Origin: Craspedostauros australis
Lineage: Eukaryota
Length of the DNA stretch: 55,415 nt
Direction: 5' to 3'
NCBI GenBank assembly: GCA_030167865.1
Contig: JALAGF010004817.1
Span: forward strand, 62,001-117,415
In this document: piece after piece, positions 1 through 55,415 of the stretch
Layout of the letters: every line of letters starts with the position of its first letter
Numbering within the stretch: position 1 is the stretch's first letter
Translations under genes and position numbers: made by a program
The notes under the pieces: generated by a model
Database searches by the model: none
Seen by the model: only the letters and a program-made list of their open reading frames with translations
Told to the model about the DNA's origin: nothing

Positions 1-1244
1 GACGAGTCCGAAGAGTCCGTCGAGGACCTTCTCGAACTGGAAGTACGGACGGAGCTCCTCCTCCTTGAGTTCGAACTTTGCCTCCTTGTAACGTTCGGAC
101 CAGAAGGTGGTGTCCCATGGCATGAGCTTCTCAAGGTTGGCTTCGGAGTAGTCCTCGCCGCCGTTCTCGCGTGCGTAGGCGGTGATGGATTCGAGCTCCT
201 TGTAGGCAGCGGGCAGGGCCTTCTCGAGGATGAGGTCCGACAGCTCCTCGACGGAGGCGACGCTGGGTGCCATCTTGGCCGCCAGGCTCTTCTCAGCGTG
301 GTTGGTGAATCCCAACATCGAGGCTGCCTCGGCGCGCAGGCTGAGGATCTCATCGATCAACGGCACGTTGTTGCGTGCGCCGTCGGCGTCCTTCTCGATG
401 TCGGATGCCTTCGTGAGGTAGGCCATGTAGATGGCTTCGCGTGTGGCGCGGTCTGGGATGTGCTGCATGGCGGCGAGGTAGGAGGGTCCGTCCAGGGTGA
501 TCTTCCATGGGCCTGCCTCCGCGTTTGGCTCCACCTTGTCGTCGTCGGTGGAAGCCCCCTGCGCGTACATCTGCGCCCACATGCCTAGGGCGGAGTCAGG
601 CACGCCCTTGACCGTGTCGGCATCCTCGATGACCAGGCCGAATGCCTTGGTGCTGTCGAGGACGTTGTTGGAGAACTTGAGGGAGAGCTCCGAGAGGCGC
701 ACTTTGATCTCGTTGAAGCGCTCCTTGGCATCGCCCTCCAGACCAACGCCGCCGAGCTTCATCTGCAGGAGGGACTTCTCGACGGCGCGGGCCTTCTGCT
801 GATCGAGGAAGGACTCGGCGTCGTCCGGCAGCGAATCCTGGATGCTCTCCAGGGCATCGTAGAGCGGCTTGGACTGCGAGAACTTGGAGAAGGCCTTGAC
901 GACCTTTGGCTGCGCCTCCTCGTAGGCCTCGCGCAGCTCATCTCCGTTCTTGACTCCGTTGAGGTGGCCGGCGACGCCCCATGCGTATCCCAGCGGCTCC
1001 TGCATCTTCTCCAGCTCCGGAATGACCTGCGGGTACTCGATGGCCGTCTCCTTCTCGTTCTGCACCAGGCTTTCCTCCAGAGCAGCGAAGTCGGTCTCGA
1101 GCTTGTGCAGCAGGGAATCCACGGCTGGCGTCAGGTGCTTTGGCTCGATGGAGGCGAACTTGGGAAGTCCAGCTTGGTCCATCAGCGGGTTCTCCACTGT
1201 GGTGGCTGTGGCGGTCATGGTGCGGTGTGTCGATGCGATGCAAG
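1..1244 (-). CDS. Oligopeptidase A / organellar oligopeptidase (peptidase M3A), main exon, 3'-truncated by the window edge
   Basis: Missed by the ORF track because it runs off the edge. Hand translation from ATG 1218 reads MTATATTVENPLMDQAGLPKFASIEPKHLTPAVD...AWGVAGHLNGVKN...FSNNVLDSTKAF...GPWKITLDGPSY...LGFTNHAEKSLAAKMA...PWDTTFWSERYKE...EELRPYFQFEKVLDGLFGLV, the PrlC/OpdA pattern. Acceptor CCACAG lies just before 1244. The HEXXH site is outside the window. Confidence 0.95.
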
Positions 1245-1607
1245 CTGTGGGTGAATATAATATAATAGAATATTATATAATCGAAGTGTATGAATGTGTA
1301 TGAATACGTGTGAATGTGTATGAACGTGTGTGAGCGTATTTTGTGTGGGAGCCAATTTGGTGAGCGTGCGTTGGTTTGTGCGGCGAACGAAACTGAAAGC
1401 GAAAAAGAAAAGGAAGAGCATCGAAGAGAACAGAACATGAATGGCCTCTCTGTCGTTGGGGATCAAAGGCAACCAACCAAGAAACGATCTTTCATCCCCA
1501 CGCGTTGTGCATCCACACGCCATCCTCCAACGCACTCCATCAAACAACACATTACATTACAATACACCACATGACATGCCAACCAACGAAAGCTGATGAC
1601 AGAGTAC

Positions 1608-1656
1608 CTCTCGCACGCGTCAGCAGCGGCCGATGCAGCAGGCGTCGTAGCATCAT
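1608..1656 (-). CDS. Alternative first exon B of the oligopeptidase: mitochondrial-type presequence
   Basis: accATG at 1656 encodes MMLRRLLHRPLLTRAR+G, then donor AG|GTACT at 1607. Phase 1 joins acceptor 1244 in frame (ACIASTHRT-M). Arg/Leu-rich with no acidic residues. Confidence 0.7.
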
Positions 1657-1710
1657 GGTCAGATTTTATGACGGTTCTCGTTTGCCGCTTGTGCAATCCT
1701 CGTCACTCAC

Positions 1711-1801
1711 CATTGCTGGCTGCCTTGACGTGCGTGAAGGCCGAAGCCGCACGGCTGGATGTCAGCAAAATCAGCGTGGTAACCTTGGAATGGAACTTCA
1801 T
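1711..1801 (-). CDS. Alternative first exon A of the oligopeptidase: bipartite plastid presequence
   Basis: accATG at 1801 encodes MKFHSKVTTLILLTSSRAASAF-THVKAASN+G, then donor G|GTGAGT at 1710. Phase 1 joins acceptor 1244 in frame. Contains the diatom ASA-F cleavage motif. Confidence 0.8.
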
Positions 1802-2215
1802 GGTCAACTCTTTGTTCTATGGCAACAATGAAGCACAATGACAGAGTGATGGTGTTGCTATTGTCGTTGCTGTTGCTGTTGTTGTTGCTATTGTCGTTGT
1901 TGGCTCTGATCTTGATGACGATGATGGCATCAGCGGTTGCAAACACTTGACGAAGCAGCCACAAAGGTGGCGCCGATCTTGTTCTTGGATTGCACTTTGT
2001 GACGTGGAGAAGTGTGTCATCATCGACTCATTCGTCCGTGAGTCATCGTCCGACAAGATCTGTTGATTCTAGATTTGCATCCCGTAGACTATGATACAAC
2101 CAACAGAAGTCATCATCGCGCTGACGATAGCGTCGGAGGATGGTGATATAGAGTACTATGCTATGCTATTTTCCAGAGTATGCTCCACAGGATGCAGCGT
2201 TCTCCGACGACTACC

Positions 2216-4918
2216 CTACCGACGTCGATGACTGCGGCTGCCATGCTTGTGCTTGGTTGGCTTGTCGTCCAACGACAGGCATCCCCGGGCGATCAGTTCC
2301 TCCACCAACTCCTTGCGCACGTCCTCTCTCACTTCATTCGCAATGGCTGCCTTGTGCCGTGCGACGATGCGTTCGACGCGGCCCAGCGCCTTGTGCATGC
2401 GCAGGCATTGCTTGCGGCAGCTCTTCACCGCCATGCTCAGCGGGATGTTGTCATCGCTGAAGTCATCCAATCTTGTCCCGTTCGCACCCGTAGCTGCCGG
2501 TGCGGTTCTGGACAGCGTTCCATGCCGTCCGTTCGTGCGTGCGGCTCTGGATCCGTTGGGGAGCGACCCTGAGCCAACCGCTGTCAGAGCCTCATTTCCG
2601 GGTGCCCGCGGTCTCTTGGAACGCGTCTTCTTGCGCGATTTGCCCTTCACAAGTGGACGCGGGTTGCTGTGCTGGATGCTTGAGTAGTTCGACGTGGTCA
2701 GGCCACTGTCGTATTCGCTCGTCTCGTTCGACGAGGTGCTATCGCTGTCGCCGCCGCTACCACTTTCGTCTTGTTGAGCACCGCGTGGTCCTGCTGGAGC
2801 CTTTGCGACGGTAGAATGCCGCGTGCGTTCATTGACCTTGACTCCATCACTCTGGTCTTGGCGCTTGACCACCACTGCAGTAGCAGCCTCAACATCGCCA
2901 ACGCCATCGTCCGCATCAACTGCAACGGTCTGCGGCGAAGCGTCTTCCGCCCGCCGCCGCGCGTTGCGTACATGTGTCTCGGACGAGGGAAGCGGCCAAC
3001 GTCGCTTGCGTTTCGCAGAAGTTTGGTTGGACGGAGTCTCCGCCTCGAGTCGCTTGTTGATGCGATCCAGATTGATCGGCGATACGCGCACCGACTGGCT
3101 CATGATCTCGAGACATGCTAGAACCTTCTCTCGCACGGAATCGTCCATGTGCTTCGTGTTGAACAGCGCCATGCATCGCGCGGCGCGTGCCACGAAGATC
3201 TCCGACTTGTAGCTGTCGCGTCGATTGGTATCATAGTAGAAGCTCGAATCCACAGAGGCCAGTCTGACGAAGCGCGCCTCCCAGCCGTACTCCACGAGCA
3301 CGTCACGCACCGTCTGGGATGTCTCGAGGTCCTCGGCCACCTTGGCGAGGAGCTCATGCGATGCCTTGAGGAAGCGCTGCTCATGCAGACAGAGCAAGAG
3401 ATGCGTCTTGGGAAAGTATCCAGTTTGCATCCCCCGGATTCTGCCGTTCTGCCAGTCGTGGCTGTAGAGCATCCCGGACTTGCCGATGGCTTCGTACACA
3501 GTGTTCAGTGTCCCCGCTAGCGCTTCGCCAAACACCTCGACTGGGTCTGTGCAGTACTTGCTGTCGTTCTTGTTGCCTCTGCTGCTGCTGTTCTTGGCGG
3601 AGCTGCTTCTGGTGTGGTTCTTGGTCTGGGGCGTCTCGTCTCCTTCGTCGTTGCTGTCGCTGTCATCGTCGAACTGCCCCAGCAAGGCCTTCATGGCATC
3701 GAAGAGATCCTCGCCGACCTCCGCGCTCTCGTTGGCTTCGTAGGGCGACCCTTCGATCTTGTCCATCGATTCGATGTCAGCGTAGAAGCGCTTCGTCTTG
3801 TAGGGTATCTGGTACACCTCGTCGCCTGCCCCCGAGCTGCGCGTGGTCTTTCGCATCGTCGCTGCTGCCGCTGCAGCGTAGAAGGAAGAAGGAGGCACTG
3901 CACTGGAGGAGAGACTCGTTTCTTGCTTGGATTTCGCGCTTGTCGTGGCAGCTGCAGTTGCAGCAGTGAGAGGCGCATCCGGGTCGATGATCGTCGCGGA
4001 CTGTGGATCTCGTGATGCTGCTGCTGCTGCTGCTGGTGGTTCGGACCGCGTGGCTGTGGCTGTGTGATGCAACGGTTGCGTCCCATTCGCATCGTTGGAA
4101 TCGTCGTGAGTAGAGGTGCGGGCTGGCATCTTGCGATCATCTTGGTGGTCATCGTCGTCGCCGTCGTCGTCGTCCTTGTCATTGGACGCAGCCGTGGTTG
4201 ACGTTGTGGTTCCAGCTGCGGAGGCTTCTGGTGTGGTCGGTCCTGTCGATATCATTGCTGTTGCTGCAGCTGTTGCTGCCATTGATGCTGCCATTGGTGC
4301 TGCTGCTGTGGTGGAACACATCATGGGCGATCGCGCGGGAGGCAAGGAAGGCGGAAAGGACGAAGACGAGGCGAACATTGGAACAGGTTCCGACGGGGCA
4401 GATGAGACGTTCGTGATGGGAGAGCTCGCGGAACCTCCGCCTTGGCGCTCGGCAGCGGACTGCCCCGTGCCGTTGGACTTGGGCGACTTGGAAGGCATCG
4501 AGGAGGATCTCTTCTTCTTGCTCTTCCGACTTTCCTGCCAACTCAGCAGCTTGGCGCTACTTTTGCGTATTCTGGTGCTACGCGTTCTGGGGCTGCTGCC
4601 GTCGGCGTCGGCGTTGCCGTCGACGTTGCCGTTGGTGTTGTTGCTGATGTTGTTGCCCTGTTGGTCCATCTGGTCTGCCCGATCCATCTGATCTGTCTGA
4701 TCTGCCTGGACTTGCTTGGATGCACTCGCTGCGGTGGACACCGCCTTGGTGGAAGCGGACGATGGACTTGATGAATCCAAACCCACACTTCGACTTTCGG
4801 ATTGAATGCAAGACGCAGCGATGGTCAGCTTGGAAACCTTCTGCGTTGCTGGATGGACGAATGCCAGCTCGCGCTCCTCTTCTCGATGCACCTGCTCTGC
4901 TTCTTGCTGCGAATCCAT
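2216..4918 (-). CDS. Hypothetical ~900-aa protein: long Ser/Ala/Thr-rich disordered regions, central helical domain, C-terminal coiled coil, basic NLS-like patches
   Basis: 905-codon open frame; the first ATG (MDSQQE) is at 4918 and the track start is TTG. No family recognised. Confidence 0.75.
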   Translation of the reverse strand: MDSQQEAEQVHREEERELAFVHPATQKVSKLTIAASCIQSESRSVGLDSSSPSSASTKAVSTAASASKQVQADQTDQMDRADQMDQQGNNISNNTNGNVDGNADADGSSPRTRSTRIRKSSAKLLSWQESRKSKKKRSSSMPSKSPKSNGTGQSAAERQGGGSASSPITNVSSAPSEPVPMFASSSSFPPSLPPARSPMMCSTTAAAPMAASMAATAAATAMISTGPTTPEASAAGTTTSTTAASNDKDDDDGDDDDHQDDRKMPARTSTHDDSNDANGTQPLHHTATATRSEPPAAAAAASRDPQSATIIDPDAPLTAATAAATTSAKSKQETSLSSSAVPPSSFYAAAAAATMRKTTRSSGAGDEVYQIPYKTKRFYADIESMDKIEGSPYEANESAEVGEDLFDAMKALLGQFDDDSDSNDEGDETPQTKNHTRSSSAKNSSSRGNKNDSKYCTDPVEVFGEALAGTLNTVYEAIGKSGMLYSHDWQNGRIRGMQTGYFPKTHLLLCLHEQRFLKASHELLAKVAEDLETSQTVRDVLVEYGWEARFVRLASVDSSFYYDTNRRDSYKSEIFVARAARCMALFNTKHMDDSVREKVLACLEIMSQSVRVSPINLDRINKRLEAETPSNQTSAKRKRRWPLPSSETHVRNARRRAEDASPQTVAVDADDGVGDVEAATAVVVKRQDQSDGVKVNERTRHSTVAKAPAGPRGAQQDESGSGGDSDSTSSNETSEYDSGLTTSNYSSIQHSNPRPLVKGKSRKKTRSKRPRAPGNEALTAVGSGSLPNGSRAARTNGRHGTLSRTAPAATGANGTRLDDFSDDNIPLSMAVKSCRKQCLRMHKALGRVERIVARHKAAIANEVREDVRKELVEELIARGCLSLDDKPTKHKHGSRSHRRR

Positions 4919-5887
4919 TTGGTTGGTGGCCAACTTGGGGTTGTGCAGAATCGCGGCGAACCTTCAATCATCAACTCTCCGAAATCGATGGAGGCAAGAA
5001 ACAAGGCGGTCACCGTGCGCGCGAATGCAAAAACACACAAGAAGGCGAGCGCGACGATGCGAAGCGTTGCCGCCTTGGTTGTTTGTGGCATTTTTTTGAA
5101 TTGTGGCGCGCCTCTTCTGCCATTTGAGTTCGGCACTACTTCAGTACTATACCCGTTACAAACGGTCATCAGGTCAACCCAAATCGCCGAATCTCACAAA
5201 CGGCGCCATTCATCCTCTATTTTTGTGATTGACGTTCGGACGTTGACGCCAATGGAGAGCCGATCGCAGGGTGGCTGAGGTGCAATGTTGCGGTGCGGTC
5301 ACTCGACTTCACTGTGCTCATGATTCAACAGACAACCATCCCAACTTGACAAGGACGGATGCTCTATCCATGCATTCTCCCTCTCTCGAGAGTGCTTGGG
5401 TGTGGAGTCTTCGTAGTGTGGAGAGCATAGTCGTAGCAATGCGATGATACGTGGAGGCACGGAGCTGGACAATTCACTTCGCTTCTGTCCCACTATGCTC
5501 TATTGCTCCACAGTGTGTACTCGTTGTGGATATACTGTTGTGGTATTAATCATTATAATAGTGGAGTAGAATAGGGATAGTGAATTTGGTTGTGCAACGT
5601 GATGTGACTTGACATCACGTGATTCGGATGATTCAGCAGAGTATCAATGCAGTCGATGATTAGCTGTTTTTGGACTCAAGGTTTCCATGCTGCCGTCGTG
5701 ATTGGACCTGGGAGGTTGCACACCTCCTCCAGGTGTTTGCGGTTGCCAGTGTCATATCCTCGCATCGTCGTGGTAGAGTATGTGCTTGGTGTTGTTGCGG
5801 TGTTTGTTGAATGGAGAAGGTTGATCTAATGCTTGCCTTGATTGGCGTCGATGGCAGCACAAAATTGGCATTTGCTGCTCCACATTC

Positions 5888-7328
5888 TTAGTCTTCAGCA
5901 CTCTTAATTCCAAGCGTCGATCGGATGGTGCATATCAGTGCCTCTCTGGCCTCAATGCCGGTCTCGGCCTGTTCGATCGAGGTCTTATTGAATTCGTCAG
6001 TGTACTCTTTGATGTGGCCTGCCTTTGCTGCTTTTGATCTTGACAGCTCGCCGCACTCACGGGTTTGCGGGTCCACAAAGAGCAGCTCCTGCCCCACCTC
6101 GTTCTTGGAGCGCTTCTTCAATGAAACGCCCCAGAGGTTCTTGACGGCCGCTTCCTCCTCCAGGGTCACTTCATCCAGATCCTTCACAGTCTTCTGAATC
6201 ACCAGCTGCGTGGCGACGCCCAACGTCGGGTGCTCCTTCAGCTTCTTCACGAGGGCGCTCTTCTCGGTGTCGTCACGCACGGCGCCCTTGATCTTCAGCT
6301 CGCTGCCGTCCGGTGTGATCAGACCCTCCTCGAGGGCGTCATCGCGCTCCATCTCGAAGACGGACGCCGTCTTCATGTCGACGAAGATGATTGGATCTGG
6401 CTCTTCCTCTGGTTCCTCCGCGAACTCGCGGCATTTCAACATGACTGAAATCGGAGGTTGTTGTGGATTGTGTTGTCATGGCAGTGTTGGAATTGTCAGT
6501 ATTGTCAGTATTGTCAGTATTGTTGAAGATGATGAGCAGCGCAGTGCAATGAGGTGAGGGGTGTGTTGCTTGTCACAGCTCGTACGCGACGAACGAAACA
6601 ATGCTGGCATAGCTCATAACAAAGCACAGAAAACAAAGCATTGAAGCTCAGGTCCAATCTGATTCAACACAGAGTAACGCAACACAACGCAACGTAACAC
6701 GACGAAATACACGATACAACGCCACATGCAACGTACCTTCGTACAGCCCCAAGTCGGCCATGACGTCGCAAAATCGCTGCAGCTGCGTGCCGTACCCGGT
6801 GAAGAGCTCGAGCTGCTGCTTGTCGGCGACTTCCGTCAGCTTCTCTTCACGGAACAATGTGAGCACCTCATTGATGTACTTCATGCGTTCGTACTCCTCG
6901 AATCCGTCACGCACCAGCACGGCACCGAGCTGGTACTTGGTGAATTCCCGTCGCTTCTCATCCTGACTGGTGGCGGGGATCAGCTCCTCGGTGGCCTTGA
7001 CGAGTCGCTCCAATTCCTTGCACAGCTCGTTGAGGGCGTTGCGCCCCTTGACGGTCACCTTTTCGTTCGTGAGGCTGCCATCGGAAACAAAGCCCTCCAC
7101 CTTGGTCAACCGGGCGACGAACTGCGCCATCTCCTCGCCAAACTCCCTGTAGGCCTTGTCACCGATCTCGATGCCGTCGGACTCCAGCAGACTCTGGAAT
7201 CGGGAGAGGAACGAATTCTTCCATCGTCGGAATGCCTTGAAGGTCTGGACGAGATCCAGCTTCTCCAACAACCCGCGCAGCTCGGGGTCGAATTTCAATG
7301 GGTTTCCTGCCTGATCTTTGGATGCCAT
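5888..7328 (-). CDS. Two-exon hypothetical protein (382 aa): helical N-domain plus the C-terminal duplicated 'FxD...VKNLWGVxLKKR' domain
   Basis: join(7328..6737, 6444..5888). Donor GAAG|GTACGT and acceptor TTTCAG|TC restore the frame (...GLYE-V-MLKCRE...). The C-terminal half aligns by eye with the C-terminus of the 19055-20800 protein. Confidence 0.85.
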
Positions 7329-8007
7329 GGTGCTGATGCCGATAGTGATGCTGATGCTGATAGTGATGCTGATGTCGTTGTCGTCGTAATTATGGAAGCG
7401 CAGGATGCGTTGCGACGCGATACCGTATTGCGAGGTTCGTTCTGTGGACAAGCAGTGGTGTTGTGCGTAGTCGTGGTGTGACTCTGTGTTGGTGTGTATC
7501 GCCTGCATCGACGGTCGGAGAAGCCCCTCCGGAAAGACCGCCAATCGTTGATCGTCGATTGTCGTGTCGAGAGGTGGAGCTTCCCAGCCCGTCTGTGGTT
7601 GTTGGCTGGCTCTCCGGAGCGGTGGCGCACAAACAGATCCAGACATCGTCGTTGTTGCGCTTTTGTGGCGAAAGCAGTATCTTTCGGGTCATCACGACTC
7701 ACATCAGATGACCATCATGTTCGTCCCAACGAGAGACACGAGCGATTCATTCTTCGCAACGAAGTCTACCCATCATGCAACTAGGATGAAGGTGGAATAC
7801 GACTAGTCGTACTCGTGTGGTGCGAGCACGGGAGAGTGTCCGATACGAACCACCATTCGCATTAACCATAGTTCGTGCAATGCATATGATAAGAGTTAAG
7901 CATCTGCTACCATTTTTATGCCCATGAAGATTTCCGAGTGAAACACATCCGAAGTTTCCACAATTCATCAGCTTGCGCAGACATGACATCGAGTTGACAA
8001 ACTCGAG

Positions 8008-9807
8008 CTACAGCACGATGTCCTCATCCTCCTTGATTGGCTTGAATGCAGGCATGGTGTAGCTGAGATCGATCTCTGGTTCGATGACGACCTCTGGTTC
8101 CGGCGGTGGGTTGTTCCTCAGGAAGTTCTGAAACTGTCCCAGCAGATCCTTTGCCAGTTTGCCATGACCGGGTTCGGAGATCAACCGCATCATCCAATCC
8201 ACGCTGTTGCCGCTGGTTCGATACAGGCAACCGACCAACAACGCCGTGTATTTGTCCAGCTCTTGCGCATTCGTCAGGGTGTAGGTCATAATGTCACGCT
8301 TGGCTGCGGTGTCGTACAGGTGACAGGAAGCGCGCGAAACATCATCCAGCTCCTGCCCCGAGTACGAATTGATCGTGATGCCAAGATACAGGATGCTGGG
8401 GTCGATGTCGCTCAGCTTGAGACGGATCGTCTCGTCGTCTCCAGCCGATGCACCGCTCCGCTCGTCCCCGGAATGCTGGATGGCACCATCATCGGACGTT
8501 TTGCGGTTGAAGAACACCTGATCCTTCAGGCTGTAATCGGCGCCCAGGCACAGAATGCTAGCGTCCAGGTCGATGTTCGCTCCGTTGGTGATATCCCACG
8601 CGAGCCCGAAGCTCAATTCGCGGAATGTGGCATTCTCCACATCCTCCGTCTGCGAGAACTCTTCACGCAACGACCGCGTGCCAAAGTCTCGCAATCGGAT
8701 GACGCCGTTCTTGCGCATGACGGCAATGCGCTCGCCCGCATCGATGTCGATGTTGGGTAGTAGGTCTCTCGTGAATCCCTTGACGTGGGGGATGACGGAT
8801 CCGAAGTCCCGCGCGTGCGGATCACCAACCTCGAGGGGGCACAGCATCCAGTCGTCCGACGTCGTCGAATCGCGTGCCAAGCGAGCGAGGAACATGGTGG
8901 AGAATGGTCCCCGTTCGGATGGGACGAACTGGCAAATGGGCTTCCCGCTACCGCTCCCGTTATTGTGGCCCGGAGCTCCCGTCGCTGCCGCTTGTTTGCG
9001 GTAGATGTTGACCCGGGTCGATCGGACCTGCTCCAGGGTCTTTTTGGGCGTGGCAACGCTCAGTATGATGTACAGTGCGAGGACGTTGGACGGGATGCGG
9101 TTGAGCTGCACGGAAATTCGCTCATCGTCACCGGACGATTCACCTGTGCGCTCGTCGCCGCTGTGGGTGATGGAGCCATTCCGGTTGGACAAGTTCCCGT
9201 AGTACACCGTCTCATCCATGAGGAACTTGCCGTTACGATCCAGGGCCACGCAAGCCGCGTCCAGGTCCACCGCGTTCTTCAAATTGAAATCGGCATCCCA
9301 GGCCAACCCGACATCGATCTGCGAGGATTGGACCGGGATCATGTTGCCCGGGACGATGCTGAGCGGCTTGTCGATGCTCACGGAGACCAGGAGTTCGCCG
9401 CTCGCATTCTTGCAGAAGTGCGGCTTGGCACCATTTGTGACGGTGTGCCATTTCTGCGATGAAGGAGAGTCGATGGGAACGTAGACGGATCCCATGGCAT
9501 CATTCGACCCGACCAAGTCGCGGTCGTAAATGACAAGCAGCAGAGAGGAGTTGGGGCCGCCATTGTGCTTCTGCTGCTCACGGAGAATGAGATCGAGTGG
9601 GATCTTGAAGGACTGTTCCCAGGTCGGTCCAAGGGTCCTTGGCTTCGTCTGCGTCTTGCCCAGCTGTTGCTTCGAATCGTTGTGAGCGAAGATCTGAACG
9701 TAAGGATCGGACGTCGTCTTCTTTCCAAGCATGTTCTTGTCCTTTGCCACGAGATTGCGTCCGGCATGGACGGTGATGGTCACCGATGGGGCATTGGGAT
9801 TTACCAT
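8008..9807 (-). CDS. C2 domain plus tandem TerD domains protein (599 aa)
   Basis: C2: VTITVHAGRNLVAKD...SDPYVQI...KTQTKPRTLGPTWEQSF...IYDRDLVGSNDAMG. Two TerD copies: GLAWD...VDLDAAC...HSGDERTGESSGDDERI and GLAWD...IDLDASI...HSGDERSGASAGDDETI. Start MVNPN at 9807 follows a repeat-rich leader. Confidence 0.92.
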   Translation of the reverse strand: MVNPNAPSVTITVHAGRNLVAKDKNMLGKKTTSDPYVQIFAHNDSKQQLGKTQTKPRTLGPTWEQSFKIPLDLILREQQKHNGGPNSSLLLVIYDRDLVGSNDAMGSVYVPIDSPSSQKWHTVTNGAKPHFCKNASGELLVSVSIDKPLSIVPGNMIPVQSSQIDVGLAWDADFNLKNAVDLDAACVALDRNGKFLMDETVYYGNLSNRNGSITHSGDERTGESSGDDERISVQLNRIPSNVLALYIILSVATPKKTLEQVRSTRVNIYRKQAAATGAPGHNNGSGSGKPICQFVPSERGPFSTMFLARLARDSTTSDDWMLCPLEVGDPHARDFGSVIPHVKGFTRDLLPNIDIDAGERIAVMRKNGVIRLRDFGTRSLREEFSQTEDVENATFRELSFGLAWDITNGANIDLDASILCLGADYSLKDQVFFNRKTSDDGAIQHSGDERSGASAGDDETIRLKLSDIDPSILYLGITINSYSGQELDDVSRASCHLYDTAAKRDIMTYTLTNAQELDKYTALLVGCLYRTSGNSVDWMMRLISEPGHGKLAKDLLGQFQNFLRNNPPPEPEVVIEPEIDLSYTMPAFKPIKEDEDIVL

Positions 9808-10294
9808 GCTGTTTGCGTTTGTGTATGCGTTTGTGTATGCGTATGCGTAGTGTACGTGTGAAGCGCTGGGATGCTGTATTGGTAGAGTAGGTCGTATTGT
9901 CTGTGTCTTCTTGTTGACTTTATGAGCGAGGATCGAGATCTCTCTGCTCCTCCTCTCTTCTCTGTCTCTGCTTTGTGCTTTGTGTGGTGGATCTGTCAGT
10001 TTCATGTGATGCCCATCAAGGTCGCACATACGATTCAAATGGGCAGTTGACTTTCCACGACTCATACGCGCAGATTCAATCACGTAAACGAAAGAATGAA
10101 ACACGACAAAGACTCGACTTTGCTTGCGCAATCGCGATACCCCTCACTCAGTGCAGGTGACTGCCCCCAAGAGAGGATGCGGTGACGAGGTCGCAGTCAA
10201 ACGATCATGATTGCTGAGTGCTGTATGAGTTATATCATGCCATAGATCGGAGAGTACCATAGAGTGCATGTACCATGTGCATGTACTCCCCATT

Positions 10295-13200
10295 CTACTT
10301 CTTGCGGCCATTCGGATTGACGTAGGACGCCGTTGCATTTCTCGGAATTCTGGTGCGATCAATGTAATCATGCGGTTCTGCGATGGAGGATTCGACGCGA
10401 CGGTCGATGGTGCCATCTGCTCGTTCGATCTTGGTGATCGTCTTGAATTCCAGGCGCCCATCGTTGTGCTCCATGAACTTGCTCTTCATGCTGACGGAGA
10501 GGGGCTCAGGTGCACGGGGGTCCTTCTTCTTGACCTTTTTGAACTTGCCCTTCTTTTCCTCCACGATGCCGAATTCGTCGCGCATGACACGGTTGTACAC
10601 TTCGAACGCATCGTGGAATTTGGCCACGCGTGCGTTGTTGGGAGGCTGCTTGTGCTGTGTTGGCATTGGTGATTTGGAATTGGACGCTTCTGGATTTCGG
10701 CGGCTCTTGCCGTTCAACGGTCCCATCGACTTGGATGTCTGCGGTGCCATGCTGCTTATCCTCTTCTTGAAGCGACCAGGAGATGAGGGAGCGTATCCAA
10801 CGCTTGGCAACGAGCTGCGTCTCTTTGCTTGTTGCTCATTTTGCGATTTGCCGTTGTTCTGCACGGGTGGCGGAGGCGGTGGTGGATTGGTGCCGTTGCT
10901 GGATTTGCCTCCTCCGAACATAGACGACACCTTTTGTCGCAACCGACCCGGTGACGTCCCGCGTTGCGGCACGGACGATTTGGCATTCCTTTGTGGCGTC
11001 GGTGGGGCTTGCTGCTGTTGCTGATGCGCCACTTTCTGCTTGAATTTGCCAGGTGAAACGGGGGCTTGCTGCTGATGATGATCTTTGGTTCTGTGGCTGA
11101 AGGATGAAGGTGGGTTGGCGGGAACATGTCCCGCGGAATTCTGCGGTCTGTGGAGATGGCTGAAGGATGAGGGCGGATTGAGCGGAATGTGTCCACTTGG
11201 AGCATGCATGGAGGCGTGTTTGGGTGGATTGTCCGCGCGTTGCACTCTTGCATGCGCAGATGACGAACGCAGCGGTTGGTTGCGCATATCCTCCGTGAAT
11301 CTGGTTCTGCCACGTTCTCCATTGCCGTAATTGTTTGGCAGGTAGGATGGTCCTCCCCCCTGCCCCGGCTTTTGTCCATTCATCGATCCGGCAAGACTTC
11401 CATTTGGATGGCCAGGTGCGAAAGCGGTTCGTTGTCCATGCATGGATGAGCTGAGATTGGCCTGCGGGTGACCGTGCGGTTGCCTCATATCATTGCTGTG
11501 GTTGAAGTTGGGTGGCATCGGAGTTCGCGCTGGAATTGGTGCCGCCTTCGCGGCCTTGTCCTTCTTCTTCGTTTTGGAATCCTTCTTTTTCTTTCCTGCA
11601 GATTTCGTGGACTTTGTGGTGGCCGGGGTTTCGTCATTGTCGCTATTGAAATATTCATCGTCACTTTTGGAAGCTGATCGCTTCGCGTTCTTTTTCTTTT
11701 TGGTGGTCTTGGTGGTGGCCTTCGTCGTCGCTGGTGCGGTTCCACTGGCGGCCTCCGCTGCACCGTCCTCCTTCTTGACTTTTAACTTCTTTTTCTTCTT
11801 CTTGGTACCGTCCTTCTTTCTGGCGTTGCGATCCAAGGAACTGCTGCGCCGCGCTTCCCTCTTTTTCTTATCCGACCGCATGGAGCGGACGCTGTTGGAT
11901 GACGTGTCTACCTCCGTCATGGAGCTGCGCTTCTGGTAGGATCTGGTGGAATGTGAGCTGGAGTTCAACGGATCACGGTCTCTGCGCGGGACGTTGAAGC
12001 CGGTGTCGCGCAGATTGGTAAATCCGTACGCCGTGGACGGTGCTTTCGAATGAGATTTGTGAACGCCGGCCTTGTCGTCGTCCGACGTGTCAACTTCGTC
12101 ATCTTCCTCCGGATTTTGCTCGTGTTCGGACGACGACCACGAATCAGCCGAGGATGATTTTTGGTGCTTGGAAGGCTTGACTTGCTTCTTCTTGTGCGTG
12201 CCATTGGATGCTGGTGCGGAATAGGAATACGTGGTGTCTGGCTTGTGCGTGTGCGTGGTTGGCTTTGCCGTCTTGGTTGCTTTCGCTGTCTTTGCTGGAA
12301 CGTTGGAGGTCTCGCCTGCGCCAGCAGATGTGGTGGAATAAGAATAAGGGGTGCTCTTGTGGCTGGATTTGGTGTCGGTCGTGCGTCCATTCTGCGAAGC
12401 CGCCGTCGATTTCTTGACCTTGGCAGCCGGCACGTTGCTCGTCGTTTTATCTCCGGCACCTGCGCTCGCGTAGGAGTAGGACGTGTTCGATTTCGCTTTT
12501 GATTTGGCATCGTCAGCCTTGTTCGTTGATTTGGAGGTCGTCTTTTTGGATGGTGGTGCAGCATAGGAATAGGAAGTGTCAGGTCTGGTTGGTGATGGCG
12601 ACCTCGATGATGAAGGTGATGGTACAGGCGATGGCTTGGGGCTCGATGGAGGCGTTCTGACCCTCGTTGTGGTGAAGGGAGAGTGCGGTCTGAACGTGTG
12701 AGAATAGGTGGATGGTGTCGGAGATGATGGGGCTGACGGTGGTTGCCTGTGAGGGGAACGCGATCTATCCTTGCCATTGTAATTGCCATTGTAGTTGCCA
12801 TTGTGGTTGCCATTGGAGTGTGCGCTTTGTTTTGGCGACATTGGCGGAGATTTCGGCCATACGTGCGGCTTTGCCTTTGGTTTTGGAGATGCCGGTGGCG
12901 TTTTTGGTGACTTTGGCGACTTTGGCTGGGTTTGTGGTGCAGCCTTGGGTTTGGGAGATCGTGGCGGTGATTTCGGAGCCGAGGCTGATGGTTTGGCTGC
13001 AGCAGGTGTTGGTTTAGGTGCTGGTTTAGGTGCAGGCTTTGATGCTGATGTTGACGCCGATTTGTTCATGTTCATGTTCTTATCCCAATCCCTGTTGAGC
13101 AGATCGAAGTCCCTCTTCTTGATGGGATCCGTGAGCATGTGATAGGCAGCGGACATCTTGGCGAAGACAGCATTGGCAGTGACCTTGTCCTCCTCCGTCT

Positions 13201-13315
13201 TCTGCCGATCTGGATGATGCTTCAGCGCCAGCTTGCGGTAGGTGGACTTGATCTGCGATTCCGTGGCATCCTTGGCGACGCCCAGCACGATGTACGGGTT
13301 TTCATTCTTCTCCAT
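10295..13315 (-). CDS. DnaJ/Hsp40 J-domain protein (1006 aa) with very long disordered linker and DNAJB6-like C-terminus
   Basis: N-terminus NPYIVLGV...IKSTYRKLALKHHPDRQ...FAKMSAAYHMLTDP has an intact HPD motif. C-terminal FHDAFEVYNRVM and a beta-rich tail SVSMKSKF...TITKIERADGTIDRRVE. Confidence 0.9.
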   Translation of the reverse strand: MEKNENPYIVLGVAKDATESQIKSTYRKLALKHHPDRQKTEEDKVTANAVFAKMSAAYHMLTDPIKKRDFDLLNRDWDKNMNMNKSASTSASKPAPKPAPKPTPAAAKPSASAPKSPPRSPKPKAAPQTQPKSPKSPKTPPASPKPKAKPHVWPKSPPMSPKQSAHSNGNHNGNYNGNYNGKDRSRSPHRQPPSAPSSPTPSTYSHTFRPHSPFTTTRVRTPPSSPKPSPVPSPSSSRSPSPTRPDTSYSYAAPPSKKTTSKSTNKADDAKSKAKSNTSYSYASAGAGDKTTSNVPAAKVKKSTAASQNGRTTDTKSSHKSTPYSYSTTSAGAGETSNVPAKTAKATKTAKPTTHTHKPDTTYSYSAPASNGTHKKKQVKPSKHQKSSSADSWSSSEHEQNPEEDDEVDTSDDDKAGVHKSHSKAPSTAYGFTNLRDTGFNVPRRDRDPLNSSSHSTRSYQKRSSMTEVDTSSNSVRSMRSDKKKREARRSSSLDRNARKKDGTKKKKKKLKVKKEDGAAEAASGTAPATTKATTKTTKKKKNAKRSASKSDDEYFNSDNDETPATTKSTKSAGKKKKDSKTKKKDKAAKAAPIPARTPMPPNFNHSNDMRQPHGHPQANLSSSMHGQRTAFAPGHPNGSLAGSMNGQKPGQGGGPSYLPNNYGNGERGRTRFTEDMRNQPLRSSSAHARVQRADNPPKHASMHAPSGHIPLNPPSSFSHLHRPQNSAGHVPANPPSSFSHRTKDHHQQQAPVSPGKFKQKVAHQQQQQAPPTPQRNAKSSVPQRGTSPGRLRQKVSSMFGGGKSSNGTNPPPPPPPVQNNGKSQNEQQAKRRSSLPSVGYAPSSPGRFKKRISSMAPQTSKSMGPLNGKSRRNPEASNSKSPMPTQHKQPPNNARVAKFHDAFEVYNRVMRDEFGIVEEKKGKFKKVKKKDPRAPEPLSVSMKSKFMEHNDGRLEFKTITKIERADGTIDRRVESSIAEPHDYIDRTRIPRNATASYVNPNGRKK

Positions 13316-14624
13316 CTTCGCCTCTGTTTGGTTGTTGTCTGCTTACGAATGGGAGTGGGAGTGCTAGTGCGAGTGCCAGTGCGGATGGGAGTATGAGCGC
13401 GAGTATGGACGGGATCGAGGAGAAACGGCAGTCGTTGCGGCACTTCTTGATGTGGCAAAATGGTTGGTCACTGAGATTGGACTGCTGGATTTCTGGATGG
13501 ATGTGAGATCCCGCTGTGCTCTTTCAGATTGTGGTGTGGTGCCAATACAGTCTGCGACTGCTGTCTCTGTGGGTGCGTGTGAACTCGCAGGCTCCTTGGA
13601 TCAGCGAGAGTTGGTGGCTGGGCGAGTGCTCGAGCGCTTGAGAATCCGCTCCCGTTTTCGCTTCCGATTTCACTCTTTCTTGGTTGCTCTTCGAGGGTAG
13701 CACGACCTATCCGCAGCAATTCTCAGTGGATCCCTGCACGCCTCCAACCTGCACGCTCCTGCCTGCTCAATGCCGTTGATTCCAAATCAATGCAGTGTAC
13801 AATAGACAGCAGTAGATGATGTATGCAAGGTGTTTGAAGGTTCAGCGTCGTCTCTGTTGTTGCTTGTTGCCGTGTTGTGGTGTTGTGGTCATGCCATCCA
13901 TTGTGTTGTTCGTACAGTCATGTTCATGGCGGTCATGTCCATGTTGCATCGTTGATGGATTGCGGGAGTGGAACGCGTTGATGGCGCGCTGCATTTTTGT
14001 CCGTGAGGCGCACACGCAGACGCGCGCTCCACAGGTGTGTATCGTCGTTGTCCGCTGTGCCTCGTGGGCCTTTCTTGTTGTGTGTTCGCTGTGTCTCGCC
14101 TCGATTAGCATGAGTCTACCACAAACCAGCCCGCTTACGCGCTAGTAGTTCTCCAACTGTCCTCCTCCCCAGTTTCTGGAACGAATGGCCACACGCTTGT
14201 TAAACACGTGACTCACAACTTCATCGAAACACGCTTGCGCTTTGGGCGTGATATCATCTCCATTTTGTGAATGGAATTCGGCATCATTTACAATCACGAC
14301 TACGGACACAACACAACGGCATCACATCGCCAAAGATTCAGATTGGGCGTTTCTGGTTTCTTCCCGTCGGGCGCTAAGGCAGTGCCTCCAGAGTTTTCTT
14401 CACCAGATTTATTCACGATACCCCTTCGCAAAAAATGCAAGCTGAAAGGGAGTCAGAAAAATCTGGGTTGGACGGAAGAAGCCATCACCTTTTCGGTGGG
14501 TTTGTCGTCACTTTTTGAATCTTGTGAATTTAAGTTACCTAGGTCGAGGTCGCCGAGAAACGGATGAGAAACGTTATTGACGTTGAATGCAATCCGTTGA
14601 AAGCACGGTGCTTATGCAACCCAC

Positions 14625-16430
14625 ATGGCAGTTAACGGCACCGTACCCAACGCACAACAATCTCCAATTCCCACCAAAACGACTCGAAGAAAAAGTTTGG
14701 TGTGGCTTGTGTCAAACTCAACAAAACAAGACAAGAGCAACATGGTGGAGAACGGCAACAGGGAAATTGAAAACGGCACCATGGGCGGAGTTACCGCCAA
14801 CAATGGCGTCGCGAAATTCATCGGTAAAGAGGCCGGGTTGCCGCAACAAGAGTCAGATGAGGTGCCGTCCAGTGTGGTAGAGGCCTCTGTCTGCGATGGC
14901 ACTGCCTCCTTCCTGACGGCTGCTGCGAGGAGCCATCGCACAGCAGGAGCCTCAGCCAAACCAAACAGCGCCAAGACGGCCTCCATCCCATCTCCTTCCG
15001 CCATTGCACTTGCTGCGGCCGAACTGGACGCACTCTTGAACATCTCCAGCGATCGCATCGACGGCAACATCCATCATCCTAGTGCAGACATTGATACGGA
15101 GACAGAGACAACGACAACACCAAACGGGACTTTCGCAGTTGAGGACACAAGCGTACAGGCACACCACAACGACGCCGAAGCCGAAGCCAACGAGCAGCTC
15201 AGAGACAGAGAGGAGGGCAGGGAGCCAGACGACACCGAAGACGAAGATAACGACTACATCTGCATCAACACAGACAGCGAAGAAGAAGAAGAAGAAGACC
15301 ACACAGACAAAGACACTGACGACATGTTCCACAACCGCAACCCCCGAGGTTCGAGAGTGATCCGCCAGGTTGCTCCAGCAGATGGTGTTGCTTCGCATAG
15401 TAGTACAACTAGTCGTGCGATTGCGAGTACTGGTGGTTCCTCAAGTGAGCACCCGCACAAGCACGCACAGGGACATCAGCAGTCCAGCAGGTATGCTTCT
15501 CCCAGTGATGCATCCCACGCACAGCAGCATGCTCGCTGTCACCAGCAGCAGCCGCAGGACGCGCTGGAGGCCATCCGCGCTAGACTGATGCAGGCCAAGA
15601 CGCGCAGCAACAAGGCGCTGGAGGAGCAGCAGAGGATATACTACAATCAGGCCTTGAGGTCGGCCTCTGCCAGTCGCAGCCGCGCATCGACTCAGCGCCC
15701 CTCCTCTTCCCATGTGGGGCAGCTTTCTGAGTCCACACAGGCACATCAACGTCAGCATCAACGTCAACACCAAGAACAAGAACAATCGTACCATCAGCAA
15801 GACCAACAGCAAGAACAAGAGCAAGAGCAAGACCAACAGGCATCACCAGAGTTCGACTTCGACAGCATCGATCTGGATGTGGACAATGTGGAGGACATCT
15901 ACATGATGTCGGTGGGTCTCAAGGAGATGTCCGCCAGCGACAGCGCCAGCTTTTCGGGCAACTACTTCCGCTCCAGCACGGAAAGCATCAGCAGCCACAG
16001 CAAACAACCCCTGGTCTGCAACCGCCACTCGACCACGAGCGTGAGCGGCAGCCACAGCAGCGGCACCGGCAGCGCCCACACCATCAAGACCACCTCCGTC
16101 GGAACCGCGTCCACCGTCTCATCGTACGGTTCCTCAACCAGCTCGCGACGCAGCACGCGCAAACGCCATTCCGGCGCCGCTGCTCGTCGCATGCAGTGCG
16201 GCACGACCACGCAGCTCATCCCCGCCAACGCCGCCATCTTCCAGGACTTCAATGCCGACACTCACAAACGCCAGGACGCCATGATGGGCAACTGGTTCGA
16301 TACCATGCAAGTCGCCACCGAGCTGGCCAACAAGAGCGGCTGGGATGCCAAGACGGGATTCTACTTCACGTCCAACAACGTCTTTCGTCAAGACAACGAG
16401 GCTGATACCGCGCAGTTCGCGTCGCTTTGA
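14625..16430 (+). CDS. Hypothetical low-complexity protein (acidic, Gln-rich and Ser-rich blocks) with a short ordered C-terminal segment
   Basis: 601-codon ORF with coding-like codon usage in the 3' half. True start uncertain. Confidence 0.7.
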   Translation: MAVNGTVPNAQQSPIPTKTTRRKSLVWLVSNSTKQDKSNMVENGNREIENGTMGGVTANNGVAKFIGKEAGLPQQESDEVPSSVVEASVCDGTASFLTAAARSHRTAGASAKPNSAKTASIPSPSAIALAAAELDALLNISSDRIDGNIHHPSADIDTETETTTTPNGTFAVEDTSVQAHHNDAEAEANEQLRDREEGREPDDTEDEDNDYICINTDSEEEEEEDHTDKDTDDMFHNRNPRGSRVIRQVAPADGVASHSSTTSRAIASTGGSSSEHPHKHAQGHQQSSRYASPSDASHAQQHARCHQQQPQDALEAIRARLMQAKTRSNKALEEQQRIYYNQALRSASASRSRASTQRPSSSHVGQLSESTQAHQRQHQRQHQEQEQSYHQQDQQQEQEQEQDQQASPEFDFDSIDLDVDNVEDIYMMSVGLKEMSASDSASFSGNYFRSSTESISSHSKQPLVCNRHSTTSVSGSHSSGTGSAHTIKTTSVGTASTVSSYGSSTSSRRSTRKRHSGAAARRMQCGTTTQLIPANAAIFQDFNADTHKRQDAMMGNWFDTMQVATELANKSGWDAKTGFYFTSNNVFRQDNEADTAQFASL

Positions 16431-16990
16431 TTGATGCAGAGATGGACGAGCAGGATGCTCTGTGCAAATAACACAACAGAGATGAGTCAAGTATTCGTAC
16501 TCATACAAAGTGTGATTGCATGGAAAGGGGAAACAAGATAGGATAGGAGACGATAGATAGGTGAATGTTGCATAAAGGAGAACGAGGAGGACTACGTGCG
16601 TTACATAACATTATATGATATCAAGTCAAGTGAAATGTGGGGATACAATAACAATGAAGACATCAAGTCAAACGATACACGCGCTGCGAGCAATGGCATC
16701 CGCTGGTCTGTTCTGCAGAATGTAGAGTCTACATGTACTAAATCTAGAGAGAAAGAGTTGTCGATGGATTCGATCGAATCCAAGATCGCTTCCGACAACT
16801 CAACTTCCGAAAAGGGTTCTCATCACCCATTTCGCACACAAAGACACGCACAGAAGCGGAGTGAAACAGCCAACTTGATGCAGAGCCTCGATCATCTCCA
16901 CACCATCACAGCACTTCAGGATAGAGCGCTTCGGCTGATCATACTCCTACTCTACCATCGCATCTGCTTCTCGACCCACACAGCATCAGC

Positions 16991-18814
16991 ATGAGGACGA
17001 TGAATCCCTTGATGATCTGCACGTTGCTGCTTTGCAGCTTGCAACAAGCGAGCGCATTCTCCTTGTTGGACAATAGCAGGCGAACATTACAGACACCACA
17101 GACACCACAGACACCACGGCTATCACAGGTATCGCAGCTATCATCATCGCCTTCGTCTTCGTCTTGCGAGCACTTGGATGTCAACACGGACAGCAAGGTT
17201 GCAGCAACAGCGAAAGATGAACCAGCCCAATGTCCATTCTCCAGAGCCTTCCCGCGATATCGCATCGATCTGACGTATCGCAAGGAATCCACCACAAATC
17301 CCAACTTCTTCACGAAGCTCAATCATCAGCGGATCCTGCGACAGCAGCCAAAGCGGGCGTCCAGCAAGGCTCTTGAGATTGTGGAGGTGGCGGATTGCAA
17401 CGGTGTGGAATGCATCACCTATCTGTGGAATGCATTGGCGCAGCGGTTGCAGCAGTCGGACGATAACGACAACGGCAACAACGACGATGACGATGGTGAT
17501 GATGATGTCATACTCTACTTCCCCAATGCTTCGTTTCGATTGCTGGAGAACTGGGTGGAGATCGTGAATTGGATGGTGGATATGTCCACTGTCAAACAAG
17601 GCGAAACTGAACAGCAGGCCATGGACATGTTCGATGGTGCAACCGCGCAAGTGGCCTTGATAAGCCAACAGCAACAACAAGATCAGCAGCGACAGCAGCA
17701 GCAAGAGGAACAATCGCAGACGAGCATCAGCAACAGAAACAAAAACAGAAGAAGGAGTGGCAGTAGCAAAGACGACACCGACGACTTCGTCCCAGCAGTT
17801 CGCATCCAAGTCAGCCGACGAAACGTATCCCCAAATGCTGGCGAGGCAACCTCGCTTGAGACCCCTCCCACATGCACACCGCAGAGCTTGGAACAAAGCA
17901 CCAAGGCATGGGTCAAACGCATTCTGGTGGAACAGGGCATCTGTCCCTTCACCAAGAGCACCACCAAGAGCGGGCAGGGTCTCAAGGATGTCGGCGTTCC
18001 CGTCGGACGCATTGCATACCACTCCTCCATCGCGCCCAAACGCAACGTCGTCCAACTCATGGCCGACACATGGACGGCGATCCAAAAGATGATCCAGGCC
18101 GGACCGGAAGGCTCCAGCGGCGTCAGCAGCATCTTGCTGGCTGCACCCGGTTGGGATGATGACTTTGATTCATGGTCCGGTCCTGTCTTTTGTGTCCTGG
18201 AATCCAGCGTCGTGGCCGCCAATGCGCAGGACCAGATTGGCGTCGTTTGCTTCCATCCGCAGTACGCCACGCCGGACGGTTCCACTTGGCCAGGATTTGG
18301 GCACATGCATTCCGTGCCGCGATTGGAAGAATGGTACAACGCGCATTATGAAATCGAACCGAAACCTTCATCGGCTGTTGTGGCTGATGATGCTGATGCG
18401 ATCAGTGCCGATGCCAGAAATGTCGAAAGTGAGGATCAATCAACGGATACACTGGCAGCAACACCTGCTAGCGATGATGCTCCTGCTCCTGATACAAGTT
18501 TAGAGACAGTCGACACCGCGCAGCCAGCAAAATCACAGCCACCAGCGACTGCGGCGTGCCCGGTGCTTTCCACGAGCGATATTGCAGCAGGTGGTGCATG
18601 GCAACGACGCACGCCGCATGCCACGATCAACGTGCTGCGTGCCGAGCAGCTGGCGGCGGCAGAATCGCGTCGCGCAACACAAAAGCTGTACGCCACCAAC
18701 ATCGACAAGTTCATCAATCAGATCGGCAATTCGCAACTGGAGAAAGATCTGCTGCGGGAGCAATCCATCGCCAAGCCAGCGGCGGCAAGCGGCGCTGGTA
18801 AGTTGGAGCCGTGA
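16991..18814 (+). CDS. Plastid-targeted DUF1415-family protein (607 aa)
   Basis: Signal peptide ending QQASA-F followed by a Ser/Thr-rich transit peptide. DUF1415-type motifs TKAWVKRILVEQGICPF, VVCFHPQY and RRTPHATINVLR. Confidence 0.8.
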   Translation: MRTMNPLMICTLLLCSLQQASAFSLLDNSRRTLQTPQTPQTPRLSQVSQLSSSPSSSSCEHLDVNTDSKVAATAKDEPAQCPFSRAFPRYRIDLTYRKESTTNPNFFTKLNHQRILRQQPKRASSKALEIVEVADCNGVECITYLWNALAQRLQQSDDNDNGNNDDDDGDDDVILYFPNASFRLLENWVEIVNWMVDMSTVKQGETEQQAMDMFDGATAQVALISQQQQQDQQRQQQQEEQSQTSISNRNKNRRRSGSSKDDTDDFVPAVRIQVSRRNVSPNAGEATSLETPPTCTPQSLEQSTKAWVKRILVEQGICPFTKSTTKSGQGLKDVGVPVGRIAYHSSIAPKRNVVQLMADTWTAIQKMIQAGPEGSSGVSSILLAAPGWDDDFDSWSGPVFCVLESSVVAANAQDQIGVVCFHPQYATPDGSTWPGFGHMHSVPRLEEWYNAHYEIEPKPSSAVVADDADAISADARNVESEDQSTDTLAATPASDDAPAPDTSLETVDTAQPAKSQPPATAACPVLSTSDIAAGGAWQRRTPHATINVLRAEQLAAAESRRATQKLYATNIDKFINQIGNSQLEKDLLREQSIAKPAAASGAGKLEP

Positions 18815-19054
18815 TATCTCTTGGTATTATTGACGCCGTGACCAATGCCACATTGAATAGCTGTATTCCATGAGCAAAATAGTAAGAAATAGAACACATT
18901 GCTCTCCTAGCTTCAGTCTACTATATTGGTACACGACTCGTAGTGCGAATACTTTCATGTTGGCGCGCTTGCAAATGAATCTACTATTATTCTACTTTGG
19001 CGGAACGACGAGAACAGCACCGAATCTGGATCATGCATCACAAAGGACCGCACA

Positions 19055-20800
19055 TCAACATTCCAGATGCAACTTGAGCGCTTGCCTCACTTCCTGCGCC
19101 AAGCTCTCGCGCTCGTCCGCCACCACCGTGGCCTCTTCGATGAGCTCGCCGCTTTCCGCTTCGTCCGATGGCACGATCGTCAGCACGCCCTTGTCAAGAC
19201 ACGCCTTGCGCGAAATCTCGCCGATGGCACCGGATCTGGGATCCACAAAGAGGAACTCCTCGCCCTTCTTGTTCTTTTCTCGCTTTTTGAGCTGGACGCC
19301 CCAGAGATTCTTGACGTTCTCCGCCTCCTGCATCTCGATACCGTCCTCGTAGTCGGTCCACTGCTTCTCGGCGATGCGGACGATGCCGATCTTGTCGTTG
19401 CTGGTGACCTTTTCGATGAGCTGCGCACGCTCGATGTCGTTCTTGGCCTCCTCCTTCCAGGAATCGGGAAGCGGTTTGTTGGACTTGGAGGCAAGGTTGG
19501 TTTTGATGAGGATCTTCTGCGCGATGACCTCCTTGCGCGGGATGGAAATGATGGAGGACGTCTTGAAGTCGAGGAAGATGAGCGAATCGCCGGCGTTGAC
19601 GGCGAGGACGTACTTGCCACGGCGTGGGTAGCGCTGGAGGTCCGACATGCGGATGAGCACGCCGTCGTCCTTGAGGGCATCCTTGAACTTTTCCGACAGA
19701 TCTCCCGATTCCAAATCGGGAGACAGCGGGGCCTTGATGGTCTGCTGATTGAGCAGCCGAAGGATGACCTTGAGTTCGTCCGCCGGGACGATGTGCTTGT
19801 AGGCAGTTCGCATGGAGGAGAAGACCGTCTGCGTGACGATGTTGACGCATTTGAAGAAGCAGAACCCGAGATTGAGACTCTCGATGGATTTTCCAGAGAC
19901 GACCAACGCGATATGGCCATACGGCTTGATGACCTCCGCCAATTGATCGAAGAGCGCCTTCTTGGGTTCCGTCAAGCAAACGATGTAGTCGACCGATCCC
20001 GCCTTGCCACCTTCCAACTTTATGCCGATCTCATTGTGCGCGATGGTCTGGAACGCACCGAGCGACTTGCACCATTCCTGCGACTTTCCCGGCGTTGCGG
20101 TCGCGATGACCTTGATGTGCGGATGCCACGCCGCCATGAGGGTGAGGATCCAGCTGCCGACACCGCCGGATCCACCGACGAGCAGCATCGTGGCCGTGGC
20201 ATCCTCAGCAGTGGTCGTCCCGTTGATCGCGATGCCGTTGGAGTGGGTGGATGCCGACGAGAGCGCCGACGCAGACGCGGATGTCGCCGCCACGCCCGTC
20301 ATCTCCATGGTGCCGTTCTGCTTGTCCGAGATGGCAACGTTGTCCCTCACCAAACCTAGCTTGGCCAGCACTTCGTAGGCCGTGAGACCGGCAACGGGGA
20401 TGGTGGCGGCATCCTTGGGATCCACGTTGGGCGGCAGCTCGACGACGCAGCGGCTGTCCACCACGACGTGCGAGGCGTACGATCCAGAGTTGGGCATGCT
20501 GGGGTCGCTGATGAAGCACACGGGCTTTCCCACCAGATGCTGCGGAGCCGACGATGACCCGCCGACCTGCTCCACCACGCCGGTGCCTCCGAAGCCAGGC
20601 ACGAAGGGCGGATTCGGAACCTCCTGGCCTTCCTTGCCGCTGCCGCCGGACAGCTTCTGCAGATCGACGGGGTTGACGTCGCTGTAGGTCACCTTGACCA
20701 TCACATGGTTGGGCTTGTCGCATGGTGGCAGCTGCGCCGACGAACCAAACTCCAGCGCCTTGCTGTACGATCCGTGCGTGGTCGCGCCAAGCCAATCCAT
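19055..20800 (-). CDS. MDR-superfamily (zinc-type ADH-like / quinone oxidoreductase) protein fused to a C-terminal duplicated domain (581 aa)
   Basis: VKVTYSDVNPVD, PGFGGTGVVEQVG, GSYASHVVVD, AATIPVAGLTAYEVL, Rossmann LLVGGSGGVGS, WCKSLGA. No Cys-His zinc ligands, so QOR-type. Extra ~175-aa tail. Confidence 0.9.
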   Translation of the reverse strand: MDWLGATTHGSYSKALEFGSSAQLPPCDKPNHVMVKVTYSDVNPVDLQKLSGGSGKEGQEVPNPPFVPGFGGTGVVEQVGGSSSAPQHLVGKPVCFISDPSMPNSGSYASHVVVDSRCVVELPPNVDPKDAATIPVAGLTAYEVLAKLGLVRDNVAISDKQNGTMEMTGVAATSASASALSSASTHSNGIAINGTTTAEDATATMLLVGGSGGVGSWILTLMAAWHPHIKVIATATPGKSQEWCKSLGAFQTIAHNEIGIKLEGGKAGSVDYIVCLTEPKKALFDQLAEVIKPYGHIALVVSGKSIESLNLGFCFFKCVNIVTQTVFSSMRTAYKHIVPADELKVILRLLNQQTIKAPLSPDLESGDLSEKFKDALKDDGVLIRMSDLQRYPRRGKYVLAVNAGDSLIFLDFKTSSIISIPRKEVIAQKILIKTNLASKSNKPLPDSWKEEAKNDIERAQLIEKVTSNDKIGIVRIAEKQWTDYEDGIEMQEAENVKNLWGVQLKKREKNKKGEEFLFVDPRSGAIGEISRKACLDKGVLTIVPSDEAESGELIEEATVVADERESLAQEVRQALKLHLEC

Positions 20801-21655
20801 GGTGCTTGTTCACTCGACTCCACTCTATTTGATTTGTGTGATGCTTTGGGGAGGTTGTGCAGTTGGATGGATGGATGGATGGATGGATGGCCCTCCATCC
20901 TTCTCTTCCTCTCTTCCTCGCTTGATCGATTGGTCGATTGATTGACCTGGGAATTTGTGACGTTGGGGCCATGGTCACAGTCATTATTCTTTCCGTTCCA
21001 TTTTCCCACTTTTTGCCAGATTTCTGGAGTACTCGAATGAGTCGACAAGATACTTCTCGCCAACCACCCAAAGATCTTTCGTGTCAACTCCGAAACGGAT
21101 TGTCATGGCCACATGTCGGATGGAGCAACCACGGAAAGCAACTGCGCACACACATAATGAGCAATGAAAGGCTTCGGAGAGGGTTCGATGCCATGGATTG
21201 CCATCATCCCATACAAAACAAGCGCAAGCACAAGCGCAAACGCAAGCATGAGGAACCAGAGGAAGCACGTTCCGTGTGCGTTGGGTGCAGCTTGGTTGGC
21301 AGAATCCACGGCGTATCAGTACATCGGCTCGAATGCTGGCGTGGAAGCAGACGACGTAACGAAATGATCTCAGCGTGAGATCCAGCGATGGCGAGAACCC
21401 GCAGGCGAATTGTAATGCAATGGAAACATGCATTGGAGACAGAGAAAGGCAGCGTGGCGTTGGAATAGTGGCGATGGCGTGCTTCACCTTGAATCCTTGA
21501 TGGATGTGGCCGTCAGAAGTTGCCTCTTGGACATAAAAACCCGAATAATCTCTTGTGGTCAACGTCGCCACAGCAACCAGGGATCCACGACGAATTCAGA
21601 TCCAGCAGACTGCAACATTCGCAACAAAACACAAGCGAAAGCCCAACACATCAGG

Positions 21656-23600
21656 ATGATGGAGTGCCCGCAACCCATGGAGGTCGACCAACCGGAAGTG
21701 AAGCGCAAGGAGAAAGCCCGATTCGAAGAGGATGTGGTCATCCACGATATTAAAGACGCCTCGAAGGTAAGTCGCCCCGCTCTCCGCCATCTGTATGCTC
21801 GTACATGTCGATGCTGTGTGCAGTGTTTTGCGCGGTGCATCTTGCGTGACGCAGGATGCGCGTTGCAAGATGCAGGACAGTGGGTGTAAGGCAGAGTAGA
21901 GTAGAGGAGTGCGTGACATGTTTGTGCTATATTCCATTCTCATGAAAGCTGTGAACTTGAATCGTCGCACTTCCGGCCGCTGTCTTCGAATCTCGATGCT
22001 CGCTGTCTCCTGGTTTCTCATGACCTCGGTTTGTGGTACGACCGAATCACATCATTCTCCGACGTTTCAGAAGTATGATGTGGAGAAGCACCCTTGCTCG
22101 TTGCCAATCAAACCATTTGTCAAAGAAAGCATGTCAGGTAAGGAAAGGCGTGCATTGTATCGTATACATCGATCGGTCCCAACACAGCAACAAGCACAAA
22201 GGTGCCCATGTTGGTTGCGTTGCGCGTTCTGAGTATCGTACTGCGTACATGCCGTCTCTCACTCACTCGCATTTCGAAATCAATACGCCATGCTTCGTTT
22301 CATATATTGCGTTTACGTCTCAGTTTGCTACGTCATCCACCAGTGGCTCGTCAAAATGTGTGATGCTGACTTTAAGAGACTCTTGGATCTGGTCTCCAAG
22401 GATGAATCTCTCCGGCACCTGTTCGATTGCATCGGGTCTCAGTTTGAGATGACCGGGCCCGAGTTGATGCAAACAATTGGCAAGGCACGCGAGGCGAAGC
22501 CCCCAGACGCCTGGAGTGCCCAATTTTGCTGCTTGAGTGATATGACCTACATCAGCGCACTGGCCACTAGATCCAGACTCTTCACCTTGTTTGATATCCC
22601 GCAAACTGGAACCTTGGGCGGCCATGCGGGCAACGGCAAAAGCGGCTCGGCGAACGGTCCGATGGACATGCGGTGCAAGAAGATCAAGGATCACCACAAG
22701 TCCATGATAGCAAAATACAAGCGTGATCTGCGTGATGCGGAACAAGCGAAAGTACGGGAGAAGCGGATGACCAACCTTGGCAAGAACAAGAACAACAAGA
22801 ACGCCAGATCGGGCAACAAAAAGAGCAAGGGCAAGAACAAGTACAAGGCTATGATGGACAGTTCGACGAACCCGACAGACAATCGCTACCACCACAGCAC
22901 CAGCTACAACCGTGCCAACACCAACAGTCAGTTCGTCCACTCCAGCCGTGACACTGGCGAGGGTTGGAAGGATGTGAAAGCGAAATCTAACAATCAAAAG
23001 AAGCGAAACTCAAAAAAAGCAAAGCAAGGGGAGAACTCTAAGTGGGATACCGCGGGCGAAGATCTAATCGCCAATTGTGGATCGGGATCAGCCAAGTATG
23101 CAGGCAAGATGGATCCGCCGTCGTCCAAGCGAACGTCGGGTTCTGGCCGGGTGGTTCAATCATCTCCATCGAGTCCAGTTTCAAATGCGTGGTCGAATGG
23201 TCCGCCGACGCACACGAATCCTTCTGAGCATACTTCACCGAAGCCAGAGACCACGAAAGATACTGGCGGCCACGCCATGACAGTTCTGAAGTCAGAGCGT
23301 CCGCCACCAACTCAAGACCTACGTATGGTGCAGCTTTACAGCTATCAGCAGGGTGTATGTCGCATGCCCCAAAAGAGTGGCCAGAACGCTTATGGATACA
23401 GTGGTTTCGGATCTCCCAACCGAAGCACGGTGCTTACCGACAATTCATCAGTGGTAAACACGGAGAAGCGATCAACAGCGCAGACCTCTCACGGCACGGT
23501 CCCCCAAAAGAATGGGTGCTTACCAACCTTGTTTTCAAAGCCATCCGAGAATGAACAACCTGATGGAGCACATGACGAAGAGAAAGGGATGATCGCGTAG
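21656..23600 (+). CDS. Three-exon hypothetical protein (~484 aa) with Lys/Asn-rich basic region
   Basis: join(21656..21766, 22071..22137, 22324..23600). Sites AAG|GTAAGT, TTTCAG|, CAG|GTAAGG and CTCAG| are all canonical and keep the frame. Confidence 0.75.
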
Positions 23601-24061
23601 GCAATATGACACAAGCCGGCAGGGTAGCTCTATATATTAGCACATCAGCAATCACACAAAATACGCTTGCATAAGATTTACCTCCACGAGGTTGATGCTG
23701 TGGCCTGTCCGTCATTATCTTCTCGGCTGTTGCGCGGATTTGTTTCGGAACTGCAGCCACAGCAGGAGCTCTATCCAATCGCTGGCCGCAACATTGGATT
23801 CAGAGGTTGTGGTGGAGGCTGCGCGAACAAGTGCTGATTCATCCGTGCGTTTGCGCTAACCAACTCCAAGGTGTCACGAAATGACGACTTTCTGTGCCGG
23901 ATCGTGACGGAACTTGGGCATTTTTGTGGTTGGTGTTTGCATAGCGATTTCCGCCACAGAGCGAAACTCATCTCTCCTCACAATTTTCCGCACATGACGA
24001 AGCAAACAACAGCAGCAACCACAACCGCAGCCAAGGAACCAACGATAGCATCACGAGCAGC

Positions 24062-25241
24062 ATGAAAGTTTCATTCACCAAGGCTGACCAGTACGGTCAG
24101 AAACATCCCATCGAGTCCGATGAGCTCCTTGTGGAGGCAGTGAACCGGATCGACAAGGAGCTGGCCGAGATCCCTGATGAAGACAAGACGAGCTACTTGC
24201 AGGTGCTGCAACGCAACCCCGATCTTTTGTCGGAAGGGGAAAAGCTCAAGTTTCTGCGTTGTGAAGTTTTCAACGCAAAGGTATGTGTGCATCTTTGCAT
24301 ATGTGTACGATAGGCAGCAACAACATCGCATGGCTGTCTATCATTGAAGTTTGATTCGTCGCAGCCAATCGTCTTTGAATTATTGGAGTACTCATATGGA
24401 GTACCATGGCAAGCTCTCTCTCTCTCTCTCTCTCTCTCTGTACATATATTCTCCCAGATCTCATCCTCTCTGCCTTAATACACGCTGCCTCTCACACGCA
24501 CCACCTCCAACCACGGCATAAACTTGCCTCTCATGATATCCCAACAAAAATAATTGCACGCACCGTCGTGAATACCGCCGCCTACTCCGACCACAGCTCG
24601 CAGCGAAGCGTCTCGTGTCGTACTGGGAGAAGCGGGTGGAGATCTTTGGGCCTCACGCCGCTTTCCAGAAGTTGACATTGAACAGCGCCAGCAAGGTGGA
24701 CCTGGACACTCTTGGAACCGAGTTCGGATGCGTCGTGCCCGATGCGTCGGGGCGCGTCATGATCATGATCCGCCCCGGGATCATGGATGCCTGCACGAAT
24801 CCGCGCGAATCGAAGCTGCGCGCCTTCTGGTACCTAATCCACGCCGCGCTTGAGGACGTGGAGACCCAAAAGAGGGGCGTTGTCATCTTGGCCGATCCGC
24901 GCAACTCCAAGTTCTCTCTGTTCGATCGCAAGCTGACGGAGATGATGTCGGAGAGCTTCCGTGGCTTGCTGCCGATGCGGCTGTCGGCCATCCACATCTG
25001 CCACCCTCCCACGTTCTTGCGCTTCATCTTCCCCGTCGTGAAGATCCTGCTTGGGAAGCGCCTGAAGAAGCGCATGCACGTCCATGGTGGGAGCGATGCC
25101 AACGTGCTGAAGACGCTGGGAAAATTCGGCATGACGAAGGAGATGCTGCCGACCGCTTTCGGGGGACTGGTGCTGGTGAATCACAGCGCTTGGATGGCAA
25201 GTGAGATGAAGCGCGCTGAGCGCGTCACGTGCGTGGGGTAA
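24062..25241 (+). CDS. CRAL-TRIO (Sec14 / tocopherol-transfer-like) lipid-binding protein (287 aa)
   Basis: join(24062..24280, 24597..25241) gives KFLRCEVFNAK|LAAKRLVSYWEKR. Also DASGRVMI, ETQKRGVVIL, LPMRLSAIHICHPP, LKKRMHVH, LPTAFGG. Confidence 0.92.
24414..24439 (+). repeat. (CT)n microsatellite inside the CRAL-TRIO intron
   Basis: Direct reading, about 13 units. Confidence 0.95.
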
Positions 25242-25603
25242 GATCCTGCAGTTGTTTCAACCTGGTGCTATTAGAAGATGCGCCATCTGTCGCCCTTCCA
25301 TCCATCTTGTCGCCGCGTGGCCACATGGCGCGCTCTTGTGGCGCACATGGCAGCGTAATCCTGTGAGACTGCGCCACCTTCTGAAATGATACTTAGCAAC
25401 ACAGACCACGCTGCGATAACAGTATCATTCTCGTACTCATATTCATATTCATACTCATAATTGTACCAGTAGAATACATGGCACATGGATAGCGCACACA
25501 TTCTCGCACGTATGTACAGTGGGGCGGTTCACCTCGCCCCAGTTTTCACCAGCAGCCCGGTTGGAATGCTCAATATATCCTCCCATGATGGCCTGACCAG
25601 GAA

Positions 25604-26347
25604 CTAGGGATGTTCACCGTCGCCGTCAGAGTCCTCATGGCATTCGTCCAGCAGGGAAGCCTTCTCGACGTCCGCCATCCTGTTGGATGATTTCATGTAC
25701 GACGATAGGTTCTCATGATTGCTGGCATCATTGGCGACCATGCGCGCCGTAGCCACGTTCATCGCCACGCTGGAAAGCAGCATGGGCACCGGATTTCCAG
25801 TGACCATGGACAACGCTAATCCGGTGTAGGCCGGCAGAATGACGGCCAACGATGTCTGACTGTTCTTGCGCTCCGCCAACCGGATCATGGGACGAATGAG
25901 CTCGTCGGTTTCCGTCTTGCGGTCCAGCCCGTTCTTCTCCGCGTACCGGATGACGCATCGGATGACCTCCTTGCACAGCACCCTGGGAACTTCCGAATCG
26001 CCCGGCCACTGCTCCGCCGAACGTGCCAGAACCGCCGTCAGCTGCGCATACGAGACGCCCGCTTCGGCAGTGTTGGAGGAGCGATGCGGCCGCGCGTAGA
26101 GGTAGGGTTCGAAGTTCTCTTCCTGTATCGCGCTGACGACGACGTCCGGCGGGAAGATCTCTGACTCCTTGATCATGGAGTACAACATCGTGTGCTCCAT
26201 CCTCGTGAGGAATCCGTTCGGCGGGTACTTGAAGTCCTTCGCGTTGAGCTCCACCTCCTTGGCGGCTCTGGCCTCGGTTCCCACAGGTCCGCCATGTTCC
26301 GGCGGCGTCCTCGTGTCGGATCGTCTCCTTCTTCCCAACCTCAGCAT
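25604..26347 (-). CDS. Hypothetical protein (247 aa) with a C-terminal hydrophobic hairpin
   Basis: ATG-started ORF with GC3-rich codons. Hydrophobic segment LAVILPAYTGLALSMVTGNPVPMLLSSVAM. Confidence 0.75.
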   Translation of the reverse strand: MLRLGRRRRSDTRTPPEHGGPVGTEARAAKEVELNAKDFKYPPNGFLTRMEHTMLYSMIKESEIFPPDVVVSAIQEENFEPYLYARPHRSSNTAEAGVSYAQLTAVLARSAEQWPGDSEVPRVLCKEVIRCVIRYAEKNGLDRKTETDELIRPMIRLAERKNSQTSLAVILPAYTGLALSMVTGNPVPMLLSSVAMNVATARMVANDASNHENLSSYMKSSNRMADVEKASLLDECHEDSDGDGEHP

Positions 26348-26870
26348 GCTGTCTGTCTCGATTCGTTCGCTATCTTTCTATCGCTATTGCTCTCGCTATT
26401 TCACTTGCTATTGATGTTATGATGTTATGATGCTGTGATGTTGATGTTGCGCTTGCTCTGTTGCAACTATGATGCTATACCTTGTTTCTGGGAGTGCTGA
26501 CCCGAACACGAAAGAGGAACAAATGATCGTTTTCGCTGAACAACAACGAAGAAAGAGCAAACGTTCTCGTCAAGGACACAGAAAACCGCGTTTTCGCTTT
26601 GTTCTTTGTTGCATTCGAAATCTAGTCAAATGAGTCGAACATCCTTCATCTCGAATCTCCACGATTGGATCGCTCTCTCTGGATTCGACAACAATGTATC
26701 ATCCATGTGCGCACCAATACTTGGCCGCTGATTCACGGCTCAATCTTTGGACTTGCATTCCATTCGACCATATTGCTCGACGGTACAATCTGCCACACCC
26801 GCAGGAACTTCTACATAACACTCTTGAGAAAAGCCTGGATGTGGGAGAACGACGGGTATATGCGGCGTCG

Positions 26871-28179
26871 CTACAGTAGCTTTCCGGACTTCAATCTCTT
26901 CCACACTTTGCCGCAGCCGTCCTCGACCGATTTCGAGAGCCGCGCAAATCTCTGCTGGTTGCCCTCCCGGATTTCTGCATCGGTGGCGCCGACTACTGTC
27001 ATGCCCGCCAAAACTCCTCCCGTCAGATGATTCAGCCGCGGTCGCAGAGCGTGGTTATGGGACGCGCGACCACCTCCGGCCCTCTTCAGATGCGACGCCT
27101 TCAACGTTGCCGGTGTGCGCTTTCCCATGCTGCGCGAAGCCTCCAGGAGTGTCGTGCCCTGCACGTTGCTGCAGTTCGCGCATTGCGGGTAGAAGCGGAA
27201 CTTCACGTCACCCAGTATAGCGCGTCGTATCCACGTCTTGTTCATCTCGCTGGCCACGCTCTTCGGTGGCATGTGGTCGCCTGCGAATTTGAACGTGCCG
27301 CGGTGCAGCAGCATCCTCGATCCGCACGTGTGGCAGCCCCACAGAGTTCCCATGCGTTCGATCATCGACCGTTGCGCGGGCGTCGCGTACTTATCGGTGC
27401 AGGGGATAGACCAACGCTTGAACGAACCTGGGTGCGTCAATGAGCTCGGTGCGACGCCCCAGAATCTGCCACCGATCGCCTTGAACGCCAATGCTCCGAT
27501 GATTCCACTGCAGGCGAGACATTGGGTGGTTCGGAAAGTACGAGGCGTTGAATCGAGAAGAGAGCGACACTGCAAGTCAGAAATCCATCCCGATCATTTT
27601 CCCATCATCCGCAGGCATGGAGTATACACCTCGCAACTCATGTGTACTTTGTTTCTAGTCCATTTCCAGTCGAGCCCATTTCCAGTCGAGCCCATTTCCA
27701 GTCGAGCCCATTTCCAGTCCAGTCCATTTCCAGTCCAGTCCAATCCGTTCCATACCAATTCTCACAACTCACATTCGAACGTCGTGCTTTGGGATCTTGA
27801 ATTCTCCAACCTTCCAATGTTCATCCCTTTTGAACGACGGTGTGGGAAATGTCAGCTTGTCCAGCGATAGCCTCGACGGTAGCGCCTTGATGTCCTCGAT
27901 CTTGGGCAGGGACAGGTTCTTCGCAGACAGCTGCAAGTTGCCGCCATTCTGTTGCAGCCATCCGTGGTTGGCGACGCAGGCCTGCTGGGCAAAGATGGAT
28001 GCGAAGTACACCGTCGCAAAGCCCACCAACGATGGCAGCAACCTCGTTCCGGTGGAAATCCCGACCAGCTTCTGCGCCGTCGTTGACACCGCCAGCGTCA
28101 AGGCGAACGTGCCACATCCTGTCAAGATCGGCAATGTCGGTTCCGGCAACGCCGCTATGACTGAAGATCCGCCAATCAT
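26871..28179 (-). CDS. Two-exon membrane protein (347 aa) with an HNH-like Zn-binding domain (CxxC...DH...CxxC)
   Basis: join(28179..27773, 27507..26871). Donor AT|GTGAGT and acceptor CTGCAG|T are in frame. Motifs GCHTCG, GDHMPP, FYPQCANCSNVQG. Hydrophobic helices at the N-terminus and near the C-terminus. Confidence 0.85.
27661..27740 (+). repeat. Intronic 16-bp minisatellite, 5 copies
   Basis: CATTTCCAGTCGAGCC x3 then CATTTCCAGTCCAGTC x2. Confidence 0.95.
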
Positions 28180-28787
28180 GTCTCCTCTTCTGTATTGGCA
28201 ATGTCGAATGCTTGGTGATGCTTGTTCCCAGAGATTAATGGGTTGGTCCGCCGACTTTTACTTGTACCATGGTGGCGGTTGGCATTGTTGTTGGCATTGT
28301 TGTCGTCATTGATGTCGGCATCGATGTGGATCATTTTTCTCGTCTGTTTTCCGCGAAACGTGAAATTCAAAATAGTATTCGTGACTGAACAAGTCACAAG
28401 CTCTGAGCCGAGTTTGGGAGATGTCCCAAATTGAAGAAGCACATTTTGGAAGGCGCTACAACAGGAGAATAGATCTGGGAAGCGGTTTTCCTGAAGGTTC
28501 CCTCACAATTTGACCAAGTAGAAGATCAAAGAACATGGTCTCTTCCCACCAAATGCGATAGGTGGGGAGTAGGAGCAAAGAACACTGATTGCCAAGGCAG
28601 CGTCGAAAAGTTCTGCACTCAATGGCTCGCCACAGCGGATTGGCGTCTTTCTTGTGGACCATTGGCACAATAGAGCATCGACAACCTCATAAAATCCATC
28701 ATCGAACCAAATAACAAGCACCAACAGCCAACGCTAGCAGTCAACATTCAACATTCAACATCTAGCATCCAGCATTTATCATCCATC

Positions 28788-29938
28788 ATGACAAAATCAC
28801 TGATTATCGGAGGAGGCGCTGCCGGTGTGACCGCAGCCAAAGCGCTGCGAGGGCAGAACCCGACCGTCGACATCACTCTTGTGGAACCTAAGAAGTACTT
28901 CGAGGTTACGATGTTTGCATTCTGCACACCATTCAACGAAGAAGATCGCAAGAACGCCTTGCATCCACTCCAGCCATGGGCCGACAAACACAACATCCGC
29001 TTGATCCATTCTATCGTCACAAACTTGACGGCAGAGCAGGCCACTCTGTCCAACGGCGAGAAGGTCGAATTTGATGTGTGCATGGTGGGCACTGGTGCCG
29101 GTTGCCATTGGACGGCCTGCGTTCGCGGACCCACGGCACCTGCCACCCTCGAAGAGCGTGCGGCACGCTTAGAGCGGAAGGCGAGCGTCTTGTGACTGCT
29201 GAATCTATTGTCATCGTCGGCGGTGGGATCATCGGCTGCGAGTTGGCAGGCGAGATTGCGTACCGCCAGAAGAAGAGGTTCGGCGCATCGAAGAAGATCA
29301 TGATCGTCTAGAGCAAGCCACACTTGTGCATGGAGGCCACCGAGTCCGCTGGCAGGTGGATCCAAAAGAAGCTGGAGAAAATGGGCGTCGAGGTTGTTCT
29401 CAACGAAAAGGCCGTCAAATTGAACGACGGCAATAGCGGCAACAACCTGAAGCTAATGAATAGCGGCAGAGAGATCGATGCCTCGGAAGTCGTTTACACT
29501 ACTGGGTTGCATTCCGTGAACTCCTTCCTTGACTCAAAATTCCTCAACGAGGCCAGGTGGATTGACGTGGACGACCATTTTCGCGTGAAGGGATCGGGCG
29601 GCAGGCTGTTTTCTCTTGGGGACTGCTGCAACCTCCTATACAATTCCAGCAACCAGATCAATGCAAACCAGAGCGTGATCGGTGCGAATCTCGCGGCCAC
29701 CCTCAAGGCACTGGAGCAGGCAGCCTCAAACTCGGCCGTCCTCGACCTTGAGAATGACGCAGATCTCCAAGGTTCTCTGAAGCAGTACGCAGAGGGACCT
29801 GCGCTGTACTGTGTCGTCCTTGGCAAAAATGATGGGGTGCTCAACTATGGATGGTTCTGCACCCAACGACTGTTTCCCTGGTTCAAGAACACCAAGATGC
29901 TTGGCATGATGGTGAATGCGTTTGGTGTCAACGTGTGA
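28788..29938 (+). pseudogene. Disrupted AIFM2/FSP1(AMID)-like FAD/NADH oxidoreductase
   Basis: FAD motif LIIGGGAAG, NADH motif IVIVGGGIIGCELAGEI, and WIDVDDHFRV...LFSLGD lie in separate ORFs. A 1-nt frameshift near 29170 and an in-frame TAG at 29309-29311 interrupt them. Confidence 0.8.
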
Positions 29939-30202
29939 AACATCCTCGGAGAGATTGTGCCATTGGCAAGCACTGCGAGAAAAGACGAAGGCGACAGTGG
30001 TAACGACGAGGAGAGTGGCGTATGCAAGCAAGAAATAATACGCTATTAGAAGAGTCAGATTATTTTTCACTATCGTTACGGATACTATATAGAGCATGAA
30101 CTGTGCGTACTTTGTTCTCTATTTCGTTATTGCTACATTTGTGATTCGTAGCCAGAAGCCAACAATGCAGCATTTAGTCGCATGAGTCCTGTGAGTTCAC
30201 GA

Positions 30203-30758
30203 TGACGTGTTGTTGCTGGTTCGCATTCTCGAAGCAGTTCGGATTCACGATGTGTTGGAATTTCTTGACGTGTTCCGTTCTGGCATTGCTGCGTTTTTCG
30301 GTGCGTCAGACGGCCACAACAACAACAACACCACGAACGTTGCCACCACACCACAACACCACCACAGCATGATGTGGAGGAAAGATGTGGGCACAGATGA
30401 CCAGTGTATCATAGAATAGAATAGAATAGATGAGAGCGCAGTGCTCTGTGGTATTATACATACGAGTACTGTCACGACGATGCATTCGTGGATCTTCGTA
30501 AGAATATCTTGGAACCGTGATCGGTGGTACAGTATGGTATGATGACTTGTTCGTTCGCAGACGTTGCAACGATGACCAACACATGACGACGCAGCCATCG
30601 ACACACGTCGTTGCTTGCTTACGGATGCATTTTCATCAGTGGTCGATTGTTTTGCAGAGTGTTGCATCGTTTCAACAGTGTGTTGTCAGGTGATGGTGTC
30701 GTCCCAACGTTGTTTGACTGCATCGTGAGCAATAAACTGAAATCTCAAACTCCGACGT
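30203..30758 (+). promoter_or_regulatory. ACGT-core-rich Lhcx upstream region with two TGACGTGT elements (candidate bZIP/aureochrome sites)
   Basis: TGACGT at 30203 and 30266. Further ACGT cores at 30337, 30561, 30605, 30707 and 30755. Confidence 0.4.
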
Positions 30759-30847
30759 CCATCTCATCCTCATAAAATCAAAAGCTTGAACAACACTCGA
30801 TCAATCCATCCAAACCACAACCAACACAAACAACAATTACAACAACC

Positions 30848-31477
30848 ATGAAGTTCACCGCCACCCTCATCGCTGCCCTCGCCGGTTCCGCCGCCGCCTT
30901 TGCCCCAATCCAGCAGTCCACCTCCGGATCCGCCCTCAAGGCCACCGCTGAGCTCCCAGGCGCCATCGCCCCAGTCGGATTCTTCGATCCACTCGGATTC
31001 GCCGAGAAGGCCGATGCCAACACCCTCAAGCGTTACCGCGAGGCCGAGCTCACCCACGGACGCGTCTCCATGCTCGCCGTCCTCGGATTCCTCGTCGGAG
31101 AGAAGGTCGAGGGATCTTCGTTCCTCTTCGATTCCCAGATCTCCGGCCCAGCCATCACCCACCTCTCCCAGGTCCCAACCCTCTTCTGGGTCCTCCTCAC
31201 TGTTGGAATCGGCGCCGCCGAGACCCGACGTGCCGAGATGGGATTCGTCGAGCCACAGGCCGTCCCAGTCGACCAGGCCGGACTCATGCGTGAGAACTAC
31301 ACTCCAGGTGACATCGGCTTCGATCCACTCGGCCTCAAGCCAGAGGACCCAGAGGAGCTCGCCATCATGCAAACCAAGGAGCTCCAGAACGGACGCCTTG
31401 CCATGCTCGCCGCCGCTGGTTTCATCGCCCAGGAGCTTGTTGACGGAAAGGGAATCATCGAGCACTTCACCGCTTAA
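30848..31477 (+). CDS. LHCX: Lhcx (LI818/LHCSR-type) fucoxanthin-chlorophyll protein, plastid-targeted, intronless
   Basis: SAAA-FAP presequence. GFFDPLGF, KRYREAELTHGRVSMLA, the Lhcx-typical EGSSFLFD..ISGPAITHLSQVP, PGDIGFDPLGLKP, TKELQNGRLAMLA. Strong codon bias. Confidence 0.97.
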   Translation: MKFTATLIAALAGSAAAFAPIQQSTSGSALKATAELPGAIAPVGFFDPLGFAEKADANTLKRYREAELTHGRVSMLAVLGFLVGEKVEGSSFLFDSQISGPAITHLSQVPTLFWVLLTVGIGAAETRRAEMGFVEPQAVPVDQAGLMRENYTPGDIGFDPLGLKPEDPEELAIMQTKELQNGRLAMLAAAGFIAQELVDGKGIIEHFTA

Positions 31478-32034
31478 ATGGTGTGGTTGTATTTCACAAC
31501 ATCCCTTATTCCTTTACCACAAGTCAAGCCATGCTGATCATTCATCGCGTATCAAAGGCCCCATCGCTGCTTACTCATGAAGCAAGCATGCGCACACCAC
31601 GAATATTCCAGTACTGACCTGACGAAAGATCCTTGCATCCCAAAGGCGACCACAGCACGATCAACCAATGTTACAATTACCATCACCATAGAACAAACCT
31701 TATCACAAATATGCACTGCTCTACACATAGTCGTACACACACTCACACACTCAAATTGAATTCCATTGGATGCGGCTGAACGCCGTTGAGAATGAACTTG
31801 AACGAGCACTCCATTGAGCGCTCATCGGAGAAGCCAAACTTGGTGGAGTCGAGAGTGGATTCTGCGTTTCGTGCAATCTGTTTGTGAGCGCGGGCTTGAT
31901 CTTCATCGTCGCAATGCCACCGACGCAAGCAAACAACTAATAGCACAAGTGGATCAGAGTAATACAGAATGGAGTCGTAGAGTGCAACAGCAGTCGTACT
32001 ACTCGTCGCATGCTAATGGGGTAGAGTAGCCTAT

Positions 32035-35000
32035 TTACATTATCATACGGTACACGTTCTGCCGCGCCTCGACCATGTCCCGAAAGTCGTCGGATACTGC
32101 ATCCTCTGCCAACAGGCGCCCGAATTCCAGCAGCTCCAAAATGAGCTCGACAGAACCCAGCCGGACAGACGGGTCGCATTGAGTCACCTCGACGCATGCA
32201 CATCTTCCGCAATACACGAACTTGGTATTGGAGCTTGCGCGAGCAAACAGCAGGATCTCCTTCGCCGGTTGACGCTCCTCGTCTCCATCCTTCGTTGTGT
32301 CTCCGTTCGCACCGACGGCTTGTCCGTCGTGCTGTTCCATCCCATGGCTTCCAACATCCGCCTTTGCTTCCAGCTCGCGCATGATATCTTCGTAAAGATC
32401 CAATTCGCTCCTTCCCCTCGGTCCGCGCTTCTCGGGCGTCACGCCGAAGTTCAAATACCTGCCGCCCTCCATGAATTCATTTTCGTAGCGCCCGAACGCT
32501 GGCTTGCCGCCGAAATTCACGAACAACACGAATGCATTCGTCATCTGCACGACCCCACCACGCCGCTGGTACGACAGGTGAGTGTTGAGTGGTAGCGTAT
32601 TCAAAAAGTGATGTCCCACCACGCGGTTGACGCAGGAGTCCTTCGTGTATCCCAGGCTCATGCCGGGCGTTGGCAGGTTTTCCAAAAATCCAGGAATCTC
32701 GGACAAAACCAATCGTGGCCTCTTCGGTTTGCCGTTCGTGCCGAATTTGGTATCATGCTCCTCCTTCTTGAGAGCGCGCTCCTTCTGCCTCCTGGCGCTC
32801 CTTTCTTCGATAAGGCTGATGGGAACCTGCGTGGGCAAAGGCGGTGTGTCCTGCCGACCCGTGTGCCACGTTTGACGGGCGATGGACTGGCCAAGGTAAT
32901 CCTTGATGGATCCCATCGGAACTTCGTAAACGTGACCATCCAGGAATGTCAAGTCGTCCTCCAGCGCAACGAACCGCAGAGAGGTGCGAAGTTTGGAATG
33001 GACCGCAAAGAACCTGTTGTTGTACATCTTGGACACGGAGGAATTGTGATGCAGTATGGATTCCAGGAGCACCGGTAACACCGCCGCATCCAGCGCGCCG
33101 TATTCGAGCTGTTCTGCCGTGAGTGGACGCAGGTTCCAGTCCGAACACTGCTGCGTCTTATCCAACCGCTTTTCCATGAGCGATGCCACCATCTTCGACA
33201 GGCTCGTCATGCAGCGTTTGATTTTGAAGGATTTCGGGAATGCTGTATTGGATACGGAAGGCAGGTCGATGACGGACTCGTACAATTCGAATGCTTTTTG
33301 CTTTGGGAACGACGCCGCCAGCTTGCCGATGTCTTGCTGAATACCAAATCCGACCAGTGCGATGGCCTTGGATCGCAGCAGAGCCTGCAGCGCAGACGTC
33401 AGCAGCTGTCTGGTTTCATGCGATTCGCTTGGTGAGGGCTCAGAAAAGATGGTCCGAACGTCGATGACGAAGGCCGCGTTGCGACTGCTCAGTTGCAGCG
33501 TTTCAACGGGGCTGTCCTTGCCACACTGGGACCCAGGCCTCCATTCGCAATCCAACCCCCAGGCGCATTTCAGGATCAACAGATCGCCATCACTGTTTAC
33601 TCCTTTCTCTGCCGTTGTTGCTTTGGATTCCGCAGGTGCGGTCGTCTCCTCATCCTGTTCTTTCAACTTCTCGTTTGCGTAATCAAGCGTGCGTTGCACT
33701 TCGGCAGCGAAGGCACGGGCTGACTCGAGATTGTTAACGAGCGTCACCGATGGCGCTGGGATGGTTCTGTCATCATGGTCGTTATCGACATCGTTGTTGT
33801 TAGTGCGTCCAGCAGTCGGAAACACTTCCGCAAGCGTGAGCCGTTCCATCGAATCAATGTCCGGAAGCAACGCATCGTCGTCTTCCTCCACAGCCTTCAG
33901 CTTTTCTTCCATCTGCTGCCGTTGCTGTCTCTTCAATTTCAGCTTTTGACGACGTCGGCTGCCCTTGACCATCTCACGAGATTGGGTGAAGGTGATTGCG
34001 GGACCCTCGCCCAAGTTCGCGCTCTCCAACGATTTGTCATCTCGCTTCCACCATCTTGTGGTGGGTCGGAGGCTGCGCGGTGCAAAGTCCGTCGGGACGC
34101 CGTCGATGATCGAAGTGCTGGACGCATTCTGCAGGCTCTCCTTGAACGCCTCAATCTGTGGAACCACGTCCTCACCCATGTTGACGCAATCGATGGCGAA
34201 TCTCGGATCCAGGTCACCGTACATGCGCTCGTCAGACTCGGATTCCCGATAATTGACGAATTTACCACCAGCGCGAAGCTGTTCCGCCTCCTTCTGGTAC
34301 ATGTAGTCACACAGTTCTTCCGGCAAGTGCGTTGGCGCGATGGAGCACGGTGTTTGACCCTTGTTGTTGACAAACAACAACGAGGCACCTTCGTCCAGGA
34401 AGTACCGGATCATCTCGTCACGGCATTGGGTGAGGCTGTAGAAAATCGGCGTCTTGCCGTAGTTGCTGCTGCCCACGGAGACGCGGTTGATGACGTCGGC
34501 CGTCTCGTCGAACTTCTTCGATGTTTCCACCAGCAGCCGGACAGTGGCCATGTCACCCTTCCAGGCCGCCAAATGCAACGCGTTGCGATCCGGCCCCAAC
34601 TTCGGGCACACCTTCATGACTGCGGCGAAATCGTCGGTATCGACGGCTTCGGCCACCAGCTTCTCCACGTCAGAGAATCTGCCCTTCCTCCTCGCCGTGG
34701 ATCGCAGCAGCTTGGCCCGATCGATGGCGTTGGGGAGCTTACGATACTCTGCCAATCGGTCCATGGGTGTCTGGTAGCTGCTTGGTCTCGTTTTGCCGGA
34801 ATTCTTGTCGGAATTTTGCTTTGAACCCTGGGATGCTTGAGATCGATGGTCCGTGTCCATGTCCATGTCCATGCTGGCGTCGCCGTCGCTGCTTGCATTC
34901 ATCACTGCCGAATCCTGCGCAGCCAAAGTTGACAAGGATGTGGGTGACTTGGAAAATGGATGAATTGCCACGCCAACGGCGTTGGTCTCCCTGGCGATGT

Positions 35001-36156
35001 CCATCATTCGTCCTTTGGTCAGAAGCAGCGACTTACCCAACATGCCCGATCCCAGGCTCAGGACTTGGCCATCGTCCATGTCGGCGACCGCTTGCTCCAC
35101 AAACAACTGCATGTCAGTTGCATGGCAGATGGGCGGCATGGTGCCGGATTGGAATTCCGTCAAGCCTTCGGCCGTGTCCCGCGGGGCCAAGGAGATATGC
35201 GGCGACGATGTTGTGCCTGATGGGTAGATCGATCGCAAAGCATTGCGGATCTTGTACAGATCGACCTTGTCTTCCATTTGGCACACCGTGACAATGTACA
35301 ATGGGTTCTCCAGTCGTTGCTGTTGTTGTTGTTGTTGTTGTTGTTGCTGCTGCAGTGCAGTGTTGGTATCGTCCACTGCGACATTCAGGCCATCAGGAGT
35401 ACCTCCGCTTGCAAAACCAACTTGATCGAGGAAGAAATTGGTGACCTCCCAAACGAGCGTCTTGACCTCAATGACACCAGCGGCCCGGGTATCCGATGGC
35501 CCAGCATGTTTAGCCATGGCAGAAGGATCTTGGACGTCGCCATTGAATAACGTTCCAGACTTCAACGCCGCGTGCTGCACATTGTCCCAATCCTGATCGA
35601 CAATGATTTCGTAATCACTGGGCGAGTGGATGATGCTGGTTCCGAAAAGTCGCGTTTCCAACAGCGACTGCTGTTCTTGTGGTTCCGCAGTCGCAACGGC
35701 AGATGTTGTCGGACGTCGAGTTTCGCCCTCCATGCCACCTGCACTCGGTTCATCGCAGTTCGAATTTGCAAGGGTCATGCTGATGCGGCTTGCGGTGAAG
35801 GTGCGCGATCCGAAAGATCGATGGAAATCAGCACCCGATCCCGAAGAAGAAAGGCGACAGGGTGTTGAAGCGGCGGCGGCGAGGAAGTGTCGGCCCTGGT
35901 GTTGCCGGGCCCCTGCACGAGCTCCGAGTTGAGCCCTGTGTGCGAATGCCACGCCGTGGGCTCGGATGTTGCCGCGGATGTTGTGGCCGATGCGACTGTT
36001 GCCAATAGCGAAGCAATGGAAGCAATGGACCGTGGGAATGAAGGGCAGCAGCAAACACAACAGCAGCAGCAGCAGCGGCGGCGGCAGCGCCACTGACGCG
36101 ATGGGCGACGTGATGATGCTGTTCACCTTGACCAAGCCCCGACAAATCCGATGCAT
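32035..36156 (-). CDS. Multidomain protein (1373 aa): targeting presequence, YbaK/ProX-like domain, ankyrin repeats, DEDDy 3'-5' exonuclease (EXD3/Mut-7-like), SRA/DUF3427-like C-domain
   Basis: YbaK: VKTLVW...KVDLYKI...SGTMPP...LGSG. Ankyrin: NALHLAAWKGD, GKTPIFYS, GQTPCSIA. Exo I/II/III: GLDCEW, GFGIQQD, SDWNLRPLTAEQLEYGALDA. C-domain: FVLFVN...YENEF...ILLFAR...FVYCG. Confidence 0.9.
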   Translation of the reverse strand: MHRICRGLVKVNSIITSPIASVALPPPLLLLLLCLLLPFIPTVHCFHCFAIGNSRIGHNIRGNIRAHGVAFAHRAQLGARAGARQHQGRHFLAAAASTPCRLSSSGSGADFHRSFGSRTFTASRISMTLANSNCDEPSAGGMEGETRRPTTSAVATAEPQEQQSLLETRLFGTSIIHSPSDYEIIVDQDWDNVQHAALKSGTLFNGDVQDPSAMAKHAGPSDTRAAGVIEVKTLVWEVTNFFLDQVGFASGGTPDGLNVAVDDTNTALQQQQQQQQQQQQRLENPLYIVTVCQMEDKVDLYKIRNALRSIYPSGTTSSPHISLAPRDTAEGLTEFQSGTMPPICHATDMQLFVEQAVADMDDGQVLSLGSGMLGKSLLLTKGRMMDIARETNAVGVAIHPFSKSPTSLSTLAAQDSAVMNASSDGDASMDMDMDTDHRSQASQGSKQNSDKNSGKTRPSSYQTPMDRLAEYRKLPNAIDRAKLLRSTARRKGRFSDVEKLVAEAVDTDDFAAVMKVCPKLGPDRNALHLAAWKGDMATVRLLVETSKKFDETADVINRVSVGSSNYGKTPIFYSLTQCRDEMIRYFLDEGASLLFVNNKGQTPCSIAPTHLPEELCDYMYQKEAEQLRAGGKFVNYRESESDERMYGDLDPRFAIDCVNMGEDVVPQIEAFKESLQNASSTSIIDGVPTDFAPRSLRPTTRWWKRDDKSLESANLGEGPAITFTQSREMVKGSRRRQKLKLKRQQRQQMEEKLKAVEEDDDALLPDIDSMERLTLAEVFPTAGRTNNNDVDNDHDDRTIPAPSVTLVNNLESARAFAAEVQRTLDYANEKLKEQDEETTAPAESKATTAEKGVNSDGDLLILKCAWGLDCEWRPGSQCGKDSPVETLQLSSRNAAFVIDVRTIFSEPSPSESHETRQLLTSALQALLRSKAIALVGFGIQQDIGKLAASFPKQKAFELYESVIDLPSVSNTAFPKSFKIKRCMTSLSKMVASLMEKRLDKTQQCSDWNLRPLTAEQLEYGALDAAVLPVLLESILHHNSSVSKMYNNRFFAVHSKLRTSLRFVALEDDLTFLDGHVYEVPMGSIKDYLGQSIARQTWHTGRQDTPPLPTQVPISLIEERSARRQKERALKKEEHDTKFGTNGKPKRPRLVLSEIPGFLENLPTPGMSLGYTKDSCVNRVVGHHFLNTLPLNTHLSYQRRGGVVQMTNAFVLFVNFGGKPAFGRYENEFMEGGRYLNFGVTPEKRGPRGRSELDLYEDIMRELEAKADVGSHGMEQHDGQAVGANGDTTKDGDEERQPAKEILLFARASSNTKFVYCGRCACVEVTQCDPSVRLGSVELILELLEFGRLLAEDAVSDDFRDMVEARQNVYRMIM

Positions 36157-38296
36157 TCCGTCAGCCGTGGCAGTCTTGTGATGGATTCCGTTCTCTCTCC
36201 TCTCGCGTTGGACTCGCTGATCAGTGGTGCCAATGACCCCGATGCTGAGCGATGCTCTTGATGCGTTTTGAATGATGGCGTTTTACGCCGTCTCCGCTCC
36301 TCTCTTCTTTGTTCTCGTGTCTATTATCCCTTTACGAGTATCGTGCGAATGCTGATGATGACTCAGCTGCGGCTGCCGCGATGGTGTCGAGGCAGAGTGC
36401 AGACTGTTTGGAGGATCGGAAACGAAAGAACGAAAGGTGACAATTTCTGACGCGGCCAGAGACGTTGTTGATGGGTCTTTCATTCATGAGTACGAAACTC
36501 ATGACTCGTCTGAGAATGTTCAAATGAGTCCAATAGGGTGTCCGAAAGAGACGCTATTGTCTCAAGAAAGGTGTCCTGAGTTGTTTGGACTGGAATGGTG
36601 AAGAGAGGATGCTCTTCACTTGTTGATGCACAGAGTGAGTTGTCGCTGTGGTAAGAATGCCGTGTCTTGACAAATTCGTATTGTGTTCCACGAGTACCTC
36701 GTCAATCCCCCAATTCGCAATCCCGGAATCCAACAACTCCGAGCACACAACAAACGGCAATGCAGAAGTCATGGCGAGAGCTCACACTGGCAACACAACA
36801 CACCGCACCACACCGCAAAGCAGATCGGTGCACTTTGTTGCCACAAAGTGAGGCAGCGCGGTTGCATTCACAAAGTCCATGTGTTGTCCAGCACATTGTG
36901 ATGAAGAAATGTCTAAGACACCATTGGATAGTGCCCCAGAAGTATGGGTTTTCCACAAGTCAAGTGTGCAAAACTTGCTCATTCGCCAAAGGAAAAGGAC
37001 AATGGCGCAGAGCGCGCGAAAAGGTGTCTGTTGAAGAGAACCTTGAAGTTGGACTCTGGTGCAAGAAGTTATGCAACCAGGCAAATGGTGACAAATCCGC
37101 CCAGTCAATTTGACATCGCCGATCACCAACACAGTCGTCCCATGCGCGAGGCGATGGCGAGGTTGGCGTCGATGTTGATGTTGATGTCGATGTCGGCGTC
37201 AGTGTCAATAGCGTTTGACCAACGGAGCGGATGGAGATAGCGCCGAGAGCTGTGGAGCAAAGCGTGGAGCACGACCCAGAATACACATACTCCGCGTGTG
37301 CTCTCTCCTGTATGCGCTCATGAACAGGTTAACGTTGGTGCTCGTAACTCTTGCAGTAGAACAGAACAGTCGAGACTGTGGCAAATAACGCCGCCACCAT
37401 CTGAAGCGCCAACAGCAAATGCAAATGCAACCGCATCAATAACAAGGAGAAAGGTTGCAGCGAACCAATCCACAGAAGGAAGAAGGTGGCATTTTGCTCG
37501 CCTCGGCTGGTGCCAGGCAACAGGAAACTGTGCAGAGTGAAAACTCTGGAAATGCTCTGTTCTTCGTGCTGCAGAGTGCCCGCGTACTCCAGCCGCATTC
37601 GTTTCCTCTTGGCGACTCGACGCAAGTTCGGCTTTGGCGTCAGTGGCTCGTATTCCTGCTCAATGTGCTCCTTGTGCTCATGGGCCCCGCGTGTCATCAG
37701 GATAGCCGCATCGGTACATCATCATGTCTTCTCTCTACTCGCATGGAGAGAGAGGGAGAGGCAAGTGATGTGGTTGGGGGCACATGGCGCGGATGCGTGG
37801 GGGTATCGAAGCCACCCTCGCCTGTTCCTCACCAGGTACATGATCCGAGCCGATACGCCCAGTTGACGCTGCAGGATGACGTCAAGTTGAAGCCACCAGC
37901 GTGTGCGGCCTACTCTGTCTGCACTCTCTCGGGTATCTTTCTCCGTCATTTCTTCCCTGGACCATTTGCATCGCCCAGCAGTGTGGAACGGAACTCAGGC
38001 AAGCTCGCACACATACACGCAAACACACAAACATGAGCGATACTTGTAATGAAAAGATGAGACGACGAGAGATCTGTACGGCGAAGAAATTGACATCGGT
38101 TTGTTGCTGGCACTACTTGACATAATAGAATCTAATACTATTATTAGTACTGGTAGGGAGTTCATGTCCTTACGTAGAATAGCATGCTGCTCGTGGAGTA
38201 ATACTCTTGCGTATTGGTAGCGTGTGGTTTTACTATGTGTGTTTTGTTCATTTACAAGCATGGCTGAGACTGACAGCATCAGCGTCTAGCGGCGCA

Positions 38297-40189
38297 CTAT
38301 TCCTGTTGCTGCCGCCGCTGCTGCTGTTCCCGCAGTTCCTGGTTCCGTCTGCTGTTTGCAATCTTGGCCTGCCGGCCGTCCCATTCGAAGTTGATGTCGT
38401 TCAGAAGATTGATGCGCTCCGGATTTATCGTCGACTTATCCCCGCGCTTGTGCAAGTTATACTGTCGGCGCTGTCCCTTCACCCAGACCCCGAGCTTGGG
38501 ATTTTCGGGATAGCTGGTCGGCACATTGCAATGTCCCTCCCTGGCCTTGAACCTCTTCAGATCTTCGTAGCGCTCCGTCCAAACAGCCGCGTGGGAATCC
38601 CAGCAGAAGAGGATCTTCTCCAATGCCGCCTGGCGATCATCCGTGAGCGTGGAATGCTGCCCTTCCATCTTTTGCTTGTATTGGTATCGCTGCCGCTTGA
38701 CCCACTGCGAGAGCGACTTGCCGTCCTTGGGTTCCACCATGCAGTGCCCATTGTGTCTGCGGAACTCACACAGCTCTTGGTACCGTAGCATCCACAGATC
38801 GTTCTGGTACGGACGCACGACGGAGGCGTCGTGCATGCCAGCCATGAACGGGGCCATGGAAAGAGACGACATGAGGTTGCTCGCGCCAAGTTGCATGTTT
38901 GCAGTCATGTCCATGTCCATGCCCACACTCATATTCATGCCTATGTCCGTATTCGTATTCATGATTGTGTTGGTGCCCATGTTCATGCCCGCATGCGGAG
39001 TGACACCGCTGCCATCACTCGTGCCCAATGCCATGCTACTGCTCCGGTTGTTCCCGTCGGTACCAAGATCTGGCAACGACGAGACGCCCGTGGTGGCCAT
39101 GGTGGACATGGACGGCAACGCCCACGGTGCCTGCTCGATGAGCGGTGAAACTCGTTCCTGCGGCGACGTTGGAGGAATGCCGTGGTTCTTGGCGATTGGA
39201 GTACTGTGGCCACGCAAGGATAGAAAGGATGTCATGGATGGTTCGTTGAACGCGCTCGGAGAAGACGACAGCTTCAACCGTTTTGTTGCTTGTTCCGAGA
39301 ACTGCAGCGATGGCTCTTCATGTGACGATGATGGATCTTGATTCTGGCCTTGCGTCTGGTCTTGGATTGATTCCTGGCTCCACGCCCGATTCTGGTCCTG
39401 TCCTTGCGTCGCCTGCTGCTGCTGCTGCTGCGTGCCAGTGCCAAGGTGTCCCTTGCGTTTCAGTCCCAGTTGACTTGGGCGGAATCGACTGAGTCTGTCC
39501 TGCAGTTGTCGTTGTTGGCGATGGATATGCTCGACTTGTTGGGAATCGAAGTTGATCGTGCCATCCTCAGACGACGTTGTGCCTTGATTGCCGCTCGACC
39601 ATACCGGCTGCTGCTGTTCACGCTGCTGTTCATCGGCAGTGTTGCGTGGTTCGAGGCGTATCGATGATATTGCCGATGGCAGCAACCTTGGCAGAGCGTC
39701 TACGCTTGTGTCGCCGATTGGTTGTGCCACAGAAGTGAACATCGGCCGTGTGTGAGGGAGCTGCGTCCGCGAGGTGTCATCGCGAGGAGGATGCGACAAG
39801 AAGCCTCCTGGTCTGGATCCGGAGCCATCGGAGAATACGTACTTCAGGAACCCTGACACTTCGCTTGCCTGATCGGGCAGGAATGAGTCGAGTGGTGCGA
39901 CGTTGCCGACGACTTGGACATCACGCGAATGGATTGGCCGAACATTGAGCAGGTCGGCGATCATTTGATGACTGTCGTGGGTGGCGGCTGGCTCGATGTT
40001 TTGCGCAGGATGACTTGTGCTGCTTGTTGTCTGATGTTGATGCTCTTGCTGTTGTCCTTGCTGCTGTGGATGGACGATCGGACGAAACGAATTGCGTGGA
40101 TTGCCGCCGCCGGATGCCGCTGCGGTGCTGACGCTACGGTTGGTGGTTGTGGTGTCGTCTTCGTTCCAACCAGATCGTTGGTGGTTCAT
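38297..40189 (-). CDS. Helicase-associated (HA) domain protein with two C-terminal HA repeats, putative DNA-binding regulator
   Basis: WMLRYQELCEFRRHNGHCMV...LSQWVKRQR...FCW and WTERYEDLKRFKAREGHCNVP...LGVWVKGQR...FEW. Gln/Ser/Met-rich disordered N-terminus. First ATG at 40189. Confidence 0.92.
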   Translation of the reverse strand: MNHQRSGWNEDDTTTTNRSVSTAAASGGGNPRNSFRPIVHPQQQGQQQEHQHQTTSSTSHPAQNIEPAATHDSHQMIADLLNVRPIHSRDVQVVGNVAPLDSFLPDQASEVSGFLKYVFSDGSGSRPGGFLSHPPRDDTSRTQLPHTRPMFTSVAQPIGDTSVDALPRLLPSAISSIRLEPRNTADEQQREQQQPVWSSGNQGTTSSEDGTINFDSQQVEHIHRQQRQLQDRLSRFRPSQLGLKRKGHLGTGTQQQQQQATQGQDQNRAWSQESIQDQTQGQNQDPSSSHEEPSLQFSEQATKRLKLSSSPSAFNEPSMTSFLSLRGHSTPIAKNHGIPPTSPQERVSPLIEQAPWALPSMSTMATTGVSSLPDLGTDGNNRSSSMALGTSDGSGVTPHAGMNMGTNTIMNTNTDIGMNMSVGMDMDMTANMQLGASNLMSSLSMAPFMAGMHDASVVRPYQNDLWMLRYQELCEFRRHNGHCMVEPKDGKSLSQWVKRQRYQYKQKMEGQHSTLTDDRQAALEKILFCWDSHAAVWTERYEDLKRFKAREGHCNVPTSYPENPKLGVWVKGQRRQYNLHKRGDKSTINPERINLLNDINFEWDGRQAKIANSRRNQELREQQQRRQQQE

Positions 40190-43100
40190 GGAAAGGATGG
40201 ATCGTCGCAACAGAGACAGCGGTGCATGTGGTAGTGCCCTCTGTCTTGAATGATGCTTTCGGTACTGCCTTGGTGTGCTCTTTTCTGTTCAGTCTCGTGT
40301 CACCTGGTTCAGGTTGTGCGACTATTGCTTGTGGGTATGTGCTGCTCGATGGCAAGGGCGCGTACGTGCGGTGAAGTTTCGACGGGGCGCGCTTCTGCTT
40401 CTGTGTGGTGACTCGTATCTGTGGGTTCTCGACCTGTTTGGGTCGCGTCAGTGGTTGTGTTGAAGTGTGCGGCCTTGCACTTTCTGGCGTATGCAGGCAG
40501 GTCTGATCTCCGGTGTGATTCGGCGTTGAATATGGGTTGGTTTGGTATAGTTTGTATGGTATCCAGTTGGCTTGATTTCGTATGGATGGGAGTTCGAGAT
40601 TGTGCGCAGGGGATACCAAGCGTCATGGATGTTGCCTCGACGAGTGGAAGTCTGTGGGCGAGGCGAGGTGTGGAACTGCGACCCAGGCAGACGCACTTGT
40701 GTGATCTGTACTCGGTGGTAGTCGTGTGTACGCAAGTTCTCGATCCAGCGTCAGTTCACAAAGTGCGAGAAGCAGTAGCGGTTGTCCTCTTTTGAGAGAA
40801 GGAAGGGTGAGACGAGTGTCGTGGACACAGTGGACAGCGCACAGTGCGGGAGGTAGAATGTGTGTGTGGTACCCGTTGTCGTTGCGGAGTTTCTGTCGAA
40901 TTGTGAGAAGAATTCATGTGTGGTACTGATAAGTCGTGGTCAACCGGGGCTTTGCTCAACACCAGAACGCCAAACTTCATTCTGTCGTCTTCATCACTCC
41001 CTTGGAATGGTGGTGTGATGCCATGAATGAGCACGCTGATGCTTCTTCAATTTTCGAAGCTTGACTGACTTGCAGCGATCTGGTCGGGGAATTGGGGGAT
41101 ATGTTTGTGTGAGAACTGTGGATTGAAGACGGAACACCAACACTTATTCAATTTCAATGTCCAGAACCTGTTCCGCGGCATTCAAGATCAACCGACAAAA
41201 CCGAAGGCATATCCTCAGCATATGCCTTTGATCTTACTGATTTCTCTCGTGATAGCAAGGGCCCAACTGTATCCATACAGAACATCGAGGGAACATATCT
41301 TGACTTTTCAGGGACTGCGTCGCTGCTTACGATGAGTCAAAGTCAACCCCGTTTTGTGCCTTTGGGAATGCGACTGGAAGAACCTGTTGGGAAGTCTCTG
41401 TACCTCATGACCACAAATACGACCACAAGAACGACTGTTCTGCGTTCTCCATACATGATAGCCAAAATGTTTGTTTTTGGACGAGCGCAGAATTGTCAAG
41501 GAACGAGTGCTTCTCCTTTCCTCAATACAATTTTGTCCAGTAATTTGTATCCTGCCATTCCAATGACAAACCGCAATCACGCACGCCGCCACAAACTCCA
41601 GAAGCAGGACAAACCGAGTAACAATGAGACGCACCGCAGAAATAAGCAACTATCGCTTCCACAACAACCGGTTATGTTTGCATCATCACGGACCTTTCGA
41701 ACTGTCAAGTCGGCAAGCCAGCGGACACCACAGAATACTCGAAATATCTTCTCCCACAGCACAACGGACCGAATTGGCGTGTACGGTACCGTTGTTTGGG
41801 TCAGCCAGGGTACAAAAAGATGAAGGAGCGACCGGAGATCTCTTCCCGTTCCCATGTGGCTTCTGTTCTTCCGCTTTGAGCGTGTTGCGCTCCTCTGAGG
41901 GACCGTGGTTGGGGAACATCGACGCATGGAAGGAGCGCTCTCCGACATGGCTCATACGGGTCGAGCGCGAGCCACAGCAAAGAATCTGCTGGTGCGAGTT
42001 CCCATGCAGATGCGCGTATGAATCGGTAGAAGGATGTGCATGGCAGAGTCGTTCCGTCGTTTCCGTCGCCGCTCGATCTCATCCACAGAGTAAGTGCAAC
42101 CAACAACTGCAGCAGAGTTCATGTTCCATCCCCACGAAGCAAGTGAGTTCTCGTATTGCATGGTACACGGACATGTCCACGTACTCGGACCACAGAGACC
42201 CTTCGACCACGTGAGGGTCACGCCTTTGTTCTTTCGTTTCTGTCGGGTATGCTCCGGGCGAGTGCCGAGCACATGGCGGTATCCACTCAACCCGAAACTT
42301 GGACAAACGGGTAGGAAACACTGCCCTTTCCGTGACGTGGGGCAGAGATGAGATGGGGTGAGATGGAGATGGGATGAGTTGAGGCGTGTCAGGGAATGTG
42401 TCGAAACCATGTTCAGCAGCTGCCAGGTGTCATCATCATGGGTCGTCGTTGTCAACTCCCGACCTTCTACCTTCCGGCGTTTTGATGATGGTCTGCGAAT
42501 CGCGCCGTAATTGCTTTCCGCTGTGGCTTCGAGAGGTCTGATGCGCACTGGGTAGTTACAGGAGAGCAGAGGAGGGTAGCGCACTCGTAGACTGGTGTGT
42601 TGCAGTGCCATGGTTGCAATCAAACCCAAATTAGCCCCTTCAGTGCCCCATGCAATCAAGCTCGCTTAACTGAAGAAAACGGCATCACGAGGACTCCTAG
42701 CGGTTCCCTTTGAGGTGGAGCACGACCCATCTTGCTTGTGGCTCATACGAGTACAGCAGAACGGATGCAACTTGAACGAAGGGCAAAATGTTGAAGCGCA
42801 ACAATGGAGTGCAATGGAGGAGCGTGGCGCGACGTAGCATCATGTATGGAACAACACCAGGTCGCCTTTACTCGTGGATGCAACTGGATCAGTGCACAGG
42901 CCAACCCTCGTTACTCGCACGCGTATGATCGTCCTGAGCGAGGGTGGAGATCGCCGCCCAGTGCAACATCTCGCAAAGAACATTGTTCTTTGATCGATTG
43001 CCTCCTTTGGTTGTGATTTTTTCGACAATAGACGAAGGTTGCATGGCATGTTGATCCTTGAACTCTGCTGTGCACCTTTCGCGAAAGGAGACGGGTTGTT

Positions 43101-45674
43101 GTTTCTCTGCATTCGCCGCAATGTTCTCTCTGCGTTTCACGACGAGTGGGATATCGTTGTGTGTTTAGAGCTCCATTGTTACTCTTGCTCCACAGCATGC
43201 GATAGTATGTCCCATGGACGATGTTTCACAACGCCAAAGCACGAGTAGCTCCCAGGAGGAATCAACAAGTGCCAATGCAGAGAAGGGGAGAATATTTCCA
43301 GATTTCCTCTTCTGGTTCGGCATGGGTTGTGATCTATCTGCCTCTCTTCCTTGGGTTCCATGGCATTGCCATGCACAGAGTATAATTCAACTCGAGTCGA
43401 GTCGAGTACGAGCCACGGACTCCGGACAGAGCTTGGGCGATTTCGTTGCTGTTGCCGCGAGTGTTGCTTCTGGTGACTGTTGTGTTCACTGGTTGCTGTC
43501 GTTGGTTCCCGCACACATGTTTTTCGGCACGCTCTCGTACTTGCACGAAGGCATCAACAACCTCTGTTCCAAGGATAGATCATGATAGATTTAGAGTTTT
43601 CAAGGAGGAGGATGGGTGCTCGTGAAGCAGGAGCGTTCTTCGCCACCGAGCAGGAACAGGATGGTAAAACACGCCCTCGGTGTCTGTAGCCATAACACGT
43701 AGAGTATGGCAGATGGATGCCACTGCATACCCAGCAGAGACGCGACTGTTGGTGAGTGTCTGTATTGGTTGCTGTGTTGGTGTTCGAACTGGGATGCAGG
43801 TCGTACGTTTGGATGTGGCCAACGAGCTGCGAAACAGTTGGTACGGAGCCCCTTGTTGCCATACTCTGCTCTGCTCTGCTCTACTCCATACCAGTCACGC
43901 TTCGTTCGTCCGAATGTTGCATCCAACATTCTGATGCGCCAAGTGGGGTACCGCGATGCTGGATGCTGGACTCCACGCATTTTCGGCCCGCTTCTATGAC
44001 ACTGCATGAATGCGGACCTTGGCTTCACATTGGTCGTCGAACGTGGATCACACACAAAGCTGCAACCTCGTTTATGGTCGCTGGGAGTGGGGAGCTTGTC
44101 AATAGGGTTTGTCATTCTCTTCTGTACCATTCCATCCGCACCAATGAACATCTCCAAAGGGAAGCGGCCCCAACACCATCAACATGCGGTATCAATGAGG
44201 GCCCGTGTCGCGCTACATATTCTTAAGCACAGACTGACCTTTGACCCTGTGGCTCATGCCGTGATTTAACTTCTGGCTCATGCCATGCGCATACCAGTAC
44301 AGAACAGGTGCACTGCTTCCACAGTCGCAAACCAGCAAAAGAACGCACAGACATGGCAACAGGGGGCAAACCAAACCATTGGGCTGCCAGTGACCTGTCC
44401 TCAGCATCCGACGCCAAAGAGGAGAAGCGCAGCGACGCGATGGTGGCAAACAGAACACAGCAGGCGCCGCTTGGCTTTGATGGGAATTCCGCCGCACCCA
44501 AAGGTGTGATAATTCTTTACGCGGACGAAGTCGGCGAAGTTGCCATCACATGCCTACGCGTGGTACGTATCTGCACCGACGACGCTGAGCCGGCATCTTT
44601 GGATCGCTGTTCGTTGCTTTCGGTTGCTTTGTTGTACTTCTCTGTGTGGTTGTGTCCTCGGCGCAGAGAGTACTTTGTCTTTGTGTGGCTGATCGGCACC
44701 AGGCCAAGAAGCGGACGAGGCGACCCAAATCGGCCGATAGAATTATCCGGTGCCTGGAGCCTGTCTGCGCCGTTCAAGAAACAGGTTTCGTTCCCACCGC
44801 ATCTCCTTGCAGATGGTGGCGAGGTTTGTGGAGAGACGATGCTCTTCCTCGTTCCAAATCTACTCTACTCGTCTCTGCTCTGGTCTGTTCGACCCCGTTC
44901 ATCTCTGCTCTGCATGGGGCGCCGGATCTCCGGCGGAGAGGCTCTGGGGCGGCGCCGTTCTTTACCCCACTTCATTGCTATCGTGTATGGAAGATCGAGT
45001 AGTCAGCGCGGAGAGCAAGACCCAGCATAATAGAGCTCCGCAGAGCGCGATGAACTTGTCAATGATTCTTTTGCGTAGCGACTTCGTGGCTCAATGATAC
45101 AGAAGTTCAGATCTGTCTGTGTTCGTCGGCTTCGAACAGAATGGTGCTCGTAAAGCAGAGGATGGCAAGAGTTCTCTATCCGCTGGTATGACAGTAGCAG
45201 CAGCAGCAGCAGCAGTAGCAACAGCAGAAGCAGCAGCAATATGAGTGAGCCGTCTCAAATGCAACTTGAGAGTAGAGTTGAGTAAGAGCAAACAGCAACA
45301 ACGAACGAATTTATTGAAGTTCTGAATCACGTGTGTAGCCACAATTCAAGACTCACAACACGTTCCAACATGTCGTTCAATCGACTCCTTCGACTATATA
45401 TATCTAGCTAGTATCAACATAGACAACACAGAAGATACGGATATGGAAAATATTACCGAGCCTTCCAATACAAAAGATGCGAAGAGAAGCTTCAACGAAC
45501 ACAACGCAAGTCAAGATCTTGTGTGTCACGTGTCACCTCCACAAATCACTTCACTCCACTTCACTCGACATCACATTGCTTCACATCACATTGCTTCACG
45601 TCGCTTCACATCGCTTCACATCGCAACAGGTACCCACAGCAACCACAGACACCGACAACAACATCACAAAGACC

Positions 45675-46517
45675 ATGCCAAGTCCATCCACAATGCGTTC
45701 AGCGCCATCTCCAAGGCCCATGCCTGTCACGGCGGCGATCATGATCGCATCCACGTTGCTGGTGATGCTGCTGAGCATCGCGACACCTGCGGCAGGATTC
45801 GACGACGCCTTCAGCCGATGGTACCTCGAGCTCGTGTCGGGGGACAAGGCCACGCCGCTGCCGCGCAAGGACGGCCGGCCGTCCATCCGGCTGTCGTACC
45901 GCATCTCGAAGGACGTCAGCTTCTTCCGCAACGCCCGATTGAAGATGTTCACGGGCGACAAGTGCGACGAGGCGAATCTGTACACGGGCCGCCTCATGGT
46001 CATCTCCGACATGGACGAGAAGATCGAGCCTGGCACCAATTCGAAGATGCAGATCATGGACGTCGACATCCTGTGGAAGCAGTCCAAGTCCGGCGCCATT
46101 CCGCTGGGGGATGTGCAGTTCTGCATCCGCGTCAGTATCTTCACGGAGCGCGACTCGCAGGTGGGCGTGGAGAAGAACTTCGTGGATACCGTGGTCTGGT
46201 GGGACCTGTCCACCAACGAGGCGACGTTGTCGCTGCCGAGTGAGGGCGAAGCGATCGAAGAAGGCGAAGCAACGGAGTCCGATGGCGCCGCTGATTCTGA
46301 TGCCGGCACTGCCGAAGCGAGCGACGGGCAGGAAAAGACCGATGGCGATGGTGACGACAACAACGACAGCAACGACAGCGACGCTGAAGAGAAGGTCGAG
46401 AACAGCAAGGACGGCAAGGACGGCAAGCGCGGGAAGAAAAAGCGAGGAGGTGCATTCTCCGGCATGTTCGGCCGGTTCTTCAAGAAGAACGATGGTGCCG
46501 ACGCAGGCGACCTCTAG
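45675..46517 (+). CDS. Secreted or membrane-anchored hypothetical protein (280 aa) with a beta-rich Cys-pair domain and acidic-then-basic tail
   Basis: Hydrophobic leader IMIASTLLVMLLSIATPAAG-F. Ordered core with VQFCIRVSIF...NFVDTVV. GC3-rich codons. Confidence 0.8.
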   Translation: MPSPSTMRSAPSPRPMPVTAAIMIASTLLVMLLSIATPAAGFDDAFSRWYLELVSGDKATPLPRKDGRPSIRLSYRISKDVSFFRNARLKMFTGDKCDEANLYTGRLMVISDMDEKIEPGTNSKMQIMDVDILWKQSKSGAIPLGDVQFCIRVSIFTERDSQVGVEKNFVDTVVWWDLSTNEATLSLPSEGEAIEEGEATESDGAADSDAGTAEASDGQEKTDGDGDDNNDSNDSDAEEKVENSKDGKDGKRGKKKRGGAFSGMFGRFFKKNDGADAGDL

Positions 46518-47548
46518 AAAGAGGCAGAGGCAGAGAGAGAAACCCCTGGCCTTGACTTCCGTTTGCTTTTTCGAGCAGAGGGCAATCGCTAATTGTAATG
46601 TGAAGTGATGTAACGTAAAGTTGATGGAATCTGTAATCGCAATATCGCGTGAGTTTCACATGATGAGTGGTTGCTAGCGACACTCTATGTTCCGCAATGC
46701 CTGGTAACTCGATGGATTGTGTGGACCTGTCATTCTACTATGGTACGGCGCAAGGAGCACGCACGCTGTACTCCAAGATGATAAACGATTCTTTTGATGC
46801 ATAGCGTCTCAAATTCCCTTCGTCGTCAACCGTTGTGTCCTCTCATCGAGAAAAGCAGAACGTGGCTGGGTGGAGATGAATGAAAGATCTGGAGCTTGCC
46901 GCGTTGCCTGTCTCGCGATATCTCTCTCTCTTTGGATGTCTAGACTAAACACGTATTCTAGGACGAGAAGAAAAACAAGAGGCGAATGCCATGACTCCGA
47001 ATACACCGGCGTCGTTCTCTCGCTTAGTATCTTGCAAACATCAACGGGAATGACCCACTGACATGGCGCACTTAGAGCGAAGCGGAGAAACAATGGCGAA
47101 GCTCGTGAACGGCCTGTTGTTCTTCGTCGCCAATGTTGTTGTCAACGGTGGATGCAAGTGCAAACGTCGCACAAAGTTCGCGTGGCTACGCAGACAAGCA
47201 ACCAACACGACGGAAGCAATCCATTGCGTGGAGAGCGGCACGGTTCTCCTCTTTTTTGTCCTGCCGCTGGTTGCGAAATTCCACGTTCAGTTCATTGGGG
47301 ACATCACAAGAGGGGCACTTTTCTCCCATTCTGTGAGATGACACCAGACCGCGCTGCGACCATCACACCTCTGTCGGCTTCCACGACTGCAACCCGACAC
47401 CTTTGCACAAACAAACGCATAGATCCTTACTCGCACACTTCGCTAACTCACGCTACAGTGCACCCCCTTGGTTTGTGACACCACTCCAGCAACAGTCGAA
47501 GCAGCTGCAACTCGAAGCAAGCGGTCGAGCACCACCATACCCAGCACA

Positions 47549-47572
47549 ATCATCATCATCATCATCATCATC
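47549..47572 (+). repeat. (ATC)n microsatellite abutting the AMT start codon
   Basis: Direct reading: about 8 ATC units immediately before ATG 47573. Confidence 0.9.
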
Positions 47573-49539
47573 ATGACGTCGATCTATCAGGCCGAAGCGG
47601 GCAACATGACGAGCACCTACGAGAGATGCGTCGAGAGCGCCAGCGGCAACATTGACGCCCTGACGCGATGCGTGACGAAAGCCTTGACCGACCAGCACGA
47701 GGGCCTCGCGGCGCAGATCCACGCGCTGAACAGCGCCACGTACCGCACCGACGACGCCGACAACAACACCACGGACAAGATGCTGTTCTCGCGCGACCTC
47801 TTCCTCCTCTTCGCGGCGGCGCTCGTCTTCTTCATGCAGGCCGGCTTCGCCATGATCTGCGCAGGCGCCGTGCGCAACAAGAACCTGCAGAACACCATGC
47901 TCAAGAACATCCTCGATGCCTGCGGAGCGTCGATCTCATTCTTCGTCTTCGGCTACGCGTTCGCGTTCGGCGGCGACGACGATCCGCACTTCGACTACCA
48001 ACCCATCCACTCCGTCATCGGCACCGCCAACTTCTTTCTCATTGACCTCAACAACTTCCACGGCTGGCTCTTCCAGTACAACTTCGCCGCCGCGTCGGCC
48101 ACCATCATCGCGGGGACGTTGGTGGAGCGATGCCAGATGAAGGCCTACATCTACTACTCCATCTTCGTGTCGGGATTCGTCTACCCCATCGTCGCGCATG
48201 CCATCTGGAGCAAGCCGGGGTTCCTCAGCCCCTTCGCGGACGATCCCTTCCTCGACGTCGGCGTCCTGGACTACGCCGGCAGCTCGGTGGTGCACATCAC
48301 GGGCGGCGTCACGGCGTTGATCGCGACCTTCGTTCTGGGTCCGCGCAGGGGCAGATTTCATGAAGACATCACGGGTGAGCGGTTGGAGAAGCCTCGCAAG
48401 ATCACGGGGAATAGCGTCAGTCTGCAGGTACGTGATGTCAGGTTCATCGTTGCTGTTGCGTTGGGTGTGTCCGGATGGTTGGGAGCGGAATGTCGAATAG
48501 AGTTCGATGCTGAGCTGTGCCGCCCAGTTTGCCTCCCATGCAGCATGTGTTGTGAATGGATGCAAGCACAAGCAACTTGGGACCATACTCTACGAATGCA
48601 CGCATTTGCATCCCATACTCACATCTCCGATTCCACCTTCCATGCCGCTGCATACGACAGGTCGTCGGAACCTTCATCCTTTGGTTCGGATGGTACGGAT
48701 TCAACATCGGATCCGCGCTGTTGCTGGATGATGGCACGGCGGATTCCGCAAGCTACGAAATCGCCGCTCTGGCAGCCACCAACACAACGCTGTCGGCCGG
48801 TGTGGCAGGCATCGTTGCTCTCGTCGTGAATTACATCCAGCTCGATATCCGCAAGGGCGTGACCGTCTACGATCTGCTGCCAGCCATGAATGGCATTATC
48901 AGCGGTCTCGTCGCGATCTCGGCAGGATGCGGCATCGTGGAACCCATCGTGGCCGTCATCACGGGCGCCGGCGCTGGTCTCATGTACCTTCTCGGTTCTC
49001 ATCTCATGCTGTACTTCCGACTCGACGATGCCGTGGATGGGATTCCCGTTCACTTGGGTGGTGGCATGTGGGGGATGTTCGTGGTGGGCATCTTCGCGTC
49101 GCCGTCCAGACTCGAGGACGTCTACGGTGCATCGTCTCACCCTGGCCTGGCCTATTCCATCGGAGAGGACCACGTCGATGCCACATTGCTAGCAGCGCAG
49201 ATCACGGGCGTCGTCTTCACGCTGCTGTGGGCCACCTGCATGATGTGGCCGTTCTTCACCGTCCTGGATTGCTTCGGCTGGCTGCGATCGTCGCCGAGGG
49301 ATGAGCTGGCGGGTCTTGACAAGACCTTCGATCGCGGCGTTCTCGATGGCGTCGTTTCGTCCGGCTTTGTCAACTCCCTGCCCAAGGCGCAGCTGGAGAT
49401 GTACCGCACGATGGTGCGCCAGACGCTGGAATCGGGAAAGATCGGGGACAAGCGATTGAACGGGGCGGAACTCGATGCGCTGCGCGAACAGTCGAATGCT
49501 ATCTTCAGTGTGCGGACTCGACAACGCGGGACGAGATGA
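47573..49539 (+). CDS. AMT: Ammonium transporter, AMT1-like (577 aa, two exons)
   Basis: join(47573..48427, 48661..49539). FFMQAGFAM, FQYNFAA, LDYAGSSVVHITGG, ILWFGWYGFN, NGIISGLVAISAG, LDDAVDGIPVHLGGGMWG. Both pore His residues are present. Confidence 0.96.
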
Positions 49540-50020
49540 GTGCACGCGGGGTGCGTGCGTGCGTACGTGCGATGTACGAGGAGGGGTATTGCCAACTGGC
49601 TGGTCAGATGCTTGGCTGGATACCTGCCTGGATACCTGGCAGTTGGACTTGGAAAACACGACGCACCCTTGCACCATAGACTAGGCGAGCGCTACGTACT
49701 GTGCGTGGGGACGCACATCTATTGTAAATATTGTACCATAGAGCTATACGTATACACGACCACATCGACAGTCCGATGCAGGTTGCGATAGATGAATGCG
49801 GGGACACAGAAACATGACTTTTTTCATTTGAAAAGCTACATGGCCATTGTTGTCAATTCCAGCGCGATTGGTTGGGCAAAGCTTGGACGATTACGTTCGC
49901 CCACCTGGCCCATCCTTCGTCAAACTTCTATTCACCAGGCTCTTGCCACGTACCATCCCCGTCAAATAAGTGCGGATTGATGCACCATCGTGCAGCACAC
50001 GTCCCTTCATCCCACCACTT

Positions 50021-51541
50021 TCATCCCCCATTGAGTAGCTTGCGGGAGTGAATCGAGATGGCGTCGAGACCATGCTGCTTCACAAGATCACGCCACATCA
50101 GGCCGTCCGGATACCAACTCCATACCCACGATGAGTCCTCCGGAACTTGCTGATAAAGCAGGAGCCATTTAATGAGCTGCCCGGGCAAGAGGAAGAATTC
50201 TCGTTGCCGGGCTACGTCGTTGTCCAGAATGGCCGAGATTCCGTGCTGACCGCCATGTGACCACGGCGCATCGACGACATGGCGCGGAAACATGCCCCAA
50301 ACATACCCGGTGCCGTTGATATCCTTTGGTTTCGTCGTCTTCCAATACGTGATGGACGGTGTCGGCGAAACATCACACGCCTTCAACGATGGATGGCTCC
50401 CGATCCAATGCTCCATCGCGTACCGCTCGATGCCCAAATTCCAAGGCTGTTCGGACGGCACAAGTTCCCATTGCAGCATGCCGTCGTCGACCAGCTTGCG
50501 AACGTACGCGATGACTTCGTTCATGCGGGCCTCGAAGAGATCGGGCGCAATGAGCTGGTTGATGTACGAGCATTGCGCATTCCAGAAATTGCCCGTGAGG
50601 TGGATGCCTGGTCGTGGTAACCACAGCAGCCCGCAGACGTTGCAGCCGGCATTCTGTGCTGTTGCGACGCACGACCTGCTGGCGACGGCATTGAGCATGT
50701 GGCGTCGCCAGTAGCTCTGCCTTTTGTTGTTGTGGTACGAACCCTTGTTGTGCATGTACACGACCCTGTGGTCGGAATTGCGGCTGCAGTAATCGTACGC
50801 CCGCCGGATAGTCACTTCTTCGTAGCCTACATCGAGGTGCTGCAGATGGTGGAAGTGGATGTTGGATGCATTTCGCGTCGATGATACGTTCGGCCTAACA
50901 GCATCGATGATCGGCTGTTTCGTGTTGCTTTTTGGCACCATCGCGCCTCCCGTGGGCTGCGCATTCCCGTCTCCGTCGACTTCTGAGGATGGAGGTTGCA
51001 CAGCCTGGTCCATGAAGGAGATCGGAATGTCGACGTTAATGGAGGTGTAGTAGATGTTGAGAGGATGCGACTGAAAGCGATCGTAGGCACCCAGAAAGGA
51101 ATCACAGAGCTTGTTGATCTGCTCCTTCACGATCTTCCACCCTGAATTCTTGAGCTTGCGCGTTTCTTTCGAAATGAAGACGTGATAAAACACCGCCACA
51201 GGCGGAAAGCTAGCAGTGTCTGAAATTGATCCATCGTCCGTGCCGATCTCACCGAAGTGGGAATCTCGCTCGCCCGCAGCTGGATGCTGCGCCCTTGCGG
51301 TCGTTGGAGACGAGGAAAGCCAGCTGTTCAGAACCGACGCCTGATCGTCCATCTCTCCATGACCGCGATTGCCCATGCCATCAGTCCTGGCGACGCCGGA
51401 GCCGCCACTGAGTAAGATAGAATGGAAGTAGTACTGCACGAGGTTTCCGTAGAAGCAGACCATCGCGATCATGGCGAAGAACAACCGTCGCGTACGCACT
51501 GGCAACTTCATCGCTATGCCGATGACTTGGGCTCCGAGCAT
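50021..51541 (-). CDS. Type II membrane protein, putative glycosyltransferase-like family (YxHxKG / GNFW motifs)
   Basis: Single N-terminal TM (LFFAMIAMVCFYGNLV), a stem, then VFYHVF, YEEVTI, VVYMHNKGSYH, HLTGNFWNAQCSYI, RYAMEHWIGSHP. Start is ATG 51541 or 51511. Function inferred from topology. Confidence 0.75.
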   Translation of the reverse strand: MLGAQVIGIAMKLPVRTRRLFFAMIAMVCFYGNLVQYYFHSILLSGGSGVARTDGMGNRGHGEMDDQASVLNSWLSSSPTTARAQHPAAGERDSHFGEIGTDDGSISDTASFPPVAVFYHVFISKETRKLKNSGWKIVKEQINKLCDSFLGAYDRFQSHPLNIYYTSINVDIPISFMDQAVQPPSSEVDGDGNAQPTGGAMVPKSNTKQPIIDAVRPNVSSTRNASNIHFHHLQHLDVGYEEVTIRRAYDYCSRNSDHRVVYMHNKGSYHNNKRQSYWRRHMLNAVASRSCVATAQNAGCNVCGLLWLPRPGIHLTGNFWNAQCSYINQLIAPDLFEARMNEVIAYVRKLVDDGMLQWELVPSEQPWNLGIERYAMEHWIGSHPSLKACDVSPTPSITYWKTTKPKDINGTGYVWGMFPRHVVDAPWSHGGQHGISAILDNDVARQREFFLLPGQLIKWLLLYQQVPEDSSWVWSWYPDGLMWRDLVKQHGLDAISIHSRKLLNGG

Positions 51542-53311
51542 GTCTGGCACCGTGCGATTGCGATTACGAGCACGAGTAGGTGCGGTAGAACACGAGCTAC
51601 TCGAAGTATGCAGCACCACAGCGAGAACACCGCGGTCTTTTACCTGCAGCGGATGGATTGCTTGCTGTCGTCCAGTTCGCACGAATACTTGTGCGCTCTC
51701 ATTCCCCACCACGCAAGTGTCTTTCGTCCGTCCGCGTGGTCCTCATCCAAGCGGTGGTTCCAGGCAAACACCGTGCGCACTCGCAGCCCAGCTGGGATTG
51801 CGAGGCCTGTGATTCCTGCGTTGTGCTGTGCCGTGCTGTGGTGTGGTGTGGTGCTATTATAGTATCGTCGCACGAGTACGGATGAAGTGAACGCAGAGAA
51901 GCTGCGGAGGATGCATGGCAGCATCATGTGAGAACACAAGGCGAGTCATGACGAAGAGCGAAGTCTGTCTGGATGAGTTCCAGTGGCTTCACGCGGTCCC
52001 GTTTACTCGTGTCTCATATTGGCGCCAAAATGTCGACAAAACAACATGCTTTGACTCCACCGACACAACTACCACCGTCATCTCGGCTCTGTTCTGCTGT
52101 GAAACATACATCCGTGCTGCAAGTACGCAGTCTTTTCTGAAGAGAGGAGGACAACTATCACGTCTCCAATGGGTTTTAATTCTTCATGTATCTCTTGAAC
52201 AGGTAGGCTGTCAACGATGTCGTGTCAGAGTCTATTCTCTAGATAGCGTCGCACACGGGTACCACGCATCGGGATACGACAGATCAACTGTCGTGGTATC
52301 ATTGATGACGACGTTAGCGTGTCCCGAAATCTGGATCCAAACACCAAGATCGCTTCAACAACACTTGCGGTAGCCTTGGCGCCAACGTTGACATGGACAA
52401 AACAAATGGAGGGGCACAAACGCGATGAATGGGAGCTTTATCGGTCTGCTCGCAACTTGCTATCATGATTGACGCCAACACTTACCGGCATGGATGACCC
52501 ATGCAACGCACATGACTTTGACATCCCAAGGCTCCATCAGCTCGCCCAGATACTCCCTCTCTGACACGTGGCTACTCCCACCATGCCATGCTCCTCGGTC
52601 GTCCTCAGTCCTTGTCAGGCGCTCCCCGTGACTGCGCGGCTGGTGCAACAGTGAAGGCGTCGGAGATGACGAAGCGAGAAATCTTGTGTGCGGAGAGGGA
52701 ACTGTATCCTGGCGCTGTGCTTCTGATTGCTCGTATTGTACGCGGCGGTGCATTCGTGCAGTATCCAACCGATCAAGAGGGCATCGTGTCTCGGGTTGAC
52801 TGAACCAAGATCCGCGCCGCAAGAGCGAGCGCACGCCATTCACTTGGACCTGCTACTCCATGTTCTGGCTGCACTTGTCTTTCTACCCCGAAGCAAGATC
52901 TGGGCCGTGGTGCTTTCAGAAGTTGGCAACTGGAGGATTCCATCATCGATCTGGCGTGCCTAGTACTAAATGTATGAGTTCCACACCTTTCTGGGAGGTT
53001 TCGGAGGTGGAGAAGCACTTGTGCAAGTGAGCTGTCAACAAGGGTACATCGTTGCGAGTGGGTCTTGCTGGATCGATTGACATGCAGATCTTCTAGTACG
53101 CCCACGCAGCTTCAACGAACACGTGCCCTTCGTCTAACCCAATCAGATGAAATCGAAAGCAGCTGTTGCTGTTTCTGTTGCTGTTGCCGTTGCCGCTGGC
53201 GCAGGATCAATTCATTCGCATTGATGGCACCGAAGCATCCTGGCGACTTGTCCCATACGGCAGGTAGTGGTGGAGCAGAGTACTGCAGACGATTTGCGCC
53301 AACGCCATGGC

Positions 53312-53315
<4 letters not shown>

Positions 53316-53347
<32 letters not shown>
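53316..53347 (+). repeat. (TC)n microsatellite
   Basis: Direct reading, about 16 units. Confidence 0.95.
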
Positions 53348-53352
<5 letters not shown>

Positions 53353-55141
53353 GTTCTGCTGCATTCTGGCGCGAAACAGTGAGAAATCAAGAAACATCAT
53401 GTTCTCGAGCGCAGAGCAGGGGGTCAAGGTGTCTGCAATAGATACGCAGATGATCGGTTGCCTTCTTGTTTGCCTTTGTTGGCGACTTGCGTACCGAGAC
53501 TGTCCGCTTCTGTCCTCCTCAAGTGCAAACCTCAACCTGGACGTTGATTGATGACTTCGATCACTGTGTTCAACAGGGCGCCATCCATAGATCGTGGCTC
53601 GTACTCGTACTCCGCCAATTCGTTGTTTCTGCCTTTTTCCGATGCGACACGGTCACAAAATGTGAGGGTCTTTTCTTCTTGTACCTGTCCACGTCTGGTG
53701 AGACCGTTGGACATTTCTGCATGATTCGAACAGCTTCTGTTGTTGATGTATTCGCTGTTGATGTTACCCATGTAATTTGTTCCTTCCTTCCCATCCCATC
53801 ATCCCTCCTTCACTGGGTGACTGCTTTGCGTGTCTGGCGGTACTGGACGGAATCGATTTCTGCCATGAATCGTCGTTGCTATCCCTGTTGTTGCCTGGCG
53901 TGAATTGTCCAAAAGCCGCCTCCACAACGGATGGCATAGCGCGATAGCCAAAATCCTCATCCGATAGAGTAGCTCGCATCTCTCCTCTCCATGGTTAACG
54001 CAGATCTGCCCGCTGTCTGCGTTTGTGTGCGTATGAGTTGATGGTCGTAGAGTGGGAGGTGCTCCGCCACACACCAATACGAGTATGAGTATGAGTGCGA
54101 ATGGGAGGGAGAACGACGTCCAAATCCTCTCGTCTCACCAGCGACGACCCACCATCCATTCATCGAAGATGTCTGGCAACGCAAACCACTACCTACGCTG
54201 TCCACATCCACTGCCCACAAAGAAGAGCACAAGTAGACCATAACTAGCTATACTCAAAGCCTCTTTCCTCCCGCGCATGATACAAAAGGTGTCGTCGCCA
54301 AGACCTCGATGGTCGTGCAAGCCATAATTATAAGGTGGAGACAAGCCCGTTTTCACATTTTGTCGCTTGATACGGTAATAGTTGATCGTGTCATGGTAGC
54401 GAATGATGACAGTATTGCATCGAAAACTGACGTACGGCATCGGTATCAGTGTCCAGCCTTCTCCGTGTTCGTCGTGGAAAGGAGCTTTCGTCCATGAGAG
54501 GGTGTCTTGGCGCGCCTTGCTCTCCAAGGAGCCGGAGAGGTCTTCAAGATTGGACGCACCTCTTGATCCATAGCGACAACTTGTGCAGCAACCGCACTCC
54601 ACTTGTTCCCGTTCCAGTTCTTGTTCCTGTTCCTGTTCTTGTTCTCGTGGACGTAGAAATTGGAATGTCGTCATTGTTGGAGTACGAGCAGTGCTGGCAG
54701 AGAGTTCGATGGGTGGGTCATTGCACTTGGACAAAACGCACCAGATGCAAACTCGCAATGCAAATACTAGTGGAGTATGGCACCAGAAAGGGCCGAAGCA
54801 GCCTGATGGGAGGGCGAAAGACGCTGATGCAAGATGCGGCGGGATTTGGAAGGATGTGGAAAGGCTATCTCTGCACAAGGTGCGGACAGGCTGATACTCC
54901 AACTATGTTCGTACGGCCGACATGTGTGCTTTGATTTGCCACAGGAAGCGCGGTAAATACGTTTTCGGCGTCGTTTTCCGATGGGACTCCATTGGTAGTC
55001 CAAGCAGTCATCGTATAACATATTCACAATCTAGAAGGTACTCCCATAGACAGTTCATCGACGTAGTGTGAACATGGTATTACGGTTGGTCACTAGTTAT
55101 GTTATGTTGGTTGTTCGTGCTGCATGGGACTCACTCCAGTC

Positions 55142-55415
55142 TTACTCAGTCTCTGTGGTTTCGCCCTCCTTGGTGTCGGGGTTCTCCGGTGGTGCGTCGA
55201 CCTGCTCGGTCTTGGGGCTCACCGGCGGCCAGTAGTACTCCTCCTCCTCGTCGTCGTCCGACTCGCAGTCAATCTTAATCAACTCAGCAACACGAATCCT
55301 GCGAATGACTGTGGCGCAACGCTGAGTGCTCGCGCTGGAGACAACAGCGGAAGGCACCACGACGGGGTCAGGAATATCAGCGCGACGAGCACGTCTGCGA
55401 GCAGCAGCGCGGCGG
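55142..55415 (-). CDS. 3' end of a gene entering from beyond the right edge (Arg-rich then acidic tail)
   Basis: Frame is open from 55414 (RRAAARRRARRADIPDPVV...) to TAA at 55142. Confidence 0.55.
   Translation of the reverse strand, partial: RRAAARRRARRADIPDPVVVPSAVVSSASTQRCATVIRRIRVAELIKIDCESDDDEEEEYYWPPVSPKTEQVDAPPENPDTKEGETTETE

Follow-up and report, generated by a model that had tools for sequence, protein, structure and literature searches.

A tandem-duplicated C-terminal module shared by otherwise unrelated diatom proteins

Two unrelated genes of the diatom Craspedostauros australis end in the same protein module of about 170 residues, which is real, matches no known family, was previously unnamed and is shuffled among unrelated proteins. 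Both genes lie on the minus strand of the window, by which we mean the whole 55,415-nucleotide stretch analysed (contig JALAGF010004817.1, positions 62,001 to 117,415); all coordinates below are those of the window. Gene A joins the module to an orphan helical part, and gene B joins it to a quinone-reductase-like enzyme of the MDR superfamily.

Results

Two genes with a common C-terminus

The features of gene A, all on the minus strand, were as follows.

6737 to 7328, minus strand: exon 1, an orphan helical N-terminal module of about 197 aa (helN); ATG at 7328-7326, exon end GAAG followed by GTACGT, read directly
6445 to 6736, minus strand: intron of 292 nt, GT..AG, phase 1, splice signals read, separating helN from the C-terminal exon
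5891 to 6444, minus strand: exon 2, encoding MLKCREF, an acidic linker and the shared C-terminal module; stop codon 5888-5890
6233 to 6397, minus strand: module unit 1, beta-beta-alpha-beta-beta-alpha (exon-2 residues 17-71)
6086 to 6232, minus strand: linker between the units, its last 23 residues (6086-6154) forming the conserved loop AVKNLWGVSLKKRSKNEVGQE
5912 to 6085, minus strand: module unit 2 (exon-2 residues 121-178)

Those of gene B, also on the minus strand, were as follows.

19625 to 20800, minus strand: N-terminal part, MDR (quinone-reductase-like), with ADH_N, a sub-cutoff ADH_zinc_N match and a GGSGGVG nucleotide-binding motif
19058 to 19597, minus strand: C-terminal module (HMM envelope residues 405-584); stop codon 19055-19057
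About 19388 to 19597, 19256 to 19315 and 19067 to 19270, minus strand: module unit 1, loop and unit 2, respectively (approximate bounds)
18960 to 19054, minus strand: 3' UTR, running to a probable poly(A) site near 18960

It had been suggested in an earlier note on this DNA that the C-termini of the two genes align, and pairwise BLASTP confirmed this. Gene A 5891-6444 against gene B 19058-19597 gave E = 2e-20 and 75.9 bits, with 53/177 identities (30%) and 51% positives, over residues 27-188 in the open frame of gene A and 408-578 in that of gene B. All the example peptides quoted in the note occur when 5888-6475 and 19055-20809 (minus strand) are translated. The window holds exactly two copies: tblastn across its whole length returned them at E = 4.7e-19 and 2e-19, with the next match at 0.36, and a family HMM searched against the six-frame translation found only gene B (4.2e-62) and gene A (1.1e-59).

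The N-terminal parts are unrelated, again as proposed. The ADH_N domain of gene B (PF08240; E = 3e-9) scored 37.5 bits, above the cutoff of 23.5, which places the protein in the MDR superfamily. ADH_zinc_N (PF00107) reached E = 1.3e-4 and 22.4 bits, under its cutoff of 31.8, with the GGSGGVG motif present; in the orthologue P0017 the same domain scored 37.1 bits. Gene B resembles MDR quinone/enone reductases in its ADH_N domain, its sub-cutoff ADH_zinc_N match and the cofactor motif. Unlike them, it carries a low-complexity insert of about 45 residues and the orphan C-terminal module, and it reaches no NCBIfam subfamily cutoff (the best match, adh_fam_1, was at 3.6e-28, under its cutoff). The sources of its orthologues call them 'furan-3-one reductase' and 'NADPH:quinone reductase'. 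The helN part of gene A had no Pfam match and no PDB sequence match (best E 0.76). No signal peptide was evident at either N-terminus when the sequences were read.

In gene A the module occupies its own exon, as had been noticed, with exon 2 (6444-5891) following the GT..AG intron 6736-6445. The junction across this intron, LYE-V-MLKCREF, is contiguous in the related proteins P0026, P0027, P0038 and P0051. No RNA contig of runs X1 or X2 bridged the intron. The 3' ends of both genes were represented in the poly(A)-bearing contig set of run X1, where identical contigs covered gene A at 5700-6240 and gene B at 18960-19500; a loose TTTTTTTT run precedes 18960 on the plus strand. Run X2, a seawater metatranscriptome, yielded mostly fragments from relatives, 90-95% alike, or low-complexity DNA, and one odd joint of 8.2 kb, with just 21 letters on one side, was disregarded.

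An internal duplication and a conserved loop

The module is itself a tandem duplication. It consists of two copies of a unit of about 60 residues with the order beta-beta-alpha-beta-beta-alpha, and profile-profile comparison of unit 1 with unit 2 was significant (hhalign probability 99.0%, E = 3e-18, 58 columns). Unit HMMs also cross-matched the opposite unit in both window genes: in gene A the unit-1 HMM scored 5.8e-22 and the unit-2 HMM 9.7e-9 at the same place, and in gene B the unit HMMs scored 1.8e-20 and 7.6e-25, with cross-matches at 6e-11 and 7.9e-4. The AlphaFold2 model of gene A exon 2 (mean pLDDT 83.5, pTM 0.76) has two equal units. Unit 1 is modelled as strands 18-23 and 28-33, helix 34-40, strands 44-46 and 48-53 and helix 59-71 (block pLDDT 92-97), and unit 2 as strands 120-125 and 130-135, helix 136-141, strands 147-149 and 155-157 and helix 164-178. 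Modelled alone, unit 2 had a pLDDT of 88.4. The polar residues D-x-K-T...R are conserved in both units.

The loop between the units, approximately the last 23 residues of the linker, has the consensus WGVxLKK[R/T]xKNxKGEE. It is the lowest-entropy segment of the module, at 1.24 bits vs 2.2-2.3 in the units, with W105, G106, V107, L109, G118 and E120 nearly invariant and a mean net charge of +2.7 over 12 residues. It is also the segment modelled with the least confidence (block pLDDT 49-72). Three natural variants, P0094, P0100 and P0101, have a single unit, and the loop is altogether absent from them.

No clear match to a known family or fold

The earlier note recognised no named family in the module, and Pfam, PDB-sequence and fold comparisons gave no clear match either. 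In Pfam-A the gene A module matched only BON_like, at E = 0.23-0.27 and 11.6-11.8 bits vs a cutoff of 24.1, which does not amount to membership. No Pfam family was common within the module among 29 members scanned at E<=10; ubiquitin matches in 4 of the 29 were located in upstream repeats, outside the module. The best hit of the module profile to PDB sequences had E = 0.26. Foldseek returned no matches at E<=1e-3 (best 1.3 for the whole module and 0.98 for unit 2 alone). VIA-align gave no clear match among 48,161 chains (best Z 3.0, 6akj_B, rmsd 6.3, 72 aligned), and a second search reached a best Z of 2.2 with 5xe2_A (rmsd 2.9, 50 aligned), alongside 4mzm_A (rmsd 2.7, 49 aligned). In the ESM Atlas there was no usable feature match for the module or helN, and structural matches had TM<=0.32; the Atlas model was poor (pLDDT 0.44). 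Among the papers listed by full-text literature searches, none described the module or diatom proteins with helN and ubiquitin-like (Ubl) arrays.

Two specific folds were considered, and Pfam and profile comparisons supported neither. A degenerate ubiquitin-like beta-grasp was set aside when hhalign comparisons of each unit and of the complete module with aligned Ubl repeats (150 of 296 collected) gave probabilities of 0.1-0.5%, and no ubiquitin structure appeared among the Foldseek matches. GYF domains have the topology beta-beta-alpha-beta-beta, and the module unit resembles them in the order of its secondary structure and in a pattern of hairpin-G...helix...G-hydrophobic. It differs in that the 29 members had no GYF or GYF_2 match in Pfam (PF02213/PF14237), the GPF...W...GYF signature is absent from the module alignment, and no GYF entry occurred in the fold-search results.

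A rare module at the ends of several kinds of protein

The module is rare, with 73 representatives at E<=1e-3 among 1,835,955,588 proteins. The only organism names among family members are Seminavis robusta and Nitzschia inconspicua, both raphid diatoms. The best reading is that the module is restricted to diatoms, on the basis of these two named species and of common architectures, most members coming from unnamed metagenome or transcriptome records.

The module lies at the very end of its host proteins: in 101 out of 103, at most 24 residues separate it from the C-terminus. The parts preceding it were an MDR reductase (29 proteins), helN (16), helN with Ubl repeats (11), Ubl repeats only (17) and a 2OG-Fe(II) oxygenase (1), the other 29 being short fragments; the 17 Ubl-only proteins are probably truncated at the N-terminus. 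Thus, the module forms the C-terminal end of at least four kinds of protein, which bears out the suggestion that it has been shuffled. In the helN-Ubl-module proteins the Ubl arrays are non-cleavable and run from 2 to about 19 repeats. Three metagenome loci were confirmed (two-row alignment, at least 595 pattern matches), each encoding helN, an Ubl array and the module; in one, L002, the whole protein was read as a single open frame of 1154 aa. The helN part also heads 28 longer proteins and occurred without the C-terminal module in 15 of 43 newly fetched proteins.

Genes A and B as neighbours

The earlier note had raised the possibility that genes A and B form a co-located two-gene system, and this part of it was not supported. 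Two of the few family members do lie only 12.6 kb apart, a proximity with a chance of roughly 1% on a rough estimate that assumes a handful of paralogues and a genome of tens of megabases, and an AU test left standing a tree in which the module clades of gene A and of the MDR proteins are sisters (p 0.22), the tree being compatible with more than one order of origin. However, four unrelated genes separate them (C2+TerD, DnaJ, a low-complexity ORF and DUF1415), and the gene B copy is 50-59% identical to those of MDR-fusion orthologues in other diatoms vs 30% to the gene A copy. It falls inside a 29-member MDR clade (SH-aLRT 99), which in the best tree joins another helN clade and not that of gene A (SH-aLRT 99). 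Because the gene B copy nests among orthologues from other diatoms, the MDR fusion is old. The upstream regions of A and B have no common k-mer of 9 or more bases, which is a weak test, and the 19.8-kb L002 locus has one module gene only and no MDR gene. There is also a selection effect, as the pair was noticed because both genes fell in one window. We consider it highly unlikely that a joint function holds A and B close to one another. Their closeness stands outside the mechanism proposed below, being either chance or an old remnant.

Discussion

The explanation we prefer, which we hold at about even confidence, is that this unnamed, diatom-restricted, tandem-duplicated module acts as a common docking or localisation tag by means of its basic loop. 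A unit of about 60 residues has been duplicated in tandem, giving a two-unit module whose units are joined by a linker ending in the conserved tryptophan-plus-polybasic loop, and the module has been fused to the C-terminus of unrelated proteins during evolution. Held out by the two folded units, the flexible loop may bind one acidic target common to all family members, either a patch on a protein or an acidic membrane surface, so that different cargoes would gather at one site. Strong conservation combined with low pLDDT is what one would expect of a loop that becomes ordered on binding its partner; the low pLDDT may instead be a simple modelling failure. The loop resembles MARCKS effector-domain-type segments in having Trp and hydrophobic residues beside a Lys/Arg-rich run, a net charge of about +2.7 and low model confidence. 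Its sequence and spacing are far more strictly conserved than is usual for such membrane-binding segments, and membrane binding is putative.

Other roles could be imagined for the same features. The module might bind itself, so that the MDR reductase, the gene A protein and the poly-Ubl proteins would co-assemble as mixed oligomers. This would give physical form to the earlier idea of an oxidoreductase linked to a scaffold, and it would suit a module that is internally duplicated and pseudo-symmetric, is common to enzymes and repeat scaffolds, and has a conserved loop left unmodelled in the monomer. Yet the single-unit variants without the loop imply that the loop is not required by every family member, and we judge homotypic assembly to be rather unlikely. 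An unlikely alternative is an allosteric or ligand-binding domain, comparable to C-terminal ACT or CBS domains, through which a metabolite would regulate the attached enzyme. Fusion to two oxidoreductase classes, MDR and 2OG oxygenase, speaks for it, and the D-x-K-T...R residues conserved across both units could, from their sequence, line a small-molecule site and so fit a regulatory domain on both enzymes. Against this, a recognised enzyme part is present in only 30 of the 103 proteins, helN and/or Ubl arrays occupy 44 and 29 are short fragments, and the module matched neither ACT, CBS, BON nor any other Pfam family (best BON_like, E 0.23).

More elaborate, and in our estimation distinctly improbable, is a part like that of a 'dockerin' in an assembly resembling the cellulosome but cytosolic and found only in (raphid) diatoms, with the basic loop docking on the Ubl repeats of the helN-(Ubl)n-module proteins. 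Enzymes including the gene B reductase and a 2OG oxygenase would line up on a poly-Ubl scaffold adjustable in length (0 to about 19 or more repeats). With repeats and module in one chain, the scaffold would also cross-link with itself, giving a multivalent network or condensate. True dockerins belong to bacteria, work outside the cell and are calcium-binding helical pairs whose known partner is cohesin. As a functional analogy only, they resemble the module in being small, internally duplicated and C-terminal, both on diverse catalytic domains and on a tandem-repeat scaffold; the module, unlike them, is a presumably cytosolic eukaryotic alpha/beta pair of units with no similarity to them in sequence or fold. 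We also considered an actin-binding module in which the loop, as a WH2/thymosin-like helix followed by LKK[T/V/R], would tether cargo to actin, a reading of interest because both named hosts are raphid diatoms, which glide. Like WH2/thymosin-beta4, the loop has a short helix in the model (residues 98-102) ahead of L-K-K-[T/V/R], in a segment that is probably flexible. Among 119 motif-bearing proteins the variant was LKKT in 21 and LKKV in 6, and a passage of PMC7407642 gives LKKT as the G-actin-binding sequence of WH2 domains. However, LKKR is the commonest variant (68/119), no WH2 match (PF02205) was found in 29 members at E<=10, and the motif sits between two folded units and not in a long disordered region. 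Unlike WH2/thymosin-beta4, the loop has a nearly invariant W-G-V ahead of the L and a G-E-E following the basic stretch, and its upstream hydrophobic register differs from that of WH2. We judge actin binding to be very improbable.

Diatoms hold many lineage-specific genes without known function, and the module is one well-bounded orphan domain family among them, now described by its boundaries, the repeat inside it, the conserved loop and models of good confidence. As neither predicted model found a clear fold match in the PDB, the family merits a Pfam entry and an experimental structure. Together with helN and the Ubl arrays, whose length varies widely, the C-terminal module makes up a kit of three parts that are combined in different ways, and two or more oxidoreductases have joined this kit. 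Should the module prove to be a shared address tag, knowing where it goes in the cell would point to a site or assembly specific to diatoms and would account for a reductase and an oxygenase being sent there.

A C-terminal module common to two neighbouring genes

Two minus-strand genes of the window end in the same unnamed stretch of about 170 residues, the module. In gene A it follows an orphan helical part, helN, and in gene B an MDR reductase.

Features of genes A and B
7328 (ATG) to 6737, minus strand: gene A exon 1, read from sequence
6736-6445, minus strand: gene A intron, 292 nt, GT..AG, phase 1, read from sequence
6444-5891, minus strand: gene A exon 2, stop codon 5888-5890, read from sequence
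20800-19058, minus strand: gene B, single exon, MDR reductase and then module

The likeness between the two C-termini described in the earlier note was borne out on pairwise alignment; the translations were as quoted there, and BLASTP aligned the two parts over 177 residues (75.9 bits, E = 2e-20, 30% identity, 51% positives). When either copy was searched against the whole window, the sole match was the other copy (E about 1e-19; next E 0.36), and a family HMM run on the six-frame translation found only these two modules. The window has a eukaryotic, diatom-like character and short GT..AG introns; its nearest named relatives are Seminavis robusta and Nitzschia inconspicua.

The predicted junction of gene A (...GLYE-V-MLKCREF...) is unbroken in the relatives P0026, P0027, P0038 and P0051 (346-387 residues), so exon 2, after the final helix turn of the N-module and an acidic linker (EEPEEEPDP), carries the entire module, which agrees with the earlier description of the module as occupying its own exon. 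Several metagenome ORF calls of gene A's clade, P0042 and P0050 among them, start at ML[KA]CR, which suggests that the intron may be conserved within that clade. RNA contigs from run X1, identical to the window, span 5700-6240 and 18960-19500; a T-run precedes 18960 in the latter and would be the poly(A) tail of a minus-strand transcript. Thus, the 3' ends of both genes are probably transcribed. No contig of this run bridged the gene A intron.

The MDR part of gene B matched ADH_N (3e-9) and has a GGSGGVG motif; ADH_zinc_N and the top NCBIfam match, adh_fam_1, were each under their cutoffs. A Ser/Ala/Thr-rich insert of about 45 residues (…TGVAATSASASALSSASTHSNGIAINGTTTAEDATAT…; 20300-20440, minus strand) lies between the catalytic and cofactor-binding domains; the Seminavis orthologue P0017 has a shorter or different insert there.

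The module is a duplicated unit with a conserved loop

In line with the earlier note, the module matched no named family in Pfam (top match BON_like, E 0.23, far under cutoff); scans of 29 members at E ≤ 10 gave no family common within it, and no PDB sequence matched (best E 0.26). When 1.84 billion representative proteins were searched with a profile, 73 relatives were found at E ≤ 1e-3, of these 63 at ≤ 1e-10 and 22 at ≤ 1e-30.

An AlphaFold2 model of gene A exon 2 (78-row alignment; mean pLDDT 83.5, pTM 0.76) has two equal beta-beta-alpha-beta-beta-alpha units, at residues 18-71 and 120-178. The two halves match in profile-profile comparison (probability 99.0%, E 3e-18, 58 columns), and the HMM of each unit cross-matches the other unit in both genes. 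The "domain" thus consists of a unit of about 60 residues duplicated in tandem; single-unit natural proteins also occur (P0094, P0100, P0101).

The last ~23 residues of the inter-unit linker, (A)VKNLWGVSLKKRSKNEVGQE, for which the family consensus is WGVxLKK[R/T]xKNxKGEE, are the best-conserved part of the module (mean entropy 1.24 bits vs 2.1-2.3 elsewhere) and have its lowest modelling confidence (block pLDDT 49-72). The loop motif was present in 119 of 146 proteins examined, as LKKR (68), LKKT (21), LKKV (6), LRKT (6), LKST (6) or other variants (12).

Foldseek gave no whole-module match at E ≤ 1e-3 (best 1.3), and VIA-align peaked at Z 3.0 across 48,161 chains. A separate model of unit 2 (pLDDT 88.4) fared similarly, with a best Foldseek E of 0.98 and a best Z of 2.2, to MazF-type chains. 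The modelled module thus has no known-fold match in the searches run and is possibly a new fold. Leads to GYF (Pfam scan, fold searches), WH2 (Pfam scan) and a degenerate ubiquitin-like (Ubl) domain (profile comparison, fold searches) found no support in these comparisons.

Architectures of module-bearing proteins

Architectures of 103 module-bearing proteins, with Pfam scans
MDR reductase + module: 29
helN + module, as in gene A: 16
helN + Ubl repeats + module: 11
Ubl repeats + module, N-end undetected, probably truncated models: 17
2OG-Fe(II) oxygenase + module: 1 (P0076, 496 aa, PF13640 2.8e-8)
Short fragments with module: 29

In 101 of these the module ends at most 24 residues from the C-terminus, the two exceptions being poor fragments. 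The oxygenase brings to two the enzyme classes that have been recruited to the module.

Repeat number in helN-Ubl-module proteins (e.g. P0045, P0074, P0077) runs from 2 to at least 19; the longest arrays, with at least 19 detected repeats, occur in proteins 2199 and 2358 residues long. The repeat period is 147 residues (di-Ubl), and no Gly-Gly ends for cleavage were visible on the repeats; the source names, "polyubiquitin" and "ubiquitin family protein", are misleading. Three metagenome loci (L001, L002, L003) each code for helN, a Ubl array and the module. The paralogue in L002 (7037-10501), an unbroken 1154-residue frame as read, has its array immediately after the acidic linker and immediately before the first strand of the module, and gene A looks like such a gene with zero repeats.

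HelN (6737-7328, minus strand) is a shuffled N-terminal orphan module in its own right, without a match in Pfam, Atlas or PDB. Fifteen of 43 further proteins carry it without the C-terminal module; some have Ubl repeats only, P0136 has a CN-hydrolase domain and P0138 FG-GAP repeats, and several (within P0132-P0147) are 1300-1660 residues long with no Pfam match.

Genes A and B as neighbours

The gene B module shares 50-59% identity with the modules of MDR-fusion proteins of different origin vs 30% with that of gene A, so that recent exchange between the neighbours is ruled out by the module sequences. A tree was built from 82 near-full-length modules, with 21 partial modules excluded. It placed gene B inside a 29-row MDR clade (SH-aLRT 99) and gene A in another clade, of 7 rows; the MDR clade grouped with a helN clade other than gene A's (SH-aLRT 99). 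Forcing the gene A and MDR clades together was not rejected by the AU test (delta lnL 20.1, p = 0.22), so more than one order of origin is compatible with the data.

A and B are separated by four unrelated genes, namely C2+TerD, DnaJ, a low-complexity frame and DUF1415.

Frames between genes A and B
8008-10143, minus strand: C2 domain (8e-15) and two TerD domains (2e-54), a eukaryotic membrane-binding domain fused with a bacterial-type tellurite-resistance/Ca-binding domain
10295-13342, minus strand: 1015 residues, N-terminal DnaJ, then a very long Pro/Ser/Lys-rich low-complexity region
16925-18814, plus strand: DUF1415 (2e-13), with long low-complexity extensions at both N- and C-termini

The earlier note had raised the possibility of a co-located two-gene system. 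The intervening genes, the nesting of the gene B module in the MDR clade and the lack of any common word of at least 9 bases in the two upstream regions argue against it, and we consider it very improbable. Two among a handful of paralogues would fall within 13 kb by chance at about 1%, a rough, uncounted estimate for a genome of tens of megabases, and one subject to selection, the pair having been noticed precisely through sharing one window.

Possible function of the module

We give about even chances to a common docking or localisation module. Consistently C-terminal, the module is attached to unrelated "cargo", enzymes and scaffolds alike, and its two small rigid units flank a Trp-plus-polybasic loop that is strictly conserved and probably flexible, and that would bind one acidic partner or surface common to all cargo. 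No signal peptides were evident in the proteins of genes A and B when the N-termini were read by eye.

A homotypic assembly domain is an unlikely alternative reading of the module, and a metabolite-sensing regulatory domain more doubtful again. For WH2-like actin binding there is the LKKT among the loop variants, this being WH2's actin-binding sequence (PMC7407642), but no WH2 profile matched the module, and the chances of this reading seem as slight as those of the two-gene system.

Dockerins are small, duplicated and C-terminal, and occur on enzymes of many kinds as well as on scaffolds built of repeats; they are the nearest functional analogy to the module, and one of function only, with no relation in sequence or fold. 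The boldest reading that we would allow, a cytosolic cellulosome-like system with the module docking on Ubl repeats, is a long shot.

No account of the module or of diatom helN-Ubl-array proteins was listed in the literature searches. We rate the module as an undescribed domain family, possibly with a new fold, of a general kind that is familiar: a lineage-specific promiscuous adaptor module.
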